Below are positions 1 to 64,000 of a stretch of DNA of 64,000 nucleotides, piece after piece (position 1 is the first letter of the stretch; every line of letters begins with the position of its first letter). Under the pieces are notes generated by a model. It ran no database searches and had not been told where the DNA came from. It saw only the letters and a list, made by a program, of their open reading frames with translations. The DNA is from Octopus vulgaris (lineage: Eukaryota): contig OX597814.1 of assembly GCA_951406725.2 (NCBI GenBank), positions 217,124,001 to 217,188,000 on the forward strand. The letters run 5' to 3'. A program made the position numbers and the translations under genes.

Positions 1-290
1 CAAGTTTCATTTTGTAAATCTATGTGATGTGTGTCAGTATATATGTGTATGAGCACAACAGTTTGTTCTTTTTTCATCTATTAAATTCCTTTGCTTTGTG
101 CCGTTGCTTGGCCTGCCTGAAATAGAAACTGCACAATGGATAATGTAGTCCTGGGTACATTATTTTAAAAAAGAGGAAAAGAACCCAGAAGTCCTTTTAT
201 CATAGGTTTCTTTAATTAGTCCTGAGCTGGAGTAAAATAAATCCATTTTCATGACATCATATATATATATACATATATGTATATACATAT

Positions 291-700
291 AGGCGCAGGA
301 GTGGTTGTGTGGTAAGTAGCTTGTTTACCAACCACATGGTTCTGGGTTCAGTCCCACTGCGTGGCACCTTGGGCAAGTGTCTTCTACTATAGCCTCAGGC
401 CGACCAAAGCCTTGTGAGTGGATTTGGTAGACGGAAACTGAAATACGCCCGTTGTATATATGTATATATATATATGTGTCTGTGTGTGTTTGTGTGTCTG
501 TGTTTGTCCCCCTAGCATTCCTTGACAACCGATGCTGGTGTGTTTATGTCCACGTTACTTAGCAGTTCGGCAAAAAGAGACCGATAGAATAAGTACTGGG
601 CTTACAAAGAATAAGTCCCGGGGTCGATTTGCTCGACTAAAGGTGGTGCTCCAGCATGACCGCAGTCAAATGACTGAAACAAGTAAAAGAGTAAAGAGTA
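291..700 (+). mobile_element. tRNA-derived CORE-type SINE, family A (full length)
   Basis: A-box TGGTTGTGTGG, B-box GGTTCAGTCCC, CORE-like ACCTTGGGCAAGTGTCTT, internal TA/TG tract, GTAAAAGA-repeat tail; more than 10 copies in the window. Confidence 0.85.
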
Positions 701-861
701 TACACGTGTGTGTGTGTGTGTGTACAAGCATGGATGACTGAAGATCTTTTTCTTTGCATACTTATGCATGATACATAACATACATACCTCTCTTGAATGT
801 GTTGACAATTTCAGTAAAGTTTGCTTAGCATATAGGAAATCATCATCATTATTATTACATA

Positions 862-1075
862 AGGCAGTGAGCTAGCATAATCATTAGCATGCTGGATTAA
901 ATGCTTAGTGGTATTTCGCCCATCACTCTGTTCTGAGTTCAAATTCCTCTGAGGTCAACTTTGCCTTTCATCCTTTTGGGGTCAATAAAAATATGTACCC
1001 ATTGTAAAACTGGAGTCAACGTAATTGATTCATCCCCTCCCCCATAATTGCTGCCCCTGTGGCAAAATTTGAAAC
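862..1075 (+). mobile_element. tRNA-derived SINE family B (Meta-domain type), diverged
   Basis: GGCAGTGAGCTAGCA head, GAGTTCAAATTC B-box, GCCTTTCATCCTTTTGGGGTCAATAAA Meta-like domain; matches 58913-59142. Confidence 0.75.
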
Positions 1076-1491
1076 CCTCATTATTATTATTACAGAGGTT
1101 AGGTTGTTTTTTTTAGCTGCAGGTCAGCTTTAACTAAGCACACCTGTAATCAGAGATATTCCAGTTCTACCTATCCTGCCTTTTTACTGAAGTACAAGTG
1201 ACACATTCGCGTATGTGATTTCAGAGAGGTTTGCAGCTATTTCTATCAGGTTGAATGATCACATGGAGATATCATCATTGACATGTAGGCCAAATTTATA
1301 CCAGTAATATAAGTAGTAGTCGAGCACTGAGTTTATGTAAGGGATTGTAATCCTTCCTCACCATAACCTTAGGACTTATGCCTCATTATAGGTGCAGGCA
1401 TAGCTGTGAGGTTAAGAAGCTTGATTCCAAACTAGGTGATTTCAGGTTCTGCATGGAAGGTGGATGTTACACAATGATAATGATGATGATG

Positions 1492-1533
<42 letters not shown>

Positions 1534-1752
1534 TATAATTATTAGGGAATATTACTTCTTAGTACACAGGAAAAGGACATTCACATTCGATGTACTAAAA
1601 TGAACATATTTTTTACTCCTTAAGTTTTTAATATTCAGTTATTATTTTTATTTATTTTTTATTTGCATTTCTATTCATTTGTACGTTGATAAGTAAGATT
1701 ATATCGAAGATATAGAGTATCATGGACATATATAAGAGGTAGGGAGGAATCT

Positions 1753-1852
1753 AGACCTGAAGATTGAGAGTATGTCGACCCGAGTAAGTATTGAAACTAG
1801 ATACCTCGTAGCTAATCGATACCGATGTACTTTCATGAAACACGTGTAGTCT
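1753..1852 (+). ncRNA. Type I hammerhead ribozyme motif with extended stem II, in a Penelope-like remnant
   Basis: AGAC-CTGAAGA-[T, 13-bp stem TGAGAGTATGTCG/CGATGTACTTTCA, T]-GAAAC-ACGT-GTA-GTCT; stem I AGAC/GTCT, palindromic stem III ACACGTGT. Confidence 0.7.
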
Positions 1853-3479
1853 CATAAACGGAAAATATAGGATTCAGAATAGATATAGTTTGTATAAGAT
1901 TTAATTTTTAACATTTTCGGGAGTGGTCGGGTATAAAATCTTTCAGTGTTGATTGAGTTGAAGGTGGTTCTGTCTCTATACAAATATATATGCATAAATA
2001 CATGTATATATATATACTGTAAAACAAACTGGGAGGAAAGAGACGGAACGAAGTGAGAATTCGAAAAATCGAAAATTCAAACGAACCTGACGTGAAGCGC
2101 TGTCAGACAATAGTGTAATAAATAAAATATATGCATACATACAAACATATATGTACGTACCGACATCTACATGTATATATACATGCATATATAAATATAT
2201 ATATACGTACAGGACACCACAAGAAGGCGTAAAAATCAACAGAAACGAAAACGGAAAAGCCATTTTGTTACAACAGAAGGACAGAGACATGGAACAAGAC
2301 GAAAACGAAAATGGGAAAAACATTATGTACAGCAGAAAAACGAAGTACAGGACAAGCTGCACAAGGAAAAATCCCCTTCATCAGCTGTCGCTAGCAGACA
2401 TAGCGTGTTTCGAAGGCAAGACAGGACACGTCTGGTTATGCTAGGCCTTCCTACGAGAGAATTAAAATAAAGTAACCTCGTAGATGTTAATTAGTGTAAA
2501 TCAAGAAAAATAAAAAAAAAATCATCAAAAGGTTTTTTTTTAGATGTCTTTAATAAAAAATGATATTCAATGTTACCATAAAATCGTAACTTTTTCTCAT
2601 TCCTGGAATCCTAAAAAGTAGTTAACATTTGAACTAAAAACATTAAGAGATTCAACTCCACATCACAAGACTTTTTGTTTGGAACCAATTCTACCATTCA
2701 TTGTTCTCAACAGTTGCTTTGTTCTGGGAATAACTTACTCCTCTTTTTTTTTACTTGTAAGTGTTTTGATGTTTGCATCATTAAATATGTCAACAATAAC
2801 TTTTGTAATGGTATCTGTAAGTGTGTACATGTATGTTTAATGCAGACCATCTCTCAAGTGTACAACACCATAAGAATCATACTAACCTTGCTAACATTTA
2901 TTTGAATGAAGTGATGAATTCTCTAATGTAAGTGGGGAAAATCTAATTCATTTCTTCTATTGTTCTTTTCTATCCTATAACAGAATTGTTACAGGACTGG
3001 AATTTTGATTTAGAAAATTTTCAACAGAATTTTTAAAATGTTAAAAGTTAATTTGGAATATTAATATAGTGAGGAGAAGAGAACATTAGTAACTTAATGG
3101 CAAATATTATTTTAATAATTCTAGTAAGTAGGCAGTGGGCTAAAAGAATTGTTAGCAAGCTGGGCAAAATGCTTAGCAGCATTTCATGTGTTCTGAGTTC
3201 AAAAATCGCTATGGTTGACTTTGTCTTAACCTTTTGGGGTTGAACACAGGATGATTATATCGACTTAACCCCTCCCCTGAAATTGCTGACCTTGTACTAA
3301 AATTTAAAACCAATAATTCTGGTAAGTATAGAAGATAACTCAGGACACACCCTGATATCATTACATCTCTTCAGCAAAGCAAAGATTTCATTGTTTTTAC
3401 CGAAGTATTGATTAAAGGAATCACTGAGTTGGAATATACTAACCCAAGAAAACATGGAAAATTAATATATTTAGAAGAA

Positions 3480-3735
3480 AAAAAAATCTCTTGGCAAAAA
3501 CTGAGAATCTTCTTGTAAAGTTACCCACCTATGGTCTCCATCCATTTTATCTTTTGGATCAGTGCCTTTCTGCTGAAGCATATCATTGCACTGAGTACTG
3601 ATAGAACTCTCTCTCACAGACTCTATTAAATTCTTCTGAGCTCCAAGTTTTGATTTTGTCTCACACACTTTCCCACCTATATATCAGTGACCTAATTGCC
3701 TTTACCTCCCTGTGAGGTGATACCACTTTTCATTT
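3480..3735 (+). pseudogene. Degenerate LINE (CR1/Jockey-like) reverse transcriptase fragment
   Basis: Frameshifted translation gives LLVKLPTYGLHP..WISAFL..LSHTL..YISDL, matching the usual LLxKLxxYG / WIxxFL / LSPxLFxxYIxDL RT blocks. Confidence 0.55.
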
Positions 3736-4546
3736 CCCCTCAGACCTTCTGTATCCAAGTATATTTCTCATGCAACTGAGATACCTCCTGTGAAAATGCA
3801 CACTGACACTATGAACTGAGATGTTAAAAACCTCCACTCTGCAGCTCACTGGGTAAGTACCTTCTACACCAAATGGTTTCAGGTTCATTCCCACTGCACA
3901 GCACCTTGAGCAAATATAATCTATTATAACCCTGGGTTAACCAATGCCATGTGAGTGGATTTAGCAGACAGAAACTGTGTGGAAGCCAGCCACAGATATA
4001 TGTAGGTGGGTGTGTGCGTGTTTCCATTTGTTCCCTGTCACCATTTAACATGTGTTGGTTTGTTTATGTTCCCATAACATAGCAGTTTGGTAAAAGAGAC
4101 TGATAAAGTGAGTATCAAACTTAAAATAAGTACTGCAGTCAATTTGTTGAACTAAATCCTTCAAATCAGTATCTTAGCAATGGTGACAGCCCACTGGCTG
4201 AAACAAGTGAAAAGAAAAAATAGTTATTAGTTACTGGATACAGTGAAAGGTTACAATACTATAAAAATTGAATTGTGAATTATTTTTTGCAGTAGGTGGT
4301 TTGTATTTTTGAAAACATAAACAAATATATTTTATAAAGCATATACTGAGGTTAAAGACAAAGAAAATGTTAGTGAGAGAACTCAGGCTCATACAACAGG
4401 AATCCAAGGAATGTGACTTATAACGTTAATAATAGAAGGAAAAGCAATGCCTATAGATATTCTATGATATCTTTATTTATTGAGTTTTAGATTAATTGTT
4501 TACTTGATACATCATGTAACTGGTACATCTATGGACGTGTGATTAA

Positions 4547-4760
4547 CCCTTTCGTTACCAACCCGGCTGAAACTGGCTCTGACTACAAATGTCTTGTTTT
4601 CAAAAGTTCTGAATTAAAATCTTCCACCAAACCTTAGTCACAATTTATGTTCCTAACACTAGCCGAATGATAACTCAGTTATTTTACTAAATTCTTTGTT
4701 ATATTTAAGGTAATTGAAAGAAACACAGAACATCTTAAAATAAATACAGTAACAAAAGGG
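4547..4760. mobile_element. piggyBac-like MITE
   Basis: TTAA target on both sides (4543-4546, 4761-4764); TIR CCCTTTCGTTAC / GTAACAAAAGGG; inverted copy at 46114-46334. Confidence 0.8.
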
Positions 4761-4858
4761 TTAACAAGTTCACTTAGCAATCATATGGTTCTAGGTTCAG
4801 TCCCACTGTACATTACCTTGACCTTGGCCAAGTGTCTTTTGCTATAGAGTCAGTTTAA

Positions 4859-5059
4859 CCCTTGTTCTATAAAATATTTTGCTTATCCATTCACATTGTT
4901 TTGAATTTATTAGGCATTATCTTGTAGCTTGAGAATTTGATGAGGTAACTTCATTTATAAAATGACATTGTAGGGTTGGTATGAGAAGTCAGATTTGACC
5001 AGTTTGTGCATAAAACAGGTAATATTTTGGCAGTTGCAGCCAGTTTAAATGCTAATGGG
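4859..5059. mobile_element. piggyBac-like MITE, second family
   Basis: TTAA-CCC...GGG-TTAA ends; homologous to 28029-28247 and 29024-29244. Confidence 0.7.
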
Positions 5060-5084
5060 TTAATCAATGCTTTGTGAGTCAGAT

Positions 5085-6228
5085 TTATCTGCTGTCAATA
5101 CCCACTGAGTGGTGGCCTGGGCATGCCAGGCTGATGATTGCAAGATATGCGCTGAGGCTATGATATCACCATTGTTTCCTTGATAGTGAACAGGTGTAAT
5201 CGCCCTTCGCCAGACAAGTATTTCTGCAGCTAGTTTCTTTAATGGAATTACAATGCTGGGTAAAGCAGAGACCAAGTGAGAGCATTTGGAAAGTGGAATG
5301 TCTTCAAGTGCTCACAGCCCTCAACCAATCGGATACTGCAATAGGTGGAACATCCACTTTAGCTTTTTATTGAGGATTAATGGAGGAAAAGTGTGATGAC
5401 ATTCTTGAGGAGACCTTGGGTGTTGAAGATCAACTAGCTGCTCTTCTCCAGAGAACTTTCGGCCTGGGATTGATTGATAATTAAAAGAAATCTCTGGCAG
5501 TGCAACCAGGGAGCTTTGCTTGTTCAAGATAAACTTTACAGGCATAGAAGTGCTGTTAGCCGAGCATGTCCAAGATGTGTGCAGGATGACAAAATGGTCC
5601 TGCATGCACTCATCCAGTGCCCGAGCATTGCTGACCTGTGGGTTTATGTTGAACACTTGCTGTCACATGTGGGACGGATCTGGCTGACAACTGAATCCAT
5701 CATGAAGATTGCCCCTTCCTCTTCCTTTAACTGAGAAGGAAAAGCTCTATTTAAATGCCTGGTGGCCATGGCAAAAGAGGTTGTATGGTGGATGATATTG
5801 AAGGGGCTGAAGACAAATACTTTTCTCTTTGGTCAATCCCTGATCAACTTTAAGTTTCACTTGAAAAGGAAAATAAGGGTAGAGAGGGAAGTGTTGTCTT
5901 CTAGCCAATTTGCTGAAAGTTGAATTGGTGAGAATGGTGTGGGTGAACAGTCCTGCCCTGAGTATATGTCTGTAGCTGAAAAAAAGAAAGGAAAAAAGGC
6001 ACCTGCTCCAAAAGTCAGGCAACCCATGGTTTTTTATGGGCTTTTCCATGAGCAACCTTCGAATGTATCCTCCCTATTGAGGATCACACATTGTTGAGTT
6101 TTTAATTTTGTTGGTCTTCCTTACACACAAAAACCTCACAAAAACACACTCACACACATTCTTTGTTTTGTCCTGTACTGTCCATAATGTTTTACTCAAT
6201 GTAAACCATTGTGGTTAATAAAAAAAAA
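5085..6228 (+). mobile_element. 5'-truncated Tx1/L1-clade LINE: ORF2 C-terminus, 3'UTR and polyA
   Basis: ORF 5474-5734 has a zf-RVT-like motif (LWQ..GALLVQDKL..CPRC..MVLHALIQCP..LW); stops and frameshifts; ends in AATAAAAAAAAAA at about 6217-6228. Confidence 0.75.
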
Positions 6229-6280
6229 TCATTGTTATCATTATTAAGGCAGTGAGCTATTATTTTGTCTATCCAGTTAA

Positions 6281-6315
<35 letters not shown>

Positions 6316-6581
6316 GCGCAACAAGCATTTCTTCCAGCTTGCTGTCTTTAATTGTTTCTCTTATGGGAAAAATAGGTTAATTGGTTATAATGTCTATAGT
6401 ACATTATACATGAAAGACAAAGTTGATCAGAGTGGGATTTGAACTCAGAATGCAAGGAGCCAGAAGAGATACTAAAAGCTGCAAAAATAATATGCACTGG
6501 GCTAAATACTTTGTAGTAGCAAAATAATTTCTTACATCAGCACAAGGTCTTAATTTTTGGAACAAAGGAAATAGTTTAATG

Positions 6582-7101
6582 CTGTGGTTCCCAACTGGGG
6601 TCCATATAAAATTTTTTAATGCAATTCCTAATGATATCTCTCTATATATAAACGGCAGTTTGTCTGTCAGGTTGTACCCTCACCCTGACCACGGCTTTCA
6701 ACCGATTCTGATGAAACTTGACACACACATAGCCCAATGTCATAATTCAAAACTAACGCAGCGAAAATTTTGAAAAGTTCCCCCAGTTCTGAAAAAAATC
6801 GATAAATTCGACATGGGGTCAAGAATCAGAAACACAAACCACAGACTGTCTAGGGGACGCAACTCGACCTTTTTAACTCGCAAAAAAAAAAATTTACCAT
6901 TTTTTTCTATTTTTTGGCTATAACTCTCTAAAAATGCTTTATAGTTATTTCCCTTACAAACCCGAGCAACGCGGGGCAATACTGCTAGTTTAATAATAAA
7001 GATAAAACAGAATTTTTTGAACATTGAATGACTATGAAGGACCATTGGAGTAAAATAGGAATTAAAGTGGTCCATAGATAAAAAATGGTAGAGTACCACT
7101 A
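6582..7101. mobile_element. hAT (Charlie/Buster-like) MITE carrying a Helitron insertion
   Basis: TIR CTGTGGTTCCCAAC / GGTAGAGTACCACTA; degenerate 8-bp TSD GTTTAATG / ATCTAATG with central TA; homologous to 47083-47937. Confidence 0.65.
6637..6988 (+). mobile_element. Non-autonomous Helitron H1
   Basis: 5' TC(TCTC)TATATATAAA, 3' hairpin CCCG-AGCAACG-CGGG followed by CTAG, inserted between A and T with no TSD. Confidence 0.85.
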
Positions 7102-7475
7102 ATCTAATGTATCCACCCCAGGATTTCCCTGGTACTTCATTTTCCCAACACTTGTGAAGAAGTAAAGTGGATCTTGAGGATCTGGGTCCAACTTGAAATG
7201 CTTGCCAAAGTACCTTCAAATTACATCCTAGAAAGAACATGTAATTATGATGTCATTAATGGGGTTTAAATGACAGTATTAATTCTTAAATGCAAATTTG
7301 AGTCATCATGTTAAAAGAGATGTATTTATTGAAAATATTTATTACAACCATTCAGTTTTATAAAAGTTCTTGATACAAATCATGACACAGCAACCTATTC
7401 TCTCAGTCATATTGACATAAGATTGATAATGCTTAACCTGTTTGCATGTGTTTATATACATATATACATATATAT

Positions 7476-7771
7476 ATATTGTTATATTTCGGAATGGTCA
7501 TTTTGCTTGTTTAGCCAATAAAAACACACACACTATATATTTGGTGTTACTTTGCTTCAGTGTTATTTATTTTTTACATTAATCTTAATCTTATTTCGGC
7601 CAGAGTTCTTTCGTCACACTCCTGTGACCGCATCAGTGGTCCTTTGTTTTCTTCTTTCTTATTTGTGTCTCTCCTTACTAACAGTCAGCCATTTTGTATT
7701 TCTCAAATATATAGTGCGTGTGTTTTTATTGGCTAAACTGACAAAATGACCATTCCGAAATATAACAATAT
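7476..7771. mobile_element. Penelope-like remnant with 68-bp inverted arms
   Basis: 7476-7543 is the near-perfect reverse complement of 7704-7771; lies between (TA)n tracts; encloses a hammerhead motif. Confidence 0.65.
7598..7641 (-). ncRNA. Minimal type I hammerhead motif with one core substitution
   Basis: Minus strand CCA-CTGATGC-G-GTCACA(GGAG)TGTGAC-GAAA-GAAC-TC-TGG; the core reads CUGAUGC instead of CUGAUGA. Confidence 0.6.
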
Positions 7772-7826
7772 CTGTTTCAACACATGACTTCACATAAAAA
7801 AAATCTTGCACAACAAATATTTAAAC

Positions 7827-7870
<44 letters not shown>

Positions 7871-8496
7871 TCATCATCATCATTTAGAACGGACGCTAAA
7901 TGAAGATGATGATGATGATGATATATATATATATATATATATATTTCATTGTAACATAAATCTCTCCAAATATTTAGTTTCCATGAGATAGTACCTCATT
8001 CATCTGATTCAGATAGTATGTTTTATTGTTATACAAAGCAATCTTATACAATCTGTTATCCAATCTTACTAGAAAATAAGGAGGATGACCGTGTAAAGAC
8101 TTGTTTGGGAAGTTATCTGTGTGGTAAGGTTTAATGTAAATCTCCTTATGTTTAATTTTGAAACTATGTGTCATGGTTGATATCACACTTGATATTTAAC
8201 TAAAATTATTATTCATATGCATGACACAGGGGATTGGCCTGAATTATCATAAATCAAAACCTTAAGTTTTATTTAATTTTGTTTTTTTGTTTTTACGTGT
8301 TACTTTTCAAGTTCATTAATACAATACTGATAACAATACTGTATGTATATATGTATGTATGTGCATTTAAAAAGCTTGTTTCATTACCATGTGCTTTCAG
8401 GTTCAGTCCCCCTGTGTGGCACCTTAGGCAGATGTCTTCTGCTATAGACCCAAGCTTTGTGAATGGAATTTGTCAGTGAAAACTGAAAGAAGCCCA

Positions 8497-8543
<47 letters not shown>

Positions 8544-8996
8544 TGTGTGTGTGTATGTGTATGTGTCCATGTCTTGACTTCATTTGTTGGTTGGAAAAAG
8601 GAGCTTCACCATCATACAAGTGAAGTTGTTCATTTGCAGTCTTCTGTCAAATGCATGCCTAGCCATGCAAAAATATTATCTTGCTAGGAAACCAGTGAGG
8701 GTTTGTGTCAGGAACAGCATCCAGCCACAGAAAATCTGCTTCATTCCTTTGGAGAGAACGTTGGGGTTAAGGCAATGTGAAGTATGAGTATGAGGTATGA
8801 TAGGCAGTGAGAGGAAGGGCTGACAGTTTCAGTTACATATATAGATATACTTATATAGTATTAAATAGAACAAACTTAGTGTTTGTAAAAGTTGTTGACA
8901 AGAACAAACATAGTGATCCTATTTTCTAGCTATTAAAACTTGATTTCTTTGATATTAATCTCTCAATATGATGCAAGTACATATTTATATATATTT

Positions 8997-9228
8997 CATT
9001 CATCATCATCATCATCATCATCGTTTAACGTCCGTTTTCCATGCTGGCATGGGTTGGACGGTTCAGCTGGGGTCTGGGAAGCCAGAAGGCTGCACCAGGC
9101 CCAGTCTGATCTGGCAGTGTTTCTATGGCTGGATGCCCTTCCTAACGCCAACCACTCCGTGAGTGTAGTGGGTGCTTTTTACGTGCCACCGGCACAGGTG
9201 CCAGACGAGGCTGGCAAACAGCCACAAT
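8997..9228 (-). mobile_element. SINE-like family C, (GAT)n-tailed, truncated
   Basis: Reverse complement of GGCGTTAGGAAGGGCATCCAGC..GGACGTTAAAC(GAT)n, shared by at least 8 copies. Confidence 0.8.
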
Positions 9229-9444
9229 CGGGAAATACTTACATGTATGAATATGCATATATATATGCATGTTTATCTATCACTGAAAGAAGCATGTAAT
9301 AATGAAATTAGTCTCATGAGGTCTTTTTGGTAATTTTGGATGAGGAACAAACCACTTGGTTTCATTTTTATTTAACAATTAATTAATCTGGAATCCCTCA
9401 TCTATCCTTGCTATTGATAATACTAATAATACTAATAATGATAA

Positions 9445-9663
9445 TTATTTCTACTCTAGGCAAAAGGCCTTGAAAATTTAGGGGGAAGGGGGATAGTAGA
9501 TTACATTGATCCCATTGTGTAACTGGTACTTATTTCATCAACCGCTGAAAGGATGAAAGGCAAAGTTGACCTCAGCAGAATTTGAACATAGAACGCAGTG
9601 GCAGATGAAATACCACTAAGCATTTCATGCAGCATGCTAACAATTCTGCCAGCTTGCCACCTT
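9445..9663 (-). mobile_element. SINE family B
   Basis: Reverse complement of the family B head and Meta-like domain. Confidence 0.75.
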
Positions 9664-9716
9664 AATAATAATAATAAGAAGAAGAATAATAATAATAATA
9701 AGTATCAGAATCCTAT

Positions 9717-10200
9717 GGTGCAGTGCCAGGCAGCAGCTCTTAGGGCTTCTTATCTTAACTGATTGGAAGTGTTATCATGTACATTGTTTTGTCTTGGTAT
9801 AAAAGATGGGCTACAGCAAATATTCTGCTGAATACCACAGATTTTGCTTGTCAGTTGTTTGACCGTAACCAGTTGAGCATGTCCCTTAGTGGCTGACGAT
9901 GTGTGCATCTCTGATCACGAGCAGAAGTAGTGGGGGAGCATTATAGCCATGCATTGAGAGGAATTCTTTGGGGTTTGGATAATTCACCTTTGGAAATGTA
10001 GGTGTCTCGTTCAACTCCTCAAACAGCTCTTATTCAGGGACCTTTTGAGCTCCACCAGCAAGGTCATATGCTGCTTATCTTGATATGAGATCACCATGTT
10101 GTGCACATATGGTTGTGATGCATGTGCCTGGTATACATGGGTATACTGGGCTTCATATATTTTACCCCAGTATCACTTTGATGGCATGCACTGCTCTCAT
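9717..10200 (+). mobile_element. Dispersed repeat family F (probable retroposon 3' portion, AAT tail)
   Basis: About 480 bp clearly homologous to the inverted copy at 24440-24981. Confidence 0.7.
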
Positions 10201-11258
10201 AATATTCATAATAGGAATGATAATAGCTGAACACTACTTATTAAAAACTGAATACAGTAAAAAAAATACAGTAAACTCACTCCTATTTGGCACCATTGGG
10301 ACCATACAGTTGTCAGATAACTGAATTTTCTGGATATTTAACCATCAGTTTTTAAATTACTGTTTCTCTATTTAACATGACTATTTGGTCAGTGGGTGCT
10401 TCTTAGCAAAGTTCACTCTGCTGAAAGCATTCAGGTTTAGTCTCTAGTTTGAGTATAACATACTCCCTTTCCTTTACTAGACTTGGAGACTCTGAAAAAT
10501 AAAAATTCATGGGTGCTACCCTTCCTTATCAAATTATAAATGGTAAGAACATGTAAAAAGTAAAAAAGGATTTAAGGCTTGACAATTATGGTTTCGATTT
10601 TTTTTTAATGGTAGGAATGTTTGCAGTTACATTGAGCCAGGGAAGGGGATTACAGGAATATTTTCTTATTGGGTGTTCATGCTGCTATTTAACCTCAGAC
10701 CAGTCCAACTCCTGATTAAGTACATCTGGGTTCAAGCCATGATTATTCTGTTTCATTTATTTATTTGTTTATTTTTGTGTACATCAAAGTCTACTTTGTC
10801 CAATGTGTTCTGTATTTATTTTGGCAGGGTGTGATTTGCAAGACACTTAGCTGCTATTTCTAATGAGTCAGTTGATCATATAGAGGTTCCTTTATTGACA
10901 TATGTTCTCATTAGTCTAAATTCAATGCAGATTTTCCAGTCAAGGAGAAATTTCTATTCTGATTTTATGAAAACCCATTCTTGCTTTAATTTGACATCTA
11001 AATAAACAACAATTTTAATTAAACTAGTGTTATTATTACATTTCCTGTTTATTTTGGGTTTTTCAATTGAGTTTCAATTAAATTACTTTTCAGATTTGTT
11101 TGCAGCTTTTTTTGTGGATGCAGGCAGGCTGTGTGGTCAAGAAATTCATTTTGCAGCTATGTGGTCCACAGTTTGATCCAGCTGTGAAACAGTTTCGAGC
11201 CTTGGGTCGACCTTTGTCTTGTAAATAAATTTTGTAGACAAAAAGTGTGAAAGCCTGT

Positions 11259-11325
<67 letters not shown>

Positions 11326-11377
11326 AGTTTATGAAAGATGGTTGACGAAAAAATAAGCAACAGGATATCAAGAAGTG

Positions 11378-11465
11378 ATGCAGTACAACCATTTCAAGCA
11401 GCTTCATTTAATTGAACAATGCAATCATTACATCAATTTAAATGCAGGGCTATCATCAGCTGCAC
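11378..11465 (-). ncRNA. Type I hammerhead motif with extended stem II
   Basis: Minus strand GTGCAG-CTGATGA-TAGC..CATTTAAATTGA..TCAATTAAATG..GCTT-GAAA-TGGTT-GTA-CTGCAT; 6-bp stem I. Confidence 0.6.
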
Positions 11466-12284
11466 AAATAAATAAACAGAATTTTAATCAGTTGGACACA
11501 TTAATATTATTTTACTGAGATACTCTAACAGAGCAAGAAGATGGAAGAAATCCATGTTGTTGCTATTGTAGCTAAGAATATACTAGACGTCCAAGAAATG
11601 CATGAAGCTTGTTGGAGTCATAGCTTGTAAAGGATTGCAGTTTATTTTTAATTTATTAGTCTTTTTTATCAACTACTAAATCTAAGACTTGAAGACTATG
11701 TCTGCTTAGAATGGAAGGCAAGAGTGAGTTGACAGCTCATGGCTAGGTATGGTCATAAATATTGCCAAGATTTTAGGAGTAATAAATCAGGTATAAAGTA
11801 ACTGTCTATAAAGGAGGCTGGGTAGGAGAAGACCCCAAATCAAGATGTTAATTACCAGTTAAAGGGGCAAGATGCTAATAAAACCTATGATGTTAATACA
11901 GAGGAAATTTTATCATGGGGTACTATGGGTGATTGTTTATAAACAATATTGTTATGTTGTATATACAATGCTAATACAATAGCATGAATGCTATTGTATT
12001 AGCATTATCATGCATTTGAGAATAAATTATTTCTGTATCATATATATATATACATATATTGAAGAATATTGTTGTGTAAGGCTGGAACAATGTGAGAAGG
12101 TGCAAAAGTAAACTACACAAGAAAAAGAAACCAGAACAAAGTTGCAGTTTTACCTTATATTTCTATATTTCGGGAAAAGTTTACTTTGTATATTCTTGCA
12201 TTGTTCTGGCCTTACACAATTCTTTAAAGGTAAACCACACAATGCTTCACCAAAATTACTTCACTTACATATCTATTTTTTATT

Positions 12285-12599
12285 TATGTGCCCTTTTCAA
12301 GCCTAGCCAGCCAGGCACATAGTCCTGGTTTCCCGGTTTCTGTGGCGCATGTGCCCCCCATCCCCCGGCTGGACGGGACGCCAGTCCATCGCAGCACTTC
12401 TGAAGAAACAGGAAGAAAGAGTGAGAGAAAGTTGGGGCGAAAGAGTACAACAGGGGTTGCCACCACCCCCTGCTGGAGCCTCGTGGAGCTTTAGGTGTTT
12501 TCGCTCAATAAACACGCACAACGTCCGGTCTGGGAATCGAAACCGTGATCCTCCGACCGCAAGTCTGCTGCCCTAACCACTGGGCCATTGCGCCTCCAC
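12285..12599 (-). mobile_element. SINE with family D tRNA head and an alternative 3' tail (D2)
   Basis: Head matches family D (GTGGAGGCGCAATGGCCCAGTGG); tail matches 34030-34316 rather than D. Confidence 0.75.
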
Positions 12600-12602
12600 T
12601 CC

Positions 12603-12800
12603 ATATATATATATAAAAATTAGAAAAAAAACACCTTTTATCAATTCAAAATGAACAATTAAATTACACCATCCAGAAAATTACATAAAATATTGAATTT
12701 TAACTTTTCTATTATATGTAATTTTCTGGATGGTGTAATTTAATTGTTCATTTTGAATTGATAAAAGGTGATTTTTTTTCTAATATTTTATATATATATA
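12603..12800. repeat. Foldback inverted repeat in a (TA)n tract
   Basis: About 85-bp arms (12603-12687 / 12715-12800) with a 27-nt spacer. Confidence 0.85.
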
Positions 12801-12876
12801 TTATATTGTGTAGAATTTGATTTAGTATTTCTAAATTGAATTCTTTTTCCTTGTAAGTCTGGATTTTATTTCCTTA

Positions 12877-12907
<31 letters not shown>

Positions 12908-13450
12908 GAAGACCAGGCAGGACAAGTGAGCCCAGCCCACTTATGCATGCCTTTCCTCCCTTGGACACATAGACCTGTTGAGGCAAGCGAAGTCGATATC
13001 GAACCTCATCCGACGACAGGCACCCATGCCAACCCACCTTGCTTGCGAAGACATGTTGGGGCAAGTGAAATCGAAATCGAAATTGAACCAATCCTATGAC
13101 TGGCACCCGGCAGATGCCAGGACCCCTGGACTGGTGGTACGTAAAAAGCACCATCCGAATCGTGGCCGATGCCAGCACCGCCTCAACTGGCTCCCGTGCC
13201 GGTGGCACATAAAATACACCAATCTGACTGTGGCCGTTGCCAGCCTCGCCTGGCACCTGTGCAGGTGGCACGTAAAAAGCACCCACTACACTCACGGAGT
13301 GGTTGGCGTTAGGAAGGGCATCCAGCTGTAGAAACATTGCCAGATAAGACTGGAGCCTGGTGCAGCCTTCTGGCTTCCCAGATCCCCGGTCGAACCGTCC
13401 AACCCATGCTAGCATGGAGAACGGACGTTAAACGATGATGATGATGATGA
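12908..13450 (+). mobile_element. SINE-like family C with 3 internal repeat units
   Basis: GTGCCGGTGGCAC-type units, AGGAAGGGCATCCAGC block, (GAT)n tail. Confidence 0.8.
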
Positions 13451-13707
13451 TATATATATACTTACACACACAAGACATATACATACACACATACACACAA
13501 GCAATAAATGGAAATATATGCCATTTATATACATTTAACTTGTGCACATTCATAACATACGTATATGCCTTGCTCATATACACTTTATTTATTGTACTAA
13601 AAGTACTATAAGCTAATATTTATAAATTCTTCCCTGCACAATACATTCACTCATATTAGACCGGCATTTCAACAGATATATTGTAAGAAGCCACAAAGAT
13701 TTTTTCG

Positions 13708-13756
<49 letters not shown>

Positions 13757-13892
13757 TTGAAAATGTTTATCTTTTTTCTTATCGAAAGTAGAGTAGCTTG
13801 AGAAACAATTAGCAATATGAGAGGATTCAACCGATAGTCATTGTGGTAATGATCTTTGTTTACTGTTAAATGGCAGTGAAAGCTTTTAGCTG

Positions 13893-14378
13893 ATACCATA
13901 TGATTAACAACACACACACACACACACACATACACACAGAGTCACAGACAAACACACACACACATACACACAGAGTCACAGACAAACACATACACACATT
14001 TACAAACATATCAGAAGGGCGGAGGCAAACTGGCAGAATTGTTAGCACATTGGGCAAAATGCTTAGTGGCATTTCTTTTGGCTCTTTATGTTCTGAGTTC
14101 AAATCCCAACCAAAGTCAACTTTGCCTTTCATCCCTTTTGGGTTGGTAAAAAGCATTACCAATCAAGTACTTGAGCTGATGTAATCAACTTGTCCCTTCT
14201 CCTTAAAATTGTTGGCCATGAAGCCAGCGACAGACTGGCATCCTGTTCAGGGGAAGTGTGGTGATTTCAGTTTGCCAGTTTGCCGCCCTTCTGATATGTT
14301 TGTAAATGTGTGTATGTGTTTGTCTGTGACTCTGTGTATATGTGTGTGTGTGTGTGTGTGTTGTTAATCATATGGTAT
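13893..14378. repeat. Local inverted duplication around a family B SINE
   Basis: 13893-14035 is repeated in reverse at 14273-14378, including non-repeat flank sequence. Confidence 0.8.
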
Positions 14379-14999
14379 TAGAGGATGCTGAAACATTCTT
14401 GGCTCTGGGTAAAAGAAAACACAGGAGGATCAGTTAATTATGATTTTACTCAACATATTCGCCTCTCAGATTCACACACTTTTTGTAGTAGTCCTTCAGT
14501 TTTTCTAACCCCTGTAAAAAAACTTGGAAGGTTGGCCTCCAACCAGACCTTTTGTGATACCCTTAAAGCCATCAGAGAGATGATAATGAGTAAGCAAAGG
14601 AAACAACAAATTATAAGGTGTCATAAGTGATTTTAAGTTATGATAAGAAAACAATTTATTTTACAATACATCTCATTGAACTACTTAAAGGAATAACTAT
14701 AATGAGTGATATAAAAAGAAAAGAATATAAAATGTAGAATTAAATCAACTATAGTTAGATTAATGATAAAAGATGAAATTATTAATAATAGTAGAAATAA
14801 ATATAAATAATGGATGGTTCTCCATTATTATATAAGGTTATAAAATATTAATATGAGTGGAAAGAACAGTAGTATTGATTTGTATATACTGGAGAAGTTA
14901 ACAATTAGCACACTGCATTTTCTCTACAATTGTTTCCTCTACCATCACTGCCCTGTTACTATAGGAGAGAACAGTCATATAGAGACATGATGCACATAA

Positions 15000-15308
15000 G
15001 GCGACGCTGGTAACGATCATTCGAGCGTGATCGTTACCAGCATCACTTTACTGGAACCTGTGCTGGTGGCATGTGTAAAAAGATTTGAGCGAGGTCGTTG
15101 CCAGTACCACCTGACTGGCCCCATGCCGGTAGCACGTAAAAAGCACCCACTACACTCTTTGAGTGGTTGGTGTTAGGAAAGGCATCCAGCTGTAGAAACT
15201 CTGCCAAATCAAGATTGGAGCCTGGTGCAGCTATCTGGTTCACCAGCCCTCAGTCAAAATCGTCCAACCCATGCCAGCATGGAAAGCGGACGTTAAACGA
15301 TGATGATG
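15000..15308 (+). mobile_element. SINE-like family C variant
   Basis: Family C 3' block and (GAT)n tail; two units separated by a different spacer. Confidence 0.75.
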
Positions 15309-15560
15309 CACCTACAATGCACTAAAGGTTAATGTAGGGAAACAGGAAGAAGAACTTGCAGCAAAAAAGAATTGATGTTTTGGAGAATAATATAGTTTAT
15401 AGTTATGATATGTGATGATGTTCATAGAATGTTAGTAAGATAAATTAAATTGTAATAATATAGTATATTAATTAACTGATGAATTTAATTGCCAGATGAT
15501 AAATTTATAAGTTATGAAATGAAATTAATTTATGAATATATCAAGTAATTACAAGTTACT

Positions 15561-15607
<47 letters not shown>

Positions 15608-15684
15608 ATTCATGTGTGTGTGTATGCATATGTGTGCATGAGCATGTGTTCATGTTTGTGTGTGTGCATATGTGTGTGCATGTG

Positions 15685-15995
15685 AAGGCATGTGGCTGAG
15701 GTACTTGGCTTGTGATTGTAAGGTTGTAAGCATGATTCCTAGTGGTGCGTTGTGTCCTTGAGCAAGAACCTTTCTTTCACATTGCTGCAGTTCACTCAAC
15801 AGGCAAAACTGAGCTGTACCTGTAATTGAATGGGCCAACCTTGTCACAATCAGTGTCTTGTGTTCAATCTTCATGGCAGTTACGTTAAGGGTACACATGT
15901 CTGTGAGGAGCTCAGCTGCTTACACATTAATTTCACAAGCGGGCTGTTTTGTTGTTGAATCAATTGGAACACTTGTCATCATAACCAATGGAAAG
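15685..15995 (+). mobile_element. Old SINE with family E-like head/CORE and family D-like tail
   Basis: TTGTGTCCTTGAGCAAG..CAGTTCACTCAAC (as in E) followed by TACGTTAAGGGTACACATGTCTGTG..TTAATTTCAC (as in D). Confidence 0.6.
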
Positions 15996-16000
15996 CCAAG

Positions 16001-16037
<37 letters not shown>

Positions 16038-16699
16038 CACTATCATCATAATTATCATTTTAACATCCACTTTTCTATGTTTGTATGGGTCAGAAGAAAC
16101 CTAGTGGAGTAGATTTTTCTATGATTGGATGTTCTTCCTGTTACAAACTTTTATCCGTTTCCATGAAAATGTATAAATATGTAAACACAATGCACCAGCA
16201 CATTTTAATCACCCACTAATCCTGTCTGCACATAATTAGAGCATACACTGGCTGTTCTCATACACACACAAATATCAGAGGTATGCATACGCACTCACAC
16301 ACTATATGTAAAGGCACACATACCCATTCATGAAATAAACATGCACACATTCATACATACACACATAAATACAGAAATGTGCATATTCACATACACCTGA
16401 CATTCATTCACACACACACACACACACACATGGATACAGCAGATAACAAATGTACATGTACATATGCACATACATGCTCACACAGCTGATGCACACAACT
16501 GATAAATAGGCCGATGTATATGTGCACTCAAACACACATACACAACTGATAAGCATCGACACCCACACACCCTAATGACACGTAAACGCACACCATCGAG
16601 CTGATACCACCAGTACACACCCATGCACCAGCTTGCATGTACAGATACCTACACATACATAGCAGATGAACATGCTGCACAACAAACACCCACATCTAT

Positions 16700-16763
<64 letters not shown>

Positions 16764-17087
16764 GCAATTAATGTTGCTTAATTTTTTCACACACACTATC
16801 CAGATAGCAAGATGCTATCAATTTCCTGTCCTGCCACGTGGCTAAAGAAATTCAGATTGTGATCTCTTATTTGATGGTGGTGATATTTCAATACGATTTC
16901 AACAACACCCTGTGTCCCATTTTGACCAAAAGCAGCCCAGTTTTCCAGTAGCTATATTGGATATTCTCCATCTCTGCATTGGGTTGTCTGAGCACGATGA
17001 GCTAAATACCTATGAGAAGTTTATGAAACTTTAAATTGCATAGCGCTGGATCAGACTGTTTTAAATAATCATTATATATATATTCAC

Positions 17088-17428
17088 TAGGTGCATGGCT
17101 CAGTGGTTAGAGCGTCGAGCTTACGATCGTGAGGTTGTGAGCTCGAATCCTGGACCGGGCTGCGTGTTGTGTTCTTGAGCAAGGCACTTTATTTCACGTT
17201 GCTCCAGTTCACTCAACTGTAGAAATGAGTTGCGACGTCACAGGTGCCAATCTGTATCGACCTTTGTCTTTCCCTTGGATAACACTGGTGACGTGGAGAG
17301 GGGAGGCCGGTATGCATGGGCGACTGCTGGTCTTCCATAAGCAACCTTGCCTGGACTTGTGTCTAGGAGGGTAACTTTCTAGGTGCAATCCCATGGTCAT
17401 TCATGACCGAAGGGGGTCTTTACCTTTA
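17088..17428 (+). mobile_element. tRNA-derived CORE-type SINE family E
   Basis: A-box TGGCTCAGTGG, B-box-like GCTCGAATCC, CORE-like TTGAGCAAGGCACTT; second copy at 20366-20690. Confidence 0.8.
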
Positions 17429-18257
17429 TATATATATATTCATTCATTGGCTCTGTGTGTGTGTGTGTGTGCGTGCACATATGCATGACCTTTTTGTGCC
17501 TGGTCACTAGTGACACATACCAAAAACTATTAAAATGTCCATTCCCTTTTATCTCCTATTTTTTACTTGCTTTAGTCATTAGACTTTTGACTTTGGGAGA
17601 CAATTTTATTAGAACAATCTGGTAGTCTGATCAATGTATGCATGTATATACAGCTCTGTGTGTGTGTGTGTGTGTAAAATCTCACGCATATACATACAAG
17701 AAAGACAGAAAGAGGGGGGAGATAGAAAGGGTATATGTTAGTGAGTGCCTGTTCGTAGTGGCATATATCTGTGTATCAGTTTAAGAACATAAGAGTGTGA
17801 AGGTCAGATAGTAAGCACACACATGTGTGTGTGTGTGTGTGTGTGTGCACGGCATGGTTATGCACAACGTGTGTGTGTGTTGCATGCAAAAAATGTTCTG
17901 GGTGACAGTGGATATGAATCGGCATGGAAGTTATTCTTCCTGTTCGCTGATGATAATTTCACTTCTCACCCCATCACTATCCACCCCAACATAGCAAACC
18001 TCATCCCAACACCATCCACTTCATTATAATCCGCAGTTTTAGGCTGTCCCCATATTTGGAAGGTCAGTTATTTGGAAATATGTGAAACTAGGCTGCTACA
18101 CTTCATACTCAGTATGGTCTTTCCTTGCATAATGTACTTTACACAAGCATGTATACTCACATACTCCACTCTTTGCCACACACACACATCATTACATATG
18201 TACACATGTATATGTTAAGTCTGTGTACATGCATATCTATACATATATGCACATATA

Positions 18258-18288
<31 letters not shown>

Positions 18289-18329
18289 GTGTGTGTACAT
18301 GCATATCTATACATATATGCACATATAAC

Positions 18330-18387
<58 letters not shown>

Positions 18388-18390
<3 letters not shown>

Positions 18391-18583
18391 TGGCATCCTT
18401 CGCTTGGATGCCATGATAGATCATTAGCAACTACACACATTTTTTTTCTCTCCTTGTTTTCTGTGTCCCTTTCTGTAGAAGAGTGTAGGCTTGAAACATA
18501 AGAAACTTTTTCTATTCCTGAGCGTTATACTAATACATCTGTTTGTTTTGTAGTTTTGTACACCACCTGTTTTCGTAAACTCT

Positions 18584-18590
<7 letters not shown>
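18388..18590 (+). mobile_element. Penelope-like 3' remnant with a variant hammerhead (18469-18504)
   Basis: Sits in (TA)n; 5' hairpin TCATGGCATCC/GGATGCCATGA; homologous to 57850-58050 on the minus strand. Confidence 0.6.
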
Positions 18591-18621
<31 letters not shown>

Positions 18622-18624
18622 TAT

Positions 18625-18768
18625 AAACAATTGCAGCGTGGAAGGTGTTTGTAAGCCATTTAAGAAACACACAAAAGTTGTTCGATTCACTTCAACATTT
18701 AAGTTTAATCTGTCAAAATTGTGTGTTTCTTAAATAGCTTACAAACACCTGCCACGCTGCAATTGTTT
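18625..18768. repeat. Inverted repeat in a (TA)n tract (Penelope-like remnant)
   Basis: 49-bp arms at 18625-18673 / 18720-18768. Confidence 0.8.
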
Positions 18769-18823
18769 TCGTTTCAGCACACGATCTCAGATCAAATCAC
18801 TTGCTATGCAAGTACATCTCCGT

Positions 18824-18865
<42 letters not shown>

Positions 18866-19081
18866 CATGGCAAAGAGACCTAAACATGAACAAATGAACA
18901 CACATGCATATATATTTATAATACATTAAAAGTGAAGTTCAATCTTGCTTGCAATATTACACAGCCAAACTGGCACATAATGGGAAGATACTTTGCAAGT
19001 AAAGTGACCCTGAAATGTGAATATGAATGGAATAAAACAAGTTTCACATAAATTGGACCAATAATTATTGAGATATGTGGT

Positions 19082-19466
19082 GGAAGCACTCCGTCGGTTA
19101 CGACGACGAAGGTTCTGGTTGATCCGAATCAACGGAACAGCCTGCTCGTGAAATTAACGTGTAAGTGGCTGAGCACTCCACAGACACGTGTACCCTTAAC
19201 GTAGTTCTCGGGGATATTCAGCATGACACAGGGAGTGACAAGGCCGGCCCTTTGAAATACAGGTACAACAGAAACAGGAAGTAAGAGTGAGAGAAAGTTG
19301 TGGTGAAAGAGTACAGCAGGGATCACCACCATCCCCTGCCGGAGCCTCGTGGAGCTTTAGGTCGTTTTCGCTCAATAAACACTCACAACGCCCGGTCTGG
19401 GAATCGAAACCGCGATCCTATGACCGCGAGTCCGCTGCCCTAACCACTGGGCCATTGCGCCTCCAC
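19082..19466 (-). mobile_element. tRNA-derived SINE family D, young full-length copy
   Basis: tRNA-like head; perfect 11-bp TSD AGATATGTGGT; near-identical to three other copies. Confidence 0.9.
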
Positions 19467-19942
19467 AGATATGTGGTAACTTAACCCTGAAAGGGAAGAA
19501 ACTCTAACCTTTCCATTAGACACATTATGACGGGCAAAATATTTTTAAGTGAAAATGACTTTAAAAATACAGTAAATATTTTGTAAAAGACCCATTCATG
19601 ACCTCAGTGTGAAATAGTTTTTTTTTCTATCGGTTTCTTTTGAGTGCATTCAACATATCTCACCTACAAAGATTTGGCTGCTATTTTTAGCATGCCCTGT
19701 TACCATGTAACAGCTAATTGCAATAAAGGACCTGACATACCTGCTACATGGTAGCAGGGCATGCAAGAAATAGCAGCCAATCTTTCCTTTTCTGGGGAAA
19801 GGAGCCATTTACATGTGATTTCGATGTCACATTTGTTGAAAGCATGCAAAATAATGTAGAAAAGAAAAAAGAACCCACGAAACAAAACTCCATTGCTGGG
19901 AAACTCAGACATCCCCAGTGACCCAATGGGTCACTGTATATA

Positions 19943-20342
19943 TATATATATATGTGTGGAAGCACTCCGTCGGTTACGACGACGAGGGTTCCGGTTGATC
20001 CGAATCAATGGAACAGCCTGCTCGTGAAATTAACGTGTAAGTGGCTGAGCACTCCACAGACATGTGTACCCTTAACATAGTTCTCGGGGATATTCAGCGT
20101 GACACAGAGAGTGACAAGGCCGGCCCCCTGAAATACAGGTACAACAGAAACAGGAAGTAAAAGTGAGAGAAAGTTGTGGTGAAAGAGTACAGCAGGGATC
20201 ACCACCATCCCCTGCCGGAGCTTCGTGGAGCTTTTAGGTGTTTTCGCTCAATAAACACTCACAACGCCCGGTCTGGGAATCGAAACTGCGATCCTATGTC
20301 CGCAAGTCCGCTGCCCTAACCACTGGGCCATTGCGCCTCCAC
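19943..20342 (-). mobile_element. SINE family D
   Basis: 16-bp TSD TGGGTCACTGTATATA (19927-19942, 20343-20358). Confidence 0.9.
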
Positions 20343-20365
20343 TGGGTCACTGTATATAATTACAG

Positions 20366-20690
20366 TGAAGGCACATGGCTCAGTGGTTAGAGTGTTGGAC
20401 TGTGTGTTGTGTTCTTGATCAAGACACTTTATTTCACATTGCTCCACTTTATTTCATGTTGCTCCAGTTCACTCAGCTATAGAAATGAGATGCGATGTCA
20501 CTAATGTCAAGTTGTATTTGCCTTAGCTTTTCCCATGGATAACATCGGTGGCATGGAGAGGGGAGGCTGGTATGCATGGGTGACAGCTGGTATTTCATAA
20601 AACAACCTTGCCCAGACTTGTGCTTCGGAGGAGAATTTTCTAGGTGCAATCCCATGGTCATTCATTTCCGAAGGGGGTTTTTACTCTTGA
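20366..20690 (+). mobile_element. SINE family E with an internal deletion
   Basis: Homologous to 17088-17428. Confidence 0.8.
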
Positions 20691-20771
20691 CATAAGTACA
20701 CAAACATAAATCTAATACATGCAGTATTAGATAGATACATTCACCTCCATACACCCACTGACATCCAATAT

Positions 20772-21151
20772 TACTCTTTTACTTGTTTCAGTCATTTGAC
20801 TGTGGCCATGCTGGAGCACCACTTTTAGTCGAGCAAATCGACCCCGGGACTTATTCTTTGTATCGGTCTCTTTTGCCAAACTGCTAAGTGATGGGGACGT
20901 AGACACACCAGCATCGATTGTCAAGCAATGCTAGGGAGACAAATACAGACACACAAACATACACACACACACACACATATATATATACATGTATACGACA
21001 GGCTTCTTTAAGTTTCCATCTACCAAATCCACTTACAAGACTTTGGTTGGCCCGAAGCTATAGTAGAAGACACTTGTCCACGCAGTGGGACTGAACCCAG
21101 AACCATGTGGTTGGTAAGCAAGCTACTTACCACACAGTCACTCCCGCGCCT
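20772..21151 (-). mobile_element. SINE family A
   Basis: Reverse complement of 291-700. Confidence 0.85.
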
Positions 21152-21610
21152 GTTTATTTAAAAAAAAATGTAAGATGAGAATCAAGTAAATACTGGCAAT
21201 GAACCACCTGGAACTAAAGACAATTAGAGGTAAACCAGCCAAATATAACATAACCAAATCTTTGTTAACGACATCATATTTTATGTATTTTTATAGCAAC
21301 AACTTGGTGTTATTTATTCCATTTTGTGAAATTATCCACTTAGCAACTTTAACCAATGTTAGAGATGTAAGTAAGACTATTTTATTGTAAGTTTGGAAAC
21401 TGTTGGCAGCTCACCAATATGTTCCAGCATCCAGGTTGGAAAACATTGCATTCTTCAAGATAAATTTCACTATGATTTTCTACTTTTCTTTTTCTTCTTC
21501 TAACTTAATCCTTATCCCATCTCTTTATTCTTCTTTTCATTTAGTTACAGTCATAAGACTACAATTTGTAATCAGAAAATATATTGAAACTAAAGTATTC
21601 TCAGACTAAA

Positions 21611-21996
21611 TCTATATATATAAAGCTGAAGTTGTCTGTGTATGGCAGGTTTGGTAGCCTTCAACTAACACTATCTCCTCCGAGATAGTGTTGACCAAAA
21701 TTAAGAGTATGATAGAAGAAGGCTTGCTCTTCCTTCCGTAGAAGAAAAAATTCAAATCGGACCGTGTTAACACCAAAAATTATTTACATCAAACAGTGCT
21801 TTTTTTCTATGAAAATCCCTATTATTTACGATTTTTTGACTACTTTGTCACCATTTTTCGGTATATTTCAACCAGAAAAATGTTCACTTAAAGAGAATAA
21901 CAAGCTACATAATGCAAAATTTTTACTTTTCAAAAATTCCAATTCTAAAGGGTCGAAAAGAAAACAAGTCTAAGCAACACTGGGCTATACTGCTAG
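21611..21996 (+). mobile_element. Non-autonomous Helitron H3
   Basis: A|TCTATATATATAAAG...CTAAGCAACACTGGG (decayed hairpin)...CTAG|T. Confidence 0.8.
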
Positions 21997-23900
21997 TTTA
22001 TTTATAAAGCCATACATGTAAACCATGAAATCTTGTCGATAAATTTCTTTGTTTTGTATTCTGCTATTAATACTCTTTATTTTGTACTTAATTCCAAATA
22101 TCATAGCTGTCTTGTAGACAATATTTTCAAATTTCTTTTAACCCTTTTTGTTATCATATATAGACACAAACAATGGATGCAGAGTTCAAGTGTTTGCTTT
22201 GCAACCAAGTGGCTTTGGGTTCAGTCCCTCCCATTGCATGACACCTTGGGAAAGTTTCTTCTATTGTAGCCCTGAGCCAACTAATGCCTTGCGAGTGAAT
22301 TTGGTGGATGGAAACTGTGTAGCAGACCATTGTGTGTGTGTGTGTGTGTGAGCCATGTAATTACACACGTGCTTTTCTTGGACTTTTTTTCCTTCTCTAG
22401 ACCTTCCCTTTCTCCTCTTTCTGACAATGAGCTATGTGCAAAATGTTATTCACCTACTCTTTTTACCATCTTATACTGAGTTTCAAGCTATATTTTCCAT
22501 GTGTACATCCTTTTGATGTTTGACATTTGTTGTTTTGTTATTCGTTAATTCTAATTTTCAATTTGCCTAGTCCCACTGCCTGGCACCTTGGGCAAGTATC
22601 TTCTACTTTAGCCTCAAGCCAATTAAAGCCTTGGTATATATATATATATATAAACACACACACACACATATGTATGTATATATTTGTGTGTGTGTGTGTG
22701 TGTGTGTGTCTTTGTGTCTGTGTTTGTCTCCTTGCTATCACTTGACAACCAATGTTGGTGTGTTTATGTCCCTGTAACTTAGCAGTTTCGCAAATGACAC
22801 CGATAGAATAAGTCCTGGGCTAATTTCTTTGACTAAAAACCCTTGAAGGTGTTGCTCCAGTATGGCCATGCAAAAGGATGTATATATATATATATGTATG
22901 TGCACATGTGCATATATATATATATATATATATGTGCACATGTACGTTTGTGTGTGTTTGTGCCCTTACTATATGACAACTGATGTTGACTTGCTACATC
23001 CTTGTGACTAAAGCCATCAAGGTGGTATCCCAGCATGGCCTTAATCCAATGACTAAAACATTGTTTTAATTCATTTTGAAAATGATGAAGTATTTGTTAA
23101 AGTAACTATCATTATTAATATGGCATTTGGTACTGACATCATCTGTGTGAGTGCCATGTAAAAAAGCATTCAGCCCACTCTACGGAGTGGTTGGTGTTAG
23201 GTAGGGCACCCAGCCATAAAAAACCATGCCAAAGCAGATACAGAAGCATAGCACAGGCTCCTGCCTGGCCAGTTCCTGTCAAAATGTCCAATCCATGCCG
23301 GCATGGAAGGAGAACATTAAATGATGATAATGACGACGTTTTTAATATAGATTAACATGAAATTTTGATGGAAGGTTTTTATTCAGGGAATTTTTATTAT
23401 AGAACCAAGAGCAGTTTCAGATAGTTTGGAATCAAAAGGGTCAAAATAGTTTGGAATCAAAAGGGTCAAACTGTTTACTAAGGGATGCTAATATTCCTCA
23501 GCATCTAAATGTTACTGAAACCTCTTACCGATTTGGCATCATTAATAATTCTCTAACAAACTGTTAGTACTAACATCTTCAATGTCAACAGCCTAGTACT
23601 AACGTATATCTGTTGACTAGATAAGCCATACACCTTTAAGCAACATTTCGAAGCAACTAGTTATTTAAGGAAACAACATGAGTTTCCAGTGGATTAGTTA
23701 CTATTGCAAAAAGAAAAAAAAATCAAGAAAAAAAATCAAGAAAAATGGAAACAGATAAGAAGAGGGCTAGAAAGTTATTTGAAGATAGTGAATCATGGAT
23801 GGGCAGATATATGTGTGTGTGTTTGTGAAAGAGAAAAAAGATTGTGAGCTTACGTAAAAGAATGTTAGACTGGAAAGTTATAAAACAAAATAAATTTTAC

Positions 23901-23975
23901 CTTTTTGTTTTCTAAAGTTGATACCTTTTCTAGAAATAAGAACTTACCTGAAACAGAAAGAAAACACTATATTAG
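23901..23975 (-). other. Candidate recursive splice site (AG|GTAAGT) with branch point
   Basis: Minus strand GCTAAT-ATA-GTGTTTTCTTTCTGTTTCAG|GTAAGT; further donors AAAG|GTATC and AAAG|GTAAAA lie 23 and 47 nt downstream. Confidence 0.5.
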
Positions 23976-23990
23976 CTACATGTCAATTAC

Positions 23991-24021
<31 letters not shown>

Positions 24022-24439
24022 TTTATTTTTATTATCATCATACTTTGCCTTTGCTTTAATTTATACAAGCTGCACCTAAGCCTCAGCCAGAGACATCAAA
24101 GAACAGGTTTTTATATCTAAAGATACAAACAGGTGAGGTACAATGCAATTGTAAAATCTGATGGCCAGGTCTTATAAAAGAAAATTATTATTGTTATTAT
24201 TATTATGGAAATGAGATGGCAAAATCATGAGTGTGTAGTGGAAAATGCCTTGTGGTATTTGTTCCATCTTCTAATATTCTGAGTTGAAATCTTGCTGGGG
24301 TTAATTTTCTATTTTATCCTTTTCAGATCAGTAAGCACTAAAGTCAATGGTATCAGCTAAATCCCTGCCCTCAAAACTGCTGCTATTCATTTATACCGGA
24401 AACAACAATAATAATAATGATAATTATTATTATTATTAT

Positions 24440-24981
24440 TGAGTGAGAGAGCAGTGCATGCCATCAAAGTGAAACTGGGGTAAAATATACGAAGCCCAGT
24501 ATACCCATCATGACTACCCGTCTAAGAGTACACTAGGCACATGCATCACAACCATATGTGCGCGACATAGTGATCTCATATCAAGATAAACAGCACATGA
24601 CCTTGCAGGTGGGGCCCAGTTAGAATTTTCTTCTGGTCGAGTAGCCCATCCCGCTCAAAAGGTCCCTGAATAAGGGTTGTTTAAGGATATTGAAAGAAAC
24701 ACCCATGTTTCCAGAGGTGAATTATTCAAACCCCAAAGAATTCCTCTCAACTCATGGCTATGATGCTCCCCCACTACTTCTGCTCGTGATTAGAGATGCA
24801 CATATCGTCAGCCACTAAGGGACATGCTCAACTGGTTACGGTCAAACAACCGACAAGCAAATCTGTGGTATTGAGCAGAATATTTGCTGTAGCCGATCTT
24901 TTATACCAAGACAAAACAATGTACATGATAACACTTCCAATCAGTTAAGATCAGAAGCCATGAGAGCCACTGCCTGGTACT
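24440..24981 (-). mobile_element. Dispersed repeat family F
   Basis: Inverted homologue of 9717-10200 with an (AAT)n tail. Confidence 0.7.
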
Positions 24982-25264
24982 ATTATCATTACTATTATTA
25001 TGTGAAGTCATGTTGCAATCACAATTGTAAAATTATGGTTTTGATTCCAAGACTGGTGGTGCATTGCGTTTTTTTAGCAAAACACTTCATTTTGTATTGC
25101 TTCAGTTCAGTCAGTTGTAAATGATTAACCTTGTAACAGACTGGTCTGCCTGCATGCCTGCCTAGCCTGTGGTATGGCTACAACAGTGCAAGGTAACGCA
25201 TTGTGACCAGTGGTGTGTAACAACATCCAATAGTCTGGTCAAAATAGTGATTATTGTTAGAGCG

Positions 25265-26307
25265 ATAGAGTTGCAGAACTGTTAGAGAGTCAAGCAAAAT
25301 GCTTTTCAGTTTTCATCCCATCACTTTACGTTCAAAGTTCTAATCTCACCAAAGCCCACTTTGCATTCCAGAGTCAATACAATAAAGTACAAGTCAAGTA
25401 CTGAAGTTAATATAATTGACCATCCCTGTTATTCCAAACTTATGGTGTCTCATCTATATCAGAAACAGTTAAGGGTGGCTAGCTGGCAGGATTATTAGAA
25501 TATCAAGAGAAAAAGTGCTCTGCAATATTTGCTCTATTTACATACTGAGTTCAAATTCCACTAAATTCAACTTTGCTTTTCATCCTTTAGGGATGATAAA
25601 GTACTAGTCAAGTGCTCAGGATGATATAATTGACTAGTCCCCTCCCCTAAATGTCAGGCCTTGGTGCCTACAGAAGAAGAAAGGATTGTTGTTATGATGA
25701 TTATTATTATTAAGACCTTGCCTTTCATCCTTTCAGGATTGATAAAATAAGCATCAGTTGAACACTGGAGTTGATGCAATCGACTTACCCCATCTCCGAA
25801 ATTGCTGGCTTTGTGCCAAAATTTGAAATCATTTTTATTATTGTTATTATTATTAAGGCAGTGAGTGGGCAGAAGCATTAGCATGCCAGACTAAATGCTT
25901 TGCAGCAAATTCATCTGTTTTTATGTTCTGAGTTCAAATTCTGTTGAGGTTGATTTTGTCTTTTATCCTTTTGTGGGGCCAGTAAAATAGGTAGCTTTTG
26001 AGCACTGGGGTCAATGTAATCAACTCCTCCACCACTCAAAATTGATGGCCTTGTGCCAAACTAAGGATTATTATTATTATTATCATTATTATCATTATTA
26101 TTATTATTATTAAGGTGGTGAGCTGGCAGGATTGTTAATATGTTAGACAAAATGCTTAATAGAATTTCTTCTGGCTCTTTACATTCTGAGTTCAACTTCC
26201 ACCAAGATCAACACTGCTTTTCATCCTTTTGGGGGTCAATAAAATAAAGTACAAATTAAACCCTGGAATCAATTTAATCCACTGACTCCAATGCTCAGGC
26301 CTTGTGC

Positions 26308-26310
<3 letters not shown>
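25265..26310 (+). mobile_element. Cluster of about five decayed family B SINEs separated by (ATT)n or AT-rich spacers
   Basis: Repeated GAGTTCAAAT / GCCTTTCATCCTTT / GGCCTTGTGCC blocks. Confidence 0.65.
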
Positions 26311-26339
<29 letters not shown>

Positions 26340-27044
26340 GGTGGTGGTGGTCATTTCATGGCTTAGTCTGCAGGAGGGGGTTGTGCATCTAGTCTTCAGA
26401 CTTGGGAAATGAACACAACTTACGTTTGGCTAGCATATTTTGTAAATCAGTTTTAGAAAGGGAGAATGTGACCATCAAGGAAATTCCAGAAGAGTTGATG
26501 TTCTAGATTCTGTAAAGTAGAAAGTGTAGGGCCTGGAAGGTGGGCAGTGGGTGAGACATAAGAGTAACAGATAGTAGTAGTGGTGGTTGACAACATTGAT
26601 AAAATCTGAATGAAATTCCTTGTAAATTAGTTACATCACTATATCAGAACATTAGAATTCTTTGTATAGACAACAACTAGAAGTGTATGATAATAGAAGC
26701 TATAGCAGTGTGTGTGTGTGGGGGGGGTGTATGTATGTATATATATATATATTATGTGGCTTTCATAGAAATTTGTACACATCTAGATGCCATTACAAAG
26801 AGTATATGAGTTAAAATAACAAAAGGCTGACAGCAGGTCATGTGAAGTTTCCTGGAAAACAAACATATGAAAAGGGGAATGCATTTGTTGCATATACAAA
26901 CAGAGTTAATAAGCATACACAGTCTATCTAGTGATGTGTTTCATATACTTATACACAGACTCTACATACATATGTTCACACATACACACACATATACATG
27001 TGTGTATGCCTATATATATATTCATGTATACATGTGTATGTGCG

Positions 27045-27076
<32 letters not shown>

Positions 27077-27649
27077 TATCATCATCGTTTAACATCTGTC
27101 TTCCATGCATGTATGTATGGGTAGGATGGTTGACAGGAGGCAGCCAGGTAGAAGACTTCCCCAGGCTACTGTGTCTGCTTTGGCAGGGTTTTTACAGCTG
27201 GATGCCCCTCCTAACACCAACCACGCAGCAGAGTGGACTCAGTGCTCTTTACGTGGCACCAGCACAGGCAAGGTTAGTTTTGGCATGATTTTTACAGCTG
27301 GATGCCCTTCCAAATGCCAACCACTTTACAGTGTGGACTGGAAGCTTTTTACATGGCACCAGCACAGACAGGGTCACCAAGTAACTTGCAAGACAAGGAA
27401 TTATGAGAGGGACAGGGGCATTTGAGGAGGGGAACTTGTGCCAGAGGATAAAAGGATAAGAGGCAGTATTAGGTATCTTGCTATAAAGGAGGATGTGATC
27501 CGCTGTCAGATGATGAAAGGTTAGAGTTAGACAGAAAAATAGAGAGGCAGAAATAGGTGTCTTGTTATAGAGGAGGTACATAGTTATCCAGTGAGAAATA
27601 TATATATATGTAGAAATATAAAGTGGGTTGCTTCATATTTTTATCCAAC

Positions 27650-28660
27650 AGAGAAAAGATATTGCTGAAAATGTAACCTTCAATCAAAAGTAGTGATGTA
27701 CAACCATTTTTTTAAGTGAGTCACAAAATTCATATGGAAAACTTCAAGGACCATGAAATATAAATTTTCTTTTGACTGCATTATGCAATCCAGTATGACA
27801 CAAAAGTCACCGTGTGGACTACCAATACTTGAGTTTGGATCAATAACGATGCACCTAGACCATATTGGACATCACTGATCTAAGGCATTGTTGGTGACTG
27901 ATAATACTCTAGGCCTCCTTCAGAATCTCAACACTTTTTGTTACTGCATTCCCGGTGAAGTATTTTACCTACCATCAAAACTATCCCTTAATCCAATTTA
28001 AGGATCAGTGCCTAATTTCTAATATTAACCCTTTAGCATTTAAACTGGACATATCCAGCTCAAATATTCTACTTGTTTTCTGTTGCAGTTAGCCAGATCC
28101 AACCTCTCACACCTATCTGACAATGTTAATATAAAAATAAACAATCACATTCTCAAAATCTCAAAGCTACAAGTTGATGCATGATTAATTTTTAAGAAAT
28201 GTAAATAAATAAACATCACATATGACAGAATAATCTGAATGCTAAAGATGTATTACCTTCACTGCCCTTTTAAACAACTTGAAATAGGTGGCCAAGATGA
28301 ACAATCTATCAAGGTCTTTTGGCAAAAGATCATAAAGGCCATTGATAATATCAAAGCATCTTATAATGAAGAAATCACGAACTGTATTAACAGAGTTTGG
28401 AAGGGACTATGGCCAAAAGCATGATTTTCTGGAATTTGCAGAGCTGTCCAATGAATGGGAAATGCAAAATGTCATTGCTAAAAGATTTAGAGAAGTTGAT
28501 AGAGTTTCATGATAAGAATGTATCTATTAAAGACCTGTAGGAGTTAGTACAGCAAGACATCCAAAATAAACCTGAATACTCTACTATAGATGTAGTAACA
28601 CCGAAAACAATTTTTACTACCTAATTTTTAAGAAAACAGCCCTACCATGTTTACAGAAAT
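27650..28660 (+). pseudogene. Tigger/pogo transposase fossil (DDE_1 region) interrupted by a MITE
   Basis: Decayed DNAPxH- and FYLPxxTxxLIQxxDQxxIS-like motifs at about 27840-28025, continuing as KMYYL..FWQK..CINRVWKGLWP (ORF 28239-28424). Confidence 0.55.
28029..28247. mobile_element. piggyBac-like MITE, right end clipped
   Basis: TTAA-CCCTTTAGCATT ... AATGCTAAAG. Confidence 0.7.
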
Positions 28661-29023
28661 CAAGAACCAGTTTATTAAGAATTAGATAGACAATTACAGG
28701 TATCAAATACCATACAAGATGAATTTTTGATTTATTAAAATTGCCTCTACAGGACATGTCATAATTGCGAAGTGGCAATTAAGACAAGTTCCACATGAGA
28801 AGGGAAGATCATCTAAGAACCAAGGATTCTCCAAAGTAGACATGCATTGAGGAAGAGATGGGTTTATTGTCTGGAGATAAGAGGAAAGTTACGGACAGAT
28901 GTTATTGGCTCAATAGCTATCATCAACAGGACAACTACCTGACCTTATCTAGTAGCTGAGGGATTTAGACTTATACAAAAAATGTAGAATATATTTATGG
29001 CCAAGGTAATTTGCATAATTTAA

Positions 29024-29244
29024 CCCTTTAGCATTCAGATTTCTTTGCCAAATTTAATGCTTATTTATTCACATTGTTTTGAATTAATCATACATTATTT
29101 TGTAGCTTTGAGATATTCATGACATGACTGTTTCTTTTTAGAATGACCATTGTACAGTAGGTGTAAGAGGCCAGATTTGACTGTTATCAACATAAAACTA
29201 GTAGTATATTTGGTCCTGATATGGCTGGTTTCAATGGTAAAGGG
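29024..29244. mobile_element. piggyBac-like MITE
   Basis: TTAA-CCCTTTAGCATT ... AATGGTAAAGGG-TTAA. Confidence 0.8.
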
Positions 29245-29511
29245 TTAAATGGTAAAATGAATCAAGTGAGTGGCCAATGGCATGTAAAGGCATACCTTGA
29301 CTTAAGTTGTTTCAATTTAAGTCGTTCTCAATTATACGTCAGTTTTCAAAAATAATATATGGAAAAATAAAAATCAAGTTAAGTCATTTTATTAAACTTC
29401 ACGTCTGTCCACCACAAATACTGGAATTGTAAAATCACTAGAAAACCATTAAAAGCACATAAAATCATGTTCTGTACAATAAATAAGAATAAAAGCATAT
29501 AAAATCATATT

Positions 29512-29724
29512 CTTTTCTGCTCTAGGCACAAGACCCTAAATTTTGGGGGAGAGGGCCATTCAATTAGATTGACCCCAGTACGCAACTGGTACTTAATTTA
29601 TCAACCCTGAAAGGATGAAAGGCAAAGTCAACTTTGGCAGAATTTGAACGCAGAATGTAAAGACTGATGAAACAGCGCAAAGCAGTGCACCCAGCATACT
29701 AATGTTTCTGCCAGCTCGCCACGT
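29512..29724 (-). mobile_element. SINE family B
   Basis: Family B homology; flanked by a repeated ATATAAAATCATATT. Confidence 0.8.
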
Positions 29725-29935
29725 TAATATAAAATCATATTAAAATTTGTACAGTAAATGTTAAGTTACACACCATAAAGCAGTGTAGCTTAGTGAACGA
29801 AATCATGAAGTCAGCTGTGTTGTTTTATTTATCAGTCTTTTGGCGCTCATATTGCACTGTAGTTCCAATATCTACTGTTAGACATCATTGTGATTTCCAG
29901 GATTGTTTTGAATTCAGATTTGTTTACATCTGTCT

Positions 29936-30352
29936 CTCTTTTTACTCTCTTTTACTTGTTTCAGTCATTTGACTGCAGCCATGCTGGAGCACTGCCTTTA
30001 ATCGAGCAACTCAACCCCAGGACTTATTCTTTGTAAGCCCAGTACTTATTCTATCGGTCTCTTTTGCCGAACCGCTAAGTAACGGGGACGTAAACACACC
30101 AGCATCGGTTGTCAAGCAATGCTAGAGGGACAAACACAGACACACAAACATATACACATACATACACTTATATATATATACATATATACGACAGGCTTCT
30201 TTCAGTTTCCGTCTACCAAATCCACTCACAAGGCTTTGGTCGGCCCGAGACTATAGCAGAAGACACTTGCCCAAGATGCCACGCAGTGGGACTGAACCCG
30301 GAACCATGTGGTTGGTAAGCAAGCTACTTACCACACAGCCACTCCTGCGCCT
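29936..30352 (-). mobile_element. SINE family A
   Basis: Full-length homology; ACATCTGTCT repeated at both flanks. Confidence 0.88.
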
Positions 30353-30626
30353 ATAGACATCTGTCTATCTACTTTCTCATTCTCATTCATTTGTGACTTT
30401 ATTTTTTGCCCCCATGACTCCTAAGAAAATTCATAGTGAAAGTGCTAAGCTATGATAATTGCAAAACACATTAAATAGTGTCTGCAATGTACAGTAAACA
30501 CTGCCAAATTGTATTCATAAATTTAGATTACCTTTTTTTTTTACTGTACTGTATTAAGAAATGAAAATTATTTGTAAGCTTAAAATAGGTTATTATTAAC
30601 CATGTATTATTGAAAATGCATTCATA

Positions 30627-31024
30627 AGGCGCAGGAACGGCTGTGTGGTAAGTAGCTTGCTAACAAACCACATGGTTCCGGGTTCAGTCCCATTGCGTGG
30701 CAACTTGGGCAAGTGTCTTCTGCTATAGCCCCGGGCCGACCAATGCCTTGTGAGTGGATTTGGTAGACGGAAACTGAAAGAAGCCTCTCGTATATATGTG
30801 TATATATCTAAGTGTGTGTGTGTATATGTTTGTGTGTCTGTGTTTGTCCCCCCAACATCGCTTGACAACCGATGTTGGTAACTTAGAGGTTCGGCAAAAG
30901 AGACCGATAGAATAAGTACTGGGCTTACAAAGAATAAGTCCTGAGGTCGATTTGCTTGACTAAAGGCGGTGCTCCAGCATGGCCGTAGTCAAATGACTGA
31001 AACAAGTAAAAGAGTAAAAGAGTA
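30627..31024 (+). mobile_element. SINE family A
   Basis: Full-length homology to 291-700. Confidence 0.88.
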
Positions 31025-32927
31025 TAAATAAAGTACAGAACTGAGAATGGCTATTAACATTTTGGCCTAGAGACAAATTAATTCGACTTAAGTCATTTTT
31101 TCACTTAAGTTTTGTCTCCTGGAACCAATTAACGATGTAGGGTGAGGTATGCCTGTATTAGAACAGCAGACAAATACAGGTATATCAAATACCATACAAC
31201 ATGAATTCTTGATTTATTAAAATTATCTCTGCCTCCTGAGGATTTATTATAATTACTTAAAGGCATTTAAGATCAGCTACACTTGAGAAAGGAGATAATC
31301 TTAAGATTCAATTAGAATGACCTTGATTGGGATCTCAGCAGCAAGGCAAAGAGAAATGTTCCGATCATGATGGCTGCTGCTATGAATTGCTTCATGGGAG
31401 AAGACACCACAAAACATTGACAATATTAGATGTATCCTTCAAAAAGCAACCAATATGTAAAGAAGGAACCACAGCCTGAATTCTCATGCCAGATTTAGTC
31501 TATACATGTCGTCCTATTTCTCACTTCACTTTCCCACAGAATTAATTGTGGTCGGGCCTTGTGAACTCATGATTAAAATTGGTTAATAACATTTATAACA
31601 TTAGATCTTAATTAAACTTGGTTTCTAATTTAATCATAACTTTAGATCACAATGTATGAAATAACATAACATCGCATGAGGTTATCAAAAGTTATTAAGT
31701 GCTTCTGGGGTGTGACAGCAAGATTTTGGCTTTTTCATATTTATTTCTGTTTATATCAGTTAAGATAGCCTATGAAGTTTTTAACCCTTTTTATGTTGTT
31801 ATAATGACCCCAAATAGTGCTGTTTCATTTAGCATTGAACAGTTTAAGAATGCAGGATTCCAGGCATGGGAACACCACTATTTTAAGGTGCAAGCTAAGC
31901 TGTGTAGTTAAAAAGTTCACTTCATGACTGCATAGTTTCAGGTTTCATTTTGCTATGTGACACTTTAGTCAAGTGTTTTATACTACTGCCCCAAGTTGGC
32001 CAAAGCCTTGTGAATCGATTTGGTAGATAGAAACTAAAAGAATCCTGCCATGTATATGTAACCATTTGTATCTAGTGTGTGTGTGTGAGTTGAGTATATT
32101 TGTCTCTTCTTGTTTTGGCATCAACATAATAGTTGTAAATGAGTGCCATTGTTATACAAGCAGTGTCATTCATTTCCAATATTCTGCAGAAGTGTGTCTG
32201 ACCATAGAGAAATAGTACTTGGAACTGGTGAGGATTGGTCACAGGAAAGGCATTGGTCTCAGTAAATTCAGTTCAACCCAGACCTCTCTCCTTTGTACCA
32301 ACTTGACTGTTATTTTTATTCATAACCTAATTCTTCATTTCTACTATTTTTATAATTTACCCTTCCCCACTTCCCACATGATAAACAATTTAAAGTTTTT
32401 GTTCTATTTCTGTTTGTTGAGTGGGGAATGTCACTCACTTGAATCTGAACAATCTGAGTTCATTTCCTGTGAAGTTTAGTAGAAAAGAAATGATTTCACT
32501 TGCAGGGAGAAAGAAATGTAAGTCAAAGATGGTGAGATTTTGTACTTATTGCCTTAATACAAGTGTCTTGTACTAAGTGACCTAGAAGAAGTGTCAGCTT
32601 TTATTTTGCATTTCTCCCCCACCCCCACCTTTCTTCTCCTCTGATAACCTTTTTCTCCCCATAACAATTTAATGGAGAAAAAATGTAGCCCCCTTCTACA
32701 AACCATAACAGATTGATGTTGCCAAATAAATCATCCATGACAGGGGTGGGATGGGGAATCACAAGCCTTAAACTTGACCTTGACGTTTTTTATGAACTGG
32801 TGATGTTTTTTTTTGATATTTATAAAACAAAAACATAATAGACTCAACAAGTATTAACACCATTACTGTAAGGTCACCAGTAAGAAAACTGCTGACATTA
32901 GCAGTTGGACAAGAATGCCTTAAACTA

Positions 32928-33328
32928 TACTCTTTACTTTTTTACTTGTTTCAGTCATTTGATTGCGGCCATGCTAGAGCACCGACTTTAATCAAGCAAA
33001 TCGACCCCGGGACTTATTCTTTGTAAGCCTAGTACTTATTCTTTCGGTCTCTTTTGCCAAACTGTTCAGTTACGGGGACATAAACACACCAGCATCGGTT
33101 GTCAAGCAATGCTAGGGGGACAAACACAGACACACAAACACACATATATATATATACTTATATACAACGGGTTTCTTTCAGTTTCCATCTACCAAATCTA
33201 CTCTCAAGGCTTTGGTCGCCACGAGGCTATAGTGGAAGACACTTGCCCAAGATGCCACACAGTGGGACTGAACCTGGAGCCATGTGGTTGGTAAGCAAGC
33301 TACTTACCACACAGCCACTCCTGCACCT
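32928..33328 (-). mobile_element. SINE family A
   Basis: Full-length homology. Confidence 0.85.
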
Positions 33329-33971
33329 ATATAAATTAAGGTGTCAGAATTGAAATTCTTAGCATTTTGTCTGTCTTCATATTCTGAGTTCAAATTTCAC
33401 TGAGATTGACTTTGCCTTTCATCCTTTTGGGGTTGATAATAAGTACCAGTTTAGTACTGGAGTCAAAGTAATTAACTTACCCCTTAACCCAAAATTCCTG
33501 GCCTTATGCCAAATTTCAATTTTTAAGCTGCATAAAGGCAAGCTGGCAGAACCATTAGCACTTAGCGAGCATTTCATCTGTCTATATGTTCTGAGTTCAA
33601 ATTCTGTCAAGGTCAACTTTGCTGTTCATCCTTTCAGGATTGATAAAATCAGTACCAGTTGAGTACTGAAGTTAATGTGATACACTGCCCACCCCTTCCC
33701 CCCAATTCTAGGCCTTCTGCCTACAGTAGAAAATAATTATCAAACTACATACTTTTATATTTAGATTCCAAGTTAAAAACCCTGTCAAGGTCACAATTGC
33801 TTTTGTCCTTCAGGAGTTGGGGAAAGGATTGATGAAATAAATTAATAGTGAAATGGTGGTGGTGCCACCGCAAAGTTGACCATGAAGGAATTTGAACTCA
33901 GAAAATAAAAATGGATGAAATGTTGCAAAGCATTTTGCTCAACATGCTAATGGTTCTACCAGCTCACTACC

Positions 33972-34004
<33 letters not shown>

Positions 34005-34029
34005 GTAGTAGTAGTAGTTGTTGTTGTTG

Positions 34030-34316
34030 TCTGTTCCTTCTCAAGCCATGCCTGGCTCACAGGGCCGGTTTCCCGGTTTCCTTGGTGTATAGGTTCCCCA
34101 CCTGGACAGGACGCCGGTCTGTTGCAGGTGAGCTGCAAGATGCAGGAGGAAAGAGTGAGAGAAAGTTGTGGTGAAAGAGTCAGCAGAAGTTTGCCTTTAT
34201 CTTCTGCTGGAGCCGCGTGGAGCTCATAAACATACACATCGCCCAGTCTGAGATTCGAACCCGCGATCCCTTGACCGCGAGTCCGCTGCTCTAACCACTA
34301 GGCTTTGTACCTCCAC
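34030..34316 (-). mobile_element. SINE D2 variant
   Basis: D-type head; tail shared with 12285-12599. Confidence 0.7.
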
Positions 34317-34847
34317 AGTAGTAGTAGTTTCTAATTTAGGCACAAGCCAATAATTTTGAGGAGGGTAGTAATTCAATACCATCAACCTTAATACTTGATT
34401 GGTTATATTTTATCAATTCCAAAAGAATGAAAGGCTAAGGTGAACCAAGTAATATTTGAAACCAGAATGGAAAGATTTGGAAGAAATACCAATCGATAAC
34501 GTCAAGGCTTTGCATTTGATCTTAGACATCCATATTTTAATTCACCCTTGGATGGCAAAATTGATAGACATTATGTTTATGTTTATGTTTTCCAGTTTTA
34601 GCTCTTGAGCTGTGGCCATGCTGGGGCACCGCCATTTGGTACCTTATTAGGTGGGTGGCCTTATATTCTGAACTCAAATCATACCCTTATCATCATCATT
34701 GTCTTAACATTCACTTTTCCATGTTTGCATGGATCAGATGGAGTTTATTGAGGCAGATACCCTTCCTGTCACTTGTTTCTAGGCAAAGTAATATTTTCTT
34801 ATGGCCAAACATATTTTCACAGAAGATAGGAAACAAGAGACACTACT

Positions 34848-35162
34848 TATCATCATCATCATCATCGTTTAATGTCCGTTTTCCGCGCTAGCACGGGTTG
34901 GACGGTTCGACTGGGGTCTGGGAAGCCAGGAGACTGCACCAGGCTCCAGTCTGATCTGGCAGAGTTTCTACAGCTGGATGCCCTTCCTAACGCCAACCAC
35001 TCCGCAAGTGTAGTGGGTGCTTTTTACGTGCCACCTGCACAGGTGGAAGTCGAGGCGGTGCTGGCATCGGCCACGTTCAGATGGTGCTTTTTATGTGCCA
35101 CCGGCACAGAAGCCATTTGAGGTGGGGTTGGCATTGGTCACGTTCGGATGGTGCTTTTTATG
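34848..35162 (-). mobile_element. SINE-like family C
   Basis: Family C block, (CAT)n on the plus strand, about 3 units. Confidence 0.8.
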
Positions 35163-35173
35163 TTTGGATGATA

Positions 35174-36002
35174 TCTATAATATAAATTGAACATGGGCGA
35201 TCGCTTTCTTGTTTTGAGGTTCACGGCCAAACGGCTGGGTGCATTCACATGAAAAATGGCACACATGTGGAGACGGGTGCATAGAGTGGAATGCAGTTTG
35301 TATTTTTTCCCTAGCACCCATACTTACCGAGAAAATCGATTAAAACTTTTTCTAATAGAATTTCCCTCTTTCTTCTGCCATTAAAACAACCAGTTGCTTA
35401 GAAGCTGGTTTCTGATGGGGTGGGGGTCAGGAAATTTTCACATAGCTGGAGGCTCCAATCGAAACAGGGGAAGCGATATGATAAGGCTGACAAACACTGT
35501 TTACTCTTTACTCTTTTACTTGTTTCAGTCATTTGACTGCGGCCATGCTGGAGCACCGCCTTTTAGTTGAACAAAATCAACCCAGGACTTATTTTTTGTA
35601 AGCCCAGTACTTATTCTATCGGTCTCTTTTACCGAACCGCTAAGTTACGGGGACGTAAACACACCAGCATCGGTTGTCAAGCAATGCTAGAGGGACAAAC
35701 ACAGACACACAAACATATACATACACATACATACATATATATATACATATATACGACAGGCTTCTTTCAGTTTCCGTCTACCAAATCCACTCACAAGGCA
35801 TTGGTCGGCCCAAGGCTATAGTAGAAGACACTTGCCCAAGATGCCACGCAGTGGGACTGAACCCAGAACCATGTGGTTGGTAGGCAAGCTACTTACCACA
35901 CAGCCACTCCTGCGCCTATGACTGTTATATATTATGCCTAACCAAAAACGATCACAGCCACATCATCCAAACAGACCGAGTGAAACCGGGCTTAGCTGCT
36001 AG
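35174..36002 (+). mobile_element. Non-autonomous Helitron H4 interrupted by a family A SINE
   Basis: A|TCTATAATATAAA ... CCGAGTGAAACCGGG hairpin ... CTGCTAG|T. Confidence 0.7.
35501..35917 (-). mobile_element. SINE family A
   Basis: Full-length homology. Confidence 0.88.
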
Positions 36003-36187
36003 TAGCCTATAAATATAAATGAATGTTACCATCAGTACAATCTGTAAAGAAGGGAAACAGTCTAGTGTACTAGTGACCAACAGCTACAGTGCAGTGTAAA
36101 TTGTAAAGGAGTAAAATGAAATAACACTTCACTCAGTTCTTTCTTTACAGAATCATAGTTTTTGAAACCTAAAGATATAAATGAATG

Positions 36188-36457
36188 TCTGGCTTCTGTG
36201 CCGGTGGCACATAAAAAGCACCAACCGATCGTGGCCGATGCCAGACCCCTCTGGCACCTGTGTAGGTGGCACGTAAAAAGCACCCACTACACTCACGGAG
36301 CGGTTGGCGTTAGGAAGGGCATCCAGCTGTAGAAACACCGCCAGATCAGACTGGAGCCTGGTGCAGCCCCTGGCTTCCCAGACCCCGGTCGAACCGTCCA
36401 ACCCGTGCTAGCGCGGAAAACGGACGTTAAACGATGATGATGATGATGATGATGATG
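36188..36457 (+). mobile_element. SINE-like family C
   Basis: Two units, family C block, (GAT)n tail. Confidence 0.8.
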
Positions 36458-37009
36458 ACTATTAGTACACTCTGTAAAGTGGGCGACATTAGGAAGGACA
36501 TCCAGCTATAGAAACCATACCAAAACGGACAGTAGAATATGGCACAGCCCTCTAGCTTGTCTGCTCTTGTCAAAACACCCGACCCATACCAACATGGAAA
36601 ATGGATTTTAACTGACAGTGATGATTGGATGTGTGTGTGTGTGTGTGTGTGTGTGTCCTATATATATTGCAGTTTATTTTTGTCATGTCTACTCAGGCTG
36701 GAGATTAAAATGCTTCTCACTACCATTGCTGGTATTGTTTTGCGTTTTATTGTCTTATTTGAATTATGGACAAAGTGAGAATGCGATGTGTCATATTTGT
36801 GGACAACAGAACACTGCTTGTATTAAAGCTTAGTGTCTTTTTTTTTATTCGTATATTTGTTTACTTATTTTTGCTGGTTCTCATTCCATTCTCACAAGAT
36901 TTAAAAACCTCACCACTTTAACCTTCCCAATGATCTGTTGAAACATGAAGTTTAAATAGATTGTACAAGTAATGTTTTGTTTGTCACTTATAACAACTGA
37001 ATATATATT

Positions 37010-37047
<38 letters not shown>

Positions 37048-37072
37048 CACACATACACAATAAACACACTGG

Positions 37073-37440
37073 GGATCTTTTCGGTTTGAACGGCAGTTTT
37101 TAACATAATTTCTAGGTAACTAAAAAATTTTTAACTTCGTATACTGGTAGAATGTGTTTATAAAACATCTTTTTCTCTTGGCTTTATTGAGAAAATTCCA
37201 TAGTTTGTAAGATATTTGTTGTTTTTTTTCTTCAATTTCTGCAATTTCAACCAATCAATGACGTCTATTGAGGTGAAAACATTCGGTGCCGTATGAATAT
37301 GTCCCTTGTTTAAGAAACAGATTGGGTTTATTTACATTTCTGAAGTAAAAAAGATACCCTTCACCCCACCCCTAAACCTAATGGGTGACAATTTCATATA
37401 ACACTCCTAGAAAAAACTGCCGTTCAAACTGAAAAGATCC
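37073..37440. mobile_element. Merlin-like MITE
   Basis: About 28-bp TIR GGATCTTTTCGGTTTGAACGGCAGTTTT; perfect 8-bp TSD CACACTGG; GG..CC termini. Confidence 0.75.
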
Positions 37441-38099
37441 CACACTGGTTTATACCCCAGGACTGCTTTCTGCAATGAGCTGAAAAACTTTTTAATAGCT
37501 AAGATTATCCATGTAATTAGAAGACAAAATCTCCCTGTCTAAAATCTAAGAATAACAAGTAAGGGTGATAATTTGAATATTATTGATTGAAATTTCTGAG
37601 GAATATTAACATCAAGTGCAGGTGTGGATGCATGATTGAGCATCTTGCTTCTCATCCATGTGGTCTTGTGTTCCATCCCACTGCATAGCGTCTTGGGTAT
37701 GTCATCTACTGTGTCTCCAGGCCAACCATAACCTTGTAAATGGAAAATATGTGTGTGTGTGTGTGTGTGTGTGTGTATGAGCATACCCTCCTCTTGACAT
37801 TATGTGATGGTTATAAATGAGTATCACTGTTTTACAAGTGTTCAGTTCCAGCCTTCCATGGAAAAATGTGAGGCCATGGGGTAATATTTTGCTTGGAAAC
37901 ATGTGAAGGTTGGTGACAAGAAGGGTATTCAGTCATAGAAAATGTACCTTAATAAATTCCATCAGACACATGCAAACATGGGAATGTGGATGTTAAATTA
38001 TGATGAGAATGATAAACAATGCAGCTGGGAATTAATTCCAAAAAATAGAAATAAAAATATTTATTCCAGGTCCAGGGATGGTGAGTTGAATGTTATTAC

Positions 38100-38484
38100 G
38101 GAAGCACTCCGTCGGTTACGACGACGAGGGTTTCGGTTGATCCGAATCAACGGACCAGCCTGCTCGTGAAATTAACGTGTAAGTGGCTGAGCACTCCACA
38201 GACACGTGTACCCTTAACGTAGTTCTCAGGGATATTCAGCGTGACACAGAGAGTGACAAGGCCGGCCCCTTGAAAGACAGGTACAACAGAAACAGGAAGT
38301 AAGAGTGAGAGAAAGTTGTGGTGAAAGAGTACAGCAGGGATCACCACCACCCCCTGCTGGAGCCTTGTGGAGCTTTTAGGTATTTTCGCTCAATAAACAC
38401 TCACAACGCTCAGTCTGGGAATCGAAACCGTTATCCTATGACCGCGAGTCCACTGCCCTAACCACTGGGCCATTGCGCCTCCAC
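38100..38484 (-). mobile_element. SINE family D
   Basis: 13-bp TSD TGAATGTTATTAC. Confidence 0.9.
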
Positions 38485-38799
38485 TGAATGTTATTACACC
38501 ATCATTATCATTTGACATCAGTTTCCATGCTGGCATGGGTTAGGCAGCTTGATAGGAACTGGCAAGGCCAGGGGCCACACCAGTCTGTTTTGGCATGGTT
38601 TCTACTGCCCTTCCTAATGCCAACCACTTTACAGAGTGTAGTGGGTGCTTTTTACATGACACCATCACCAGTGCTTTTTACGTGGCACCCCCACACCCAC
38701 ACCAAAGCTTTTTATGTGTCACCTTCGTTTTGGGATCTCAATTCTGTTATGGTGGGCAGGTCTTCTTGAGTACAGCAATGTGTCACATGACTATAAACT

Positions 38800-39503
38800 T
38801 TTACATCACATGACCTCAGAGCGTTGGGCCTCACTGAGGCAATGGCGAAGGACCAAGATCTCTGGAGATATGCTGTGACTGCAAAGATCCGGGCTGCTTC
38901 CTGCACCAGTTCCGCATAGCCCCTGCCCATTCAAAGTACCCTGGATCCCAGAACGTCCCGCTGTGCTTGAGGAGACCTGTTGAGATAAGTACATGTACAT
39001 GAACATCGAAATAAATATCAATGGAAATAGTAGTTGTGATACCTGTGCCGGTGGCACATAAAGAGCACCATCCGAATGTGGCTGTAGCCAGCGCCGCCTC
39101 GACTGGCTTCTGTGCCGGTAGCACATAAAAAGCACCATCCGAACGTGGCCGATGCCAGCGGCGCCCCGATTGGCTCCTGTGCCGGTGGCACATAAAAAGC
39201 ACCATCCGAACGTGGCCGTTGCCAGTGATGCCTTGGCTGGCTTCCGTGCCGGTGGCACGTTAAAAGCTCCAACCGATCGTGGCCGATGCCGGACTTCCCC
39301 CGGCATCTGTGCAGGTGGCACATAAAAGCACCCACTACACTCGCGGAGTGGTTGGCATTAGGAAGGGCATCCAGCTGTAGAAACTCTGCCAGATCAGACT
39401 GGAGCCTGGTGCTGCCCCTGGCTTCCCAGACCCCGGTCAAACCATCCAACCCGTGCTAGCGCGGAAAACGGACGTTTAAACGATGATGATGATGATGATG
39501 ATG
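38800..39503 (+). mobile_element. SINE-like family C, longest copy (5 units)
   Basis: Five 62-67-bp units at 39045-39335, family C block, (GAT)n tail; 5' boundary approximate. Confidence 0.8.
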
Positions 39504-39528
39504 AGAGAAGTGTTTGTCTTAAAAGTAT

Positions 39529-40008
39529 TGTAGCGGCACAAGCAGTCAGCGCCATATTGGACGAGATCTCGCAGCAGCCATTGCCATCTCCAAGACTGGA
39601 GTGAGACCTCACCTGCATCCATTTGCCATGTGCAAGATCACAACGAGGCTCGTGGTGGAAAACTGTGTATATTGGGAAAACCCGATTCAGAGTGGTCTCT
39701 TTTGGTGCCGCTACACAGCAGCGCTGGCTGAACACCACCACTGGCTGGTCCTGTCTGTAGGTTGTATCTCCAGAGGCAATGCATCCGCACTAACAGAGCG
39801 ACTACACAATGCACACAGCTAAAGGTGGTTGCTGAGAGCAGCACACTTCACCTATCCTGGGAAACCTGTAAATAAACCAGTTGTAAATTGCATTTGTACT
39901 TGAGGTCTTCTCTCTTCACCTGCCGGAAGCCTGAACTACACGAAGAACAAAAAGATGATGGAAGGAGACGATTTTCTTCCGATATCGTAAACCTTGCCTT
40001 CCGTTATA
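39529..40008 (+). mobile_element. Solo LTR (Gypsy-like)
   Basis: TGTAGCGG...CCGTTATA inverted termini (TG..CA with a C>T change), 4-bp TSD GTAT, internal AATAAA at about 39871, GC-richer than flanks. Confidence 0.65.
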
Positions 40009-40853
40009 GTATTGACATATTTTGATGTATTTGAGAATATTTTTACTTATATATATTATACACATGCTTATTATATTGGCATGCTATTTCATCTACTTCA
40101 ATCATTTGAATAATTGGTAATGTGGGACCCAAATGATTTCAGATGTTGTAGCTTGTAATAAAGTACATGTTCTCTATGTTTAGAGTACACTCTTTGTGAA
40201 CCCAAGTACTCAGTAAACCATTATAAAAGAAATATAGAATGAAAAAGGACATCTGAACAAGATAGGAGAGAAGAATACAAACGAAAATGTAATCTAGACA
40301 GAGACAAAAGTTGTGACAAAGTAGAATGGATATTTTAAAGGGTGTTGGAAGAGAATCAGGAAGAGATTCTAAAATTAAAATTAAAAGGAACAAAAAAAAA
40401 AATATTGTGTTCGTCTGGAACGATGAGAGACAGAAAATGTTCATCCTATTGCCATGCTGTTAGGAACTGTTGACCTATATGAAGTTGATTCACTGACTAT
40501 CTGGCCTAAATTCTGAAACTGAGATAATTGACTACCATCACATACAAAGGTTTTGCTGGCTGGCTGGCTGGGCTCGCTTTGGGTTTGGGATCTTGGTTAT
40601 TCTTGTCACTGTTGTAGTAGTAATATAATGTTCGTAGTTGCACTTATAGTAGTGGTGGTACTTGTTTTGGTGGTTGTTATAGTAGTTAGGGCAGTGGCTG
40701 TGAATTGTAGTAGTAAAGATATCTATATAATGATTAGAATGGCAGACAAGTTCTGTATAAAGAAAATATGTCAATAACCTTATCTATCACTTTCCCAGCT
40801 AACATCAACAAAAAATAATAGTTGGCAAAGATTATATATATACATATATATAT

Positions 40854-40889
<36 letters not shown>

Positions 40890-41114
40890 CCCAACTAACA
40901 TCAGCAAAAAATAAAAATATATATATATATATATATATATATCAACTTTAGCATATCTGCCAGTATATCTTCAAAGCAAATTAGAACTATATTGGTACTG
41001 ATGCTATCTGCATATGAACTTTAAAAAATATAAAAGTTCCTCCTTAGAACACTGCTGCTGATTCTGTAAGTTTGATATGATATGTAACCTTTTAAATCAT
41101 GGAAAGATACAAGC

Positions 41115-41159
<45 letters not shown>

Positions 41160-41273
41160 CCTACCTATCTATCTACCTACCTATCTATCTGCCTATCTAT
41201 CCATCCATCTATCTACCTATCTATCTACCTATCTATCCATCTGTCTATCTATCTGTCTATCTATCTATCTATC
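41115..41273. repeat. (ATCT/ACCT)n microsatellite
   Basis: Directly visible. Confidence 0.95.
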
Positions 41274-41521
41274 AACGTAAAATAGTTTTTAGCAGTCTAA
41301 TAATATATTTGCCAGCATTGTGCAAATTGAGACAAGATGCTTTGAAGATTCTGGGTGGTCCAGGTGCTAGAAAAGTATTCTTTAACTCTTTTCCCTCTTG
41401 AAGAAGAGGTACTTGTCCAAGTAACAATTTGGAACACCTACCAAGTACGCATGTGCAGACAACACACTAACAAATCCAAGATATAATTAAATTAATTTTA
41501 CCTATAATATTGATATTATGT

Positions 41522-41738
41522 AAGGTGGTGAGCTGGCAGAAACATTAGTATGCCGGGTGAAATGCTTAGCAGTATTTCATCTGTCTTTATGTTCTGAGTT
41601 CAAATTCCACCGAGGTTGACTTTACCTTTCATCCTTTTGGAGTCAATAAATTAAGTACCAGTTGTGTTCTGGAGTCGATTTAATTGACTGGCTCTCTCCC
41701 CGCAAATTTCAGGCCTTGTGCCTAGAGTAGAAAAGAAT
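41522..41738 (+). mobile_element. SINE family B
   Basis: Family B homology; AATATTGATATTATG repeated at both flanks. Confidence 0.82.
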
Positions 41739-41974
41739 ATTGATATTATGAAAACATCATTATTGTCCTCTTTTAACAACCATTTTTCAGGTTTGCATGG
41801 AAATTGCAGAGGCAGATTTTTCTTTGCTAGATGTCCTTCCTGTCAGCAACTTTCACCTATTTCCAAGCAAGGTAATATTTTTTTCCATAGCTAGATATGT
41901 TTTGTCCCCGATATGTTTTGTATAACAATGGTGCCCTTGTGATGTGCAGTCAAGGGTACAAATAAAAACACGTG

Positions 41975-42012
<38 letters not shown>

Positions 42013-42139
42013 ATGGGCTTCCTCAGTTTCCATTTACAAGGTTTTGGTTGGCCTGTGGCTATAGTATATTTATAACATATACCTCTCTCTCTATATATAT
42101 ATATACATTTGTGTATCTATATGTGCATATTTATATATA

Positions 42140-42638
42140 ATCAAATCAAAATCGATGAACATCAATGGAATTTGTATTTTTGTGGTACCAGTGCCGGTGG
42201 CACATAAGAAAACCATCCGAACGTGGCCGTAGCCAGTACCGCATCGACTGGCCTCCGTGCTGTGGGCACGTAACAAACACCATCCGATCGTGGGCGTGCC
42301 AGCCTCGCCTGGCCTCCGTACTGGTGGCATGTAAAAAACACCATCCGAGCGTGGCCGTTCGCCAGCCTCGTCTGGCACCTGTGTCGATGGCACACAAAAA
42401 AACACATCCGAGCGTGGCCGTTCGCCAGCCTCGTCTGGCACCTGTGTCGGTGGCACATAAAAAGCACCCACTACACTCACGGAGTAGTTGGCGTTAGGAA
42501 GGGCATCCAGCTGTAGAAACACTGCCAGATCTGACTGGAGCCTGGTGCAGCCTTCTGGCTTCCCAGACCCCAGTTGAACCGTCCAACCCATGCTAGCATG
42601 GAAAGCGGACGTTAACCGATGATGATGATGATGATGAT
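42140..42638 (+). mobile_element. SINE-like family C (5 units)
   Basis: Units at 42192-42470, (GAT)n tail. Confidence 0.8.
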
Positions 42639-42747
42639 CAAGCCTAATCCTGTTTATTTGCATCAATGTTTATATACATACATACACACATATATATATC
42701 AAATCAACTCACAAGGCATTGGTGAGCCCAAGGCTAAAGTAGAAGTT

Positions 42748-42796
<49 letters not shown>

Positions 42797-43164
42797 ATGG
42801 GCTTCCTCAGTTTCCATTTACAAGGTTTTGGTTGGCCTGTGGCTATAGAAGATAACACATGCCCAAAGTACCATGCAGTGGGACTGAACCCAAGACCACA
42901 TGATTGGAGAGCAAGCTCCTTAACCACACAGCTGTGCCTGGAATGTACAAGAGAATTAGGTACTTTTTGGTTATCTCACCCCCCCCCCACCCATTAAAAA
43001 ATTGCCATTAAAAACTGGGTTACCTCCCCACTAAAAAAAAATCAAGTTAATATGGTGACAAGAGATTCGATTAATAGAGTTAGATCCTTTTGATTCAATA
43101 CTTCAACACATTAATGATGATTGGCCTCATCAATAGGCATGGTATGATTTGTTATTGAAAAGTT

Positions 43165-43551
43165 GAGTGGCTGTGTGGTAAGTAGCTTGCTTACCAACCA
43201 CATGGTTCCGGGTTCAGTCCCACTGCGTGGCATCTTGGGCAAGTGTCTTCTGCTATAGCCTCGGGCTGACCAATGCCTTGTGAGTGGATTTGGTAGACGG
43301 AAACTGAAAGAAGCCTGTCGTATATATGTATATATATGTGTGTGTGTATATGTTTGTGTCTGTGTTTGTCCCTCTAGCATTGCTTGACAACCGATGCTGG
43401 TGTGTTTACGTCCCTGTCACTTAGCGGTTCGGCAAAAGAGACCGCTAGAATAAGTACTGGGCTTACAAAGAATAAGTCCTGGGGTTGATTTGCTTGACTA
43501 AAGGCGGTGCTCCAGCATGGCCGCAGTCAAATGACTGAAACAAGTAAAAGA
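43165..43551 (+). mobile_element. SINE family A, slightly 5'-truncated
   Basis: Homology to 291-700. Confidence 0.85.
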
Positions 43552-43847
43552 AAAAATAATGATTGTGATCACTTGTCTCGACATCATGTGACTGTTGTAA
43601 ATGAATGTCATTTGTTTCCATGTTGGTCATGGGGGAATATTACCTTATTTGGCAACAGGAAATGCTCCAACCATAAAGAAACCAAACTATCAGATTCGTT
43701 CACAGAAAAAGCGGATGTTAAAATAATGATGATTATAGGTGGTTAATTAGAATATTGGATAGAATGATGGAACAAATACCATGTTTTGAAGAAAAAAAGG
43801 TTAAATCAAGTAGTGTCTAATTTTGTTCAGTGGTTTACATCAGTCAT

Positions 43848-44243
43848 GTGCAGGTGGCACATAAAAAGCACCATCCCAACGTGGCCGATGCCAGCGCTGC
43901 CCCGACTGGCTTCTGTGCCGGTGGCACATAAAAAGCACCATCCGAACGTGGCCGTTGCCAGCGACGCCTTAGCTGGCTTCCATGCTGGTGGCACGTTAAA
44001 AGCTCCAACCGATCGTGGCCGATGCCGGACCGCCCTGGCACCTGTGCAGGTGGCACGTAAAAAAGCACCCACTACACTCGCGGAGTGGTTGGCGTTAGGA
44101 AGTGCATCCAGCTGTAGAAACCCTGCCAGATCAGACTGGAGTCTGGTGCAGCCCCTGGCTTCCCAGACCCCCGGTCGAACAGTCCAACCCGTGCTAGCAC
44201 GGAAAACAGACGTGAAACGATGATGATGATGATGATGATGATG
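43848..44243 (+). mobile_element. SINE-like family C (4 units)
   Basis: Units, family C block, (GAT)n tail. Confidence 0.8.
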
Positions 44244-44754
44244 TCGTGTTTCTATTCATTGATAACACAATGTCCTCCTCCTCCTCCTCTTCTAATGTTG
44301 ATAAAGATTTCAGTGAAAGTACAAACCTATAACCAGTTCAAATATGCCTGACGCATATTCACTGTGTTTTGTGTTGGGAGAAAATTTCTCAGTAGAGAAA
44401 TGTGTGTAAATACAGTGAATCAACTCATAGCTAAAGACCTAAGGAAAGATCACTGATCTGTCCCGGTGCATCATGGGATGATGTATGGAAAAGAGCATAA
44501 TATAATGAAGCAGGTTTAAATAATATAATTCTTTGGTGTAAGTCACTCCATGTCATTGTGACGCCCCCTAAACATACATGAATGATATTTACAAAACCTG
44601 TATCCTCAAAAGACTTTCAACATAATGCACGTAAGTGAATAAGGGATCTTCTCATGGTTGCTTAGCATGTTAGAAAGAGCAGCTAAATCTGTCTGAAATT
44701 CCATTCTATTCCATCATCTTCAAAGAAGAACACAGTGAATAATGTAATTTAGTA

Positions 44755-45172
44755 TAGGTGTAGGTGTAGCTGTGTGGTAAAAAGTTTGCTCCCCAACCAC
44801 ATGGTTTCAGGTTCAGTCTCACTGCATGGTATCTTGGGCAAGTGTCTTCTACTATAGCCCTGGGTTGACCAAAGTCTTGTGAGTCAATTTAGCAGATGGA
44901 AACTGAAAGAAGCCTGTCATACGTACATGTGTATGTGTATGTATACTTATGTGTGTGTGTTTTTGAGTTTGTTTCCACCACCACCACCACCACCACTACC
45001 ACCATTTGACAACTGGTGTTGGTTTGTTTACATCCCCATAACTTATCAGTTCAAGTAAAAGACACTGATAGAATAAATAACAGGGTTGCAAAAAATAAGT
45101 ACAGGAGTTGATTTGTTTACCTAAAACCCTTCATGGCTGCAGTCCAATGAGTGAAGCAAGTGTAAGACGAAA
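44755..45172 (+). mobile_element. SINE family A, older subfamily
   Basis: Diverged, CpG-depleted homologue. Confidence 0.75.
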
Positions 45173-46113
45173 GATGTTCACAGTGCCAGAAAAAAGATGG
45201 TGTGGTCACAGCACTTGTATGCATTTGACTTGATTAGGGCTGATGTGGGGTAAGCAATGATAACAGCAACAACAACAACACTGCACACACTCCAAACAGT
45301 AGCTGTGAGTGATAGAGCATATCACACGTGTTGAAGCAGAACCCTCTAAGTATAACAACCTTTTATATAAGACTTTGATATCAGGAAAAATAACAAGGAA
45401 AACAGATCCCTAACAATCAACAGTAACTGATAAAACTGATGAAAAGACCAACAATGACGATGACGATGACGACCACAATGCCACCCCTACCACAATACTT
45501 CAAGAATGACAACAATAACAACAGCAACAAACATAGATTATTTATTACGCAAATAGCTATCTAATCAAAACAATAAAATAAACATGGTAGGTGTCTGAAG
45601 GAAATAGGTTTGCGAACACAAATATTTGAAGAACATATATATGTCTCTGAAGAATATAGAAAAATATGATTTCTAATATAGGGCAAAAGGTCACAGATTT
45701 TAGGGGTAGGGGTTCAGTGTAGTCATAAAGAAATATAAATATTATGGCAACGCGTTTCGTCTGGCACTCAACCAATTCTGATATTCCACCTTGTACAAAA
45801 TAATTATTCTGCTGTTTTGTGCAGTCTCAGTGCTACCTTGATGAAGCAAACTAATAATCAGAAGTATTCCTCAAGTGACCACCCTTTCATTTTATGTATG
45901 TGTGTGGTGGTGGTGGTGGTGGGGGTACCCAAGATTCTATTATTCAGTATGTCTTTCCTTTTATAAAAATGATGGGGCATGATTTCTGAGAGATTTGGCT
46001 ACTATTTCTTGTAGGCCTAATTATCACAAACACATTCCTTCTTAGAAAAAGGAATATTATTTTCTTACAAGTCATGTGACATCAGCATTTAGGAGAAGCA
46101 TTTAGTTGCTTAA

Positions 46114-46334
46114 CACTTTCATTACTGTATTTATTTTGAGTTGCTCTGTGTTTCTTTCAATTATTTTAAATATAACAAAGAATTTAATAAAATAACATTG
46201 TTATCATTAAGCTAGTGTTAGGAACATAAATTGTGATGAAGATTTGGTGGAAGATTTTAATTCAAAATTTATGAAAACAAGACATTTGTACTACAGAGCC
46301 AGAGCCGGTTTCAGCTGGGTTGGTGATGAAAGGG
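46114..46334. mobile_element. piggyBac-like MITE
   Basis: TTAA flanks; inverted homologue of 4547-4760. Confidence 0.78.
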
Positions 46335-47082
46335 TTAAATCTAATCATATATTTGAGTGGTGATTATTTTATCTCTATAGGGAGGGAAGGTAAAGTTGAG
46401 TGCAGAGGATTTTGAACTCAGTATATAAAAGGAAACTAAATACCACAAAATATATTTCTTTCTCCTGATGCCTTACCATTCTAATACTCACAGCCTCTGC
46501 TTTCTACCATGGCCACAAGATTTTGTGAAAGAATATATTTGACTCCAGTATTTGACTGGATCTTTATTTTGTAAGCCCCAGAATGAAAGAAGATAAAGTC
46601 AACCTCAATTGAACACAGAAAGTAAAGAAATGTAAAATTAAGGTGATGATAATAATAATGGTAATTATTTTGATGACGATGATGTCAATAACAATGATGA
46701 TGATGAAGAGGACAATGGTAATGTTGAGGATGATGACAATGATAATGATGAGTATGTTGCCACAAATGAGGATGGTGATAAATTCTTCTTTTGCTTCAAG
46801 GTCAGAACATAAAATGTTGCCCCAAAAAGGTAGTATTAGAGACAAAAATATAGCAGTTATAAAAAACACAACCATGCATAAATAATGGAAAGCTATTATA
46901 AATGCAAAATATCTATTAAAAGTATAAAAATTAAATAGAATTCTAATGAAAGAACAAAATTACTATCTAAAATTTCAAACCCAAAGTAAACTCTGTGCTT
47001 CAATTTATAACAGAAATAGGAGGGACAAAGGAATACTTTAAAAGCAGCCTTAAATTACCTCAAACTTGTCATTCTACTAGCT

Positions 47083-47937
47083 TAGGGGTTTCTCACCTGG
47101 AGTGTATATGGCCCTTGGGGGTCCATATAAGATTTTGTTGCTAAAATTTATCTGCAATAAATAGGTTATACTTCTGCAACACATAAGTATTTTAACAACA
47201 TTTTACACAATTCCTAATAATATCTTCTTTATATATAAAAGTGAAGTTGTGTGTCTGTCTCCTACGATTTAGATTCCTAACTACTCCCACATTTTGCGGT
47301 GCAGTTTAACCAAAACCGGGTATCTTATAGTCGTGATTCATATCGAGCCCTTCTGGGTATTAGCACGCGTCTACGATGAGTCTATGATTTAAAAAAAAAA
47401 TTACCATAATTTTTTTTCCATTTTAATGCATTTTTTTCGCTATTATATAAGGGAAGTAACTCTCTAAAATGTCTACGATGAGTCAACGATTTTTAAAAAA
47501 ATTTACCATCATTTTTTTTCCATTTTTAATGCATTTTATGTCATTTTTTGGCTATAACTCTCTAAAAATGCTTATATAGTTATTTCCCTTACAAACCCGA
47601 GCAACGTCGGGAGATTCTGCTAGTTTAATTATAAAAATGATTTTTTTAAATAGTAAAGCGAGTAGCCTCATCAAAGTGACAGTTGAACGTTACTACTAGT
47701 TTAACCCCAGGCAGATTCTCTACCAGCTGGTTTTTGGTGCAAAGTTCTGCAGTGTTTATATACAATACATTGCTATCAGGGGGAGCAAACCCCTATTACC
47801 CTCCAGCAGCTAACAGGATCGTGGGACTGGCCCAGTTTCGAGCTTTTTTTTTTAAACATCAAATAACTAGAAGAGTCCATTCAAGTAATATAGGAATCAA
47901 AAAGTTCCATAGGTAAAAAAATGGTAGAGACACTCTG
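47083..47937. mobile_element. hAT MITE (same family as 6582-7101) carrying a Helitron
   Basis: TIR TAGGGGTTTCTCACC / GGTAGAGACACTCTG; degenerate TSD TACTAGCT / CACTTGCT; shared GGGGTCCATATAA and ATAGGAAT..AAAG..CCATAG.TAAAAAATGGTAGAG blocks. Confidence 0.65.
47223..47623 (+). mobile_element. Non-autonomous Helitron H2
   Basis: A|TCTTCTTTATATATAAAA ... CCCGAGCAACGTCGGG hairpin ... CTAG|T; internal tandem duplication of about 100 bp. Confidence 0.85.
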
Positions 47938-49513
47938 CACTTGCTAGAATATGGTGAATGGATTGCTGTCAACTTTTTGAACTAAGAAAACTAGATTCCC
48001 TTTAGTTTTTCAAATTGCTTGTGATATCTGTTGGCTATAATTCCTAACAGACATGATACCAGTTTGTAGAAATGGGGTGGGATTTGAACTCAGAATGTAT
48101 AATGCTAAAAGAGGTACCACAAGCCATCCAATTCTACACTAACAAATCTACCAACTCACTACCCTGAATGAGTATTTTTTTTTTTTATTGTCCCACCCTG
48201 AATGAGAGGTAAAGTTGACATTAGGATCTGAACTCAAAGTGCAGAGTTGTAACAACTACTGTGAGGTATTTCTATCCAGCACCCTAATGACTCTGCCAAT
48301 TCACTACCTAGAAATAGTAACCAAATATATACCTCATATAACACCTATAGTTTTAAAAGAGGAAAAACACATTGGATAATGCAGTAATTCTTGATATACT
48401 ATATCAGAAGAAAAGAAAAAACAAAAACTGATTGGATGGTCATGACTGGATCACAGTTTAGTTTATCTGGACTAAAAAGCAATAACTACAACAATAAAGT
48501 AAAGAAACTGGCAGTGGTGGTAGATAAACAGTTTTGAAGAATTTTTTACATATACACAAAGGACACATATGGGTTTACCTATGGAGCGATTCTTTGTGAT
48601 GTATTTGGTGTAATAACGGTAAATCCATGGTTCCAAAGTATTCTCTTCCTTTACTTAGTGAAAATATCGCTGCAATTTTTATCGTTATAAAAACATGCAT
48701 GTATATGTTTCCTTGTATGTGTGAGTGTTGTTTAGCATCAGGTTGTCCCTGGTGGAGCAAAACTATAATCAAATATATTTTAGCCATGACATTTCCATTT
48801 TGTCTTTCTTTTCTATTTTCAGATGTAGTGTATCATAGTAGATTAAAATCTTCCTTATCTAATATGCCCTTTCATTTTTACGACAGTGGGGTAAGATTTG
48901 AAGAAGATTTGGCTGCCATTTCTAAAAGACTTAATGACCGCATTGGCATGTGTGTGTGTTAAATTGTGCTTTTGGTCATTAGCTGACTTTGAAAATATTA
49001 TTTTTCTTCATCCATTCATAAGAAACTATATTAACTACAGAAGAGCAGTATGCAAGAGCTTTGTAATGTAACTGTAGGTATATAAGTCACAGGAGATTGG
49101 AATTGGTTTAGTTCTGAAAGCAATTAATTAGATTTTCTTCACGCTTTGTCTATACCCGCATAGATTCCAGTGGCTCCATATAATTGAATATGAAATATAA
49201 ATTGTGACAAACAGATAAAGAAAGCCAGATAGACAGATAGGAAAGTAGCTAGAATGGAAAAGATGAAAAGAGGAAGAATTGGGATGAAAGTAAAGTCTTG
49301 TCTTAATCCGGTGTCTGAGCAGATGTAGAAAAGTGTGAGATAGCATTTCTTGATAGGAAGAAAAGTGTAGGGGTGTGTGTGTGTGTGTGTGTGAATAATC
49401 AGGATCTCAACAACCATCCTGGGTCAATCTGATAAGAAGAATTGATTAGCAGAAGATGTGACGAGGTTCAGTGATAAGTAATGTAAAACTGGATAAGAGG
49501 AGGTAAATAGGGA

Positions 49514-49554
<41 letters not shown>

Positions 49555-49628
49555 TATGATAAAAACACAGAAAGTTCTTTATATATATATATACACACCC
49601 CCACATTTATGTATATATATATAGAGAG

Positions 49629-49660
<32 letters not shown>

Positions 49661-49703
49661 GTGGGTGAGGGTGTGTGTATACATATATATATATATAATG
49701 TGG

Positions 49704-49742
<39 letters not shown>

Positions 49743-49744
<2 letters not shown>

Positions 49745-49955
49745 CTCTTTTACTCTCTTTTATTTGTTTCAGTCATTTGACTGCGGCCATGCTGGAGCAC
49801 CGCCTTTGATCAAGCAACTCGACCCAGGCACTTATTCTTTGTAAGCCCAGCACTTATTCTATCGGTCTGTTTTACTGAATCGCTAAGTGACGGGGACATA
49901 AACACACCAGTATCAGTTGTCAAGCAATGCTAGGGGGACAAACACAGACACACAA

Positions 49956-49999
<44 letters not shown>

Positions 50000-50113
50000 C
50001 ATATATACGACGGGCTATAGTAGAAGACACTTGCCCAAGGTGCCACGCAGTGGGACTGAACCTGGAACCATGTGGTTGATAAACAAGCTACTTACCAAAC
50101 AGCCACTCCTGCG

Positions 50114-50116
<3 letters not shown>
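49743..50116 (-). mobile_element. SINE family A with an internal deletion
   Basis: Homology to 291-700. Confidence 0.85.
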
Positions 50117-50164
<48 letters not shown>

Positions 50165-50168
<4 letters not shown>

Positions 50169-50379
50169 AATTAGTCAATCCAAACATGAACAAGCAAGAA
50201 AAAACAACAACAATGCGAGGACATGGAATAAGTACAGTGTTATTGGATGCTCAGGAAAGGAAAGAAAAGAAAGAGGATTTCACGTTTTGAGTGGAGCTCC
50301 TCATCAGAAATATAGAAAAAGTTCAAAGAAGGGAAGACAGGGAAAGAAAATTGCCAACGATACACACGCGGTCACATAT

Positions 50380-50385
<6 letters not shown>
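50165..50385 (-). mobile_element. Penelope-like remnant with a decayed hammerhead (50277-50311)
   Basis: Between (TA)n tracts; minus strand ATTT-CTGATGA-GGAGCTCCACTC-AAAAC-GTG-AAAT. Confidence 0.55.
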
Positions 50386-50428
<43 letters not shown>

Positions 50429-50519
50429 CTAGCAGTAATACCCGTTGTTGATCGGGTAATTACTTTACTCTTTCTCAGGAGCCACATTCAAAGTATTATT
50501 ATATATATATATATATAGA
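50429..50519 (-). mobile_element. Miniature Helitron H5 (91 bp)
   Basis: Minus strand A|TCTATATAT.. TACCCG-ATCAACAA-CGGGTA hairpin ..CTGCTAG|T. Confidence 0.7.
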
Positions 50520-51006
50520 TTTACTCCTCTTGTATGTGTGTATTTTATAAGAAAAAATCATGTAATAATTGAAGTAGAAAAAAGATCAATTTCATACATG
50601 AACTTCTGTTTGTTTATTATATGACAATAAGTGAGTAGTATGTGTTATTTTATATATCAATACAGTAATGGCAATTATATAATAGTCAAGGCTTTGGTTC
50701 GCACAGAGCTGTAATGAAAGAGAATTGCCCAATGTGCCGCATAGTGGGACTGAATCCTCAGCGACATGGTTGGAAAGCAAGCTCCTCAACCACACAGCCA
50801 CGCCTATAAAGGAGAGATACATTTTGGATAATATACTCCTTGATACAATATGCTTAGATGGGAGGTTTATGGTGAGAAAACCTTTGATTTTAATATTTAC
50901 TCCAAGCCATACAACAACTAACAATGCCACACCGTACAGGGTGTTCTAGAATTAACTTTTTGTTTCAATGAAATTGAGCAAATTTAAAAATAAACAGACA
51001 GAATTT

Positions 51007-51047
<41 letters not shown>

Positions 51048-52687
51048 TAATAATAATAATTGTGTACAGTGCTCAGGTGCACTACAACTCATCTAAAGTG
51101 TATGTATAATCAGGTGTAGTTTCAGCGGATTTCGGAAAGCACGAGGGCCTTAAAGGATGCAGTGTCATGGCTTATGTTTATCTTGAGCTTCTACAGGTTG
51201 ATACTGGTAGGGAAAACATGAACAGGTGGAAGGAGAGAATTATAGAAAGTTGCAGTTTTAATGATAAAGAATTGGATAAAATAATTATACACTTTAATAA
51301 TTTGTTAATTCAGAGGTAGTTGTTTTCATTCTCTCTTCATACATTTATGGTAGACATCAGATGTTAAAGTTAAGAGAGGATGTCTTTTTAGCAAATGGGG
51401 CACACTGTCCTATATTTACATAGACTGAAAGAGAGATATCCTTAGAGGAAAATATTAAAAAGTTTAATAAGAATAGTCACCAACTAGAATTTGGTGGGCA
51501 AAAGTCTTGTAGACTGTGCAAGGCATAAAGCTATTCTTTGCATGACTTTTAGAGTTGGGTGAATGCCTTCCTTTCAGTGACAGTTTCCTCCAGGTGTTGC
51601 AATTGGTGATTTTTGCTTGTTCAACAATAGCAGCAGCAGCAGCTGCAGACTGTTACAAGTTGACACTTGAGGGATTTGGGATTGTGGACTTCTATTGTGT
51701 AAAGAGTGTGGAGTGACATAATAAAGGAGTGTCATCTGAATCATTCATTTATCAGTCTGAAATCAGTCAGGAGTGTTACACATTTTCAGCTGAAGGAAAT
51801 CAGCATAAATTAACCACGTTCTGACTTCACATACAATCAGGTTTAAAGGGTAGACAATAAATGATGTACATTGATACGGGCATGATGGTTGGATGAGGCA
51901 ATGACTTGGTGATCCAATGAGAACAAACAATACATTGGCAGATTAAAAGCTTACTCTTTTTTGATACATGAGAAAGCTATGAACCTTATATTTTATAATA
52001 AAAGATAACATATTTGACAATTATTTGTTTATGAAAGTTCTCAAAAGTATTCTGTGATTGAATAGCTTTGTTTCTTGGTTTCTCTCATGGTTTGGATATT
52101 CATGTAACTTACTATGGACTTTAATGAGATAAATGTGTGTGGCAGTTGTTCTAAATCAGAAGTAATGTTGAAAACCTTTGATAATTTTCTTAATTCCTAA
52201 CAAAGGAATTAATCAGTTGAAGACATGCAATTTTTGTGAGGTAGTAAGTCAGACGATTGTCAAATATTTCATTGCTTTGTCAAAAGAGGATGTTGCAGTG
52301 TCTCTTAAAGGTTTCAAATGCAGGAGAGTGAAAGAAATCTGACCCCAAATACTTAAAAACAGAGAGGTGTGTGATAAAGGTTCTCAATGACCAAGTGATA
52401 GTGTTGCACTGAGTGATGGATTAAGTTCAACACCCAAATACAGGAACAATCAAATTTCACTCACAGGGCTTTGGTAACCCTGAGGCTATAGAAAAAGACT
52501 TTTGCTTAAGATTCTGTGCAGCAGTATTGAACCTGAAGCAATGTAATCACAAAACAAACTTCCTAACCACATAGCTATGCCTGTTGTTCCATGGCTAACA
52601 TTTCACTACAGCTGGAATGACATCTAGAAATCATTATTGTTAAAGAATTAGTGGAACAAATGGTAAGACAAAACTATTAATAACAAA

Positions 52688-52910
52688 AGGCGGCGAGCTG
52701 GCAGACACATTAGCGTGCTGGGCGAAATGCTTAGTGATATTTCGTCTGTTGTTACATTCTGAGTTCAAATTCCGCCGAGGTCGACTTTGCCTTTCATCCT
52801 TTCGGGGTCGATAAATAAAGTACCAGATTTGCACTGGGGTCGATGTAATCGACTTTGTCTGTCCTTGTTAGTCCCCTCTATGTTTAGCCCCTTGTGGGCA
52901 ATAAAGAAAT
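52688..52910 (+). mobile_element. SINE family B, young copy
   Basis: Near-identical to 58913-59142; TATTAATAACAAA repeated at the flanks. Confidence 0.88.
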
Positions 52911-53705
52911 ATATTAATAACAAATGAGGATTTTAGTAGATTAGCTGGTTAATCCGGAGTCACTGTTGATGTACAACTATAAGTATAGTTCCCAATGTAC
53001 CACACATATTTAGACTGACTGAATTTGTCTGAATTAATTTCATGTTGGAATGTTTCAAAAGATAAGAAAACTAAGCAGACAGACTGTCGATGGAGGAGGA
53101 GACTTGAATGGCTTTGAACATTTAAAAGTCTCAAGTTCATTCATCTCATTCAATGATGAATGCCATCTCCTTAAAGCCATTTCATTCCACCTATACTGCT
53201 ATTGCTGGTATCCTTGAGAGAAGCTTAGATTCACTAATTCTTTTTCAATTTCCTCAAAATATAGAGATCTTGTGGACTGAAAAAACAAAAAAGCCATACA
53301 ATTTAACAGTTACAACAGTTAAAACCATTGAATTGAAAACAGTCAGTGAAGATAATGACTCACTGGTTAAGTACTCTTAGTTAAGATAAACAATCTTGAT
53401 ATTTTACCAAATCTTTAAATTTTATCAAAGTTAGTTTACTATTTCTATCTTGAAACTTTGATAAAATGTAAATTCTTCTTAACTTTCAAGAATTTAATTC
53501 AGCCTACTCATGGCTTAATGGTTAGAGTGTTGGACTCATGATCATAAGATTGTGGTTTCAATTCCTGGATTGAACAATGAATTTGTGTCCTTGAGCAAAA
53601 AACACTTCATTTCATGTTGCTCCAATCTGGTCAGCTGGTAAAAATTGAGTAATCCTGTCCAGGAAGGAATATATACATCAGAGAAGCTAGGAAACCAGTC
53701 CTATG

Positions 53706-53929
53706 CTCTTTACTCTCTTTTACTCTTTTACTTGTTTCAGTCATTTGACTGCGGCCATACTGGAGCACTACCTTTTTTTAGTCGAGCAAATCGACCCTGG
53801 GACTTATTCTTTGTAAGCCCAGTACTTATTCTATCGGTCTCTTTTGCCGAACCGCTAAGTGACGGGGACGTAAACACACCAGCATCGGTTGTCAAGCAAT
53901 GCTAGGGGGACAAACACAGACACACAAAT

Positions 53930-53967
<38 letters not shown>

Positions 53968-54146
53968 ATATATACGACAGGCTTCTTTCAGTTTCCGTCT
54001 ACCAAATCCACTCACAATGCCCCGGGCATTGGTCGGCCCGGGGCTATAGCAGAAGACACTTGCCCAAGATGCCACGCAGTGGGACTGGACCCAGAACCAT
54101 GTGGTTGGTTAGCAAGCTACTTACCACACAGCCACTCCTGCGCCTA
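53706..54146 (-). mobile_element. SINE family A
   Basis: Full-length homology. Confidence 0.88.
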
Positions 54147-54479
54147 TGGAGTAATGTAGACAAACATATTCATCTAGATCTCTGCATTTCTTTAAATCAT
54201 CTTTAAGTTGCCAAAGTCATGACAACTGTCTGTACTGAATCATTATAAATAATAATATTGGTTTCTAACATTTGCATAAATTTCTAAATATATAAGAGAT
54301 TAGCATAGTTGATTAAATAAACTCTCAGTATATTATAGGTACTTATCTTTACCCTGGTGGAATGGAAGACAAAGATAACTTTAGCAGGATTTGAACACAA
54401 AGCAGAAACGAGCAGAACTAAATATTATAGATATCTAATCTGACACCAAACTATTACTGTTAATCACTATTATTATTAT

Positions 54480-54697
54480 AATAATAATAATAATAACAAC
54501 TTAGATTGGTTTTGGCCATTATCAGTCCAACCATGACCAACTCAATAGCACTACCTGGAAAACTTTTTTAGTTATTTATTTCAGGACACCATGGACCACT
54601 CAAGCAGAGAGTTGTTGTTGGTTGAGGTGTATCCGGGTGTAGGTGGTTTATCCGGTATTTCCTGGAGGAATTTGTCTGGGTAACATTTGAAAGTTGT
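54480..54697 (-). mobile_element. CR1-group LINE 3' end running into the gap
   Basis: FKCYPDKFLQEIPDKPPTPGY..NNSLLEW resembles the invertebrate CR1-group C-terminal FKxxLDxFLxxIPDxP..NSL motif; (ATT)n tail. Confidence 0.55.
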
Positions 54698-54797
54698 NNN
54701 NNNNNNNNNNNNNNNNNNNNNNNNNNNNNNNNNNNNNNNNNNNNNNNNNNNNNNNNNNNNNNNNNNNNNNNNNNNNNNNNNNNNNNNNNNNNNNNNN
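54698..54797. other. Assembly gap (100 N)
   Basis: Run of N; a round 100 usually marks a gap of unknown size. Confidence 0.99.
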
Positions 54798-55152
54798 TGC
54801 AAGCGTAGATATCAGCATTAGAAATATGAGTTCCTTTCGGGGTCGATTAAATAAGTACCAGTTACGCACTGGAGTCGATGTAATCGACTTAATCCCTCTG
54901 TCTGTCTTTGTTTGTCTCCGCTATTTTTATCCCCCCTGTGGGCAATAAAGAAATAAATATTATGGTGTCTCTTGCATGAAAGCTTTGATCAGGTATCATT
55001 TTTGTGTACATAGTAAACCAGCGTTAATTAGAAAGAGCATGGAAATTTGTGTGAGGGAATACAATAATTCAAATGGCATTACAAGACTGACAAAGCAAAA
55101 ACGACTTAATCTATTTACCGTACTTGCCGGCGTATAAAAAGCAATCTTAATT

Positions 55153-55254
55153 TATACATACATACATACATGCATACATACATACATACATACATACATA
55201 CATACACGCATACAAACACGCATACATACATGCAAACATACATACATACATACA

Positions 55255-55287
<33 letters not shown>

Positions 55288-55556
55288 CCATACATACATG
55301 CATGCATACATACAAACATACACACATACAAACATACATACAAACATACATACATACATATATACATGCATACATGCATACATGCAAACATACATCCATA
55401 CACACATACATACATACAGACATACATACATACATCCATACATACATACATCCATACATACATCCATACATACATCCATCCATACATACATACATACAGA
55501 CATACACACATCCATCCATCCATCCATCCATCCATCCATCCATCCATACATACATA
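55153..55556. repeat. Compound (TACA)n/(TCCA)n microsatellite, about 400 bp
   Basis: Directly visible. Confidence 0.95.
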
Positions 55557-55801
55557 TACTTTGATATTTTATAGAATATTTTGTGTCGATATACACTTTT
55601 AGTATGCTACATTAGGATCTTTTGTCCCAAGATTCTTTAAGGTGGTTTCGTTAGGGAAAATGCATGATCTTATGCATGCAAATACAATGCCGTGGCAACA
55701 GACTGCAATAAAGTGGGAAACCAGAATTCTTTTTAATAAACAAACTGCGTTAAACGAGTCCTGTATTTCATCTTCTTGAGACCAACTGTTTAATTGTTTA
55801 T

Positions 55802-56189
55802 GTGGAGGCGCAATGGCCCAGTGGTGAGGGCAGCGGACTCGCGGTCATAGGATCGCGGTTTCGATTCTCAGACCGGGCGTTGTGAGTGTTTATTGAGCGA
55901 AAACACCTAAAGCTCCACGAGGCTCCGACAGGGGATGGTGGTGGTCCCTGCTGTACTCTTTCACCACAACTTTCTCTCACTCTTACTTCCTGTTTCTGTT
56001 GTACCTGTATTTCAAGGGGCCGGCCTTGTCACTCTCTGTGTCACGCTGAATATCCCCCGAGAACTAAGTTAAGGGTACACGTGTCTGTGGAGTGCTCAGC
56101 CACTTACACGTTAATTTCACGAGCAGGCTGTTCCGTTGATCGGATCAACCGGAACCCTCGTCTTCGTAACCGACGGAGTGCTTCCATCC
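55802..56189 (+). mobile_element. SINE family D
   Basis: 10-bp TSD AATTGTTTAT. Confidence 0.9.
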
Positions 56190-56760
56190 AATTGTTTATA
56201 TTTTGAGAATTGTCATGTAAAATTCGCATTTCTGGTGTTACGACGACCGGCCACTGCTATTATTTTATTCTCATTCACTCAATGTAAATAGATGAAAGTT
56301 TAAGATGCCTTTGGTCTTTGCAGAAGAAATTTATTTAGAAACTTAAAAAAAAAAATTTTTTTTCTTAAAAGGTAAAACTGTCATTAAATAATGTAAGATA
56401 TATATCAAGTGTGCGCGATGTAAACTGGGGAAGGAGACATAAAGGGATGATGTGACCTCACTGAACTGCCGACGTACCGTAAGTAATTCTTCTTAAATTT
56501 ATGCCAACAGACTGATATTTTCACTTCTTTTCAATATTTCATTATTAGTAGCAATTATTGTGCTTAGTGAGTAGACATATGCTGATCCGGCTCCCTAGCC
56601 TCTAAGTCCCTCATCCATAATACGGCTGCATAAGGCTCCAGGCAATTATTTGATATCTTTAGGTGTAAAAAGACAAAACCAAAATAAACGCGCGTCTTAT
56701 TCGCCGGCAAATGCGATATTACGTTTTAAATACTATTTTTAACAGTAATAATACTTAGTT

Positions 56761-57165
56761 AGGCGCAGGAGTGGCTGTGTGGTAAGTAGCTTGCTAACCA
56801 ACCACATGGTTCCGGGTTCAGTCCCACTGCGTGGCATCTTGGGCAAGTGTCTTCTGCTATAGCCCTGGGCCGACCAATGCCTTGTGAGTGGATTTGGTAG
56901 ACGGAAACTGAAAGAAGCCTGTCGTATATATGTATATATATATGTGTGTGTGTGTTTGTGTGTCTGTGTTTGTCCCCCTAGCATTGCTTGACAACCGATG
57001 CTGGTGTGTTTACGTCCCCGTCACTTAGCGGTTCGGCAAAAGAGACCGATAGAATAAGTACTGGGCTTACAAAGAATAAGTCCTGGGGTCGAGTTGCTCG
57101 ATTAAAGGCGGTGCTCCAGCATGGCCGCAGTCAAATGACTGAAACAAGTAAAAGAGAGAGAGAGA
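56761..57165 (+). mobile_element. SINE family A, young copy
   Basis: Full length, CpGs intact. Confidence 0.88.
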
Positions 57166-57849
57166 GTTAATTTCATACTTTTCTATTTCTACCAACAAAA
57201 CATATTCAAAAGATTCCAGCCTTGACCACCAGATCCGGTTTTGAGCCAATTAGATTGATTCGTTCAAATTGGGCCCTGCACCAAGAGAAGGCCCTGCGCA
57301 CACGCTTGAGCGGAGAACGGTAGGATGGATTAAACCATTTGCCTACGTCAAGCATAAATGTCCACGCGATTCTTTTTACCTTTCGTGCGACACACGGATT
57401 TATCTCATGACTTTAGAAAAACGTCTCACTTATATAAAATAGAGGGCCTTTCTGACAATTCTCTAACCAGGTTCCGCACTTCCTGGCGCCGGCCTTGTTG
57501 ACCATTCCGTCACTTTTTCCAATTTGCTTTCTTATTTTTATCGTTTATATTCCTTATATGAGGGCGACAGATACATTAATCAAGATGTAATAAATGATTA
57601 TGGATTCGTTTATGAAATTCTTTTGTATTTAATACCGATAAAGCAAGCGATTTGATTTTAAGACGCTGAACATTTACTAGAAAAAAAATCTAGTTAAATT
57701 GCAAGTAAAGTAACAGATTTGTTTTGCAAAAAGCCCTGTTTCTCCTTACACACACACACACACACAGACACATATATATATATGAGAAACAGGGCTTTTT
57801 GCTAAACAAATCTAATCTGTTACTTTACTTGCAATTTAAATATATATAT

Positions 57850-58475
57850 AGGGAGAGTTTACGGAAAAAACAAAAGACAAAGAGAGGTGGTGTACAAAAC
57901 AAACAGATGTATTAGTATAACGCTCAGGAACAGAAAAAAGTCTTTTACGTTTCGAGCCTACGCTCTTCTACAGAAAGGGACACAGAAAAAAAAGGAGAGA
58001 AACAAGGAGAGAGAAAAATGTGTGTAGTGGCTAACGATCTATCATGGCGACTAGTGTCGGACAGAAGGGTCAAACACAGGAAGGAAAGTAGGGGAGATAA
58101 CAAGGTAAAGATGACCCCCCCCCAACACAAAGGTGCGTGTGTATAAGAGAGTATGTATGTGCGTGTGAAAGAGGGCTGGTGGTCTGGACGTGTGCGTGTA
58201 TGTATGTGTAGGTGTGAAGATGTGGGGATGGGTGTGTGGGTGGTGTGTTGTGATGTGATGTGTAATGTTGCATGGTGTAGTGTGGTGTGGTGTGAGGTTG
58301 TTGGGAGGTGGGGGAGGCGAGATTGGGGAATGCACGGGTGGGGTGTGGGTACGGCTGGGGGTTGGGGTAGAGTTAGGGTTTATACGGTGGAGAGAGTACC
58401 AATGTTTCCACGTGGCGGGCTTGATAATTGCTGAGATTTCTTTCTACATGAAACTGCTTATAACCTCGTTAACCC
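57850..58475 (-). mobile_element. Penelope-like 3' end with a variant hammerhead (57942-57977)
   Basis: Minus strand CTTT-CTGTAGA-A-GAGC(GTAG)GCTC-GAAAC-GTA-AAAG; homologue at 18388-18590; ends in (TA)n. Confidence 0.6.
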
Positions 58476-58816
58476 AGAAACACACACACACACATACACA
58501 CACATACACACACACAAATAATACAAGGAAACTTACTAACATGATTATCAAAGGGCAGTACCTATGCTAACGAAGTAAACTCAAGTAAAATGTATCCAAA
58601 ACATTACCAATGCCCGGTGATGTATATATATACATATATATATATGGAACAAAAACGCAATAGAGGGCATTAAAATGTTCGGACAGATAGACGACACAAA
58701 GGCGGACAATAGAAACAACAAGTAGAAGGCCAGGCGAAACAAGACGGGTCATTCTTGGTTTTCTTTCATCAGTCAAGTTCCTGAAGTCACGACCATATCG
58801 AGCAGTTACACCCTTT

Positions 58817-58912
<96 letters not shown>

Positions 58913-58915
<3 letters not shown>

Positions 58916-59141
58916 CGGCGAGCTGGCAGAAACGTTAGCACGCCGGATGAAATGCTTAGCGGTATTTCGTCTGTCGTTACGTTGTGAGTTCAAATTCCGC
59001 CGAGGTTGACTTTGCCTTTCATCCTTTCGGGGTCGATAAATTAAGTACCAGTTCCGCACTGGGGTCGATGTAATCGACTTAATACCTATGTCTGTCCTTG
59101 TTTGTCCCCTCTATGTTTAGCCCCTTGTGGGTAATAAAGAA

Positions 59142-59142
<1 letters not shown>
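58913..59142 (+). mobile_element. SINE family B, young copy
   Basis: Intact tRNA-like head and Meta-like domain; inserted in a (TA)n(GA)n tract. Confidence 0.88.
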
Positions 59143-59219
<77 letters not shown>

Positions 59220-59518
59220 GGAGAGAGAGAAACAGACAGACAAATTGATAGAAATATATACATATGTAATCTCTCTCTCTCCTCTCTCTCTGAAATATAT
59301 ATTGTATGGTATATAAATATTTTATATACATAGCATATATAATATATACATATATTGACATTCTTTTTTCTTTCCCGTTTTATTCTGATTTTCTTAACGG
59401 TTTTTGTGACTCAATGAGAGGAAGTCTAGTACCTCAGTTTAAATCTAGTTTGTAACTGTCTTCCAACACTAATTCGTCTGTTTGAACCCTAGAAGCTGCT
59501 TCCGCTAGAGCGAGAGCG

Positions 59519-59574
<56 letters not shown>

Positions 59575-59734
59575 AGTGTGTGTGAGTAGAGATTTTCCAA
59601 ATGGTATAACGGCTGTCTTAGTAAACAGAATGCTACACATTCTGAGAAATAGTGGTTGGTATTGAGTGGAGAGGGGGTTAGATAAATAACTACATTAGAA
59701 AATCCTTCAGTTTTGATTTACACTTAAACTTATC

Positions 59735-59870
59735 GGAGATGCTAAGTAGAAGCTTAGCGCCTGTCGCCTGTCGTTTGTCGGCCATAGCTCATTTATAAAA
59801 AAAAGTGAAAAGTCTACAAATTCCATATTAACACCACCAGAGATAGCGTTTCTCTTCCGGAATAATTGCT
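59735..59870 (-). promoter_or_regulatory. Possible promoter/TSS region
   Basis: Non-repetitive and CpG-rich; ETS-type CTTCCGG at about 59854 and YY1-like ATGGCCGAC on the minus strand at about 59777-59785. Confidence 0.25.
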
Positions 59871-60519
59871 AACTATTAAAGGTTACTCTGCTCATCTGCT
59901 CTTTCAGATAGGTTTCTTCTTAGCTACTACAACTACTACTACTACTACTAATACTACTACTACTACTCTACTACACACACACAAAAATATACACATACGG
60001 ATAAATACAGAGTCGTGTATATATATATATAAAAATAGATATAAAAATACAAAATGGGACAAGAACGCAAAACATTCAAATAGACGACACAAAAAAAAAT
60101 AAAAAACGGACGGGTCATTCGAAGCCTCTAATCTTCAGTCAAGAACCGGATCATCCTCGCAATTTCGGCTGATTAATCTTGAGATCGCTCCGATCCGGCC
60201 AGCCCCAAGGAAAAACTAAGCTACGAGCATTAGATTTCTTGGAAAAAGGATCGAATGTATACGAAACAAGGACAGAAAAACGGACGATGCTACACGAATA
60301 TAAATACAAAAAATAAAAATAATAATAATAACAGGACAAAAACAACAGGTGTCTTTCGACTTTTGACAGTTCGACTTAGCTTAACTGGCGTATTTGGAAA
60401 ATAATGCCTTACGGCAGACGAAGAAATTGATGTTGTCGTGGCGGTGCTCAGAAGCCGAGAGGCTGGTTGACCGGCGGTCACGTGAGAAGAGAAGAGAGAG
60501 AAAAAAGGGACAAAGGAAT

Positions 60520-60561
<42 letters not shown>

Positions 60562-60842
60562 CAAAGAGGGACAAAGGCACCAAAGAGAGGGAGAAGAGAG
60601 AGAAAGAAGGAATTAAGGAGGGGAGAAGAAAGAGAGCATGCCAAGGATTGGCGGGACAATATATATATATATATATATATATACCCTATATATATATATA
60701 TACCCTTTATTTTTTTTTATCGCAGGCACGATACGCAGATATACGCAATTATTTAAATATATCCACATATACCAACATAGAAAAAACTCATTCTAGTAAA
60801 AAATGGTATATGCTTATTATTAACATTATCAGATTCTGTCAG

Positions 60843-60889
<47 letters not shown>

Positions 60890-61587
60890 AATTTAAGAGA
60901 ATACATTTGTCAAAAATGTTTGGTCGCATGCATGACCATGTAATTAAGATGTGGTTACAGATTAGTCTCGTCTCATGGAATCTTGTACAGATGTCTTCCA
61001 ACATCGCCTCGGGTCGGCCCAAGCCTTGTGGGTAAACTATATCTATTCATGTGTGTTTAGATCTGATTCGTCGTTTGGTTTAGCACCACCACCTAACCTT
61101 CAGGCACCTTTAGTAGAGACCACTCTCTTGTGCTCTTGACGATAGTTTATATATCTTGATGTGTTACTTTCTACTTGAGCAACTTGACGGAAAATTGTAA
61201 GAGTAATTAGAACGTTAGGTAGGATACACTGCGGCATTCGTTCCGGCTCTCAGTGCTCAGAGTTCAAATCTTATCGTGGTCAATTTCGCCATATTATCCG
61301 TTCGGAGTTGATAAATACAGTACCAGTCCAGGACTGTGCCGATTCTTTTCTTTCTCTTTCTACCTCTGTTTTTCTCCTTCTATTTTTCTCTCTTTGGAAG
61401 ATACTGGTTGTGGTCAAATGTTGAGAGGAATGGGCTCTGTCGGATTCTAAAATGCTCAAGACATGCAATAAGCCGTAGAACATGATGGCACCCTACGACC
61501 ACATCAGGAGCTGAGGGCTCGAGCCAAGGCAAAGCAAAGCAAGCCCAGAAGAGGTCGTGGACGATGCCCTTTGTCATTTGTATAACC

Positions 61588-62857
61588 TCTTGGTTCCTAA
61601 ACTGGGGTCCGCGAAGGTGTTGCTAATTTTCAGATTTTTAATGTTCAAACCCTAGGTTTTCTGGTTTTAGCTAAAACTGGAACCATTGAACATGCACTAC
61701 ACAGAACCCCTAATTTACGTGTTTTAAAAAACAAGCATTGATGGTTAAAATAAGGCCTGACCATTTGAAGAATGTTTTGAATGATGTGGTCGAAACGGTA
61801 AATTTTATCAAAGCCAGTTCTCTAAACTCGCGTCATTTTGCTGACTTGTGCAAGGACAATGGCTCCGATTTTGAAACACATTTACTATACTCGCATGTGA
61901 GGTGGTTATCCAAGGGGAGAATACTGAAAAGTCTTCGTTCTACGAAAGGAGATACACGAATTTCTTCGTAATGCTAAAAAAGAACTGCATTAACAATTCT
62001 CCAATACTCGGTCCCTTATATGTCTCTCCTTTTTGGTCGACATTTTTGAATCAGTTAATTCTGTTAACTTAGCATTACAAGGAAAGGACATCACCGTTGT
62101 CCACTCTCATGAAAAAATGACTGCATTTAAAATGAAGCTTTGTTTGTGGCATTCTAAATTGGAATGTGAGAATTTTGCACCATTTCCGAACTTCAATACT
62201 TTCCTTGACATAATGAAATAGCATGTCTTAATTCTTCGCGCTGAAATTACGCGCTGAAAAATACTTCTCCGACCTACAAAAAATACTTCTCCGACCTACA
62301 AAACTTCGAAATAGTTCATCATTTCATCCCCAATCCCTTTGCAATCTCTGTTGTTGACCTTCCGTCAGAAGATTACATCATTCAAGAACAGTTCATCGAC
62401 TTGCTGAATGATGGAGGTACAAAAAACGCCTTCCGTAACATGTGTTGTGTGAATTCTGGATTGAAATGACGCAGTCCTATCCGGATGTCACCAAATTGGC
62501 CCTCAAATTCATCGTTCCGTTCGCAACACTGTACGAATGTGAGACGGATTTTGCGACTTTACTCACAATTAAAACAAAGGCTCGTAATAAATTGGGTGTT
62601 GCGCATGACATTAGGGTTGCATTATCAAAAACGCAGCCTGATTTGGGGGACATATTACAGACCAAACATCCCTCTCATTGAAATTTTTTTTTATCAGTAA
62701 ATTTTATCTCATGAAAAATTACTTTATACAAGTTCATTTTGCTTTGTTCGTCTTTGATTTTTTTTTTTCATTTTAAGGCAGGGATGAGGGTCTGCGAAGC
62801 CGCGATGGGGAGGGGGGTCCGTAGGACGAAAATTTTGAAAAAATTTGGGAACCAAAG
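61588..62857 (+). mobile_element. Internally deleted Buster/Charlie-type hAT transposon
   Basis: TIR TCTTGGTTCCTAAA / TTTGGGAACCAAAG; 8-bp TSD GTATAACC / GTCTAACC with central TA. Confidence 0.88.
61738..62681 (+). pseudogene. hAT transposase C-terminal half (ZBED5/SCAND3-like), frameshifted
   Basis: VVETVNFIKASSLNSRHF..HVRWLSKGRIL; DIFESVNSVNLALQG; hATC dimerisation motif FW..YPDVTKLALKFIVPFATLYECE..IKTKARNKL. Confidence 0.88.
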
Positions 62858-63162
62858 GTCTAACCAATTGAAAAAGGCATATCTTGTATTTTTTATCTTT
62901 TACTTGTCATTGAACTGCGGTTATGCTAGGGAACCTCTTGAAGAGCTTCGGCGAACAAATCAACCACAATACTTATTTTTTAACGCCAGTAACTTATACT
63001 ATCGGTTCTCTTTCGCCGAGCCGTTAATGTTATGGGGACGTAAACAAACCAATACCGGATGTCAAGCGATGAGAAGAAACAAACACAAGCAGAAACATAC
63101 ACATTTTCATTAATATTTAGAAGAAGTAACAGAGTGATTCAAGGTCCGAGAGTTTCGTGCGT

Positions 63163-63220
<58 letters not shown>

Positions 63221-63226
<6 letters not shown>

Positions 63227-63406
63227 CCAATTAAGGACTGAACACGAAAAGTGGACAGTCAACATGCTAGATATAGACGTCAAATCGCCATTCTCCACAA
63301 AAGATTATGTTCTCAAATCAATTGATTTGAGAACATAATCTTTTGTGGATATACGTCTATATCTATGTTGATATCCACTTTTCGTGTTCATCCTTATTGG
63401 TATATA
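63221..63406. repeat. Near-perfect spacerless palindrome in (TA)n
   Basis: Centre AAATCAATTGATTT at 63321/63322; arms of about 85-100 bp with small indels. Confidence 0.85.
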
Positions 63407-64000
63407 TAAATATTTTAATCTTCGGATTCTTTTAATATGCTAGACCACTGGTTTTAATTGATAAATATCAATTTCTACCCTTAATTATATATATATATAT
63501 ATATATGACGGCTTTCACAGTTTTCGTCTACTGAATTCACTCACAAGACATAATTTGGCTCGGGGTATAGCAGGTGGCGCAAAGTGGGACTGAATCCGAA
63601 ATCACGTGCTGCCAAGTTAGCTTCTATGCGATTCACAACTCTGGCGCATTTCATTAAAGCTGTTTTGCTTTGTGCATGTTGTCGTTCTGTTGTGACTAAA
63701 TACAGTAAAAAGCCGTTTCACAACGGTTTTATAATTGAAAATGTAATAAAGCAGCTGAGCTTTCGTTTCTCTTTTTCTCACAATTTTTTTCTTAGATTTT
63801 TTTTTAACAACAGAAAATCTGTACCAGACGCAACTGACTAGAGTCATTATAAATAAATAAACACAAATTCTTAGATATAATCTCCCATTTTGTCTAATGT
63901 TCATTTTCTGATACGAATGGGATAAGAAAGAACAAATATTATCCTTGTATGTAAAACAGTTGCAAAACACTTGATGCCGAGGCAGACTGTTATCATCCTC

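What the first reader, a model, noticed from the sequence alone, without database searches (positions are those of the whole stretch)
6582..7101. Two different Helitrons sit at the same nucleotide of two independent copies of one hAT MITE
Seen: H1 is inserted at CAATTCCTAATGATA|TTTAATAATAAA in MITE 6582-7101, and H2 at CAATTCCTAATAATA|TTTAATTATAAA in MITE 47083-47937. The two MITE copies are old, diverged and have different TSDs. The Helitrons look younger (CpGs retained), share only their last 100 bp or so and have unrelated 5' bodies. Established: Helitrons are described as inserting at A|T with little further specificity. Inference: either this Helitron group is sequence-targeted and uses a MITE as a recurrent landing site, or a MITE-Helitron composite transposed and later swapped bodies. 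The apparent age mismatch favours independent targeting.
Basis: partly seen in the sequence, partly recalled or inferred. Interest (0 to 1): 0.72.

Follow-up and report, generated by a model that had tools for sequence, protein, structure and literature searches.

The report
Helitrons read a two-part landing signal
Dozens of rolling-circle jumping genes (Helitrons) sit at the same base of separate copies of a small transposon, and across this genome they favour an A-T step followed 7-8 bases later by ATAAA, likely because their enzyme reads that word, which also occurs near their own left end and would make their landing sites far more predictable than usually described.

Summary
Of 72 examined Helitron ends followed by this sequence, 52 lie in the MITE; about 1.6% of MITE copies are filled at this base. 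The insertions are independent: filled MITEs differ by 26%, same-subfamily Helitrons by 6%, five Helitron body types occur, and two relatives' contigs show the orthologous site of H1 empty.

The MITE is not a dedicated landing pad: it takes 0.2-0.5% of these Helitrons. About a third of all copies (9,211 of about 28,000) sit at A|T-N5-6-ATAAA, a 50-fold enrichment. A model trained outside the MITE ranks this base first of 66 A|T sites. A roughly four-fold residual excess is unexplained.

ATAAA also closes the AT-rich block of the elements' own left end. By-eye counts of published wheat de novo insertions show the analogous TAG at +7/+8 (32 of 86, mirror control 5), matching that element's left end; the passages I read report only AT. 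Enzyme readout of the word is inferred. A near-identical, intact 6.1-kb autonomous family makes it testable. The key structural paper was unavailable.

The parts
6574..6581 (+). Left 8-bp target-site duplication of MITE1
   Evidence: 6 of 8 match to 7102-7109
6582..6636 (+). MITE1 left arm with terminal inverted repeat; about 90 nt deleted relative to the family
   Evidence: matches family positions 3-26 and 115-142
6637..6988 (+). Helitron H1, non-autonomous, TC...hairpin...CTAG; its subfamily shares its left 250 nt with the young autonomous family
   Evidence: orthologous empty site in runs X4 and X19
6961..6975 (+). 3' hairpin of H1
   Evidence: sequence
6989..7101 (+). MITE1 right arm with terminal inverted repeat
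   Evidence: 86% to family over 112 nt
6996..7000 (+). Target word ATAAA at +8 from the insertion point of H1
   Evidence: motif statistics
7102..7109 (+). Right 8-bp target-site duplication of MITE1
47075..47082 (+). Left 8-bp target-site duplication of MITE2
   Evidence: 6 of 8 match to 47938-47945, read
47083..47222 (+). MITE2 left arm
   Evidence: 2,065 genome candidates, 40 scored; 87% to family
47223..47623 (+). Helitron H2, non-autonomous, ~400-nt subfamily
   Evidence: 94-95% to nearest relatives
47624..47937 (+). MITE2 right arm, interrupted by an extra insert
47631..47635 (+). Target word ATAAA at +8 from the insertion point of H2
47649..47835 (.). Extra ~190-nt repeated insert inside MITE2 (ends approximate, unclassified)
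   Evidence: no match in fetched loci; many contigs of all four runs cover parts of it
47938..47945 (+). Right 8-bp target-site duplication of MITE2

Best explanation
H1 and H2 are independent insertions of young non-autonomous Helitrons into old copies of a hAT-type MITE, at a base that matches a genome-wide two-part Helitron target (an A|T step, then ATAAA 7-8 bases downstream), likely because the RepHel transposase reads that word on the target strand as it likely does near the element's own left end. Shown: independence, the motif, its fixed spacing and orientation, the rank of this site within the MITE, and a fill of about 1.6%. Inferred: that RepHel itself reads the word, that the young 6.1-kb family supplied the enzyme, and that finer context or regional bias gives the last ~4-fold.
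For: Independence. Contigs of runs X4 and X19 join 6436-6634 to 6989-7231 with unique flanks and no H1. Over 190 same-subfamily pairs, Helitrons differ by 6.3% and their host MITEs by 26.1%. Five unrelated body groups occur among 51 filled copies. Filled-filled, filled-empty and empty-empty MITE distances are 26.2, 26.7 and 27.1%. Motif. ATAAA at +7/+8 in 27 of 60 non-microsatellite flanks vs 0.71% of A|T sites, with 17 at +7, 10 at +8 and 0 at +6 or +9. Held-out set 4 of 18; loose motif 13 of 18 vs 7%. Genome-wide 9,211 at N5-6 vs 1,102 at N8-9, of whose first 100 rows 60 are Helitron-Helitron junctions. The result is 50-fold. Upstream, A at -3 in 30 of 40 and G at -2 in 0 of 43. Site rank. 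First of 66 A|T sites and first again with upstream bases added. The predicted reverse site at +15 holds 4 Helitrons. A Helitron-internal copy of the same 13-mer with G at -2 makes 37 of 100 empty rows but 0 of 72 filled ones. Own-end link. 10 of 21 head-to-tail junctions join different subfamilies. In wheat, TAG at +7/+8 in 32 of 86 Feng8 rows vs 5 mirror, p=5e-7, and 11 vs 3 of 48 Xuan1 rows, p=0.04 (by eye); that element's left end carries TATAGT. Here TAA is at +8/+9 in 47 of 91 flanks and TAG in 0.
Against: The MITE site is still about 4-fold above the motif-class rate: 1.0% (CI 0.6-1.8) vs 0.25% for exact-end copies. The weight matrix is poorly calibrated in absolute terms: it predicts 0.4% for the consensus site and its top bin held 0 of 38 left-out insertions. 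Its second-ranked site (+117) had 0 hits. The held-out strict-motif rate (4 of 18) and second-family rate (3 of 16) are below the training rate. The word lies at +10 to +13 in the left ends but at +7 to +9 in targets, so the mimicry is of the word, not the spacing. The AU test does not reject one clade of filled MITEs (p=0.70). Wheat counts are by eye and needed the minus-strand Feng8 rows read reversed. No contig bridging the H2 site with long sides was listed. No biochemistry.
Confidence: 0.75

Rival explanations
1. The motif is real but is set by a host factor or by DNA physics rather than by RepHel: TATAAA resembles a TATA box, so a TATA-binding protein or local melting could place the cut 6-7 bases upstream.
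For: T precedes ATAAA in about 60% of aligned flanks. (TA)n tracts are also frequent targets (14 of 74 flanks). Helraiser favours AT-rich DNA and promoters (PMC4778049, passages). The TATA-box likeness is recalled knowledge.
Against: The wheat word is TAG, not TAA, and follows that element's own left end. Spacing is fixed at two positions and orientation-specific, which is hard to get from melting alone.
Confidence: 0.15
2. These Helitrons recognise something particular to the MITE (longer context, structure or a bound protein), making it a true recurrent landing pad beyond the general motif.
For: About 4-fold excess over the motif class. 52 of 72 filled 13-mers are in the MITE, while only 10 of the first 100 empty rows are (that region is about 3-fold poorer in MITEs).
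Against: The site takes 0.2-0.5% of insertions. Its upstream ATA is the commonest context at non-MITE insertions (16 of 39). 20 of 72 filled 13-mers lack the MITE right arm. 0 of 29 other top MITE hits are filled at the site.
Confidence: 0.08
3. One ancestral MITE-Helitron composite transposed, and Helitron bodies were later swapped or converted.
For: The AU test does not reject one clade of filled copies (p=0.70). Helitron and MITE distances correlate weakly (r=0.27).
Against: The orthologous MITE1 is empty in two relatives' runs. Helitron 6% vs MITE 26% divergence. 33 label changes vs 36 shuffled, with 91 of 500 shuffles as low. Each filled copy examined has its own flanks and duplication. 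Five body groups.
Confidence: 0.02

Closest known systems
Canonical Helitron1 (HLE1) insertion, e.g. Helraiser (PMC4778049, PMC5876387; passages read)
   Same: 5' TC, 3' hairpin plus CTAG, insertion between A and T without duplication. Helraiser prefers AT-rich DNA within about 20 bp, most on the 3' side. Head-to-tail arrays are reported.
   Different: The passages describe AT-richness only. Here there is a defined word at two fixed spacings in a third of copies. I could not see the logo figure, which may show it.
Wheat Xuan-Feng Helitrons (PMC13286980; passages and Supplementary Table 3 read whole, two rows of the file listing element ends)
   Same: Active Helitron1 family with de novo insertions at AT. 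My by-eye count shows a downstream word at +7/+8.
   Different: The word is TAG, as in its own left end, not TAA. The passages I read report only the AT preference.
hAT-superfamily MITEs with 8-bp nnnTAnnn duplications (Buster/Charlie type; label recalled, from no call)
   Same: ~254 nt, 14-bp terminal inverted repeats starting CAG, 8-bp duplications centred on TA.
   Different: No autonomous hAT partner was sought. Here the MITE is only a passive carrier of a good target.
Target-specific transposons such as Dada and R2 (search listing and abstract starts only)
   Same: Repeated insertion at one nucleotide of a multicopy sequence.
   Different: Those are described as specific for their target. 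Here the site takes under 1% of insertions.

Membership tests
Helitron1 (HLE1), non-autonomous | 5' TC and 3' CTRR with a subterminal hairpin | tested here: met
Helitron1 (HLE1), non-autonomous | Insertion between A and T without target-site duplication | tested here: met
   empty paralogs and the empty ortholog of H1
Helitron1 (HLE1), non-autonomous | Autonomous RepHel element sharing the ends | tested here: met
   6.1-kb family with a 1,722-aa ORF, PF14214 + PF05970. Left 250 nt is 95-97% to H1's subfamily; 3' 33-36 nt is 86-89% to five of the seven subfamily representatives tested. For H2's subfamily only the 3' end matched by BLAST.
Helitron1 (HLE1), non-autonomous | Mobilisation in trans through circular intermediates | not testable with these tools
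   needs an assay
hAT-type MITE | Short, high-copy element with terminal inverted repeats | tested here: met
   254-nt family with 14-bp inverted ends; 1,165 exact empty-site hits. Coding capacity was not scanned.
hAT-type MITE | 8-bp target-site duplication | tested here: met
   31 of 57 copies with both ends found match at 6-8 of 8; T at position 4 in 46 and A at position 5 in 49 of 57
hAT-type MITE | Autonomous hAT transposase element with the same ends | not tested
Strictly target-specific transposon (Dada/R2-like) | Most insertions fall at one multicopy target | tested here: not met
   0.2-0.5% at this site; none of the first 100 listed ends shows the MITE's usual downstream 12-mer (by eye)

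The most novel reading that the evidence does not exclude
Helitron1 transposases generally choose targets with a two-part code: the scissile A|T plus a short word 7-9 bases downstream that copies the word closing the AT-rich block of their own left end (ATAAA here, TAG in wheat). Each family would then have a predictable, possibly re-programmable target. Self-insertion into other Helitrons' left ends, (TA)n targeting and hotspots inside other transposons would all follow from one donor-like readout of the target.
Probability: 0.45. Interest if true: 0.78.

Novelty: new variant of a known kind. Interest (0 to 1): 0.6.

Why it matters
Helitrons are usually described as inserting at any A|T in AT-rich DNA. 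A fixed-spacing word used by a third of about 28,000 copies would make their landing sites predictable. It would also explain same-base hotspots in other repeats and mixed tandem arrays, and it warns that such shared insertions are not markers of common descent. If the word follows each family's own left end, it tells how RepHel captures its target, which matters for Helitron-based gene delivery. A near-identical, intact autonomous family is at hand to test it.

Tried and rejected
Tree test of monophyly: the MITE tree is a star (0 of 105 inner branches starred) and the AU test is uninformative, so divergence mismatch and the empty ortholog were used instead.

Weight matrix as an absolute predictor: rejected as poorly calibrated; used only for rank. 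Rates come from counts.

CpG content as an age proxy: weak, because the MITE family has almost no CpG; divergence was used.

Run X17 (most distant relative) has almost no cover over the H1 and H2 bodies while covering the MITE and the flanks of MITE2. No contig joins across, so this is not used as evidence. Short-sided joints at 47223-47847 are probably paralogs and were ignored.

Second Helitron family: about half of the rows are the inner arm of a palindromic end. 16 ends remained after filtering, and 2 of them may still be inner arms.

Only two stretches of the MITE were tested for other insertions: forward 113-129 (0 hits) and reverse 141-157 (8 hits, 5 with clear Helitron ends). The rest is untested.

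Two filled copies within one 64-kb window is not very unlikely by itself: 0.1-1 such windows are expected for 100-300 filled copies.

Literature: ten searches showed no listing that describes a fixed-spacing Helitron target word. The Helraiser structure paper (Kosek 2021) and Yang and Bennetzen 2009 are not held and may anticipate part of this. Figures, including both published logos, could not be seen.

Full report
OBSERVATION. The two insertions are as described. H1 (6637-6988) and H2 (47223-47623) begin TC, end in a hairpin plus CTAG, and sit between host A and T in the same context. They share the last 92 nt at 89% and little else.

THE HOST ELEMENT. The host is a family of about 254 nt with 14-bp inverted ends. 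Its left arm has 2,065 candidates, 40 scored. 31 of 57 copies with both ends found have 8-bp flanks matching at 6-8 positions, centred on TA, which fits a hAT-type MITE. No autonomous hAT was sought. None of the 29 other top hits fetched is filled at the site.

RECURRENCE. The filled right junction occurs 79 times, control 5. I examined 72; 52 continue into the MITE right arm above the null maximum and 20 do not, a few of which may be truncated MITEs. The left junction gave 30 hits, of which 21 begin a Helitron by my reading. The empty site gave 1,165 hits, control 11. I applied two corrections read by eye: 79% of Helitron starts fit the pattern, and 20 of 29 empty sites start TTTA. The fill is then 1.6%, CI 1.0-2.4.

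INDEPENDENCE. 51 filled copies had both arms. They are 15.9% from consensus, as are pattern-picked empty copies (16.0%). Pairwise distances are 26.2% filled-filled, 26.7% filled-empty and 27.1% empty-empty. Their Helitrons fall into five unrelated body groups, 91-95% identical within subfamilies. Over 190 pairs of one subfamily, Helitrons differ by 6.3% and MITEs by 26.1%. The tree is a star: 33 label changes against 36 shuffled, and the AU test does not reject one clade, p=0.70, so the tree alone decides nothing. The direct proof is for H1: one 471-nt contig in each of runs X4 and X19 (two other organism labels) joins 6436-6634 (6438 in X19) to 6989-7231, unique flanks included, with two letters between and no Helitron. 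For H2 no long-sided bridge was listed.

WHY THIS BASE. An exact 14-nt Helitron end occurs 24,828 times under a filter that drops about 12% (correction by eye), so about 28,000 copies. In loci fetched only for that end, ATAAA starts at +7 or +8 in 27 of 60 non-microsatellite flanks (14 of 74 set aside as (TA)n) against 0.71% of A|T sites; counts at +6 and +9 are 0. A held-out set gave 4 of 18, or 13 of 18 with a looser motif against 7%; a second family gave 3 and 10 of 16. Genome-wide, N5-6 spacing gives 9,211 hits and N8-9 gives 1,102, of whose first 100 rows 60 are head-to-tail Helitron junctions (by eye). That is 33% of copies at 0.66% of sites, 50-fold. Counting ATATA too, 57 of 91 flanks fit against 11%, which brings (TA)n targets under the same rule. 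Upstream, -3 is A in 30 of 40 and -2 is never G.

THE SITE WITHIN THE MITE. A matrix trained on these non-MITE flanks ranks the observed base first of 66 A|T sites, with 70% of the weight and 80% with upstream bases. The predicted reverse site at +15 has 4 Helitrons among 8 hits. The forward stretch 113-129, including a site ranked second, has 0. A copy of the same 13-mer inside the Helitrons, with G at -2, makes 37 of the first 100 of 5,844 empty rows (by eye) and none of the 72 filled ones. Per site, for exact-end copies, the rates are 0.005% for any A|T, 0.25% for the motif class and 1.0% for the MITE site. The motif thus explains 50 of about 200-fold; about 4-fold remains, plausibly finer context or regional bias but not shown. 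The matrix under-predicts the absolute rate (0.4%) and is badly calibrated at the top. The site takes 0.2-0.5% of insertions.

LINK TO THE ELEMENT'S OWN END. The left ends here close an AT-rich block with ATAAA, at +10 in H2's subfamily and +12 in H1's. Left ends are themselves joined to other Helitrons' right ends: of 24 junctions found in 20 loci, 21 could be scored and 10 join different subfamilies, so these are not simple concatemers of one template. Insertion into another element's circle is not excluded. In wheat, the 135 de novo insertions of PMC13286980 (Supplementary Table 3, read whole) show TAG at +7/+8 in 32 of 86 Feng8 rows against 5 in the mirror position, and in 11 against 3 of 48 Xuan1 rows (one row of Ns and one duplicate dropped; minus-strand Feng8 rows read reversed; by eye; tests). 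That element's left end begins TCTCTACTACTATAGT. Here TAA stands at +8/+9 in 47 of 91 flanks and TAG in none. The table gives only 10 nt per side, so +9 cannot be seen in wheat. The spacing differs between left end and target in both systems.

THE LIKELY ENZYME. RepHel matches are abundant (150 scored of 1,172 candidates). Of 20 long-ORF loci fetched, 17 form one family; 16 complete copies of 5.6-6.2 kb are 98.1-99.8% identical to one copy over their first 2.5 kb. One has a 1,722-aa ORF with PF14214 and PF05970. Its left 250 nt are 95-97% identical to H1's subfamily. Of its 17 3' flanks, 5 have ATAAA at +7/+8, 10 are (TA)-rich and 2 are near misses (by eye).

MECHANISM. Established for Helraiser (passages): RepHel nicks the left end, makes circles and joins one strand at A|T. 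Inferred here: the enzyme holds the strand 3' of the cut and prefers the same short word it meets in its left end, with a flexible spacer. Any multicopy sequence holding one good match then collects insertions at one base. Rivals are a host factor or melting (0.15), MITE-specific recognition (0.08) and a composite element (0.02).

WHAT IS KNOWN. Passages of PMC4778049 report AT plus AT-richness strongest on the 3' side. Passages of PMC13286980, PMC11417382, PMC5876387 and PMC10288648 report the dinucleotide. Passages of PMC12001565, PMC6591975 and PMC13282606 gave nothing on target words. Ten searches listed nothing on a fixed-spacing word. The structure paper and the maize survey were not held, logo figures could not be seen, one wheat supplement had no text, and the Helraiser supplements were not read. 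The scan's notes held no look-alike and one analogous case for a different superfamily.

VERDICT. Real and independent recurrent insertion, explained mostly by a genome-wide two-part target. The MITE angle is ordinary; the target rule and its match to each element's own end are the result worth testing.

Noticed in passing
L323-L340 except L335 (for example L325:1260-7403): A very young autonomous Helitron family, about 6.1 kb, 98-99.8% identical between copies, many with open RepHel frames of 1,400-1,740 aa; possibly still active.
   Followed up: partly
L289-L308; Several hundred exact head-to-tail Helitron junctions. About half of those scored join different subfamilies, and the upstream unit is usually the ~510-nt subfamily.
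   Followed up: partly
PMC13286980 Supplementary Table 3: Three wheat de novo sites read CTAG|T instead of A|T, resembling a right-end/left-end junction.
   Followed up: no
window 47649-47835: A ~190-nt repeated insert inside MITE2, present in relatives' contigs; unclassified.
   Followed up: partly
window 50429-50460, minus strand: A third Helitron-like 3' end (hairpin plus CTAG) facing a (TA)n tract, with ATATA at +8; its 5' end was not found within 1.5 kb.
   Followed up: partly
L038, L043, L069, L126, L144, L212, L217, L221, L225: Helitron left ends often carry short TC-starting extensions before the usual start, suggesting imprecise or repeated left-end nicking.
   Followed up: no
L259-L288; A Helitron family whose 3' end is one long palindrome with CTAG on both arms, so it reads as an end on either strand.
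   Followed up: partly
G000:C1 217.1 Mb, C9 106.4 Mb, C13 79.0 Mb: Three pairs of the 79 junction hits lie within 130 kb of each other, against roughly 0.3 expected by a hand estimate; suggests regional clustering.
   Followed up: no
window 39043-39332, 42183-42468, 43847-44069, 35016-35163: Dispersed short arrays of a 63-67-nt GC-rich tandem unit.
   Followed up: no
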